Source: a virus. Taken from it: a stretch of 29,170 bases of DNA. Of the stretch, positions 1-29,170 are shown piece by piece. Each line of letters opens with the position of its first letter. The stretch's first letter is position 1. Position numbers and translations under genes: made by a program. The stretch lies in IMG/VR virus record IMGVR_UViG_3300027805_000061, positions 1 through 29,170 of that record. One strand, written 5' to 3'. The notes beneath the pieces were generated by a model that was given only the letters and a program-made list of their open reading frames with translations, did not search any database and was not told where the DNA came from.

Positions 1-127
1 AGATGTTCGAGAATTACGATCAGCATCTTATTCATAGGTTTAAACTAGCAGGTACTGAATTCGGATTTATTCCTCATTTAGAATCTATGTCATGGGGAGA
101 ATATATGGATGCTGAAAAGTATATGTC
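1..127. repeat. Left copy of the 127-bp end overlap (identical to 29044-29170). It marks circular closure of a 29,043-bp genome.
   Basis: Direct comparison: agatgttcgagaatt...gaaaagtatatgtc at 1-127 recurs exactly at 29044-29170. Confidence 0.95.
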
Positions 128-497
128 GGACTGGAGTACTATGCATAATGCGATGGCAGTTCTATTTAGACCTATAGTAAAAGTTAAAGGAGATAAGTAC
201 TCTATAGAGGATTACGAATCTTCTATAAATTATGCTGAAGTAATGAAGGGAATGCCATTAAACGTAGCTATCTCTGCTAATGTTTTTTTTTGGACTTTAG
301 GAGCAGAATTACTAGGAGGTACGATGGACTTTTTACAGGAGCAGATGAAGGAGATGAATCAGGAGGAGTTAACGATTATAGCGAAAGAGCTCAATTTGGA
401 GAAAGGTGGGGATGGTATAGCTCAATATATGCAGTCGCAAAAGGAGATGCTACAAAGTTCGATGAAGTTACTAAACTTTCCATTCATCAGGCTTTAA
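3..497 (+). CDS. Tail-assembly-chaperone-like virion assembly protein, zero-frame product. The gene starts at ATG 28842 across the closure and totals 232 aa.
   Basis: The ORF is in frame with 28842-29043 across the junction. Codon usage is genome-typical up to the T9 run and atypical (G-ending codons) after it. The function call rests only on the recoding architecture. Confidence 0.5.
   Translation: MFENYDQHLIHRFKLAGTEFGFIPHLESMSWGEYMDAEKYMSDWSTMHNAMAVLFRPIVKVKGDKYSIEDYESSINYAEVMKGMPLNVAISANVFFWTLGAELLGGTMDFLQEQMKEMNQEELTIIAKELNLEKGGDGIAQYMQSQKEMLQSSMKLLNFPFIRL
283..291 (+). promoter_or_regulatory. T9 run containing the -1 slippery heptamer T TTT TTT (284-290) in correct zero-frame phase. 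This is a recoding or transcriptional-slippage site.
   Basis: Zero-frame codons read gtt ttt ttt tgg. The -1 frame is closed by TAA at 278-280 and opens exactly here. Confidence 0.55.
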
Positions 498-568
498 CCT
501 TCCTTACATTTGAGAAAGAAAAGAATACTATAGAAGTTAACGAAATAAGAAGAAGAACTAAGATATGA
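290..568 (+). CDS. -1 frame C-terminal extension of the chaperone-like gene. The fusion product would be about 256 aa.
   Basis: 93 open codons in the -1 frame with G-rich first codon positions and genome-typical gga/gat/gaa/gct codons. Its stop overlaps the next start (ATGA at 565-568). Confidence 0.6.
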   Translation: MDFRSRITRRYDGLFTGADEGDESGGVNDYSERAQFGERWGWYSSIYAVAKGDATKFDEVTKLSIHQALTFLTFEKEKNTIEVNEIRRRTKI

Positions 569-1017
569 AAGCATATACCTATTTAATTGATACACTAAGA
601 GAAGCTTTTGAGGATATTCCTTTAGTAACCTCAGTAACTACAGGATCTTTAGATGATATAGATAATTATAAGCAGACTCTATTTCCTTTAGTGCATATAA
701 TTGTCAATAATATGTCGCCTGAAGCTAATATACTACGTTTTAACGTTACTATTATGGCAATGGATATTGTAGATATTTCTCAGAATGAAACTACTGATAG
801 ATTTAGAGGAAATGATAATGAGCAGGAAGTACTAAATACTACTTCTATTATCTTAATTAGAGTAGCTGAGTTACTTCGAAGAGGAGAGCTTAATGATAGG
901 CTAGAGATTTTAGGAAATGCTTCATGCGAACCTTTTACGGAACGTTTTGAGAACCTTCTAGCAGGATGGGCTATGACTTTAGATATTATCCTTCCGAATG
1001 AAATGAGCATCTGCTAA
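565..1017 (+). CDS. Virion structural protein, possibly a neck or tail-completion protein
   Basis: 150-aa ORF translationally coupled on both sides within the morphogenesis operon. No diagnostic motif was recognised. Confidence 0.6.
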   Translation: MKAYTYLIDTLREAFEDIPLVTSVTTGSLDDIDNYKQTLFPLVHIIVNNMSPEANILRFNVTIMAMDIVDISQNETTDRFRGNDNEQEVLNTTSIILIRVAELLRRGELNDRLEILGNASCEPFTERFENLLAGWAMTLDIILPNEMSIC

Positions 1018-1532
1018 TGAATCAGGAAGAAACTAAGAAAGCTTTAGAAGAGCTTAAAAAGTACGTTATTCAGCAAAGTAGGAGTAATCTTACTAGACTA
1101 GGAAAGAACGCAGGAAAGAAGCTCTATAACTCTATAGAAGGAGATGTAGAAGCTTATCCGAATTCTATTCAGTTAATCTTTAGTATGGAGGGATACGGAT
1201 TCTTTCAGGATAAAGGAGTAAGTGGAGTTAATAAGAAGTATAATACTGAATTCAGCTATAAATCTAAGATGCCACCTCCGAAAGTATTCGCTAAATGGAT
1301 TAGGCAGAAAGGGCTAGCTCCTAGAGATAAGAACGGAAAGTTTATAAGCACTAAATCTCTTCAGTTTTTACTAGCTAGACATATATTCAGAAATGGGATT
1401 AAGCCTTCTCTATTCTTTACTAAACCTTTCGAGAATGCTATTAAGCGAATGCCTGAAGAAATTACTAGAGCGTACGGATTAGATGCAGGAAAGTTAATAG
1501 ATAGTATAATGAAACAAAACTTTAACAGATGA
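1017..1532 (+). CDS. Virion structural protein, tentatively an HK97 gp10-like head-tail component
   Basis: 171-aa ORF with TAATG coupling. The resemblance to gp10-type tail-completion proteins is loose and by eye only. Confidence 0.55.
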   Translation: MNQEETKKALEELKKYVIQQSRSNLTRLGKNAGKKLYNSIEGDVEAYPNSIQLIFSMEGYGFFQDKGVSGVNKKYNTEFSYKSKMPPPKVFAKWIRQKGLAPRDKNGKFISTKSLQFLLARHIFRNGIKPSLFFTKPFENAIKRMPEEITRAYGLDAGKLIDSIMKQNFNR

Positions 1533-2602
1533 AAATATTCGCTAGATCTCCTTTTATTATCGAAGTGAGTGAAACTGGACAGGCAGGAAGTAAGATAGAA
1601 ATCTTCTTATGGAACTCAGGCTTTCCTCCTACTATTCCTACTCATAAACTATCTAAGCCTATTCCTAGTTTGACTAAGATAGAAACTACTTATAATATCT
1701 CTCCTTATGTAAGAGAGTTTATAAATCATAACACATGGCAAACTCCATTTGATAGCATAGAAGATACTCCGAATTCTCAGTACTGCAATGTAAGGATAAA
1801 GAGATACAAACTATCAGGAGGAGTTTATACTTTATTAGATACTATTTCTTATTTAGGATTCGATGGATACGGATACTATGAAGAAGGATATAATCCTCAG
1901 ATAGGTAACTACTTCTTAACTCCTAGAAATACTTACTACTATCATTACGATGAAAATGCTACTATAGGAGCTACTCCTTTAGATTCTGCAGGACATCTAA
2001 CATTTGATAGAACTGCTGAAGTAGTAACTGATATTAGATATACTAATTTAAGAACTGGAGCTACTGAAGTACTAGGAATATCAGGAACTGCTATTAAAGA
2101 CGTTCCTAGAGTTTATTCTGATTGGTATGCAGATGGAAATATATTAGAACTTCTAGATTCAGATCTTAGTGATTTAGCTAGATATACTTTCAGACCTATT
2201 CACGAATGTAGAAATCAAGTTTACGTTTGCGATTTCGTAAATAAGTACGGAGCATGGCAAAGGGAGTTTTTCTTTGGAGCATCTAATGAGCAGATAGATT
2301 CTACTGCTACTACTTACAATTTACTTCAAACTGATTTAGTGGATTATTCTACTCTAGAAGGGCAAAGAAAAGAATTCAATGCTAATGGAATAAAAAGTAT
2401 CAGAGTGAATACAGGTATCAGAGGAGAAAGTATGAATACTCCTCTTCAGGAACTTATGCTATCAGAAAGGATTCTATTAAATGGACTTCCTGTAAAACTA
2501 CGATCTAAATCTCTAGCTAAATTAAAAGAGATAAATACTAAGATTATAAATTATGCTTTAGAATTCGAATTCGCTAATGACATTATTAACTCAGTAGTGT
2601 AA
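1529..2602 (+). CDS. Tail structural protein (357 aa)
   Basis: Long ORF with ATGA coupling, sitting next to a large tail-tip-like gene. Confidence 0.65.
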   Translation: MKIFARSPFIIEVSETGQAGSKIEIFLWNSGFPPTIPTHKLSKPIPSLTKIETTYNISPYVREFINHNTWQTPFDSIEDTPNSQYCNVRIKRYKLSGGVYTLLDTISYLGFDGYGYYEEGYNPQIGNYFLTPRNTYYYHYDENATIGATPLDSAGHLTFDRTAEVVTDIRYTNLRTGATEVLGISGTAIKDVPRVYSDWYADGNILELLDSDLSDLARYTFRPIHECRNQVYVCDFVNKYGAWQREFFFGASNEQIDSTATTYNLLQTDLVDYSTLEGQRKEFNANGIKSIRVNTGIRGESMNTPLQELMLSERILLNGLPVKLRSKSLAKLKEINTKIINYALEFEFANDIINSVV

Positions 2603-4947
2603 TGAAAAGGAACGTTCAAATATATGTAGAAGGAGAAAGGATAGAACTCTTTAACGATGAGAAAATAAATGTAAATAGCTCAGTTCAGAATATAGCTGAT
2701 ATCTCTAAGGTATTTACGGATTTCTCTCAGAGCTTTACTATTCCTGCTTCGGAGGTAAATAATCGAATCTTTCAACACTTCTATAATTCAGATTACGATA
2801 GTACTATAAATCATAATATGCGTAGAGATGCGTATATAGAGATAGACTTAACTCCGTTTAGAAGAGGAAAGATACAACTAGAGAAAGCGAATCTAAAGAA
2901 TGGAGCAGTAGATAATTATTCAGTTACTTTCTATGGAGATGTACTAGCTCTTAAGGATAAATTCGGAGAAGATAAATTAGCTCAGCTAGATTATTCAGCA
3001 GATTCATTTGATTATACTGGAGCTGAAGTACAAGCTAGAGTAGAAGCTAGTGCTACTGATTACGATGTATGCTATCCTTTAATAAGTTCTCAGAGAGTTT
3101 GGCAGTATGATAATCCTACTACTCCTGATGATAATATAGATACTTCTGCAGGAGCTATAGTATTCGATGAGTTATTTCCTGCTTATAGAGTAAGGAATAT
3201 TTTTGAAGTAATTCAGAGTACTTATGGAGTTTCCTTTACAGGAACTTATTTAGGAGATCCTAGATTTTCTAGTGCTTATCTATGGCTTAAGAAATCAGAA
3301 GCTCCTTCTTTTATTACTGAAAATGTTACTATTGATTTTGATTCAGTTTCTTATTTTATTACGGAATACTTTTTACACGTTAACGTATATACTGATACTA
3401 ATTTAATTCAATATAGCTCTTATTCATCTCCTTATGATGCGATTACTCATTATATAGATATAACGTTTTCAGGAGTATCAGATACTTCTATAATTTATTA
3501 TGTAGATGTATATATAAACAATACTCTAGTAAATACTATTCAGGGAGTAGGAAATAATACCTATAATCTAATAACTGATAATAATGATCCTTCTTTATCT
3601 AATGAATGCTATTTCGTATTTAGAGCTGAAAATACTATAACATTTGATTCTATAATAAATAGTTATTTTGTAGGAGTAAGTGCAGGTTCTCCTATTACTA
3701 TAAATGATTACTCTATAACGAACTTTACTCAAACTGCATCAGGAAATGTAAACCTAGCAGATTTAATGCCTGATATGAAGGTAGCTGATTATTTTGCAGG
3801 AGTACTAAAGGAATTTAATCTTACTTGTTATGGAATCTCAGAGAACGTATATCAGCTAGAACCTTTAGAAGAATGGTATAATAAAGGGCAAATAAGAGAT
3901 ATAACTCCTTATGTAATAGTAGAGAATATAGATGTAGAACGTATCAAACTATATAGAACTATTCGATTTAAGTATCAGGATTCTCTTTCGTTTATGAACG
4001 TTCAGTTTAATCAGTTCTTTAATAGGCAGTATGGAAATTTAGATTATTCCTTTCCTTATGATGGAGAAGAGTACTCTATAGAATCTCCTTTCGAGAATTT
4101 AATGTTTAACCGATTCACGAATGAAGATATTCAAGTAGCTTATGCTCTAGGAACTGCTCCTGAGTTTAAGCCTTATGTAACTAAGCCTGTACTCTTATAT
4201 AAATTCGGAGGAATCAGTACAAACGTATGGTACTTTGATAATGGTACTACGATAGATATGCTGAATTCTTATACTTGCTTCGGGCAGGATTTAAGAGTAT
4301 CAGGAATAGATTATTCTTTGAACTGGGGAGCAGAAACTTCTACTTTGTGGAATGTACCTATTAACAACTCACTTTTTGAAACGTACTACTTTAATTATAT
4401 AGTTAACTTATTCAATAAGAAGAATAGACTTACTTACATTAAAGCGAATCTTCCTATAACTATTCTTACTAGCTTAAAGCTAAATGATAGGCTAGTAATT
4501 AGAGATAAGAGGTATATCATAAACGAAATGAAATCAGATTTAACTTCAGGAGAAGTAGAATTTACTCTTATAAATGATTTCAGACCTTTAGCACCTATTA
4601 GAGAAGTATCAGGAGAGATAGGATTCGGAGGATCTTCTCTAGTTAACGTAGCAGTACCTGTACCGAATGGAGTATATAAAGCTACTATAGATATTACAGG
4701 AACTGGAATTATTTCTATTAGTGAAACTGAACTCTTTGAAGATACTAGATTAGATATCGTTATTCCTGAAAATACTAATTTGATCTATACTCTAATTACT
4801 GAAGAAGGAGATTATTTAATAGGAGAAAGAGGAGAACAACTAGTAAATGAAGAAGGAAGAGAACTAGTATATACTATTCCTATTACTTATGAATATTTCG
4901 ATGGAACTATAGAAACTACTTATTTACAAATAATTCAACAAGGATGA
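2602..4947 (+). CDS. Large tail tip / baseplate structural protein (781 aa)
   Basis: Largest ORF in the genome. It is Asn/Tyr/Thr-rich and beta-type in composition, as is typical of tail-tip proteins. TAATG coupling. Confidence 0.65.
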   Translation: MKRNVQIYVEGERIELFNDEKINVNSSVQNIADISKVFTDFSQSFTIPASEVNNRIFQHFYNSDYDSTINHNMRRDAYIEIDLTPFRRGKIQLEKANLKNGAVDNYSVTFYGDVLALKDKFGEDKLAQLDYSADSFDYTGAEVQARVEASATDYDVCYPLISSQRVWQYDNPTTPDDNIDTSAGAIVFDELFPAYRVRNIFEVIQSTYGVSFTGTYLGDPRFSSAYLWLKKSEAPSFITENVTIDFDSVSYFITEYFLHVNVYTDTNLIQYSSYSSPYDAITHYIDITFSGVSDTSIIYYVDVYINNTLVNTIQGVGNNTYNLITDNNDPSLSNECYFVFRAENTITFDSIINSYFVGVSAGSPITINDYSITNFTQTASGNVNLADLMPDMKVADYFAGVLKEFNLTCYGISENVYQLEPLEEWYNKGQIRDITPYVIVENIDVERIKLYRTIRFKYQDSLSFMNVQFNQFFNRQYGNLDYSFPYDGEEYSIESPFENLMFNRFTNEDIQVAYALGTAPEFKPYVTKPVLLYKFGGISTNVWYFDNGTTIDMLNSYTCFGQDLRVSGIDYSLNWGAETSTLWNVPINNSLFETYYFNYIVNLFNKKNRLTYIKANLPITILTSLKLNDRLVIRDKRYIINEMKSDLTSGEVEFTLINDFRPLAPIREVSGEIGFGGSSLVNVAVPVPNGVYKATIDITGTGIISISETELFEDTRLDIVIPENTNLIYTLITEEGDYLIGERGEQLVNEEGRELVYTIPITYEYFDGTIETTYLQIIQQG

Positions 4948-5114
4948 TAACAAACGTATTAAATATGCTCAGGATGTCGAATCATTACGGAATCTCTGAG
5001 AATGTAGAAATAGCTAAAGGAAAGTATAAAATACCTACTTCAGTAAAGGAAGTATTTAATCAGGCTATTAGAGAACGCAAATTAAAAAAAGCTTTGAAGA
5101 ATGGAAGAGTATAA
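4944..5114 (+). CDS. Small hypothetical protein (56 aa), not in the supplied ORF track
   Basis: ATG 4944 overlaps the upstream stop (ATGA). Open to TAA at 5112-5114, overlapping the start of the next gene. Confidence 0.35.
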   Translation: MITNVLNMLRMSNHYGISENVEIAKGKYKIPTSVKEVFNQAIRERKLKKALKNGRV

Positions 5115-7023
5115 AGCAAAAATAACGATAGATACTGCATCAGCTACGAACTCTATAAATAACTTAGGAGATGCTATAGAAGGAGTATCAGATGAACTAG
5201 TTCCTCTTACTACTCAGATGGGAGAGATGGAGGATAAGCTTATGCTTATGGCTCATGCAGGAGATACTTCATCTGATGAATTTAAGAAGCTCTCTAAGGA
5301 AGTAGCAGGAATGCGTAAAACTATTAGAGAAACTGATGCAGGTATCGAAGCTCTCTCTATGACAACTTCAGGAAAGCTAGGAGGAGCTTTAGGAGGAGTT
5401 ACTGCAGGATTCGAACTAGTTCAGGGAGCTATGGGATCTATGGGAGCAGATTCAGCAGAAGTAGAACAGGCTCTTTTGAAAGTTCAGAGTGCTATGGCTA
5501 TGGCACAAGGAGTTCAGGGAATTAGAGAAGCAGTTCCTGCTTTTAAAGCTATGGGTTCTACTGCAGTTTCTGCTTTCAATGGAATTAAGGGAGCTATAGG
5601 AGCTACAGGAATAGGACTTTTAGTAATAGCTATCGGAGCTTTATATGCAAACTTCGATAAGCTAGGAGGACTAGTGGACTGGGCAAAGGAGAAGTTCAAT
5701 AATCTAGGAGATGGAGTAAAATCCGTAATTAACCTAGCTCTCCTTCCTTTGACTTTAACTATTAAGGCTATTATGAGTGCTATGGAAGCACTAGGATTAA
5801 TAGAGAGTGAACAGGATAAAACTAGGAGAACTCAGCATGAATCTCACATGAAGCAGGTAAATGCTAGAATGGAGAAAGAAGCTGAAGCTAGTAAGCAAAG
5901 AAGAGAAGCTTTCGAGAGTGAACAAAAGAACTATGATAGAGCTATAGCACTAGCAGAAGCAGAAGGTAAATCTACTCTAGGACTTCAAAAGCAAAAGATT
6001 CAAGGTTCTATAGCTTTTCAGAAAGAGCAAATAAAGGAGATGGAGCTAATGATTCAATCCATTAAGTTCGTACAGGAGCAGAGTGGATGGATGGCTAAAG
6101 GATTAAAAGATTTAGTAGATCAGGCAGAAACTGATTTACAAAGTATGAAAGATAGTGTAGCTGATGCTGAAACTGATTTAAAAGTTCTAGATATAAATGC
6201 TAGAAAAGAAAGAGAAGCTAGGGCACAAGAAGCTCACGAAGCAGAGCTAGAAAGAATACAAGCTGAGAAGGATGCAAAGAAAGAACTTTACCTATCAGAG
6301 CTAGACTTACAAAAAGAGATAGATGCTGAGAATGCTAAAATAGAAGAAGAGAGATTAGCTAGAATAGAAGAAGCGAATCAGAAAGCTCTAGATTTAGCTA
6401 CTGAACAAATTAATAACTTAGATAATCTTAATGCTGAAGAAATCGCAGTAGAAGGAGAGAAATTTACTAAGCTAGAAGAACTTCAAATAAAATGGGCGGA
6501 TGCTATGAAAACGCATCGCAAAGAAGTTAACGATGGCTTAGTAGACGGAGCTAAATCTATGTTTGATACTCTATCTAATTTATCAGAGTTATTTCAGGGT
6601 AAATCTAAGAAATCTCAGGAGAGAGCTTTTAAAGTTCAGAAAGCATCTCAAATAGGACAAGCTACTATAGATACTTTTAAGAGTGCTACAGGTGCTTTCT
6701 CTTCTATGGCTAGTATTCCAGTAGTTGGTCCTGTACTAGGTGCTTTAGCTTCTGCGGCCGCAGTAACTGCAGGATTATTAAATATCAAAAAGATAGCTAG
6801 TACAAAGTTCGAAGGAGGAACTATTCCTTCAGGAGGAGGAGAAGCAGTAAGTATGCCTTCTGCTAGTTCTATTATGTCGCCTAATTTTAACGTAGTAGGA
6901 AATAATCCTGTAAATCAATTAGCTCAGTTAGGATCGCAACCTGTACAAGCTTATGTAGTTAGTGGAGAAGTTACTACTGCTCAGAGCTTAGATAGGAATA
7001 GAATAAAAAATGCTACATTATAA
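5101..7023 (+). CDS. Tape-measure-like protein (640 aa)
   Basis: Gly/Ala-rich hydrophobic segments (GIGLLVIAIGAL, PVVGPVLGALASAAAVTAGLL) flank a long charged coiled-coil-like centre. Confidence 0.5.
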   Translation: MEEYKAKITIDTASATNSINNLGDAIEGVSDELVPLTTQMGEMEDKLMLMAHAGDTSSDEFKKLSKEVAGMRKTIRETDAGIEALSMTTSGKLGGALGGVTAGFELVQGAMGSMGADSAEVEQALLKVQSAMAMAQGVQGIREAVPAFKAMGSTAVSAFNGIKGAIGATGIGLLVIAIGALYANFDKLGGLVDWAKEKFNNLGDGVKSVINLALLPLTLTIKAIMSAMEALGLIESEQDKTRRTQHESHMKQVNARMEKEAEASKQRREAFESEQKNYDRAIALAEAEGKSTLGLQKQKIQGSIAFQKEQIKEMELMIQSIKFVQEQSGWMAKGLKDLVDQAETDLQSMKDSVADAETDLKVLDINARKEREARAQEAHEAELERIQAEKDAKKELYLSELDLQKEIDAENAKIEEERLARIEEANQKALDLATEQINNLDNLNAEEIAVEGEKFTKLEELQIKWADAMKTHRKEVNDGLVDGAKSMFDTLSNLSELFQGKSKKSQERAFKVQKASQIGQATIDTFKSATGAFSSMASIPVVGPVLGALASAAAVTAGLLNIKKIASTKFEGGTIPSGGGEAVSMPSASSIMSPNFNVVGNNPVNQLAQLGSQPVQAYVVSGEVTTAQSLDRNRIKNATL

Positions 7024-7043
7024 ATAACTAAAGTTTAGAAGGT

Positions 7044-7622
7044 ATGAATATTATAGAAATGGTTTTAGATGAATCTTCTGAGAAACAAGGGATTCATGCA
7101 GTATCAGTAGTAGAATCTCCTGCTATAGAGGAAAACTGGATAGCTCTAAATAAACAACTGATAGAACTTAAATCAGTAGATGAGGAGAAGAAAATTCTTA
7201 TGGGAGCAGGATTAGTACCTGATAAGCAGATTTATCGCAGAGATAAAGATAACGGAGAATTCTATATTTATTTCTCTAAAGAAACTATTCGTAAAGCTTC
7301 AGAGCTATTCTTAAAGAGATCGAATCAGAATAATGCTACTTATGAGCATCAGATGAAAATCGAAGGGATGTCAGTAGTAGAATCATGGATAATTGAAGAT
7401 AAAGAGAAAGATAAGAGTGCTATCTATGGCTTTGATTTACCTGTAGGAACTTGGATGATTTCTATGAAAGTAGATAATCCTGAAGTATGGGATAAAGTAA
7501 AAGCAGGAGAGATTAAAGGATTCTCTATAGAGGGATATTTTGAACCTGCAGAAGCTAAACTAAGTACTGATAAATCAGATGAAGAATTATTAAATGAAAT
7601 CTTAAATATTTTGAACGCATGA
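7044..7622 (+). CDS. XkdF-like putative prohead protease
   Basis: 192 aa. By-eye similarity to the PBSX XkdF domain (AVSVVESPAIE..., GFSIEGYF). Lies upstream of the scaffold and capsid genes. Confidence 0.55.
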   Translation: MNIIEMVLDESSEKQGIHAVSVVESPAIEENWIALNKQLIELKSVDEEKKILMGAGLVPDKQIYRRDKDNGEFYIYFSKETIRKASELFLKRSNQNNATYEHQMKIEGMSVVESWIIEDKEKDKSAIYGFDLPVGTWMISMKVDNPEVWDKVKAGEIKGFSIEGYFEPAEAKLSTDKSDEELLNEILNILNA

Positions 7623-8236
7623 TAGAAGAAAGAAGAACTATTAACTCGCAGTTTGATAATCAGCTAGAGAACTTTAATAGTGAAAATGATTACAATGCAG
7701 TTCCTGAGAAGGGAGCTATAGTATATTCAGAAGGAAGAGTTTATTATGGGGATGGAGTAGAATTTTTGCAATTAGCGAATAGTACTGAAATTCCTTCTAC
7801 TCAGAGTGGTTATGAGTTAATAGCTGATACTCAATATACTTCAGGCTCTCCTCTTACTTTTACTGCTTCTCCTTTCGTAATTACAAATAATGCAGGAGTA
7901 AATATTCAAAATAATTTAATTTGTTTTGATAATAACATAATCAAATTAGAAAGAACTAGAATCTTTACTATATCAGTTTCTTTTACTGCTAATGTATCAT
8001 CTAATAATCAACACGCAGATTTATACTTTGGAGATGCAGTTACAGGAGCTATAGTTAACGGATATTCTGATATTCTTCCATTTGTTAAAGGTAACGGAGT
8101 AAATCATAAGTTTACTAAAACTTTTCAAATAGTAGGAACTGAAGCTACTGCAACTAAAGGGATTCAAGTTTATTTATCTCCTACTCACGCAGGTAGTATA
8201 TTCGGAGCTGAATTCATAGTAAATAGATCTATCTAA
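7619..8236 (+). CDS. Hypothetical virion protein (205 aa)
   Basis: ORF with ATGA coupling to the protease gene. Confidence 0.6.
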   Translation: MIEERRTINSQFDNQLENFNSENDYNAVPEKGAIVYSEGRVYYGDGVEFLQLANSTEIPSTQSGYELIADTQYTSGSPLTFTASPFVITNNAGVNIQNNLICFDNNIIKLERTRIFTISVSFTANVSSNNQHADLYFGDAVTGAIVNGYSDILPFVKGNGVNHKFTKTFQIVGTEATATKGIQVYLSPTHAGSIFGAEFIVNRSI

Positions 8237-8412
8237 TGAGTTCGAAAACTAGTCCTAAAAGAGGAAAGAGAGCTTGTCTATGTAAAGATAATACCTACTC
8301 TTCTAAATGCTGTACTGGAGAACTTTCAGAGCAAGGAATAGGAGCTTTACAAGGAGGAAGAGAAGTTACTAAGCAGCAAACTATCGTAGTACGGCAAATA
8401 ATCCGTAATTAA
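8236..8412 (+). CDS. Small basic Cys-rich hypothetical protein (58 aa), not in the supplied ORF track
   Basis: ATG 8236 overlaps the upstream TAA (TAATG). Translation is MSSKTSPKRGKRACLCKDNTYSSKCC... with genome-typical codons. Confidence 0.4.
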   Translation: MSSKTSPKRGKRACLCKDNTYSSKCCTGELSEQGIGALQGGREVTKQQTIVVRQIIRN

Positions 8413-8415
8413 AAA

Positions 8416-8440
8416 TGGAACAATATAAATCAAATAAGTT
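8416..8440 (+). promoter_or_regulatory. Candidate late (ECF-type) promoter: TGGAACAA-N14-GTT
   Basis: GGAAC at 8417-8421, a 16-nt spacer, GTT at 8438-8440, and the ATG 9 nt further. The geometry is identical to the site at 11065-11089. Confidence 0.3.
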
Positions 8441-8448
8441 TTAAGGTT

Positions 8449-8820
8449 ATGAACAAAAATGTACTAAACAAACTTTCGAAAATTGAAAGTAAAGTAGAAC
8501 TCGCAGAGGTTAAAGTAGATTTAGCTTTAATTGACGATGTGAAAAAATCGTATGCAGATGCCATTGCAGCTAGAAAAAAGAGTTTTGATGAAATGCAATT
8601 AGTAGGTAAAAAAATTCAAGAAACTACTAAAATGATTCAGGATATTATCGCAATTAATGAAAGTGCTATTTCTGCTTTTGATAAATTTGAAGTTGCTGCT
8701 AAATCTATCGGAATTGACGTTCCTAAAGATATTCTAGATCAAAAGAAAAATATCCAAGAAGGATTAAAAGGAACTTTGGCAAAATATATCAAAAACTTGG
8801 GTGCAATTAAATTATTTTAA
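8449..8820 (+). CDS. Hypothetical coiled-coil protein (123 aa)
   Basis: ORF that is the first gene of the compositionally distinct block 8449-11012. Confidence 0.6.
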   Translation: MNKNVLNKLSKIESKVELAEVKVDLALIDDVKKSYADAIAARKKSFDEMQLVGKKIQETTKMIQDIIAINESAISAFDKFEVAAKSIGIDVPKDILDQKKNIQEGLKGTLAKYIKNLGAIKLF

Positions 8821-8824
8821 GAAC

Positions 8825-9415
8825 ATGACAACAAAAGAAAAACTATCTGCTATCGGAAAGATCATTCTAGGAAAAGCAGTAATCGTAGAACTAGCTCAAA
8901 TGAAGTTAGCTGATGGAGTAACTATTCTAGAAGCTGATGCTTTTGAAGCAGGAATGGAAGTATATGTAGTAACTCCTGATGGGAACGTTCCTGTACCTGT
9001 AGGAGAGTACTTACTAGAGAATGAAATGATTCTAGTAGTAGCTACTGAAGGTATCATAGAAGCTATCAAAGAAGTAGAAGTAGAAGAAGTAGAAGCTCCT
9101 GAAGTAGTAGAAGAAGTAGCTCCTGTAGAAGCACAAGCTGAAACTGAACGTCAACCTAAACGTACTATCGAATCAGTAGTTAAAGAACATCACTTCTCTA
9201 GTGAACTAGAAACTTTGAAAGCTGAACTTTCTGCATTGAAAGCTGAAAAAGAAGCTCTAGCGAAAGAACTAGATACTAAGAAAGTAGAATTGAGTACTCC
9301 TGCAGTAGAACCTATCAGCTATAATCCTGAGAACGAATCTAAGGTAGAAGTATTTAGATATTCATCTAAAAGAAATCAAAGCTCAGTAGATAGAGTTTTG
9401 GGTAAATTGTATTAA
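8825..9415 (+). CDS. Scaffolding-like protein (196 aa from ATG 8825)
   Basis: Lies immediately upstream of the capsid gene, with an acidic EVEE repeat and a coiled-coil C-terminus. The ORF-track start at 8801 is a non-ATG start inside the upstream gene. Confidence 0.5.
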   Translation: MTTKEKLSAIGKIILGKAVIVELAQMKLADGVTILEADAFEAGMEVYVVTPDGNVPVPVGEYLLENEMILVVATEGIIEAIKEVEVEEVEAPEVVEEVAPVEAQAETERQPKRTIESVVKEHHFSSELETLKAELSALKAEKEALAKELDTKKVELSTPAVEPISYNPENESKVEVFRYSSKRNQSSVDRVLGKLY

Positions 9416-9434
9416 TTAACTTAATTTATAAAAA

Positions 9435-10385
9435 ATGGCTACAACATTAGACATTACAACAACTTATGCAGGGGAATCAGCAGGTAAATATATCGGTGCT
9501 GCTTTGCTTTCTGCGAACACTATTGAAAACGGAGGGGTATCAGTTATGCCTAACGTTAAATTTCGCTCTACTATTAAGCGATTCGATTCTGAGGATTTGG
9601 TAAAAGATGCTTCTTGCGATTTTACCGCTTCAGGAGCTATTACTTTGACTGAACGTGTAATCGAACCGAAAGAACTAGATGTTAACGTTCTTTTGTGTAA
9701 GAAAGATTTCCGTTCTGATTGGAACGCTATCGAAATGGGATATTCTGCTTACGATGTGCTTCCTAAATCTTTTCAGGATTTCTTGTTGGCACGTATGCTA
9801 GGGCAAGTAGCAGAAGCTACTGAGAAATCTCTTTGGCATGGTGCTAACGCAAATAACGGAGAATTTACAGGTATCTTTACTGAAGCTATGGCTCAGGCAG
9901 GTACAGGAATTCCTGCAGGTCAAGTAGTAGCAGGTTCTGCGATTACTGCTGCTAACGTTATCGCTGAAATGGGCAAAGTAGTAGATGCTATTCCTGCACG
10001 TTTGTACGGAAAAGATGGATTGAAGCTTTATGTATCTCAGAATGTAGCTCGTGCTTATGTTCGTGCTTTGGGTGGATTCGCTGCAGCAGGAGTAGGAGGA
10101 GCAGGTACTAACGCTCAAGGAACACAATGGTACGGAATTGGAGCAGGACTTTCTTTCGATGGAGTTCCTGTATTCGTAGCAAACGGATTGAACAACAATG
10201 AGATGTTAGCTTCAACTACTGAGAACTTGTACTTCGGTACTGGACTTCTTTCAGATGCTCAGGAAGTAAAAATTATTGACATGGCTATGATTGATGGCTC
10301 TCAAAATGTACGTTTTGTTATGCGATATACTGCAGGTACTCAAATCGGAATTTTGGAAGATTGCGTAGTATACTTTATCGACTAA
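9435..10385 (+). CDS. Major capsid protein (HK97-fold type)
   Basis: 316 aa, following the protease and scaffold genes. Codon usage (cgt/ggt/ttg) suggests high expression, and a strong intrinsic terminator follows. Confidence 0.65.
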   Translation: MATTLDITTTYAGESAGKYIGAALLSANTIENGGVSVMPNVKFRSTIKRFDSEDLVKDASCDFTASGAITLTERVIEPKELDVNVLLCKKDFRSDWNAIEMGYSAYDVLPKSFQDFLLARMLGQVAEATEKSLWHGANANNGEFTGIFTEAMAQAGTGIPAGQVVAGSAITAANVIAEMGKVVDAIPARLYGKDGLKLYVSQNVARAYVRALGGFAAAGVGGAGTNAQGTQWYGIGAGLSFDGVPVFVANGLNNNEMLASTTENLYFGTGLLSDAQEVKIIDMAMIDGSQNVRFVMRYTAGTQIGILEDCVVYFID

Positions 10386-10405
10386 TTTAGACCACAAATA
10401 AAAGG

Positions 10406-10438
10406 GGAGTAGGTGTATTCCTATTCCCTATTTTTTTA
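10406..10438 (+). terminator. Intrinsic terminator after the capsid gene
   Basis: GGGAGTAGG-tgtatt-CCTATTCCC (9 bp including one G.U pair), then tattttttt. Confidence 0.8.
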
Positions 10439-10457
10439 ACTTAAAAAATATATAGCT

Positions 10458-11012
10458 ATGGCTTGTGATATTTCAAATGGTCGCTTAGAATCATGCAAAG
10501 ATTCAGTATCAGGATTAGATGCGATCTATTTTATTAACTATGGAATTAACTATCCTACTGATGTAACTTATTCTTCTACTCCTGGACTAGAGGATTTAAT
10601 AACGAATGTAAACGGAGTTACTGAACTTTACAAATATGAGTTGAAAGGTGCGAACTCTTTTGAACAAACTATTCAAACTTCTCGCGATAATGGTACTACT
10701 TTCTTTGAACAAGTAGTAGTAGCTCAGCTTAAGAAGCAGGATCCTATTACTCATAAGACTATCAAACTTTTGGCTTATGGTAGACCTCATATTGTAGTGC
10801 GTACACGTTCTCTTCAGTTCTTTATCGTAGGACTTGAAAGAGGAGCTGATATGACTGCAGGAACGATTTCTTCAGGAACTGCTTTAGGAGATTTTAACGG
10901 ATATAATATGACGTTTACTGCTATGGAAAATGTACCTGCTAATTTCCTAGATTGCGATAGTGAATCTACTCTATCTGATTTATTCGATGGAGCTACTATC
11001 GTAACTGATTAA
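10458..11012 (+). CDS. Putative major tail tube protein (184 aa)
   Basis: Monocistronic unit between two strong terminators, with high-expression codon usage. The C-terminal pattern GTALGDFNGYNMTF resembles siphovirus tube proteins by eye. Confidence 0.45.
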   Translation: MACDISNGRLESCKDSVSGLDAIYFINYGINYPTDVTYSSTPGLEDLITNVNGVTELYKYELKGANSFEQTIQTSRDNGTTFFEQVVVAQLKKQDPITHKTIKLLAYGRPHIVVRTRSLQFFIVGLERGADMTAGTISSGTALGDFNGYNMTFTAMENVPANFLDCDSESTLSDLFDGATIVTD

Positions 11013-11032
11013 GAACCTACCTTGCGTTTTAG

Positions 11033-11065
11033 AAGGAGTGGATTAAGTTCTGCTCCTTTTTTTTT
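11033..11065 (+). terminator. Intrinsic terminator
   Basis: AAGGAGTGG-attaagtt-CTGCTCCTT, followed by a T9 run. Confidence 0.8.
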
Positions 11066-11089
11066 GGAACAAACCTTTAGAAGGTAGTT
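11065..11089 (+). promoter_or_regulatory. Candidate late (ECF-type) promoter: TGGAACAA-N14-GTT
   Basis: GGAAC at 11066-11070, a 16-nt spacer, GTT at 11087-11089, and ATG 11098 9 nt further. Confidence 0.3.
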
Positions 11090-11097
11090 AAATAGAT

Positions 11098-11361
11098 ATG
11101 ATTATATTAACTCCTGATATTGGTTTAAAGATTCTTAGAGTTATTCCTAGAGCTGAATATATGACTTATTTAACTCTTCAGGATGATTCTAATAAGACTA
11201 TTCAAACTTTTACTATAGATAACATACTTTTTGCAGAATGGTATTATATCGTAGAATTTACTACTGAGGATTTACTTCTAGAGAATAGATACTATAACTT
11301 AGTTATTTATGGCTATGAAGGAGTAGAATCTTATAGAGATCGAATCTTTGTAACTTCTTAA
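11098..11361 (+). CDS. Hypothetical protein (87 aa)
   Basis: ORF with genome-typical codon usage. Confidence 0.55.
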   Translation: MIILTPDIGLKILRVIPRAEYMTYLTLQDDSNKTIQTFTIDNILFAEWYYIVEFTTEDLLLENRYYNLVIYGYEGVESYRDRIFVTS

Positions 11362-11395
11362 ACGAACCTACAGGAATTCTCTCCTAATATCATAG

Positions 11396-13213
11396 ATGGA
11401 GCGAATAGATATAAATCAAATAATAGTAATAACGACTTCCTTACTTATGGAGAATAAAATAAATAATATACGTTCAGTAGAACTTAGTGCTTATGAAACT
11501 CCTGTAGTAATGGAGAGTAATCGTCAAGACTGGGTAACGTATGGAGAAAATGATTCTTATTATCAATATTTGATAGATAGATATACTTACTCTCCTTCGA
11601 ATAATGCGATAATTAACAATATCTCTAAGCTGATCTATGGAAGAGGATTAAGAGCTTTAGATGCTTCAGCAAAACCGAATGATTACGCAAATATGATAAC
11701 TCTCTTTCCTAAAGATGAAACGAAAAGAGAAATCGTAGATGCTAAAATGCTAGGGCAGTTCGCTATTCAAGTAATTTATTCAAAGGATCGTAAAACTATT
11801 GCTAAAACTTCTCATATACCTGTACATTTAATTAGACCTGAAAAGTGTAATAAAGAAGGAAAGATAGAAGCTTATTACTATTCTGATAATTGGCAGGATA
11901 CTAAGAAATTTCCTCCTAAGCGAATTCCTGCTTTCGGTACTTCTAGCGAACCTTTAGAGATTCTTATGGTACAACCTTACTCAGTAGGTATGAAGTACTT
12001 CTCTCTAGTAGATTATCAAGGAGCTTTACCTTATTGCGTACTAGAAGAAGAAATAGCAGATTATTTGATAAATGAAGTTCAAAATGGATTCTCAGGTACT
12101 AAAGTAATTAACTTTAATAATGGAATTCCTTCAGAGGAGCAGATGGATGAAACGGAAGCTAAAGTAACTTCTAAGCTTACAGGAAGCAAAGGAAAGAGAG
12201 TAATTATCTCTTTTAATCATAGCGATGCTCAAAAAACTACTATAGATGATATTCCTTTGAATGATGCTCCTCAGCACTACGAATATCTATCGGAGGAATG
12301 TATGCGTAAAATTATGCTAGGACATAATGTAACTTCTCCTCTATTATTTGGTATTAGTTCTAGTAACGGATTCTCTTCGAATGCAGATGAATTAAAGAAC
12401 TCATTTGTACTTTATTACAATATGGTAATTAGACCTTATCAGGATTTAATTATCGAAGCTTACGATAAGATTCTAGCATATAACGGAATCAAGTTAAAAC
12501 TCTATTTTGAAACTCTTAAACCTTTGGAATTTCAGGATGCATCAGGTAAAGTAGAAGAAACTCAGTTAAGCTCTCAGAATGATTTACAATTAATCCTAGA
12601 TGAAGTAGATAGAAATCAATTATCTGAAGAATGGGTACTAGTAGATGAAAGAGAAGTAGGAGAGAATGAAGAAGATTTAGATAATACTCTTTTAGATGCT
12701 GAATCCTCTATAGAACCTAAAACAGGCTTTTTAAGCAAGTTAATTAACCTAGTACAAACTGGAAATCCTTTACCTAAATTAAAGAGTTCTCAGGATAGAA
12801 AAGTAGGAGAATTAAAGTACTTTAAAGTTCGATATAAATACAACGGAAATAAAGATCCTGAAAGGCTATTTTGTAAAGCTATGATGGCAGTAAAAGGAAG
12901 GTTATTTCGAAAGGAAGATATAGATGCTATGAGTAAGAAAGCAGTTAATCCTGGTTTTGGAGAATTTGGAGCTAATACTTACGATATCTTTAAATTTAAA
13001 GGAGGACCTAGATGTCATCATAAATGGAGTAGAGTTACTTTTATGCTAGACTTAAATAAAATAGAAGAAGGATATCAGGAAATCGGAACTAGAAGAGCTG
13101 AGATAAAAGGCTATAAAGTAACGAATCCTTATGAAGTATCTTTTTATCCGAATCAGTTACCTTTAAAGGGGTTCTCTCCTAATAATCCTAATTTACCTTC
13201 AGACGTTCGATAA
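11396..13213 (+). CDS. Portal protein with a C-terminal extension (possibly a MuF/SPP1 gp7-like domain)
   Basis: 605 aa. The N-terminal region (DWVTYGENDSYYQYL...SPSNNAIINNISKLIYGRGL) is portal-like by eye. The C-terminus reads NPGFGEFGANTYDIFKFKGGPRCHHKW. The start could instead be ATG 11447. Confidence 0.55.
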   Translation: MERIDINQIIVITTSLLMENKINNIRSVELSAYETPVVMESNRQDWVTYGENDSYYQYLIDRYTYSPSNNAIINNISKLIYGRGLRALDASAKPNDYANMITLFPKDETKREIVDAKMLGQFAIQVIYSKDRKTIAKTSHIPVHLIRPEKCNKEGKIEAYYYSDNWQDTKKFPPKRIPAFGTSSEPLEILMVQPYSVGMKYFSLVDYQGALPYCVLEEEIADYLINEVQNGFSGTKVINFNNGIPSEEQMDETEAKVTSKLTGSKGKRVIISFNHSDAQKTTIDDIPLNDAPQHYEYLSEECMRKIMLGHNVTSPLLFGISSSNGFSSNADELKNSFVLYYNMVIRPYQDLIIEAYDKILAYNGIKLKLYFETLKPLEFQDASGKVEETQLSSQNDLQLILDEVDRNQLSEEWVLVDEREVGENEEDLDNTLLDAESSIEPKTGFLSKLINLVQTGNPLPKLKSSQDRKVGELKYFKVRYKYNGNKDPERLFCKAMMAVKGRLFRKEDIDAMSKKAVNPGFGEFGANTYDIFKFKGGPRCHHKWSRVTFMLDLNKIEEGYQEIGTRRAEIKGYKVTNPYEVSFYPNQLPLKGFSPNNPNLPSDVR

Positions 13214-13710
13214 TGGAAGCACTATTAATATCTAGAAACGACATAGTATCTTTGACTGCTTTAGGTGGTTCAGTAGATACTGATAAATTTATTCAGTTCG
13301 TAAAAATAGCTCAGGATATTCACGTTCAGAACTATCTAGGCACGAACCTACTTCAGAAGATTCAGGAAGATATCTTAAATGATGATTTAACTGATCCTTA
13401 TCTACATCTAGTAGTTACCTACATTAAACCTTTGCTTATACATTGGGCTATGGTAGAGTATATTCCTTTCGCATCTTACACTATAGCAAATAAGGGAGTT
13501 TATAAGCATAGCTCTGAAAATGCAGTAAACGTAGATAAAGTAGAAGTAGATTATCTAGTAGAGAAAGAACGTCAAATAGCACAAAACTATACACAAAGAT
13601 TCTTAGATCATATTTCTACTTTCGGATATCTTTATCCTGAGTACAATACGAATACTTCAGGAGATGTTTTTCCTGGATATAATAATTATCTAAACGGATG
13701 GTATTTATGA
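13213..13710 (+). CDS. Head-tail connector-like protein (gp6-like, tentative)
   Basis: 165 aa with TAATG coupling to the portal gene. Helical N-terminal pattern FIQFVKIAQDIHVQNYLG. Confidence 0.45.
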   Translation: MEALLISRNDIVSLTALGGSVDTDKFIQFVKIAQDIHVQNYLGTNLLQKIQEDILNDDLTDPYLHLVVTYIKPLLIHWAMVEYIPFASYTIANKGVYKHSSENAVNVDKVEVDYLVEKERQIAQNYTQRFLDHISTFGYLYPEYNTNTSGDVFPGYNNYLNGWYL

Positions 13711-13770
13711 GTTATAAGCCTAAGAAGGAGAATGTAAAGAAATTAGAAATCTATCTAAATAAAATCACTA

Positions 13771-14142
13771 ATGCAGAACAAAAGAATATCGGAGTTAACA
13801 AGTACAGGAAGCATACTAGCGAACGATCTACTAATAACAAGTGAATATAACGGAGTAAGCTATGATTCTAGAGCTATTACAGGATTCGATGCATCTCAGA
13901 GCTTAAGATTATTAGCTCCTGTTTTATGGACTATTGATTTAATGTCTAGTACTACTATAGATATCTATGCTCCTTATGCTCTAAGTATTGATTCAGTAGT
14001 GAATGTAAAGAACTCTCCTACTACTACTATTCTAAAGAATGGTTCTGCTTATACTCTAGGAACTTCTATAGCTATCGGAGATACTATTAATATCTCAGTA
14101 TCTACTGCTTCAGTAATTAACTTAAATATTACTCAGCTATGA
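13771..14142 (+). CDS. Tail fibre/spike N-terminal-like protein (123 aa)
   Basis: The N-terminus RISELTSTGSILANDLLI resembles the conserved fibre N-terminal motif. Confidence 0.45.
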   Translation: MQNKRISELTSTGSILANDLLITSEYNGVSYDSRAITGFDASQSLRLLAPVLWTIDLMSSTTIDIYAPYALSIDSVVNVKNSPTTTILKNGSAYTLGTSIAIGDTINISVSTASVINLNITQL

Positions 14143-14735
14143 GAGATTTATATATAAAATCAGCATCTAGTACTCCTGCTACTGCTCCTATAGGTATTCC
14201 ATTATTACAAACAGGTCAAACAAGCTCTTATCGTACAGGCGATGATATTACTAGAGGAAGATTAACTAACTTTACTACTTTAGCTTCAAATAATCCTTTC
14301 GGGAATACTAATAGATTTACTGATACTGCAGGAACTCAAACCTATGCAAATAATATAGTAATAGACTGGAGTACTTATGATAACTCTCAGGTACTTTGCT
14401 ACTATAAAGGAGATGCATCTACTTATCGAAACTGGAATACTTCTATAGATTTATATTTATCTTCTTCTATCGGAGGATTAACTACATGGTATTTATGGAA
14501 TGCTAGAGAAATGATTAACCTTCTAGACTTCAGTAAAAAGCCTTATAGAATGAATTACGCTCCTTTTAACTTTGGAAGTACTCAGAGATACTTTCATACT
14601 TCTACGGATTACGATGGAACAAATTCTTTTATAGTAGATTTAGGAGGAAAGCCATTAGAAACAGGATCTAAAACTTCAGCATATTTAACTATTTACGTTC
14701 GTGTATGCAACGTAACAGGAACTACTTTATCTTAA
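14139..14735 (+). CDS. Putative receptor-binding/fibre protein, tentatively with a DUF1566-like C-terminal domain
   Basis: 198 aa with ATGA coupling. The TTWYLWNAREMINLL motif resembles the W-LP-EL-L core of DUF1566. Confidence 0.4.
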   Translation: MRDLYIKSASSTPATAPIGIPLLQTGQTSSYRTGDDITRGRLTNFTTLASNNPFGNTNRFTDTAGTQTYANNIVIDWSTYDNSQVLCYYKGDASTYRNWNTSIDLYLSSSIGGLTTWYLWNAREMINLLDFSKKPYRMNYAPFNFGSTQRYFHTSTDYDGTNSFIVDLGGKPLETGSKTSAYLTIYVRVCNVTGTTLS

Positions 14736-14739
14736 AATT

Positions 14740-14967
14740 ATGACTTATAAATTCGATCAATTTAATGTAGAAATAGTAAATCCTAGAGTAGAAGTAATTA
14801 CTATTCTAGATACTATAGCTTCTAAAACTTGTGAAGTACTAGTTAACTTAGTAACTGATAGTACTAGCTTTGCAGTAACTCTTTCAGGATTCACTTATGT
14901 AGCTGATTGGAACGATGAAGAAGTAGAAGCATGGACTTTATTAGAGCTAGAAAAGTACGCAGTATGA
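14740..14967 (+). CDS. Hypothetical protein (75 aa)
   Basis: ORF whose stop overlaps holin ATG 14964 (ATGA). Confidence 0.55.
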   Translation: MTYKFDQFNVEIVNPRVEVITILDTIASKTCEVLVNLVTDSTSFAVTLSGFTYVADWNDEEVEAWTLLELEKYAV

Positions 14968-15389
14968 AAAGTTACTTAACTGCTTTAGTTCTTTCAGTAG
15001 CTACTATGATAGCTCCTATTACTCCTTTGATTTTAATTACTTTTGTAGCTATTATACTAGATTTATATTTCGGCTTATGGAAGGTAGTAAGCCTATCAGG
15101 ATGGAAAGCTATTAAATCTCGTAGAATGTCTGATACGATTACTAAAACTCTTCTTTATGTAGGAGCTATAGTAATGATATTTCTAGCTGAGAAATTTATC
15201 TTAGTAGACATCTCAAAGAACTATACAAATATCGAATTCTTACTTACTAAAGGATTTACTCTATTCTGCTTAATTACTGAAGCAAAGAGTATAAATGAAT
15301 CCTATCATGCAGTAACAGGAAAGAACCTATGGAAGAATTTAATTATATTCGTTCAGAGAGCTAGAGAAGAGAAAGATAAATCGAAATAA
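14964..15389 (+). CDS. Holin (141 aa from ATG 14964, with an upstream in-frame ATG at 14931)
   Basis: Multiple hydrophobic helices (LTALVLSVATMIAPITPLILITFVAIILDLYFGLW...). Lies immediately upstream of the endolysin gene. Confidence 0.6.
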   Translation: MKSYLTALVLSVATMIAPITPLILITFVAIILDLYFGLWKVVSLSGWKAIKSRRMSDTITKTLLYVGAIVMIFLAEKFILVDISKNYTNIEFLLTKGFTLFCLITEAKSINESYHAVTGKNLWKNLIIFVQRAREEKDKSK

Positions 15390-15390
15390 T

Positions 15391-15858
15391 ATGTTAACTA
15401 CAAAAGAAACTATTAAAGCTTACGGAACTCCTACTATTACTGGAGCTGATTATCTAGTAACTCTTAATCTTCCTTATCCTATGAGATTAGCTTGGGATTT
15501 AGAAACTAAGGTAAATAGAATGCGATGCCATAAATTAGTAAAGGAGAACTTTCGTAAAGTATTCGAAGATTTACTCGCTTACTACGGATATGAGAAAATC
15601 GTAGAACTAGGAATAGACTTATTTGGTGGATGCTTTACATTTCGTAAAATGAGAGGAGGAACTGAGTTCTCAAAACATAGTTGGGGCATAGCTATAGATT
15701 TAGATCCTGTAAGAAATCAGTTACATGAGACTTCTAAAACTGCTAGGTTCGCTAGACCTGAATATCAACCTATGATAGATATATTCTATAAACATGGCTT
15801 TATAGGACTAGGAATAGAAAAGAATTACGATTGGATGCACTTCGAAATTGCTAAATGA
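15391..15858 (+). CDS. Endolysin, peptidase M15 (VanY/D-Ala-D-Ala carboxypeptidase-like)
   Basis: Zinc-ligand motifs HSWGIAIDLD (H-x6-D) and DWMHFE. Confidence 0.75.
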   Translation: MLTTKETIKAYGTPTITGADYLVTLNLPYPMRLAWDLETKVNRMRCHKLVKENFRKVFEDLLAYYGYEKIVELGIDLFGGCFTFRKMRGGTEFSKHSWGIAIDLDPVRNQLHETSKTARFARPEYQPMIDIFYKHGFIGLGIEKNYDWMHFEIAK

Positions 15859-16187
15859 GTAGGTTTTTATTCGTTCTAAGAGCTTTTATTACGTTCTATG
15901 TAGGTTTACCTATAGAAGATATATTTAATGCCTTAAAAGAAAGATATATGAAAAGAAAGAAAAAAGATTTAGATATCAATATTGATACTAAGAATGTAGA
16001 TGTTAAAATAGTACGCAAAGATGAAGTACTAGATGCTGAACTAGATACTAAAAATGTAGATATTAAGATTCGCAAAGAGAAGGGAAAGAAAGCAGAACTA
16101 GATGTAGATATTACTCCTGAATTTGGAGAGAAGATTATTCAGGCTATCGGAGTAGCTATCCGTAAGATTATTAAGAATAGAGGATAG
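15855..16187 (+). CDS. Spanin-like / lysis accessory protein with an N-terminal TM helix and charged repeats
   Basis: N-terminal FLFVLRAFITFYVGL, then repeated DTKNVD-x-KI units. ATGA coupling to the endolysin gene. Confidence 0.4.
   Translation: MSRFLFVLRAFITFYVGLPIEDIFNALKERYMKRKKKDLDINIDTKNVDVKIVRKDEVLDAELDTKNVDIKIRKEKGKKAELDVDITPEFGEKIIQAIGVAIRKIIKNRG
15984..16079 (+). repeat. Two imperfect direct repeats of about 36 nt at a 60-nt period, inside the CDS
   Basis: gatactaagaatgtagatgttaaaat...cgcaaaga compared with gatactaaaaatgtagatattaagat.cgcaaaga. Confidence 0.7.
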
Positions 16188-17179
16188 TGAGTAACTATCG
16201 TAGAGATATAGTACTAGAAGCTCTAGAAAAGTTCTCTGATTGTACTACAAATAACATAGCTAAAATGCTATGTAAAGAGCATCCTTTAGATTTTACTACT
16301 TATAATTCTGCTAGAGGGCAGGTCAGATATTATAGAGGAGAGATTAAAGAAAGAAATCCTAGTGTAACTATGTCGAAAAGAACTGAATCAGAAAAGCGAT
16401 CAGCTCAGGGATGGAATAAAGTTCCTGAATCAGATTACAAAGAACAGAAACCTTTTAAGATACCTAAAGGAAATAATAGAGTACTTATCCTTTCAGATAT
16501 ACACCTTCCTTATCACGATGAAGAAGCTCTTTCTATTGCTTTAGACTGGGGATATCAGAAAAAACCGAATGCTATTATTCTGAACGGAGATACTATGGAT
16601 ATGTATCAGGCTAGTAGGTTCGTAAAAGATAGACGTTTAAGAGATTTGAACGGAGAGATAGAAATGACTAGAGCTTTTCTTAAGCAGTTAAAAGATGAGT
16701 TCGATTGTCCTATATACTTTAAGATAGGGAATCATGAGGATAGATGGGAAAACTATCTTAAGACTTCAGCTCCTGAGCTTTTAGGAATAGCTGATTTCGA
16801 ACTTAAGAATGTATTAAGATTCGGAGAACTAGGAGTAACTGAGATTAAATCTAAGCAAGTTATTAAAATAGGAAAGCTTTCTCTTTTACATGGTCATGAG
16901 ATGCATACTATATTCTCTCCTGTAAACTCTGCTAGAGGATTATATATGAGAGCTAAAGTATCTTCTATGGCTGGGCATAATCATCAGACTAGTGAACATA
17001 GTGAAAATGATCTAAACGGAAATGTAGTAACTTGCTGGAGTATCGGAGCTTTATGTGGATTAAGACCTGATTATATGCCTGTAAATAGGTGGAATCATGG
17101 ATTCGCTTATGTAGAAACTGAATCAAACGGAGATTTCGTAGTTCAGAACTTACGCATAATCGAAGGTAAAGTAAGGTAG
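16187..17179 (+). CDS. Calcineurin-like metallophosphoesterase with an N-terminal extension of about 95 aa
   Basis: Motifs DIH, GDTMD, GNHED, HGH and GHNH occur in canonical order. GTG start overlaps the upstream TAG. Confidence 0.7.
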   Translation: MSNYRRDIVLEALEKFSDCTTNNIAKMLCKEHPLDFTTYNSARGQVRYYRGEIKERNPSVTMSKRTESEKRSAQGWNKVPESDYKEQKPFKIPKGNNRVLILSDIHLPYHDEEALSIALDWGYQKKPNAIILNGDTMDMYQASRFVKDRRLRDLNGEIEMTRAFLKQLKDEFDCPIYFKIGNHEDRWENYLKTSAPELLGIADFELKNVLRFGELGVTEIKSKQVIKIGKLSLLHGHEMHTIFSPVNSARGLYMRAKVSSMAGHNHQTSEHSENDLNGNVVTCWSIGALCGLRPDYMPVNRWNHGFAYVETESNGDFVVQNLRIIEGKVR

Positions 17180-17187
17180 TTACCTTA
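17172..17187. promoter_or_regulatory. Perfect inverted repeat TAAGGTA-gt-TACCTTA (operator-like)
   Basis: Read directly from the sequence. It shares 10-mers with intergenic sites at 11081-11090 and 28801-28810. Confidence 0.3.
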
Positions 17188-17356
17188 ATTTTATTACAAA
17201 ATCTTCATATTATAACCTTACTTTTAATACAAAGTAGGATAATCCGTAAAAGTTCAATTCTTCCTGAAAGTCTTATAAACACTAGGTTTTAGAATGTACC
17301 GAAAAAATAATTAAACTTTTTTTGTTAAAAAGTGTACAACGTATTACTATAGTGTT

Positions 17357-17371
17357 TATATTTGTGTATAA
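17357..17371 (+). promoter_or_regulatory. Early promoter: -7 box TATATTTG plus conserved GTGTATAA (DnaA-box-like TGTGTATAA at 17363-17371)
   Basis: Matches the Bacteroidetes TAnnTTTG consensus. 23 nt separate the box from ATG 17388, the same spacing as at 21908 and 23185. Confidence 0.6.
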
Positions 17372-17387
17372 CAAAAAACAAAAAGAC

Positions 17388-17627
17388 ATGAAAACAATTA
17401 TTTTAACTACCAACACAAATAACCCTTTCATTAATTACATGACAATTTTAGAAGAAACTGAAAAGGCTTTCAAAATTGAAAATGAATATAAAACTTATTC
17501 ATGCTGGATTCCTAAATCAGCTCTTCAGATTGTAGATGAGGTTATTGAAAGCTATACGTTTAAAATGTGGTTCCGTAAAATAGATGGTGGTAAAGCTATC
17601 GATAAAGCTTTTAGATTATTCAACTAA
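17388..17627 (+). CDS. Hypothetical early protein (79 aa), cargo of cassette 1
   Basis: ATG follows an A-rich leader downstream of the promoter. The ORF-track start at 17322 lies upstream of the -7 box. Confidence 0.6.
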   Translation: MKTIILTTNTNNPFINYMTILEETEKAFKIENEYKTYSCWIPKSALQIVDEVIESYTFKMWFRKIDGGKAIDKAFRLFN

Positions 17628-17631
17628 ATAA

Positions 17632-17666
17632 AAAAAAGGGGTGCGACTTTTCAACGCATATTTTTT
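17632..17666 (+). terminator. Conserved hairpin / weak intrinsic terminator, copy 1
   Basis: The 27-mer aaaaaaggggtgcgacttttcaacgca is identical to 22167-22193. Stem GUGCG/CGCAU, then a U6 run. Confidence 0.5.
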
Positions 17667-17686
17667 AAACCTTAAATAAATAAATT

Positions 17687-17803
17687 ATGAGAAACTTAAT
17701 CAATTATTTCACTCCTAGAAATGAAGAGGAGAAAAACTCTCTACTAGGACTTATCTCAGGCTTAGTAGTACTATCTATCATCTTTTACTTTTATTCACTC
17801 TAA
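17687..17803 (+). CDS. Small membrane protein (38 aa), not in the ORF track
   Basis: MRNLINYFTPRNEEEKNSLLGLISGLVVLSIIFYFYSL, with a C-terminal TM helix. Confidence 0.4.
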   Translation: MRNLINYFTPRNEEEKNSLLGLISGLVVLSIIFYFYSL

Positions 17804-17815
17804 AACCTGCTTAAA

Positions 17816-18031
17816 ATGGAAAATCAGACGTTTGTAGAATTCATCATAGATATGATTACTGATGAACATTATAAAACCTTATCAGATGACTTCAAAAAAG
17901 AAATGTTCTCTAGAATGGAAGCAATGTATCAAAGAAATATAGAAGATTCATTTAAGAGAGGGCACTCTTCAGGATATATCGAAGGACTTCAAAAAGGAAT
18001 TGATACGTTATCTAAATCTTTAAATAAATAA
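17816..18031 (+). CDS. Hypothetical early protein (71 aa)
   Basis: ORF, possibly a distant paralog of 18412 and 18788. Confidence 0.55.
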   Translation: MENQTFVEFIIDMITDEHYKTLSDDFKKEMFSRMEAMYQRNIEDSFKRGHSSGYIEGLQKGIDTLSKSLNK

Positions 18032-18033
18032 CT

Positions 18034-18174
18034 ATGGAAGTGAAATGTTTGTACTGCTCAGGCTTAGGACATTATGAAGTATCAGATATAGAAGAATCTA
18101 GATATACCTGGAGCGAATGTATCGAATGCGATGGAGAAGGAGTAATAACTATTAACAATGAAGAAAATGAGTAA
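18034..18174 (+). CDS. DnaJ-type zinc-finger miniprotein (46 aa), not in the ORF track
   Basis: Two CxxCxGxG motifs: CLYCSGLG and CIECDGEG. Confidence 0.5.
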   Translation: MEVKCLYCSGLGHYEVSDIEESRYTWSECIECDGEGVITINNEENE

Positions 18175-18415
18175 CGAAATGAAACTACTAGCTACTATCG
18201 GCTTATTGCCTGTACTAGCTGATTTTATCGAAGATCTAAACGATCAAAATCTTTTAACTAGAGAAATGAAATTAAAGCTTAATAACGTTATGCATCAGAT
18301 TAGAGCTATAGATAAGCGAGTAATGGATTCAGCAGATGCTAGAGTAATAGATGAGCAAATAAATATGCAGATGGCTTTCAGACAATGGTTAACTAACGCA
18401 GAGAAAACAAAATGA
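18158..18415 (+). CDS. Hypothetical early protein (85 aa)
   Basis: ORF with ATGA coupling downstream. Confidence 0.55.
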   Translation: MKKMSNEMKLLATIGLLPVLADFIEDLNDQNLLTREMKLKLNNVMHQIRAIDKRVMDSADARVIDEQINMQMAFRQWLTNAEKTK

Positions 18416-18615
18416 AAACAGCAGTAGAATGGTTAGTCGAGATGCTAGAACTTGAAAGCTTTGCAAATATTAGTACCTATTCAATAGCTTGTATTGAAAA
18501 AGCAAAAGAAATGGAAAAGGAGCAGATAATGGATGCTTATATTGATGGTCATAGTACTTGGGGAATTAGTGAAAATGCAGAACAATACTATAACAAAAAC
18601 TATAAAAATAAATAA
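18412..18615 (+). CDS. Hypothetical early protein, paralog family A (67 aa)
   Basis: Shares MKT..E...E.LE, EKE.IMDA..DG and A..Y.N..Y with 18788-19018. Confidence 0.55.
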   Translation: MKTAVEWLVEMLELESFANISTYSIACIEKAKEMEKEQIMDAYIDGHSTWGISENAEQYYNKNYKNK

Positions 18616-18617
18616 GA

Positions 18618-18791
18618 ATGAAAACTTACCACATAACTTATTTTATCGAAAGAGGAAATCCTGAAGAAGGAATAAGACCTTTACTCGGAGGAACTACCTT
18701 AGAAGCTCTTACAGTAGTAGCTGCTATCTTTGAGTTTCTTAAATCAAATAATATCGAAGAATCAGAAATTAAATATATCGTAGAGCTATGA
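18618..18791 (+). CDS. Hypothetical early protein, family B (57 aa), not in the ORF track
   Basis: MKTYHITYF... is similar at the N-terminus to the ORF at 22211 (MRTYKVTYK...). ATGA coupling downstream. Confidence 0.4.
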   Translation: MKTYHITYFIERGNPEEGIRPLLGGTTLEALTVVAAIFEFLKSNNIEESEIKYIVEL

Positions 18792-19018
18792 AAACTCCTT
18801 TAGAAAAAATAATCGAAAAGCTAGAGAAGGAAAGAGAGTACTTTCAGCCTTCTTCTCAGTTTGCTTTTAACCGAGCTTTGACTTTATTAAGAGAAGGATT
18901 AGAAGAAGAAAAGGAAATTATAATGGATGCTTTTAACGATGGTGTATATAGTTCACATTGGACTATTACTCCAACTGCTCAGAAGTACTTTAATATGCAG
19001 TATCAGGATGGAAAATAA
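18788..19018 (+). CDS. Hypothetical early protein, paralog family A (76 aa)
   Basis: See 18412-18615. Confidence 0.55.
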   Translation: MKTPLEKIIEKLEKEREYFQPSSQFAFNRALTLLREGLEEEKEIIMDAFNDGVYSSHWTITPTAQKYFNMQYQDGK

Positions 19019-19376
19019 TTTTATAACGAACATACAAGTACTAATTGACCAATACGAGCTAAAACAAGTATGTAGAAAGCAGGACATTATCTATAAGAGA
19101 TACTATTTGTACGATCAACTCAGAAAAGCTAACTATTCTCTTTCAGCTATCGGTAGAATTTTCGATAAAAATCACGCTTCAGTTTTACACGGTATTCGTA
19201 TGCATAACGTATATACTAAAAGCAAAGATAAAGTGTATAAGATGTACACCGCAGACATTGTAAAGCGACTAATTACTATTCCTCAGGAAGCTAGTATAAA
19301 GGAAGCAGTATTAAATGCTGATAACTGGGATGAAATTGTTCAAATAAAATTGCAGATTAAAGAAGGATATTTTTAA
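19008..19376 (+). CDS. DnaA domain IV-like helix-turn-helix DNA-binding protein (122 aa)
   Basis: RYYLYDQLRKANYSLSAIGRIFDKNHASVLHGIRMH parallels the DnaA C-terminal signature (..AMYL.R.L...SL..IG..FGGRDHTTVLHA..K). The start was moved to ATG 19008. Confidence 0.6.
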   Translation: MENNFITNIQVLIDQYELKQVCRKQDIIYKRYYLYDQLRKANYSLSAIGRIFDKNHASVLHGIRMHNVYTKSKDKVYKMYTADIVKRLITIPQEASIKEAVLNADNWDEIVQIKLQIKEGYF

Positions 19377-19473
19377 CTTTGCAAAAGTTCGCTCTCACGT
19401 AATAGAACTGAAAAGGAATTAAAGCCCTATTGATTAGTAGCGAGGTGAGAGCCGTGAAAGTTGGTAGGGCTTT
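19375..19473 (+). other. GC-rich structured intergenic element with interleaved inverted repeats: a possible pseudoknot RNA or an origin-associated structure
   Basis: AACTTT/AAAGTT (19375-80 / 19384-89, and again at 19457-62). GCTCTCAC/GTGAGAGC (19391-98 / 19445-52). AAAGCCCTA/TAGGGCTTT (19421-29 / 19465-73). Confidence 0.4.
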
Positions 19474-19492
19474 GTAATTCAATAAAAAAATA

Positions 19493-20194
19493 ATGAGTAA
19501 AGAACTCCCATTTTTTAAATTTAATGCTACTCAATGGCTTACGGGTAACATTAACTACGAATCTTTTCATACGCAAGGTGTATTTATCAAAATTTGTGCT
19601 GAATACTGGAATCGATCAAATGAAATGTCTTATGAAGATATTGTTTTAAGAGTAAATGATTTAACTACTATCGATTATTTGATAGAAAAAGAGTATATAA
19701 AAGTCAAAAACAAAAAAATATTTATCAAATTCTTAGATGAAGAGAAAATAGAAATTGACTCTAAACACTTGAAACTCAGTGAAGCAGGTCGTAAGGGTGG
19801 CTTAAGCAGTGTTAAAGCTAGGCTTAAGCAAGGCTCAAGCATAAAGAATAAGAATAAAGAAGAAGATAAAGATAAAGAAGATAGTATTGTATTTATTCCT
19901 GAAACTAAGAAGGATATTTTACTAAACAACTGGATAAACTATCGTAAAGAGATTAAGAAGAAATTAAGCGAAGCTTCTATAAACAACCTAAAGAAACTTA
20001 TAGAAACTAAATCTGAGGAGTGTATAGAGTTTGTAATTAACGAATCTATCAGTAATGGATGGCAAGGTTTATTTTGGGATAACTACAAAGAGAAACCTAA
20101 AACGTATAAATCCGTAGACGATCTTTATGCAGAGAATGTAATGAGACAAATGGAAGAAAACCAGAGAAGAAATGATACTACAAGAAGGACATAG
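19493..20194 (+). CDS. Replisome-organizer-like protein with a DUF1376-like N-terminus
   Basis: The N-terminus LPFFKFNATQWLTG...GVFIKICAEYW resembles the DUF1376 pattern. Lies upstream of the helicase gene. Confidence 0.5.
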   Translation: MSKELPFFKFNATQWLTGNINYESFHTQGVFIKICAEYWNRSNEMSYEDIVLRVNDLTTIDYLIEKEYIKVKNKKIFIKFLDEEKIEIDSKHLKLSEAGRKGGLSSVKARLKQGSSIKNKNKEEDKDKEDSIVFIPETKKDILLNNWINYRKEIKKKLSEASINNLKKLIETKSEECIEFVINESISNGWQGLFWDNYKEKPKTYKSVDDLYAENVMRQMEENQRRNDTTRRT

Positions 20195-21053
20195 CACCCA
20201 ATATTTGAACGATTACAAAGAAGGAAAGATTTCTCAGGGCTTAGGAATCGGAAATGTACTAGATGACTATTTAAGATTCAAACGTAAGCAGCTAAACATA
20301 GTTCTAGGACACGATAACGTAGGTAAATCTTACTGGATGGAATGGTATTTCCTAGCTCTAGCTACTACTCACGAACTTAAGTTTACTATTTGGATGGGAG
20401 AGAATTCTTCAGGTCAAGTAATGCGAGATTTTATTCAAATGTACTCAGGAAGATTCTTCGGAGATTTAACCTACTCAGAGATACGGAATGCAGAAAAGTA
20501 CATTGAAACATATTTTAAATTCGTGGATAACTCTAAACTATACAAACCGAAAGAAATGCTAGATATAATAGGAAGTACTACCTGCGATGTAGGTTTTATT
20601 GATCCTTTTACAGGACTAGATAGAGGAATGCAGCATTCTGATAATTATGAGTTTCTGAATGAAACTAGGCAGTTTTGTAATCAATCGAATAAAACTCTAT
20701 ACATTAGCACACATCCGAACTCTGAAAGTGGAAGAACTGGTATGCTTTATCCTCAAGATCATCAGTGGGTAGGACATTTAAAACCGCCTCTTAAAGCTCA
20801 TATCGAAGGAGGAAAACCTTTTTTAAATAGATGTGACGATATGATAGTAATTCACCGACTAGTAAAGCACCCTACTATGAAATATCAAACTATGATAGAT
20901 ATAGAAAAGATTAAAGATAGAGATACTGGAGGGCAGCAGACGGAACTAGGGCAACCATTACTATTTGACTTTAATAGAGGGCTAGGTTTTACGATAGGAG
21001 GAATAGATGCAATAAAAAGACCTAGAAAAATAACGAATAATTTACCTTTCTGA
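20172..21053 (+). CDS. DnaB-like / RecA-fold replicative helicase (293 aa)
   Basis: Walker A motif GHDNVGKS, then the FTIWMGENSSGQVMRDF pattern typical of the DnaB C-terminal domain. Confidence 0.6.
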   Translation: MILQEGHSTQYLNDYKEGKISQGLGIGNVLDDYLRFKRKQLNIVLGHDNVGKSYWMEWYFLALATTHELKFTIWMGENSSGQVMRDFIQMYSGRFFGDLTYSEIRNAEKYIETYFKFVDNSKLYKPKEMLDIIGSTTCDVGFIDPFTGLDRGMQHSDNYEFLNETRQFCNQSNKTLYISTHPNSESGRTGMLYPQDHQWVGHLKPPLKAHIEGGKPFLNRCDDMIVIHRLVKHPTMKYQTMIDIEKIKDRDTGGQQTELGQPLLFDFNRGLGFTIGGIDAIKRPRKITNNLPF

Positions 21054-21325
21054 TGAAACAACTAGATATAATACTAGCTCATAGCCAATTATTAATGCTT
21101 AGGAGAGTACTAATAAGCTCTATAGACGAAATAAAAGAAAAGCATCCAACTAGAATTGATTTAATCAGCTCTATGGAAAAACGGACTCAAGAGCTAATGG
21201 AAGCTACTATAGTTTTTCACAAGCTAGAAAAAGAGCATAATCAGGTATTGAAAAAGCTATATTCTTTACACGAGGATAATTTAAGATTAAAGAAAGAGAA
21301 CAAAGAACTAAAGGAACTATTATGA
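21053..21325 (+). CDS. Hypothetical coiled-coil protein (90 aa)
   Basis: ORF coupled on both sides. Confidence 0.55.
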   Translation: MKQLDIILAHSQLLMLRRVLISSIDEIKEKHPTRIDLISSMEKRTQELMEATIVFHKLEKEHNQVLKKLYSLHEDNLRLKKENKELKELL

Positions 21326-21855
21326 CAAACTTCGATAAGCCCTGCAAAAAATGCGGAGATATATTTACTCCGTATAGAACCTTCGATAAATTCTGCTACT
21401 TATGTAAGAAAACTGAGGAAGCTTTAAAGAACCTAGATAAGATAAAGAAAGAAAAAAAGAAGAAGCAGAAAGAGGATTTACTTACTCTTCAGGATTACTT
21501 AAAAATAGCTCAGGCTACTTTCAATAAGTACATAAATCTAAGAGATCAGGGAAAGGATTGTATCTCCTGCTTTAAGCCGATTAAAGGAAGAGTTAACGCA
21601 TCTCACTACTATAATGCAAATAATCACTATTCACTTAGATTCGATGAGGATAATGTTCATAGCTCCTGCATAACCTGTAATCAGTTTCTTTCTGGAAATC
21701 TTATAAATTATCGTAAAGGACTTCTAGAACGCATCGGAGAAGCTAAAATAAGCCGATTAGACGAACTTTCTAATGTTACTCGTAAGTTTACTAAGGAGGA
21801 GTTAAAAGAATTGATTAGAGAGTATAAGGAGAAGATTAAAAATCTAGGCAAATAG
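21322..21855 (+). CDS. ninG: NinG-like recombination protein
   Basis: Cys clusters CKKCG...CYLCKK and CISC...SHYY...HSSCITCN, arranged as in lambda NinG. Confidence 0.55.
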   Translation: MTNFDKPCKKCGDIFTPYRTFDKFCYLCKKTEEALKNLDKIKKEKKKKQKEDLLTLQDYLKIAQATFNKYINLRDQGKDCISCFKPIKGRVNASHYYNANNHYSLRFDEDNVHSSCITCNQFLSGNLINYRKGLLERIGEAKISRLDELSNVTRKFTKEELKELIREYKEKIKNLGK

Positions 21856-21907
21856 AAAATAATTAAATTTTTTTTGTTGAAAATGTTTTTTGTATTCAGA
21901 AGAGTAT

Positions 21908-21922
21908 TATATTTGCGTATAA
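21908..21922 (+). promoter_or_regulatory. Early promoter: -7 box TATATTTG plus GCGTATAA
   Basis: TAnnTTTG match. 23 nt to ATG 21939. The upstream block 21855-21883 is nearly identical to 17301-17331. Confidence 0.6.
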
Positions 21923-21938
21923 ACAAAAACGAAAAGAT

Positions 21939-22163
21939 ATGAAAATTCAAGCAAAAGATTTAAAAGTAGGAATGACAGTTAAAGAAAGTTTTTGGTCAAT
22001 AGTGATTGATAACATTGTATACTCAAACCTAAAAAACGGAACGCCTACTGTAATTATTTCGGGAATAATAACTAACAAACAAAAAAATATTTACGGAAAA
22101 TGTGTTGCACCTTATGAAGGTGAAAGATTGTATAAACATTTAACATTCGTGAACGCTAATTAA
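21939..22163 (+). CDS. Hypothetical early protein (74 aa), cargo of cassette 2
   Basis: ORF between a conserved promoter and a conserved hairpin. Unrelated in sequence to the cassette 1 cargo. Confidence 0.6.
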   Translation: MKIQAKDLKVGMTVKESFWSIVIDNIVYSNLKNGTPTVIISGIITNKQKNIYGKCVAPYEGERLYKHLTFVNAN

Positions 22164-22166
22164 AAT

Positions 22167-22199
22167 AAAAAAGGGGTGCGACTTTTCAACGCACATTTT
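22167..22199 (+). terminator. Conserved hairpin / weak intrinsic terminator, copy 2
   Basis: The 27-mer is identical to 17632-17658. Stem GGUGCG/CGCAC, then a U4 run. Confidence 0.45.
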
Positions 22200-22210
22200 A
22201 AATCTAATTT

Positions 22211-22375
22211 ATGAGAACGTATAAAGTAACTTACAAATGTAAAACTAGACCTTCTGAGGACTGGAAAAACTGCTATAAGATAGTAGAAGCAGTATCAGAA
22301 GCTGATGCAAAGAAGAGAGCTGATTTATGGATTCCTTTAATTAAAGAAGTAGAACTATTAAAAACTGAGAAATGA
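22211..22375 (+). CDS. Hypothetical early protein, family B (54 aa), not in the ORF track
   Basis: MRTYKVTYKCKTRPSEDW... with ATGA coupling to the next ORF. Confidence 0.45.
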   Translation: MRTYKVTYKCKTRPSEDWKNCYKIVEAVSEADAKKRADLWIPLIKEVELLKTEK

Positions 22376-22614
22376 GATTTCATTTAGAAGAACAGGAAGA
22401 ACAGGAAAATCTATTAAGAGAGATAATCCTAGCTGATATAATCGGATATAGAATGAGAGGACTTAAAGAGAATGGAAGTTACTCTAGAGAATCTCCTAGC
22501 TTTCGTAGTGTATTATACACTATCTACTCTAAGCTACCTATAGAAGATTTACGATCTATTCACGAACTTAAAGTACTATACTATGAGCGTTCTACGGAGA
22601 GGAGAAAAAATTAA
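22372..22614 (+). CDS. Hypothetical protein (80 aa)
   Basis: ORF. Confidence 0.5.
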   Translation: MRFHLEEQEEQENLLREIILADIIGYRMRGLKENGSYSRESPSFRSVLYTIYSKLPIEDLRSIHELKVLYYERSTERRKN

Positions 22615-22798
22615 CTGGGAATCAGAAACTTTGAGAGTATTAAATATAGAAGTATGCTCTGAAGGAAAGCTATCAGGAATCAAAGTAAATACTATAGCTT
22701 GGAAAATGGTACTAGATGAAGAATCAAACGTAGTACTAGATTTAAGTAACGGATATTGGACTAAAGGAATAAATGTAAAACCTATAACAAATGAGTAA
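22583..22798 (+). CDS. Hypothetical protein (71 aa)
   Basis: ORF that overlaps its neighbours at both ends. Confidence 0.5.
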   Translation: MSVLRRGEKINWESETLRVLNIEVCSEGKLSGIKVNTIAWKMVLDEESNVVLDLSNGYWTKGINVKPITNE

Positions 22799-23180
22799 AA
22801 AAGAAGAAGTACTAATTAAGTACAAAGAACTGCTAGAGCTAGTTTATGAATACTGCGTAAAAGAAGAACCTTTTACCTGTAAGCACCTTACTAGAGGATT
22901 AAAAATAACTGATAGAGCTATTATCGTTTTAAGAAAAGAAGGAATTATTACAAAGCTTACTAAAGGAAGAAAGAAGCTATATAAATGGAATTATTTATCT
23001 CCTCCTACTTCTGCTCTAGTTTATGATTTTTATGAAGCAGTTAATAGAGATCAGCAGGAATGGCTATTAAAACAAAAGAGTAAAAAGATGGATAATCAGA
23101 GAACTATGATTTTTGTAGAGAATGAAGTTCCTAAGCAGAGAAGAAAGATTAGTATCTTATGGGGCTTAATTACTTTTTAA
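22791..23180 (+). CDS. Hypothetical protein, possibly a winged-helix DNA-binding protein (129 aa)
   Basis: The segment LTRGLKITDRAIIVLRKEGIITKLTKGRKKLYKW looks wHTH-like by eye. Confidence 0.45.
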   Translation: MSKKEEVLIKYKELLELVYEYCVKEEPFTCKHLTRGLKITDRAIIVLRKEGIITKLTKGRKKLYKWNYLSPPTSALVYDFYEAVNRDQQEWLLKQKSKKMDNQRTMIFVENEVPKQRRKISILWGLITF

Positions 23181-23184
23181 TTAC

Positions 23185-23199
23185 TATATTTGCGTATAA
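23185..23199 (+). promoter_or_regulatory. Early/middle promoter: -7 box TATATTTG plus GCGTATAA
   Basis: The 15-mer is identical to 21908-21922. 23 nt to ATG 23216. Confidence 0.55.
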
Positions 23200-23215
23200 T
23201 TAAAACCTATAAATA

Positions 23216-23791
23216 ATGAGAACAAAAAAAGAACTAGTAGAAGTACCTGAGAACCTTATAGAGATTCAGGAAGTAAAATCAGTACCTATGGTAGGATTCG
23301 GAATTTATGTAAAGCTATGGAAAGCAAAGCATGAAATTAAAGGAGTAACTAAAGGGAAAGATAATCCTTTCTTTAAGAGTAAATACGCGGATCTTAATGC
23401 TATTCTAGATGCAGTAGAACCTATCTTACTTAAATACAATTTAATCATCTTACAGCCTATTCTAGAAGGTCAAGTAGTAACTCAGATAATTGATATTGAA
23501 ACTGGAGAGAAAGTAGAGAGTAAATTACTACTACCTATTCTAAATGATCCTCAGAAGCAGATAGCAGGAGTTACTTACTTTCGTAGAGCTACTTTACAGA
23601 GCTTATTATCGCTTCAGGCAATAGATAACGATGGAAATGAGCTTAGAGATGCTGATAAGAAAGAAAAGCTCTCAGAGGAAAGATTTAGCTCAGCTCTTAA
23701 TGCACTAGCAGAAGGTAAAGTAACTAAGGAACTGCTATTAGATAAATTCGCTTTAACTCAGGATCAAATTATTAAACTAGCTCAGCTATGA
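23216..23791 (+). CDS. erf: Erf-family single-strand annealing protein
   Basis: KSKYADLNAILDAVEPILLKYNLIILQ matches the ERF core signature. Confidence 0.65.
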   Translation: MRTKKELVEVPENLIEIQEVKSVPMVGFGIYVKLWKAKHEIKGVTKGKDNPFFKSKYADLNAILDAVEPILLKYNLIILQPILEGQVVTQIIDIETGEKVESKLLLPILNDPQKQIAGVTYFRRATLQSLLSLQAIDNDGNELRDADKKEKLSEERFSSALNALAEGKVTKELLLDKFALTQDQIIKLAQL

Positions 23792-24486
23792 AAGTAAGAT
23801 GTTCATCAATAGGTAAGATAATGACCTCTCCAAAAACTAAAGGAGAGGTTCTATCTAAAACTACTAAAACCTTTATAGAGGATTTATTTAAGGAGAATGA
23901 GCTAGGTATCTATAAAGACTTCAGTTCTAAACATACTTCTAAAGGTAACGAATGCGAGAAAGAAGGAATAGCTCTAGCTAATGAAGTACTAGGATGGGGA
24001 TTAGATTTCGATTACATAGAGAACGGAGGACAGGAGAGATACGAAAATGATTATATCAAAGGACATACTGATGTATCTACTGATTCTATTCTAGCAGATA
24101 TTAAAGTAAGTTACTCAGGAACTAGCTTTCCTTTCTTTATGGAGCTGGAAGATATTCCAAAGGATTACTACTACCAACTTCAGGGCTATATGTGGCTTAC
24201 AGGAAAGAATGTAAGTACTTTAGCTTATTGCTTAATCAATACTCCTGAAAAGCAGGTACTAGATGAAATCAGAGCTGAATACTGGAAGCAGGGAGTAATA
24301 GATGAAGATTTAGAGATAGAAGAATTCATAAGAGCTAAACATAACTTTGATAGATTTCCTAAAACTCAAAGAGTAAAAGCTTTTTTAGTAGAGCGAAATG
24401 ATTCAGTAATTGAAAAGATAAAGGAAAGAGTACTAGAATGCAGAGAGTACTATAATTCACTATTTAAGAAATTTAATGTAGAATAA
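23788..24486 (+). CDS. PD-(D/E)XK (YqaJ/lambda Exo-like) recombination exonuclease
   Basis: GHTD...ADIKVS (D...D/E-x-K) and YYYQLQGYMWLTG. ATGA coupling to erf. Confidence 0.6.
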   Translation: MKVRCSSIGKIMTSPKTKGEVLSKTTKTFIEDLFKENELGIYKDFSSKHTSKGNECEKEGIALANEVLGWGLDFDYIENGGQERYENDYIKGHTDVSTDSILADIKVSYSGTSFPFFMELEDIPKDYYYQLQGYMWLTGKNVSTLAYCLINTPEKQVLDEIRAEYWKQGVIDEDLEIEEFIRAKHNFDRFPKTQRVKAFLVERNDSVIEKIKERVLECREYYNSLFKKFNVE

Positions 24487-24487
24487 A

Positions 24488-24676
24488 ATGGTAGATAGAA
24501 TAGTAATTCAGGTTATGAATAAATTCGCAGATAGATCTGAAGCAGGAATAAAGAAGTACGGAACGAATCTAGAAAGAAAGGATTTAAGTACTTTAGAATG
24601 GATAAATCATGCTCAGGAAGAAGCTATGGATTTCGTTCTATACCTAGAGAGATTAAAACAGGAGCATGAAAAGTAA
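24488..24676 (+). CDS. Small hypothetical protein (62 aa), tentatively like a dATP/dGTP diphosphohydrolase N-terminal domain
   Basis: Pattern KKYG...L..WI.HAQEEAMD.VLYLERL. Confidence 0.35.
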   Translation: MVDRIVIQVMNKFADRSEAGIKKYGTNLERKDLSTLEWINHAQEEAMDFVLYLERLKQEHEK

Positions 24677-24779
24677 ACTAATGTACTTTCTAGCAGGAGT
24701 AGGATTCGCAGGAATTCTATTCACTAGCGAAGAATTAAGTAAAGAATGGCAATCAATTATAAACAATTTAATACACTAA
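24666..24779 (+). CDS. Small membrane protein (37 aa), not in the ORF track
   Basis: MKSKLMYFLAGVGFAGILFTS..., with one TM helix. Confidence 0.3.
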   Translation: MKSKLMYFLAGVGFAGILFTSEELSKEWQSIINNLIH

Positions 24780-24947
24780 AAAAATGACTAGACAAGAGGA
24801 GAAAATGGATTTAACTCATGGAGCTTTATATTATGAGGTTACTTGGAAAATACAAACTTTACAACTACTTCCTAAAAAGTTATATGAGGAAATAGAACAA
24901 ATGATCGAAAATAAAATTTATCAATACGAAGAACAAACTAAATAATT

Positions 24948-25193
24948 ATGAGTAATTACGACAACACGAATTCAGGAGCTTTATTTACGAATAAGAACCG
25001 AAAAGAAGAAAAGCATCCTAACTATACAGGGAAGCTAAATGTAGAAGGTAAAGAGTATCAGCTATCAGGATGGGTAAAAGATACTAAAACTGGAGATAAG
25101 ATGCTTTCTCTAAAGCTTTCAGAACCTTTTAAGAAGGAAGAGCTTCAGAATACTACTGAAAAGATTTTAAATAGTACTGGACTAGGATTCTAA
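24948..25193 (+). CDS. Hypothetical protein (81 aa)
   Basis: ORF. The pattern NSGALFTNKNRKEEKHPNYTGKLNVEGKEYQLSGW recurs in phage proteins of unknown function (recalled from memory only). Confidence 0.5.
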   Translation: MSNYDNTNSGALFTNKNRKEEKHPNYTGKLNVEGKEYQLSGWVKDTKTGDKMLSLKLSEPFKKEELQNTTEKILNSTGLGF

Positions 25194-25197
25194 GCTT

Positions 25198-25842
25198 ATG
25201 CAACTTACTGAGAATATAAGAATAACTAATGAGGATAATATGATTCTGATGTCTAGATATCCAGATAATTATTTTGATCTGGCCATTGTGGATCCTCCTT
25301 ATGGAATAGGAATAGACGGACAAAAGAAAAGCATAAACAAAAACCCTAAACACAACCGAAAAGAACACACGCATAAAGGGTGGGATAACTCAATACCAAA
25401 TCAAACCTACTTTGATGAAGTTAAAAGAGTAAGTAAAAACCAAATAATTTGGGGTGCTAACTATTTCACGGAATTTTTGAAACCTACAAAGGCATGGGTA
25501 TTTTGGTACAAAGGTCAAAACGATTTAACAATGAGTGATGGAGAAATGGCTTGGACTTCATTCGATACGGTTACACGACAAGTAGAAATAAATAGAGCGC
25601 ACTTAATTAGCCAGAATACATTTCACCCCACCGAAAAACCAACTAAACTATACAAGTGGCTTCTGGATAAATACGCAAAAGAAGGAGATAAGATACTAGA
25701 TACTCATTTAGGTAGTGGATCTATTGCTTTAGCTTGTCATGATTACAAATTTGATTTAACTGCCTGTGAACTGGATGAGGAATATTATGATAAAGCTATC
25801 CAAAGAATTAACAATCATATATCTCAGCAAAAATTATTCTAA
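25198..25842 (+). CDS. Orphan DNA methyltransferase (N6_N4 MTase family, DPPY type, probably N6-adenine)
   Basis: Motif IV is IVDPPYG. Also FHPTEKP, and motif I is DTHLGSGS (beta-class order). No restriction gene is nearby. Confidence 0.75.
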   Translation: MQLTENIRITNEDNMILMSRYPDNYFDLAIVDPPYGIGIDGQKKSINKNPKHNRKEHTHKGWDNSIPNQTYFDEVKRVSKNQIIWGANYFTEFLKPTKAWVFWYKGQNDLTMSDGEMAWTSFDTVTRQVEINRAHLISQNTFHPTEKPTKLYKWLLDKYAKEGDKILDTHLGSGSIALACHDYKFDLTACELDEEYYDKAIQRINNHISQQKLF

Positions 25843-26051
25843 TGTATATCAAAGATGATTTATTAAGAAAAGAGCTTAAAGTAATCCTACTTACAAAGAG
25901 TAGAAATCAGATAGTAACTGAGATAAAGAATTCAGGATATAAGATGCATCAGTATCATATAGATCGATTCCTAAATAAGAAACCTATTTCGATAGAAACT
26001 CTGAAGAAGTTAGATAACTATGTAAGTAAATTAGCTCCTAGTTCACGCTAG
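25842..26051 (+). CDS. Hypothetical protein (69 aa)
   Basis: ORF with TAATG coupling. Confidence 0.5.
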   Translation: MYIKDDLLRKELKVILLTKSRNQIVTEIKNSGYKMHQYHIDRFLNKKPISIETLKKLDNYVSKLAPSSR

Positions 26052-26062
26052 GAGTTTTTTTT
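26035..26062 (+). terminator. Strong intrinsic terminator ending the early/middle operon
   Basis: CTCCTAG-ttcacg-CTAGGAG, followed by a T8 run. Confidence 0.85.
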
Positions 26063-26093
26063 AACCTTAAAATAATTGATTAGAATTTAATCG

Positions 26094-26101
26094 TATATTT
26101 G
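26094..26101 (+). promoter_or_regulatory. Host-type promoter -7 box TATATTTG upstream of the sigma factor gene
   Basis: TAnnTTTG match, 16 nt upstream of GTG 26118. Confidence 0.5.
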
Positions 26102-26117
26102 ACGCAAATATAATCAT

Positions 26118-26651
26118 GTGAAAAACTGGGCAAATATTCTAGTAAAGCATCATAAAGAGTGGGTATCTATAGTAAGGAACTTTGGAGAGCATAATTACGC
26201 AGAAGATATAGTTCAGGAGATGTATGTACGGATTCACAACTCTAATGCAGGAGATAAAGTAATAATAAATGGAGAGCCTAATGTAGCTTACATTTGGAGG
26301 ATTCTAAAGAATACTTTCATAACCTACGAAAAGCAGAAATCCAAAGTACAAAAAGTAGATATAGATTCAGTACTTACTCTAAGCTCAGAAGAACTAGATG
26401 TAACCTATCATAAAGCCTTAAATACTATTCAGGAGAAGATAGAAGAAGAAGTAGATAGATGGCATACTTACGATAAGATACTATTTGAACTCCATGTTCA
26501 GGAAGGGCAAAGTATGAGAACTCTCGCAAAGGGAACTAACATTTCGCTGAAATCTATCTTTAATACTTTGAAGAATTGTAAAGGAAGAATAAAGAATGAA
26601 ATAGAAGAAGATTTTATTGATCTAAAGAATGAAGATTATGAACGAATATAA
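26118..26651 (+). CDS. Phage-encoded ECF-like sigma-70 family factor
   Basis: Region 2-like AEDIVQEMYVRIHN and a region 4-like HTH QSMRTLAKGTNISLKSIFNTLKNCKGRIKNEI. GTG start. Confidence 0.6.
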   Translation: MKNWANILVKHHKEWVSIVRNFGEHNYAEDIVQEMYVRIHNSNAGDKVIINGEPNVAYIWRILKNTFITYEKQKSKVQKVDIDSVLTLSSEELDVTYHKALNTIQEKIEEEVDRWHTYDKILFELHVQEGQSMRTLAKGTNISLKSIFNTLKNCKGRIKNEIEEDFIDLKNEDYERI

Positions 26652-26877
26652 GACTGCTATAATGGAGCTAGTTCTAGTAATCGGAAAGAAAGCTAAAAGA
26701 ATCAAAGAACTAGAAGAAGAGAACGAACGTCTACAAAGAGCTTATACTGATATGACTTATGATTTAGCAGAAGCTAGAAAGCAAGCTCAGGGATTAAGAA
26801 ATGATTTATTTGATTTAAGCAAAGAATATACACAATGGAAAAGCCAAAGAGAAAAAGAAGAACTAAAGCAGAGCTAG
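26629..26877 (+). CDS. Hypothetical coiled-coil protein (82 aa; the start may instead be 26638)
   Basis: ORF. Confidence 0.5.
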   Translation: MKIMNEYKTAIMELVLVIGKKAKRIKELEEENERLQRAYTDMTYDLAEARKQAQGLRNDLFDLSKEYTQWKSQREKEELKQS

Positions 26878-27272
26878 AAAAAGCGAATGCAGAGAAAGTT
26901 TATACTACTACTCCTTCAGAAGGACTAGGAGATACTATAGAGAAGATAACTGAAGCTACAGGAATAAAGAAGCTAGTTAAGTGGATGGTAGGAGAAGATT
27001 GTGGATGCGATGAAAGAAAGCAGAAACTGAATGAACTATTTCCGTATAAGAAAGTTAATTGTATGCTAGAAGAAGAGTATCTATTTTTCAAAGAATGGTA
27101 CGATAAAAATACGGATAGAATTAAGCCTTCAGAATCTATCGTATTATTAAAGATGTATAATAGAATCTTTAACCGAAAAGAAGAATCTACTACCTGTGCT
27201 TCATGCTGGAGAGAGTTTATTAAGAAGCTTACTAACGTCTATAATACATATAAAGAAGAAGAAAGTAAATAG
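26835..27272 (+). CDS. Hypothetical Cys-containing protein (145 aa)
   Basis: ORF with the motifs GLGDTIEKITEATGIKK...GEDCGCDERKQKLN and TTCASCW. Confidence 0.5.
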   Translation: MEKPKRKRRTKAELEKANAEKVYTTTPSEGLGDTIEKITEATGIKKLVKWMVGEDCGCDERKQKLNELFPYKKVNCMLEEEYLFFKEWYDKNTDRIKPSESIVLLKMYNRIFNRKEESTTCASCWREFIKKLTNVYNTYKEEESK

Positions 27273-27297
27273 AAGTTAAATCAGAAACAATAGAGAA

Positions 27298-27606
27298 ATG
27301 CCGTTCAAAAAAGGAGAAACTCCAAAAGGAGCTAAAGTATTTAAGAAAGGAGAGAGTGGAAATCCTGCAGGAAAGCCGAAAGGAACTAAGCATGGAAGTA
27401 CACTACTTAAGGAGCTATTAGCACTAGATAACAATGAGCTAAAGATGCACCTAGCACAAATATCTAAAGCTATAGAGAAAGAAGATACCAATGCATATAA
27501 AGCAGTACTAGATAGAGCTTTCGGGACTGCAATTCAGCATATAGAACAAACTAATATAGATACGAATCTTCCTGAATGGTTAGATAAGGATGAAAGCGAA
27601 TCCTAA
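27298..27606 (+). CDS. Putative small terminase subunit (DUF5681-like N-terminus)
   Basis: GESGNPAGKPKGTK motif. Lies immediately upstream of TerL and overlaps it. Confidence 0.45.
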   Translation: MPFKKGETPKGAKVFKKGESGNPAGKPKGTKHGSTLLKELLALDNNELKMHLAQISKAIEKEDTNAYKAVLDRAFGTAIQHIEQTNIDTNLPEWLDKDESES

Positions 27607-28729
27607 CTTTACTTACTTAAAAAAGAATGTACCTAAGAATAGGATAACTCTCCTTCAGGGAGGAACTAGATCAGGTAAAACTTATAGCACTATCTATTAT
27701 TTAATTTGGTTTTGTAAAGAGTATAAGAATGCAGGACTAGAGATAGATATAGTGAGAGATACTTTTACTGCTCTTAAAGCTACTGCATGGAAAGATTTCT
27801 ATGATGTACTAGTAAAGCATAATCTATATAACTCAAACCTACATAACAAAACAGACCATCAGTTTAATCTATTCGGAAATCTTATATCTTACTACGGAGC
27901 AGATAACCCTGATAAAATACACGGAAGAAGTAGAGATATCTTATGGATTAATGAAGCGAATCAATTTCCTGAAGAAACTATAGACCAACTTTTTCCTAGA
28001 ACAAGATATAGGATAATAGCTGATTTTAATCCTGCTATGCCTTCTGAACATTGGTTAGATAAATACATTGAAAAGAATCCTCCTCTCATAACTACCTATA
28101 GAGATAATCCTCATCTTACTACTGCTCAGATAGAAGATATAGAGAGTAAGAAGAATAACTCTTACTGGTGGAAAGTTTACGGAACTGGAGAGAGAGCACA
28201 ACCTACAGGAGCTATCTTTAGCAACTTCGAAATAGGAGAGTATAGAGATGGAGAGATAACAGGATTCGGTCAAGACTTCGGATTTAGTAATGATCCTAGT
28301 ACGTTAATTAAGGTAGGTATAAATAGAAAGCGAAAAGAAATCTATCTAAAGGAGTGCTTCTTTGAAGTAGGACTAAATACAGGGCATCTATATAACTATA
28401 ATAGGCAGTATGCAGATAAAGAACTTATAGTAGCTGATTCTGCAGAACCTCGCTTAATATCAGAGCTTAGGCAAAGAGGTTTAAATATCGTAGAAGCAGA
28501 GAAGGGAGCAGGTAGTGTAACTGCAGGTATCTCTCTGATGAATGAGTATAAGATAGTAATAGATAAGGATTCTAAGAACCTGATTAAGGAGTTTCAGAAC
28601 TATTCATGGATAGAGAAAACTAATAAGAGTATTCCTGAGGATAAATGGAATCATGGAATAGATGCATCACGTTATTTTATAACGAAAGCTCTAGGAAATC
28701 CGAATAGAGGAACTTATCATATAAGATAA
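27590..28729 (+). CDS. terL: Terminase large subunit (PBSX-type, 379 aa)
   Basis: Walker A GGTRSGKT, Walker B-like DILWINEA, and a C-terminal nuclease region ADSAEPRLISELRQRG...GIDASRY. Confidence 0.8.
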   Translation: MKANPNFTYLKKNVPKNRITLLQGGTRSGKTYSTIYYLIWFCKEYKNAGLEIDIVRDTFTALKATAWKDFYDVLVKHNLYNSNLHNKTDHQFNLFGNLISYYGADNPDKIHGRSRDILWINEANQFPEETIDQLFPRTRYRIIADFNPAMPSEHWLDKYIEKNPPLITTYRDNPHLTTAQIEDIESKKNNSYWWKVYGTGERAQPTGAIFSNFEIGEYRDGEITGFGQDFGFSNDPSTLIKVGINRKRKEIYLKECFFEVGLNTGHLYNYNRQYADKELIVADSAEPRLISELRQRGLNIVEAEKGAGSVTAGISLMNEYKIVIDKDSKNLIKEFQNYSWIEKTNKSIPEDKWNHGIDASRYFITKALGNPNRGTYHIR

Positions 28730-28756
28730 AAAAAGGGAATCCCGAAGAATCCCCTT
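28728..28756 (-). terminator. Minus-strand intrinsic terminator with a UUCG tetraloop
   Basis: On the minus strand, GGGGAUUC-UUCG-GGAUUCCC (two G.U pairs) is followed by U7. On the + strand the same helix has two A.C mismatches and no U tract. Confidence 0.55.
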
Positions 28757-28786
28757 AAAACCTAAAACTTATTATGAGAACATAAG
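28728..28786 (-). ncRNA. Predicted small RNA of about 59 nt, the only minus-strand transcription unit
   Basis: Minus-strand TATATTTG box (28800-28793), a 5' hairpin CUUAU-GUUCUCAUA-AUAAG, a U-rich linker and a terminator. Confidence 0.4.
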
Positions 28787-28792
28787 CAGTTA

Positions 28793-28800
28793 CAAATATA
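28793..28800 (-). promoter_or_regulatory. Minus-strand -7 box TATATTTG
   Basis: caaatata on the + strand. It is the same 8-mer as the four + strand promoters and is intergenic. Confidence 0.4.
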
Positions 28801-28841
28801 GTAAGGTAGTACATATTAATTAAAAAAAGTTATTAAATAGA

Positions 28842-29170
28842 ATGGAAGCGAAATTATATATCCCTACTGATTTATCAGAGATAACTCTAGAGCAGTATCA
28901 GTATCTAATGAAGATAAGTAATCCGAATGATGAAGAGGAGATATCAGCTAGAAAGATGATTTCCGTACTTTGTAAGATTCCTTTAACTGCAGTATTAAAG
29001 CTAGAAGTAAGTTCAGTATTAGATCTTACTAATAAGTTTACTAAGATGTTCGAGAATTACGATCAGCATCTTATTCATAGGTTTAAACTAGCAGGTACTG
29101 AATTCGGATTTATTCCTCATTTAGAATCTATGTCATGGGGAGAATATATGGATGCTGAAAAGTATATGTC
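28842..29170 (+). CDS. 5' part of the chaperone-like gene, which continues as 3-497 (zero frame) or 290-568 (-1 frame)
   Basis: ATG 28842 is the first ATG after the in-frame TAA at 28821-28823. The frame is continuous through the 127-bp overlap. Confidence 0.6.
   Translation, partial: MEAKLYIPTDLSEITLEQYQYLMKISNPNDEEEISARKMISVLCKIPLTAVLKLEVSSVLDLTNKFTKMFENYDQHLIHRFKLAGTEFGFIPHLESMSWGEYMDAEKYM
29044..29170. repeat. Right copy of the 127-bp end overlap
   Basis: Identical to 1-127. Confidence 0.95.

Follow-up and report, generated by a model that had tools for sequence, protein, structure and literature searches.

Putative programmed −1 recoding at a conserved T run in a tail-assembly-chaperone-like gene of aquatic siphophages

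Does a phage gene directly downstream of the large terminase gene produce two proteins with different C-termini by a change of reading frame at a run of nine T residues? The question is raised by the window analyzed here, i.e., the whole 29,170-nucleotide stretch of IMG/VR record IMGVR_UViG_3300027805_000061, for which a preliminary description based on the sequence alone had proposed a −1 recoding site. Judging from sequence comparisons across related loci, it is almost certain that the site represents real programmed recoding that yields two products that share an N-terminal part and have different C-termini. Taken as a whole, the locus is best explained, on balance, by programmed −1 recoding of a chaperone-like pair that would depend mainly on RNA polymerase slippage. 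Recoding of the sort used by tail assembly chaperones is already known, but its form here is unusual.

Two conserved tails behind one T run

The contig is circularly closed (bases 1–127 are identical to 29044–29170; unit length 29043 bp), and thus the ORF initially listed at positions 3–497 is truncated. The gene starts with an ATG at 28842, in frame with window frame 3, and its 5′ part (28842–29170) continues through the 127-nt terminal direct repeat into the rest of the shared N-terminal domain (1–290), whose codons from position 3 encode residues 69–164. This domain matches phrog_32199 (E 3.7e-16) and is modeled by AF2 with a pLDDT of ~85–94; like the other features given below with coordinates, it lies on the plus strand. 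The recoding site is a T9 homopolymer at 283–291, corresponding to U9 in the mRNA on a dA9 template tract. Here the zero frame reads aat gtt ttt ttt tgg, with the codons gtt (282–284), ttt (285–287), and ttt (288–290) placing the slippery heptamer T TTT TTT (X XXY YYZ, 284–290) in phase. A TAA (278–280) shuts the −1 frame just 5′ of the run, after which this frame is open to 568. The sequence thus bears out both the frame layout and the heptamer as they had been described.

Standard decoding would give a 232-aa protein composed of the 164-aa N-domain followed by a helical tail of 68 aa. If the frame changes at T9, at codon 164 of 232, the same N-domain would be joined to a 92-aa helical domain with a WGWY motif, resulting in a 256-aa fusion with the junction ...NVFF|LDFR... 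and a stop coupled to the next gene. The zero-frame (“G-type”) tail spans 291–497 (68 codons plus TAA at 495–497; WTLGAELLGG...GDGIAQYM...FIRL), includes ...WTLGAELLGGTMDFLQEQMK, and is predicted to be helical. The −1 frame (“T-type”) tail spans 290–568 (92 codons plus TGA at 566–568; LDFRSR...RWGWYSSIY...TFEKEK), includes ...YDGLFTGADEGDESGGVNDYSER, and forms confidently predicted helices in the AF2 model of the fusion. Both tails are supported by homologues and codon log-odds, in agreement with the earlier view that a slip well before the zero-frame stop would create alternative C-termini. Four bases 3′ of the run, a conserved TTTAGG (296–301) is translated as L-G in the zero frame and as F-R in the −1 frame, and the TAG within it (298–300) shuts the third frame. 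A TTTARR is found at this offset of 4 in 136 of 171 related loci. As also noted previously, only the −1 ORF is coupled to the downstream 150-aa gene (565–1017; phrog_30964), the ATG of which overlaps the −1 stop (ATGA, 565–568), while the zero-frame stop leaves a 67-nt gap.

Within the 207-nt overlap, both frames look coding. Their codon log-odds are +0.18 (zero frame) and +0.33 (−1 frame) compared to −1.49 in the third frame, with reference values of 0.56 ± 0.18 for genuine genes and −1.1 to −1.3 for off-frames. The preliminary description had rightly observed that the zero frame turns to G-ending codons behind the run (G at third positions, 43% in the tail vs. 14% genome-wide), but the tail is not merely an open frame, since its log-odds value is far above non-coding and its sequence is conserved. 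Off-frame stops occur in this genome at 0.115–0.12 per codon, with a mean open stretch of 9–10 codons. Calculated from this frequency, the chance of a 68-codon open second frame is p ~2e-4, and the arrangement thus exceeds chance expectation. The third frame shuts within three codons in the window and after 0–7 codons in related loci.

Homologues with as little as 43% identity retain the sequence and length of the zero-frame tail, which remains open for 54–90 codons throughout the clade of the window. Conservation of the −1 frame starts with the first codon past the run (FF|LDFRSR here vs. FF|LSFRER in phage P12024L), and third-position variability in this frame drops to 0.405 in the overlap, compared to 0.584 over the N-domain and 0.463 past the zero-frame stop. 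The AF2 models of the zero-frame and fusion products, both confident (pLDDT 84.6 and 84.1 for the two products), place the junction inside a helix (H153–173 in the fusion and H154–184 in the zero-frame product), and distant relatives include full-length fusion-like proteins (BFVD, TMq 0.71–0.83).

Our comparison set of 171 related loci consists of IMG/VR contigs and isolate-phage (Nonlabens) records, with fused versions of the gene sitting in other assemblies. A −1 shift at the T run is required in all 171 loci, and the WGWY tail is always found in the −1 frame behind the run. The run comprises T9 in 147, T10 in 13, and T11 in 11 loci and is never shorter than 9. It occurs in five phase/length arrangements, and lineages without the 5′ T (phase 2, with AGT or ACT as the preceding codon) make up the length by a 3′ TTG codon. 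The isolates, Nonlabens phages P12024L and P12024S, share the −1 arrangement at 27–30% amino-acid identity; they were found by protein-level search only, and a blastn search of window positions 1–8000 against phage records gave no match. T9 is the sole homopolymer of at least 8 bases within any of this genome's ORFs of 80 aa or more, the other four being located between such ORFs. The preliminary description had considered that homologues might conserve only the zero-frame tail and lack the run; instead, the run and both C-termini are conserved.

Transcriptional or ribosomal slippage

Two routes could lead to the fusion. RNA polymerase would slip on the dA9:rU9 hybrid, with one inserted U giving a U10 mRNA, and the ribosome may add to this by −1 slippage on U UUU UUU; the resulting junction would be identical. 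A heptamer would suffice for ribosomal slippage, and RNA polymerase slippage is slightly favoured over the ribosomal route because the run is never shorter than 9. An uninterrupted A/T run of ~8–9 or more bases that is kept by selection, as is characteristic of transcriptional slippage sites, is indeed present. Bacterial RNA polymerase is classically known to slip efficiently on runs of nine A or T (PMC5009743, PMC3711429). From these sequence features, we lean towards transcriptional slippage as the main route.

The most serious alternative, which we regard as possible but rather doubtful, is a purely translational −1 frameshift on U UUU UUU (284–290), as in lambda G/GT and P2 E/E′, with the two extra T's being by-products of amino-acid constraints. 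Since the window and each of the five run arrangements contain an in-phase X XXY YYZ heptamer, every locus is compatible with ribosomal −1 frameshifting. In addition, the precedent family uses translational frameshifting (PMC5009743), and P2 E/E′ slips translationally on T TTT TTG. The constraints themselves are apparent: T1 falls on the second position of a Val/Leu/Ile codon, and T9 is dictated by Trp/Tyr in the zero frame together with Leu in the −1 frame. As T1 and T9 are partly accounted for in this way, a minimum length of 9 is suggestive rather than proof. Evidence against a purely translational frameshift comes from the absence of T7 or T8 from all 171 loci despite several independent codon arrangements and from the invariance of the eighth T, which is synonymous in both frames (TTT to TTC; TTA/TTG to CTA/CTG) in a genome where TTC makes up 37% and TTT 63% of the Phe codons (GTT accounts for 23% of the Val codons). 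Moreover, RNA polymerase should slip on a U9 tract regardless (PMC5009743).

A conserved stimulatory structure, which could have favoured the translational frameshift, was not found downstream of the run: for 24 diverse sequences, RNAalifold predicted 0 pairs, and the fold of the window itself has −12.6 kcal/mol with z = +1.65. Stimulatory elements at ribosomal −1 sites, whether a stem-loop or pseudoknot downstream or an SD-like sequence upstream, are common but not required. Yet the lambda G/GT frameshift needs no stimulatory structure, and thus the missing structure does not discriminate between the two routes. Flavobacteriia hosts mostly lack SD use.

RNA polymerase slippage at the T run would resemble the sites with nine A or T in Thermus thermophilus dnaX and the Shigella mxiE and spa genes (PMC5009743, PMC3711429) in that an uninterrupted coding run of at least nine T's is conserved though the ORFs of the genome otherwise avoid such runs, and in that one inserted U yields the −1 frame product with no need for an RNA structure. 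Unlike those sites, T9 here is also a perfect ribosomal heptamer, and slippage is proposed from sequence. We found no published phage tail chaperone using transcriptional slippage within the literature library searched.

A broader and more tentative reading, to which we give somewhat less than even weight, is that this large siphophage family consists of tail assembly chaperones in which slippage of RNA polymerase on an obligatory T9–T11 run, and not ribosomal frameshifting, determines the two isoforms. If true, this would be the first chaperone pair to arise from transcriptional recoding, and in the clade of the window the ~200-nt dual-coding stretch would give the short isoform its own folded C-terminal domain, all in a gene that is not coupled to the tape measure gene. 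With its run of at least nine T's, the lack of an RNA structure, and the availability of cultured phage–host pairs, the family offers a clean natural test of transcriptional vs. ribosomal slippage.

A probable chaperone-like role outside the usual gene order

Sub-threshold remote homology and analogy together make it probable that the two products are a G/GT-like tail assembly chaperone pair. Residues ~10–75 match Pfam Phage_TAC_7 (PF10109) in 6 of 46 members (best E 0.026, below the cut-off of 25 bits) and phrog_166 in 8 of 20 members (best E 0.0031, likewise sub-threshold), and P2 gpE matches the same part of the phrog_166 profile with an E-value of 4e-7. Foldseek identified a BFVD entry named tail assembly chaperone (E 5.8e-3). 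Both products are acidic (pI 4.9 and 5.3), and the gene is located in the tail block, upstream of a tape-measure-like (TMP-like) gene. A common N-terminus combined with a conserved −1 frame change, which is considered a hallmark of tail assembly chaperones (PMC5009743), is found here on comparative evidence (171 loci, both tails, and a −1 ORF without a start codon). By inference, the shared N-domain would hold the tape measure protein, and the −1 domain would recruit the tail tube subunit. The preliminary label “chaperone-like” can be kept in this sense, although no match to any chaperone family exceeds a curated threshold.

It is unlikely, in contrast, that the recoding is real but the protein is another morphogenetic or structural protein with two C-terminal forms, a reading that is compatible with either slippage mechanism, so that its probability is not exclusive of theirs. 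Besides the lack of matches at curated thresholds, this reading draws on the fact that phrog_32199 has no known function, that searches of the PDB by profile (with both alignments) yielded nothing meaningful and a Foldseek search with the fusion model only chance matches (E > 1), and that the position after TerL, ~5 kb from the TMP gene, is atypical. Pfam searches at default thresholds assigned no family to either recoded product or to the neighboring genes, and our literature searches retrieved no description of the family. On the other hand, the sub-threshold matches from two libraries point to gpE-type chaperones in the same region, the Foldseek match to a protein named as a chaperone agrees with them, and the proteins are acidic and helical with the hallmark recoding. 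Furthermore, no other chaperone candidate adjoins the TMP gene, where only a 56-aa ORF is found.

The gene order is conserved across the family. In the window, the recoded gene is immediately preceded by the large terminase gene (TerL; 27590–28729, Terminase_3 and Terminase_3C), and the tape-measure-like gene (5101–7023, encoding 640 aa; phrog_2854, E 4.3e-18) follows 4.5 kb downstream, separated by five ORFs encoding 150, 171, 357, 781, and 56 aa. Of 141 loci, 136 have TerL on the upstream side, and of 54 loci, 52 have a TMP-like gene on the downstream side (median distance 4.95 kb). Hence, the preliminary description was correct in placing the gene after TerL and away from the tape-measure-like gene, but it had counted four intervening genes rather than five. 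Such chaperones typically have the major tail (tube) gene on one side and the TMP gene on the other, which is not seen here, as the recoded gene adjoins TerL; phmmer searches with the 357-aa, 781-aa, and 171-aa neighbor products against the PDB gave nothing useful and singled out no tail tube gene. The window contains no tRNA genes.

Chaperones of the lambda gpG/gpGT type, reportedly described by Levin in 1993 and by Xu, Hendrix and Duda in 2004, are among the closest analogies. The type is also reviewed in PMC5009743. As in lambda, a shared N-terminus is combined with a conserved −1 change at an in-phase slippery heptamer that has no stimulatory RNA structure, and acidic, helical proteins are encoded in the tail gene block of a siphovirus-like genome. 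Unlike in lambda, the gene is not situated between the tail tube and tape measure genes but after TerL, with ~5 kb and five ORFs between it and the TMP gene downstream, and the slip site is a strictly conserved T9–T11 homopolymer. In the clade of the window, the slip also occurs 54–90 codons before the zero-frame stop, with ~200 nt being dual-coding, so that the short product ends in a conserved tail of its own of ~68 aa. The lambda geometry, with a slip close to the upstream ORF's 3′ end (16–26 codons before the zero-frame stop) and few unique residues in the short product, is found only in the distant Nonlabens clade and not in the window. No significant sequence or fold match was detected between the recoded protein and lambda gpG.

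The P2 gpE/gpE+E′ proteins (PF10109; phrog_103, phrog_166) share with the recoded gene a T-rich slip site (T TTT TTG in P2), a −1 shift leading to a C-terminal extension, and the sub-threshold matches of residues ~10–75 to PF10109 and phrog_166. All of these matches are below curated cut-offs, and an hhalign comparison of the family alignment with the single P2 gpE sequence produced no alignment. P2 E differs in encoding 91 aa, in being directly upstream of the tape measure gene T, and in belonging to a myovirus, and the recoded protein has an additional ~90-aa alpha/beta subdomain and two long alternative tails. As the conserved ~68-aa domain of the short product overlaps the linker of the long product and the gene is far from the tape measure gene, the family loosens the synteny rules used by gene callers to find chaperone frameshifts.

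Alternatives to recoding and consequences for annotation

Three alternatives dispense with recoding altogether. Phase variation at the DNA level, in which replication slippage would lead to mixed T9/T10 genomes with one isoform each, is very improbable. Long homopolymers mutate fast, and T10, T7, and T9-instead-of-T11 are the consensus in some assemblies. However, these variants are few, several of them come from assemblies with names suggesting error-prone methods, and T9 (or T10/T11 with the same frame relation) is the consensus in 171 of 171 loci. In addition, one infecting genome would make one isoform only, yet both tails are conserved together in every genome.

Translation of the −1 ORF as a separate gene by internal initiation, as implied by the GenBank annotation of gp40/gp41 in P12024L, can be set aside as extremely improbable. 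In P12024L and P12024S, gp41 (55 aa) is annotated from an internal ATG, but conservation begins at the run, upstream of this annotated start. The −1 ORF of the window has neither ATG nor GTG, its sole start-like codon being a TTG inside the run, and of 148 distinct genes, 130 lack ATG/GTG ahead of the WGW motif, as do 44 of 159 distinct genes throughout the −1 tail; the T-type tail must therefore be made as a fusion. This agrees with the full-length fused homologues, which are predicted to fold as one unit.

An assembly or sequencing homopolymer error concealing a true T10 genome with a single 256-aa ORF, although fused single ORFs do occur in other assemblies (T10 in the six contigs L084, L086, L087, L183, L184, and L185 and T7 in L083; ~10% of the top cluster representatives are fused), is effectively refuted by comparative sequence evidence, as the −1 shift at T9–T11 is needed in 171 of 171 IMG/VR and isolate loci, contrary to the T10 miscall considered previously, the zero-frame tail is kept in sequence and length and stays open and conserved in the other frame in every fused contig, at least three of these contigs look like long-read or low-coverage assemblies by their record names (“pilon”, “contig_507”, “ctg..4.13x”), and L085 has an extra upstream indel.

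We also considered L085 and L088 as a lineage with an in-frame fusion and a +1-shifted G-type tail, which would favour bidirectional polymerase slippage. This was rejected because the close relatives of L088 (L089–L099) have T11 and the normal −1 arrangement, and the extra indel in L085 lies upstream of the run in comparison with L100–L106.

The recoded-protein family comprises 3,743 clusters at 50% identity from marine and aquatic (flavobacterial) siphophages, and the site has been missed in public records. The entries for P12024L and P12024S show two “hypothetical proteins”, and for thousands of metagenomic homologues the gene call is a truncated ORF or, with a different run length, a fused one. 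The T-run rule thus provides a simple annotation correction for a family of several thousand clusters, and metagenome assemblies with T10 or T7 at this site can be recognized as containing either a homopolymer error or a real polymorphism in run length.

Conservation of the T run and its reading frames

Recoding of the candidate chaperone-like gene is real, family-wide and missing from annotation. The last 127 nt of the window exactly repeat the first 127 nt in direct orientation (1-127 vs. 29044-29170), so the window is a circularly closed (or terminally redundant) phage genome with a 29,043-bp unit. Because the contig is circular, the gene begins at ATG 28842, 112 nt past the stop of the large terminase gene (TerL), and spans the join. 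On the plus strand, the zero-frame codons across the T9 run (283-291) are aat gtt ttt ttt tgg; this frame ends at TAA 495-497, giving a product of 232 aa. The -1 frame, closed by TAA at 278-280, stays open afterwards as far as TGA 566-568, a stop that shares bases with the ATG start codon of the following gene (ATGA, 565-568). Shifting to -1 at the run yields 256 aa. The slippery heptamer T TTT TTT (284-290), of the X XXY YYZ form, is in phase with the zero frame. The run, the heptamer, the stops and the ATGA overlap are present in the sequence as listed in the preliminary description, whereas the circular join and the gene start at 28842 correct it.

Off-frame stops occur at 0.115-0.12 per codon in this genome (33% GC; mean open stretch 9-10 codons), from which we calculate a probability of about 2e-4 for two frames being jointly open over 68 codons. 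The T9 run is the sole homopolymer of at least 8 bases within any ORF of at least 80 aa, and since TTT accounts for merely 63% of Phe codons and GTT for merely 23% of Val codons, it is no by-product of codon usage. Four other homopolymers of at least 8 bases (T9 at 11057-11065, A8 at 17630-17637, T8 at 21868-21875 and T8 at 26055-26062) sit between such ORFs and may be terminator or promoter tracts.

A protein search of one database returned 454 relatives, and a search of another returned 3,743 clusters at 50% identity. In a tblastn-based census of related IMG/VR loci and two isolate genomes, Nonlabens phages P12024L and P12024S, with the N-domain and the WGWY-containing tail placed independently per locus, the tail followed the T run in the -1 frame in 171 of 171 loci. 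The run is thus not a misassembled T10, a reading under which the preliminary description would have been wrong. The run is T9 in 147 loci (138 as NTT TTT TTT TNN, nine as NNT TTT TTT TTG), T10 in 13 (phase 1 in nine, phase 0 in four) and T11 in 11 (phase 1); T7 or T8 runs occurred in none of the 171. P12024L shares only 27% protein identity with the window and still has T9 in the identical phase, with a junction of FF|LSFRERLRDLY...KWGWY compared to FF|LDFRSRITRRY...RWGWY in the window. GenBank lists the homologous locus (7998-8692 of both NC_018272 and NC_018271) as two separate hypothetical proteins, gp40/gp41 in P12024L and gp38/gp39 in P12024S. The -1 ORF in fact opens at the T9 run, and the gp41 start given there lies 85 nt further downstream; the recoding was thus missed in these records.

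Two alternative C-termini

Both C-termini are real, and the proposal of two alternative tails is borne out by the conservation of each among homologues. The zero-frame tail keeps FFW.LG.ELL ... GDGI ... E.L down to 43% identity, and zero-frame products form a tight length cluster of 216-235 aa. In the -1 tail, conservation begins at the very first codon (L.FR.R....Y..LF ... WGWYSSIY ... LTFEK.K). Within the overlap, the zero frame has a codon log-odds score of +0.18, the -1 frame +0.33 and the third frame -1.49 (genuine genes, 0.56 +/- 0.18; non-coding frames, -1.1 to -1.3). Third-position variability of the -1 frame is 0.405 in the overlap, 0.584 in the N-domain and 0.463 beyond the zero-frame stop; low values in the overlap are expected if the zero frame is likewise constrained. 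AlphaFold gave confident models for a natural fused homologue (pLDDT 84.6) and the zero-frame type (84.1), both with the junction within a helix, and distant BFVD proteins of 243-267 aa match the entire fusion model (TMq 0.71-0.83).

The third frame shuts within 0-7 codons, mostly via the TAG of a TTTAGG that hardly varies across the family (296-301, plus strand, four bases past the run) and is read as F-R in the -1 frame and as L-G in the zero frame. TTTARR is found at this offset of 4 in 136 of 171 loci, and transcripts or ribosomes reaching the third frame would terminate after 2-3 codons.

An independent -1 gene is excluded by the lack of ATG or GTG in the -1 ORF of the window and, in 130 of 148 distinct genes, upstream of the WGW motif.

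Route of slippage and fused variants

The identical protein (...NVFF|LDFR...) results whether one U is inserted in the mRNA or the ribosome slips by -1, so protein sequence does not discriminate between the two routes. We lean towards RNA polymerase slippage as the main route, as the T run is never shorter than nine across five phase/length arrangements, while a heptamer is enough for the ribosome. Runs of nine A or T are classical high-efficiency bacterial slippage sites, e.g. in T. thermophilus dnaX and Shigella genes (PMC5009743), and homopolymers of at least 8 bases are a signature of programmed transcriptional realignment (PMC3711429). Further support comes from the phase-2 lineages (preceding codon AGT or ACT), which retain nine T's through the 3' TTG codon, from the eighth T, synonymous in both frames and nonetheless invariant, and from the lack of a conserved RNA structure downstream of the run. 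Purely ribosomal -1 slippage at the heptamer is possible, if less likely: the heptamer is in phase in every case, amino-acid constraints partly fix T1 and T9, the precedent family is translational and likewise has no structure requirement, and P2 uses T TTT TTG. Polymerase and ribosomal slippage may also act jointly.

Databases also contain single-ORF, pre-fused proteins (about 10% or less of top cluster representatives), traced to T10 in L084, L086, L087 and L183-L185 and to T7 in L083. At every traced locus, the other frame still carries an uninterrupted zero-type tail, and several of these loci look, from their record names, like long-read or low-coverage assemblies; we take them to be rare alleles or errors in homopolymer length. 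In the MEGAHIT contig L088, whose protein cluster comprises 13 sequences, the run is T9, compared with T11 in eleven IMG/VR relatives that are near-identical or close (L089-L099). This two-base difference brings the fusion into frame and reflects either true length polymorphism or an assembly artefact. Some homologues (P0054, P0071, P0122 and P0172) are hybrids that carry the zero-type tail for 3 to ~60 residues before a WGWY-type tail, which implies additional indels where both frames are coding; these are either natural variants that restore the frame or errors of assembly.

Relation to tail assembly chaperones

The family is phrog_32199, annotated as function-unknown. No Pfam family exceeded its threshold for the recoded gene products, and profile and fold searches of the PDB returned nothing. 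Two independent libraries gave recurrent sub-threshold matches to the same N-terminal region (residues ~10-75), namely Pfam Phage_TAC_7 (P2 gpE, Mu gp41) in 6 of 46 members and phrog_166 "tail protein" in 8 of 20; P2 gpE itself matches phrog_166 (E 4e-7) at the identical profile positions. Foldseek against BFVD found mainly uncharacterised phage proteins and one entry named tail assembly chaperone (E 5.8e-3). Both products are acidic (pI 4.9 and 5.3), and recoding with a shared N-terminus is a chaperone hallmark (PMC5009743). Based on these matches, the acidity and the recoding, the gene probably has a chaperone-like role.

By analogy, the system probably works like the gpG/gpGT or gpE/E+E' chaperone pairs. 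Those genes usually adjoin the tape measure gene and slip near the ORF end, whereas the recoded gene lies apart from it, slips well before the ORF end in the window's clade, and matches known chaperones at sub-threshold level. The zero-frame tail spans 54-90 codons in this clade and its relatives, while the distant Nonlabens clade has the classical G/GT geometry with a tail of only 16-26 codons; the long dual-coding overlap thus looks like a derived elaboration. The literature searched contained no description of the phrog_32199 family or of a chaperone made via transcriptional slippage.

The gene's position is atypical yet conserved: in 136 of 141 loci it has TerL upstream, and in 52 of 54 a tape-measure-like gene downstream (median 4.95 kb). 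In the window, it follows TerL (27590-28729, plus strand; Pfam Terminase_3 and Terminase_3C) away from the tape-measure-like gene (5101-7023, plus strand; phrog_2854, E 4e-18), as first described, but five ORFs (150, 171, 357, 781 and 56 aa) rather than four genes separate them. The morphogenesis genes run through the join (27590-13213) from TerL, the recoded gene and these five ORFs to the tape-measure-like gene, head maturation protease (7044-7622), capsid-like gene (9435-10385) and portal (11396-13213), an unusual order with tail genes ahead of head genes and the portal distant from TerL. The 56-aa ORF (4944-5114; phrog_32183, unknown function) overlaps its neighbours on both sides, the 781-aa gene at its end and the tape-measure-like gene at its start. 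No other ORF occupies the expected spot of a conventional chaperone, and this one looks too small for that role.

Follow-up and report, generated by a model that had tools for sequence, protein, structure and literature searches.

A predicted minus-strand small RNA gene beside the terminase gene of a Bacteroidota phage and its most likely role as a repressor of erf translation

The 29,170-nt stretch of phage DNA analysed in this work (positions 1 to 29,170 of the IMG/VR record IMGVR_UViG_3300027805_000061; referred to here as the window) carries, in the spacer between its terminase (TerL) gene and gene 28842, what we infer to be a self-contained small RNA gene, read from the minus strand and with a product of about 60 nt. 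The most likely role of this predicted RNA is the repression of erf translation: in our preferred reading, which we hold with a probability of roughly 0.65, it would pair in trans with the leader and start of the erf-exonuclease operon. The anatomy of the unit, its strand specificity, its conservation and the covariation of the RNA with the erf leader can all be read from the sequence itself.

All long ORFs of the window are located on the + strand, as an earlier note on this DNA had claimed for its protein genes, and the spacer following the terminase gene combines a minus-strand promoter box, a stretch for an RNA of about 60 nt and a terminator; the coordinates and sequences which that note gave for this unit were all reproduced on recheck. 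The -7 box TATATTTG (28793-28800, minus strand; caaatata on the + strand) is of the Bacteroidota sigma-A type (TAnnTTTG about 5 nt before the start) and is the proposed promoter of the predicted RNA. The identity of this 8-mer with the + strand boxes of the window was also borne out: its + strand copies are at 17357, 21908, 23185 and 26094, and two more minus-strand copies, at 2617 and 26105, bring the total to 7 sites in the window against 2.7 expected, a number reached in 3 of 100 shuffles. In Flavobacterium psychrophilum, the -7 box occupies positions -12 to -5 (PMC9723704), so that the predicted RNA should start near 28788-28786. Upstream of the box a T7 run is found about 21 nt away and a clear TTTG element (-33) is lacking, this element being loosely placed in the early promoters of the window as well. 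The box is invariant across the 12 homologs compared, and nearly all of the other cassette variants carry one of the TAnnTTTG type. The motif GTAAGGTAGT that abuts the promoter, to which the earlier note had drawn attention, is not conserved along with the cassette.

The box is followed, at a distance of about 60 nt, by an intrinsic terminator (28728-28754, minus strand), which consists of GGGGAUUC-UUCG-GGAUUCCC (28754-28735), an 8-10 bp stem capped by a UUCG loop, and a U7 tract (28734-28728). It is the sole terminator-like site within 27500-29170, and its U tract shares 2 nt with the terminase stop codon (28727-29). The unit would thus be transcribed on its own, 5.5 kb from the erf start and on the opposite strand. 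The predicted RNA (UGCUUAUGUUCUCAUAAUAAGUUUUAGGUUUUAAGGGGAUUCUUCGGGAUUCCCUUUUUUU, 28728-28788, minus strand, both ends predicted) folds at -15.6 kcal/mol, an 81-nt stretch of this region has a folding z-score of -3.4 against shuffles, and the RNA of the window scores 88 bits with our model R1. The weak 5' hairpin CUUAU-GUUCUCAUA-AUAAG (28768-28786, minus strand) is present at the site described earlier; however, its stability is only -1.7 to -2.5 kcal/mol, a rival pairing (UUAUG-UUCU-CAUAA) is available to it, and it is not conserved across the cassette family. Searches of Rfam 15 at gathering thresholds gave no match for this RNA, and the best permissive hits (MicF, 20.5 bits against a threshold of 79; FopS, 16.2 bits against a threshold of 56) were inconsistent across homologs. 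A reading of the locus as a gene for a small peptide was rejected, the candidates MFS (RNA sense) and MRT (+ strand), each followed by a stop codon, both being unconserved. A nucleotide search against cultured phages found no match, and the nearest cultured terminases, from phages of Bacteroides, Phocaeicola and Nonlabens, are at most 37% identical; hence, the host can be assigned to its phylum only (Bacteroidota).

Two blocks of the predicted RNA are complementary to the region where erf translation begins. Block A, UGUUCUCAU (28774-28782, minus strand), lies in the loop of the 5' hairpin and is the complement of AUGAGAACA at the erf start, while block B, UAGGUUUUAA (28755-28764, minus strand), is the complement of UUAAAACCUA in the erf 5'UTR and includes UUAGGUU, the family-wide core, of which UAGGU is found in most cassette variants; UGUUCUCA is kept in the homologs from the TerL context. 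Both blocks are predicted to be unpaired (unpaired probability 0.7-0.9 for block A). The proposed main target, the erf 5'UTR with the first three codons (UUAAAACCUA...AUGAGAACA; 23200-23224, + strand), would form a 9+2+10 bp duplex with the RNA, with an energy of -19.7 kcal/mol that is equalled by 0 of 1000 shuffled RNAs, placing the complementarity of these accessible blocks to the erf start beyond chance. Among the 57 gene starts of the window, erf ranks first by energy and second by z-score (z -3.8). The target operon (23185-24486, + strand) consists of a TATATTTG box (23185-92), erf (23216-23791; PHROGs erf-like match, 1.7e-29) and an exonuclease gene (23788-24486; phrog_5715 match, 6.4e-49). 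A second proposed target is the leader and start of ORF 22211 (UUUUAAAUCUAAUUUAUGAGAACG; 22190-22221, + strand), for which the duplex energy of -18.2 kcal/mol is likewise equalled by 0 of 1000 shuffles and the z-score of -4.5 is the best of the 57 starts, the next best after these two being -2.3. The leader and start of the small ORF 17687 (17660-17694, + strand; -15.3 kcal/mol, reached by 18 of 1000 shuffles) constitute a marginal third target. The next best matches of model R1 in the window fall exactly on the antisense strand of the starts of 22211, 17687 and erf, the match at 17687 being weak (19 bits).

The proposal that the RNA is antisense to early gene starts had originally been based on its loop alone, which matches TATGAGAAC exactly at 22210, AATGAGAAC at 23215 and TATGAGAAA at 17686. 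A further exact copy of the loop match is located at 26513, inside an ORF, and the 9-mer, with one mismatch or fewer allowed, has 19 matches against 12.75 expected, a number that 6 of 100 shuffles reach and that is not above chance; the original target evidence is therefore weak. The loop block would indeed pair with erf, but the predicted pairing reaches beyond the loop and involves both blocks, and the broader proposal is upheld for erf and ORF 22211 by the shuffles and z-scores, and for erf also by covariation, whereas ORF 17687 remains marginal. RNAduplex energies separate poorly in A/U-rich sequence: in a genome-wide RNAduplex scan many windows away from gene starts score equally well or better, and when a 30-nt segment of the RNA was compared with the -30 to +14 regions of gene starts, the best score was not significant, 45 of 300 shuffles having attained it. 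The motif ACCT[AT] is only modestly enriched in gene leaders. The case for the targets is built on tests of designated targets and on covariation instead of an energy-only search.

More than 25 sequence variants of the cassette were identified in related environmental phages, and in 8 loci, representing about 6 lineages, the antisense segment varies by lineage yet matches the erf leader of its own phage, which is the covariation of RNA and target looked for in a trans-acting small RNA. The pair UGUUCUCAU and AUGAGAACA of the window is replaced in locus L157 by UUUUUCAUAGUU and AACUAUGAAAAA, and the cassette of L159 has a 26-nt match to its own erf leader. The cognate energies range from -19.5 to -27 kcal/mol and are reached by 0-1 of 1000 shuffled RNAs in 8/8 loci; the cognate z-scores range from -3.8 to -7.3, and in 6/8 loci erf heads the gene starts by this measure. 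An unbiased search for the best antisense of the erf leader falls in the cassette, with scores of 35 vs 24, 40 vs 18-20, 32 vs 22 and 31 vs 21. In some other lineages (L321, L318, L311, L333 and L299), the gene starts are not led by that of the erf homolog, which is perhaps mis-called, and in the partial contigs L197-L200 and L070/L048 the target search found no target. Being related, the loci do not provide fully independent lineages, and part of the complementarity between RNA and erf could come from repeated recombination of promoter-leader cassettes and not from selection for pairing. Taken together, the erf complementarity, the leader covariation, the shuffles and the ranks support the interpretation of the RNA as an antisense regulator.

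From these features we infer that the RNA is made, where it ends, that its effect is repressive and when it would act. Host RNA polymerase would initiate about 5 nt past the TATATTTG box, and transcription would end at the UUCG-loop terminator, just where the terminase stop codon lies. The 5' half of the RNA, being single-stranded, would then act in trans on the erf-exonuclease operon some 5.5 kb distant, pairing with its short leader and its start codon through contacts of UGUUCUCAU with AUGAGAACA and of UAGGUUUUAA with UUAAAACCUA; with the leaders of ORF 22211 and ORF 17687, which are similar, its pairing would be less complete. Since Bacteroidota leaders are short and A/U-rich, the duplex would span the entire ribosome landing site; it would be expected to block initiation and would probably hasten mRNA decay.

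The genomic contexts of the cassette bear on the first of the alternatives. In the window and in several related loci (L001-L005, L120, L123, L133 and L278), the cassette follows the terminase gene and is antisense to the genes, but in many others (L087, L197, L157, L159, L158, L166, L236 and many NinG-linked loci) it is on the same strand as the genes, directly after the last late gene. One may suppose that the RNA is real and acts mainly in cis, being perfectly complementary to any late + transcript from terminase into gene 28842, so that RNase III-type processing might follow, or convergent transcription might dampen read-through, while the terminator merely shields the terminase gene from antisense transcription. 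The unit is indeed antisense to this spacer, with its 3' end on the terminase stop codon, and + transcripts, for which the + strand hairpin is weak and has no U tract, probably run through the junction and would meet the RNA. We nevertheless consider this explanation unlikely. The same-strand cassettes keep the same design and, by virtue of their orientation, have no cis-antisense partner, so the cis-antisense control that the earlier note had offered as its second option fails to account for them. Further, a cis-antisense RNA overlaps a target gene on the opposite strand, and the predicted RNA overlaps only 2 nt of the terminase stop and non-coding spacer; no ribosome site of gene 28842 is covered, its start lying about 55 nt beyond the RNA 5' end, and the covariation with the erf leader is left unexplained.

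A second alternative accepts the RNA as real and seeks its main partner in the host, either in an mRNA or in an RNA-binding protein with affinity for the constant UUAGGUU-terminator part. In its favour, the UUAGGUU core beside the terminator is kept even where the erf leader has no AACCUA, as in L159, which suggests a scaffold role. The variable part, however, follows the erf leader of the phage itself, and a cassette-pattern scan of representative (host) genomes gave 17 matches, none with a terminator, so that no host copy was found by the pattern used; we regard a host partner as quite unlikely. The same scan gave 58 matches in viral contigs, mostly due to chance, and 35 matches in metagenomes, of which 6 are real.

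The conservation of the spacer and of the terminator helix speaks to the question of whether there is a functional RNA at all. In 7/7 comparisons, the identity of the cassette exceeds that at third codon positions of the terminase gene (e.g. 0.76 vs 0.44 for L005), and the cassette is, by this comparison of sequences, under purifying selection. All variants aligned together with MAFFT (A1) gave a structurally unusable result, and the terminator was aligned separately (A3); in 9 homologs, 72/72 cells of the helix are paired and 6/8 pairs have compensatory changes, which 0 of 500 shuffles match. The 14 wobble cells in these helices are all G.U on the RNA strand with zero A.C, and the homologs have minimum free energies of -15 to -19 kcal/mol in the RNA sense against -6.5 to -12 for the opposite strand. 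The strand-specific UUCG terminator and its overlap with the stop codon, both claimed earlier, are thereby confirmed and gain support from covariation in relatives, and the claim that promoter, RNA and terminator form a complete minus-strand unit is sustained by the invariant box, the covariation of the terminator, the slow evolution and the other contexts found in relatives. The exact 20-mer of the hairpin has one match, in the unrelated high-GC contig L043, which was set aside as a convergent UUCG terminator.

It could still be argued that no functional RNA exists and that the spacer holds a decayed duplicate or recombination scar of an early-region cassette (terminator, leader and ATGAGAAC), like the units at 17628-17700 and 22164-22241, in which case common descent would account for its likeness to the starts of early genes. 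Read on the + strand, the spacer does resemble early leaders; 22166-22241 is a weak full-length same-strand paralog (21.7 bits) with the box TACATTTG inside ORF 22211, and the mini-ORF ATG AGA ACA TAA resembles a truncated gene start. A scar is nonetheless very unlikely: the spacer is conserved above third-codon positions, the compensatory changes and G.U pairs make sense solely on the strand that does not carry the supposed gene, the box is invariant, and copies of the cassette in unrelated contexts have new antisense segments, each of which matches the erf leader of its own phage. A scan for the promoter with AAACCTA and ATGAGAAC retrieved mostly an unrelated family of 36-kb phages. Finally, the suggestion that the hairpin is merely the + strand terminator of the terminase operon, or a bidirectional one, and the remainder spacer is hardly credible, for although it lies directly after the terminase stop codon with an A run before it, two A.C mismatches interrupt it as a + strand RNA, its folding energy there is -5.8 kcal/mol against -12.1 on the minus strand, and it is followed by CUUAAAACC instead of a U tract, while 14/14 wobble cells in homologs favour the minus strand and most relatives have no hairpin at all at the terminase junction.

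If the trans-acting repressor of erf that we favour is real, it represents a conserved RNA family of abundant aquatic phages that exerts post-transcriptional control over the erf-exonuclease recombination module. Tentatively, and with the odds well against it, the cassette may be seen as a widespread, modular and retargetable silencer in Bacteroidota siphophages, with a constant promoter and UUAGGUU-terminator scaffold and a variable segment directed at the erf-exonuclease leader, which, besides timing the recombination genes of its own phage, could act against the erf of co-infecting or superinfecting relatives with a matching leader; if true, this would amount to specificity conferred by RNA, comparable to the heteroimmunity of P1/P7 but in apparently lytic phages. 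To our knowledge, almost all known phage small regulatory RNAs come from enterobacterial temperate phages. A 2025 review of phage small RNAs lists none from Bacteroidota phages and none aimed at a recombinase (PMC12197685). The natural compensatory variation of RNA and target makes the mechanism directly testable, and the design may be of use as a compact retargetable repressor in hosts without Shine-Dalgarno-led initiation.

Among known systems, the predicted RNA resembles c4 (immI) of phages P1/P7, a phage-encoded RNA of about 70 nt in which two short blocks pair at a ribosome binding site and which co-varies with its target among related phages (PMC12197685). Unlike c4, which is excised from the transcript of its own target in an immunity operon and belongs to a lysogenic circuit controlling an antirepressor, the RNA of the window has a predicted promoter and terminator of its own, lies 5.5 kb from its target on the other strand, and would act on a recombination operon; no lysogeny genes (viz. 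repressor, antirepressor or integrase) were found among the part of the window proteins that was scanned. P22 sar, a phage RNA of 68-69 nt, is similar in that it ends in an intrinsic terminator and occupies the ribosome binding site of a phage gene, whose translation it represses (PMC12197685), but sar is cis-encoded and perfectly complementary to ant, whereas the RNA predicted here would pair imperfectly, through two blocks and in trans. Lambda OOP is likewise a short RNA of a phage, has a promoter and terminator of its own, runs counter to the neighbouring genes and ends at the 3' end of a gene (PMC12197685); its cis target is the 3' end of the cII mRNA, on which it acts by way of RNase III, a mechanism that the same-strand homologs exclude for the cassette family as a whole. 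The small RNAs of Bacteroides and Flavobacterium (GibS; Rfp RNAs) share the TAnnTTTG promoter and the intrinsic terminator, and their expected targets are also A/U-rich start regions, in organisms that make little use of Shine-Dalgarno sequences (PMC7366714, PMC9723704); they show no match in sequence or structure (best Rfam scores of 16-20 bits against thresholds of 56-79) and are host RNAs, whereas the RNA of the window is phage-encoded and its predicted aim is phage genes. The RNA predicted from this cassette would be another case of a known type of regulator, viz. a trans base-pairing small RNA that blocks initiation.

The genome under study is about 30 kb in length (G+C 33%), most of it is covered by the window, and all of its long ORFs lie on the + strand. 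Late gene products in the window include the tape-measure and portal proteins, a metallophosphoesterase and the large terminase subunit (27590-28729). Among the early gene products are a replication O-like protein, NinG, a primase/helicase, a DNA methylase, a sigma-factor-like protein and an annealing protein of the Erf type (+ strand, 23216-23791), after which comes an exonuclease (23788-24486). The cultured phages with the nearest terminases (≤37% identity) are those of Bacteroides, Phocaeicola, and Nonlabens, and the early promoters of the window contain TAnnTTTG, the Bacteroidota -7 box; hence, the host is a member of the Bacteroidota. A TATATTTGTGTATAAC box followed by an ATG at 17388 (17357-17390) suggests that this codon, and not the TTG at 17322 in the ORF list, is the start of the first early gene. 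Two TATATTTG boxes placed face to face at 26094-26112 form a near-perfect palindrome, TATATTTGACGCAAATATA, which may be an operator or a divergent promoter pair. It lies just upstream of the sigma-factor-like gene (26118-26651), whose 177 aa product resembles RNA polymerase sigma factors weakly (phrog_1740, 2.7e-5; Pfam Sigma70_r2, 0.004, below cut-off). This product may act as a late sigma factor of the phage, and the absence of TAnnTTTG boxes upstream of the late genes would be consistent with that.

An earlier note had described a minus-strand transcription unit between the terminase gene and the gene at 28842, and all of its coordinates and sequences are correct. This cassette consists of a -7 box, TATATTTG (28800-28793), a 5' hairpin, CUUAU-GUUCUCAUA-AUAAG, that begins 6 nt past the box, a U-rich linker, and a terminator, GGGGAUUC-UUCG-GGAUUCCC with U7, whose last nucleotide, 28728, falls within the terminase stop codon. 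The 5' hairpin is present as described but weak (-1.7 to -2.5 kcal/mol), and a competing fold exists. The terminator hairpin is the sole terminator-like site in 27500-29170, with a predicted energy of -12.1 kcal/mol for the minus-strand RNA vs. -5.8 for the + strand RNA, which has two A.C mismatches and no U tract. The box itself occurs 7 times in the window vs. 2.7 expected, a count reached by 3 of 100 shuffles.

Among 42 terminase relatives retrieved from IMG/VR, a hairpin is found at the terminase junction in 8 (L001-L006, L016, and L021) and most lack one, indicating that the element is an insertion of ~75 nt. Pattern scans identified further homologs in L120 and L123 (Tara Oceans) and in L133. 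In 9 aligned homologs all 72 of the 72 cells of the terminator helix are paired, with both-sided changes in 6 of its 8 pairs; this level was reached by none of 500 shuffles, and shifting the partner by 1-3 columns leaves 31-71% paired. The wobble cells on the RNA strand comprise 14 G.U and no A.C, so that in a + strand reading all 14 are mismatched, and the minimum free energy of the whole RNA across homologs is -15 to -19 kcal/mol in the RNA sense vs. -6.5 to -12 for the opposite strand. Cassette identity exceeds terminase third-codon identity in 7 of 7 comparisons (e.g. 0.76 vs. 0.44 for L005), and the -7 box is unchanged in all terminase-context homologs compared.

The + strand of the spacer, TTAAAACCTAAAACTTATTATGAGAACA, is similar to the erf leader, TTAAAACCTATAAATAATGAGAACA. 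In the predicted duplex, UGUUCUCAU pairs with AUGAGAACA (23216-24) and UAGGUUUUAA with UUAAAACCUA (23200-09), with 2 pairs between them (-19.7 kcal/mol), and both antisense blocks are predicted to be unpaired within the RNA. The erf -7 box (23185-92) predicts a 5'UTR of ~19 nt, and the duplex would therefore span nearly all of the leader and the start codon. The energies for erf and for the early ORF 22211 were each reached by 0 of 1000 shuffled RNAs and that for ORF 17687 by 18, the control starts giving 133 (terminase), 35 (28842), and 26 (22791). Over 57 window gene starts, the z-scores were -4.5 for 22211 and -3.8 for erf (next best -2.3, median 0.08). When R1, a model of the cassette RNA, was run without filters, the next three window matches were the antisense strands of the 22211, 17687, and erf starts (21.7, 19.2, and 14.6 bits). 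Energy alone is weakly discriminating, many non-start windows scoring equally well, and the best energy over all starts for a 30-nt RNA segment was reached by 45 of 300 shuffles. The 9-mer matches to early gene starts proposed earlier are present, but their number does not exceed chance (19 vs. 12.75 expected). Weak full-length paralogs of the cassette occur at 22166-22241 (minus strand) and 17629-17708. In the former, a TACATTTG box within ORF 22211 (22241-22234) is followed by GUUCUCAUAA, a hairpin GUGCG-N9-CGCAC, CCC, and U6, and this unit could encode another RNA, antisense in cis to the start of 22211. A 21-nt hairpin, GGGGTGCGACTTTTCAACGCA, present at ~17637 and ~22173, looks like an early terminator, either + strand or bidirectional.

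The decisive result, in terms of predicted pairing, is the co-variation of the RNA with the erf leader across lineages. In L157, where the cassette lies on the erf strand 5.8 kb upstream of erf, its UUUUUCAUAGUU..GGUUUUA would pair with its own erf start, AACUAUGAAAAA, at -23.7 kcal/mol (next-best start -16.8 in the same ranking), and L159/L161 contain a 26-nt erf-leader match, CUUUUUUCAUAGUUCAAAUUUUGUUU, with a duplex energy of -27.0 kcal/mol. Versions matching their own erf are also found in L158, L166, L236/L231, L279 (the L005 phage), and L286/L284, the L286 gene being only a distant Erf-like match. When loci were searched in full for antisense complementarity to their erf leader, the top-scoring site fell in the cassette (35 vs. 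24, 40 vs. 18-20, 32 vs. 22, and 31 vs. 21). The cognate energy was reached by 0-1 of 1000 shuffled RNAs in 8 of 8 loci, and erf ranks first by z-score among all starts in 6 of the 8, second in the window, and third in L156. Non-cognate combinations, viz. the window-type RNA with L157- or L159-type leaders and the reverse, do not fit. Exceptions in which the erf homolog falls below the top rank (L321, L318, L311, L333, and L299) possibly reflect a mis-called erf start or the targeting of other early leaders.

The same design, viz. box, 5-15 nt, CAU, ~20 nt in which UUAGGUU is usually present, a G+C hairpin and a U run, recurs in other contexts. The L278 cassette is on the minus strand, as in the window, while cassettes that share the strand of the genes (L087, L066, L197-L200, L157, L158, L159/L161, L166, L231/L236, and many NinG-linked loci) sit between the late and early regions, immediately past the stop codon that closes the last late gene. 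When the cassette pattern was run against a set with one genome for each bacterial species, the matches did not go beyond chance level and none had a terminator, and the RNA has no match in Rfam. Together with the recurrence, these results indicate that the cassette behaves as a portable, phage-specific promoter-RNA-terminator unit. It most likely specifies a trans-acting small RNA that would occlude the erf-exonuclease operon at its start region, together with the starts of a few early genes whose leaders are similar. In this genome, a cis role against read-through from the terminase gene into 28842 is possible, but it is impossible for the same-strand homologs. In these, the cassette ends the late operon, and late transcripts would thus also carry anti-erf sequence at their 3' ends, which hints that the early recombination genes are shut off late. 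That the spacer is a decayed gene start is unlikely because of its conservation, its strand-specific helix, and the repeated retargeting.

Several neighbouring motifs and similar units were also observed. Before the gene that follows the terminase (window 28811-28841) lies a + strand motif, GGTACAA(A/T)TA-N10-AAGTTATAA-N3-5-ATG, conserved in all relatives (downstream of the terminase gene in L007-L029), including those without a cassette. Its window version is GTACATATTA...AGTTATTAAATAGAATG, with AAGGTAGT...TTAAATAGA found before gene 11098 as well; the motif could serve as a late promoter or as a leader element. The GTAAGGTAGT that had been noted as abutting the small RNA promoter is part of this motif and not of the RNA. 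Downstream of the metallophosphoesterase gene, seven loci (L201, L209, L212, L218, L232, L237, and L255) share at the same site a different small unit, made up of a box, a GGUCUC hairpin, and a large-loop terminator. The loop displays UUUGGUUAGUUU, complementary to the AAACUAACCAA directly before the ATG of erf and other early genes there; this unit may encode an analogous anti-leader RNA of unrelated sequence. L207 (~10970-11040), L050, and L080 have, also downstream of the metallophosphoesterase gene, a TATATTTG box followed by the conserved CAACAGTACCTGA(T/G)ACGGTTCTCATTTGAA(C/T)ACCGCACCCG. In L171-L196, 36-kb viral contigs of a separate phage group, TATATTTG-N-AAAAACCTAC-N-ATGAGAACAG precedes a gene for a signal-peptide-like protein, so that leaders of the AAACCTA...ATGAGAAC type are not confined to this phage family. 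An identical 20-nt hairpin, GGGGATTCTTCGGGATTCCC, lies inside a longer terminator in L043 (6024-6043), an unrelated high-G+C viral contig; it was rejected as a homolog and attributed to convergence.

The literature searched describes no RNA of this kind from Bacteroidota phages. The closest analogues of the predicted RNA are c4 of P1/P7, sar of P22, and OOP of lambda. It lacks the defining features of both the cis-antisense family (P22 sar/lambda OOP type) and the c4 family, but like P1/P7 c4 it is predicted to pair in two blocks at the ribosome site and it co-varies with its putative target between relatives, and it falls within the broad class of trans-encoded RNAs whose pairing targets are start regions.
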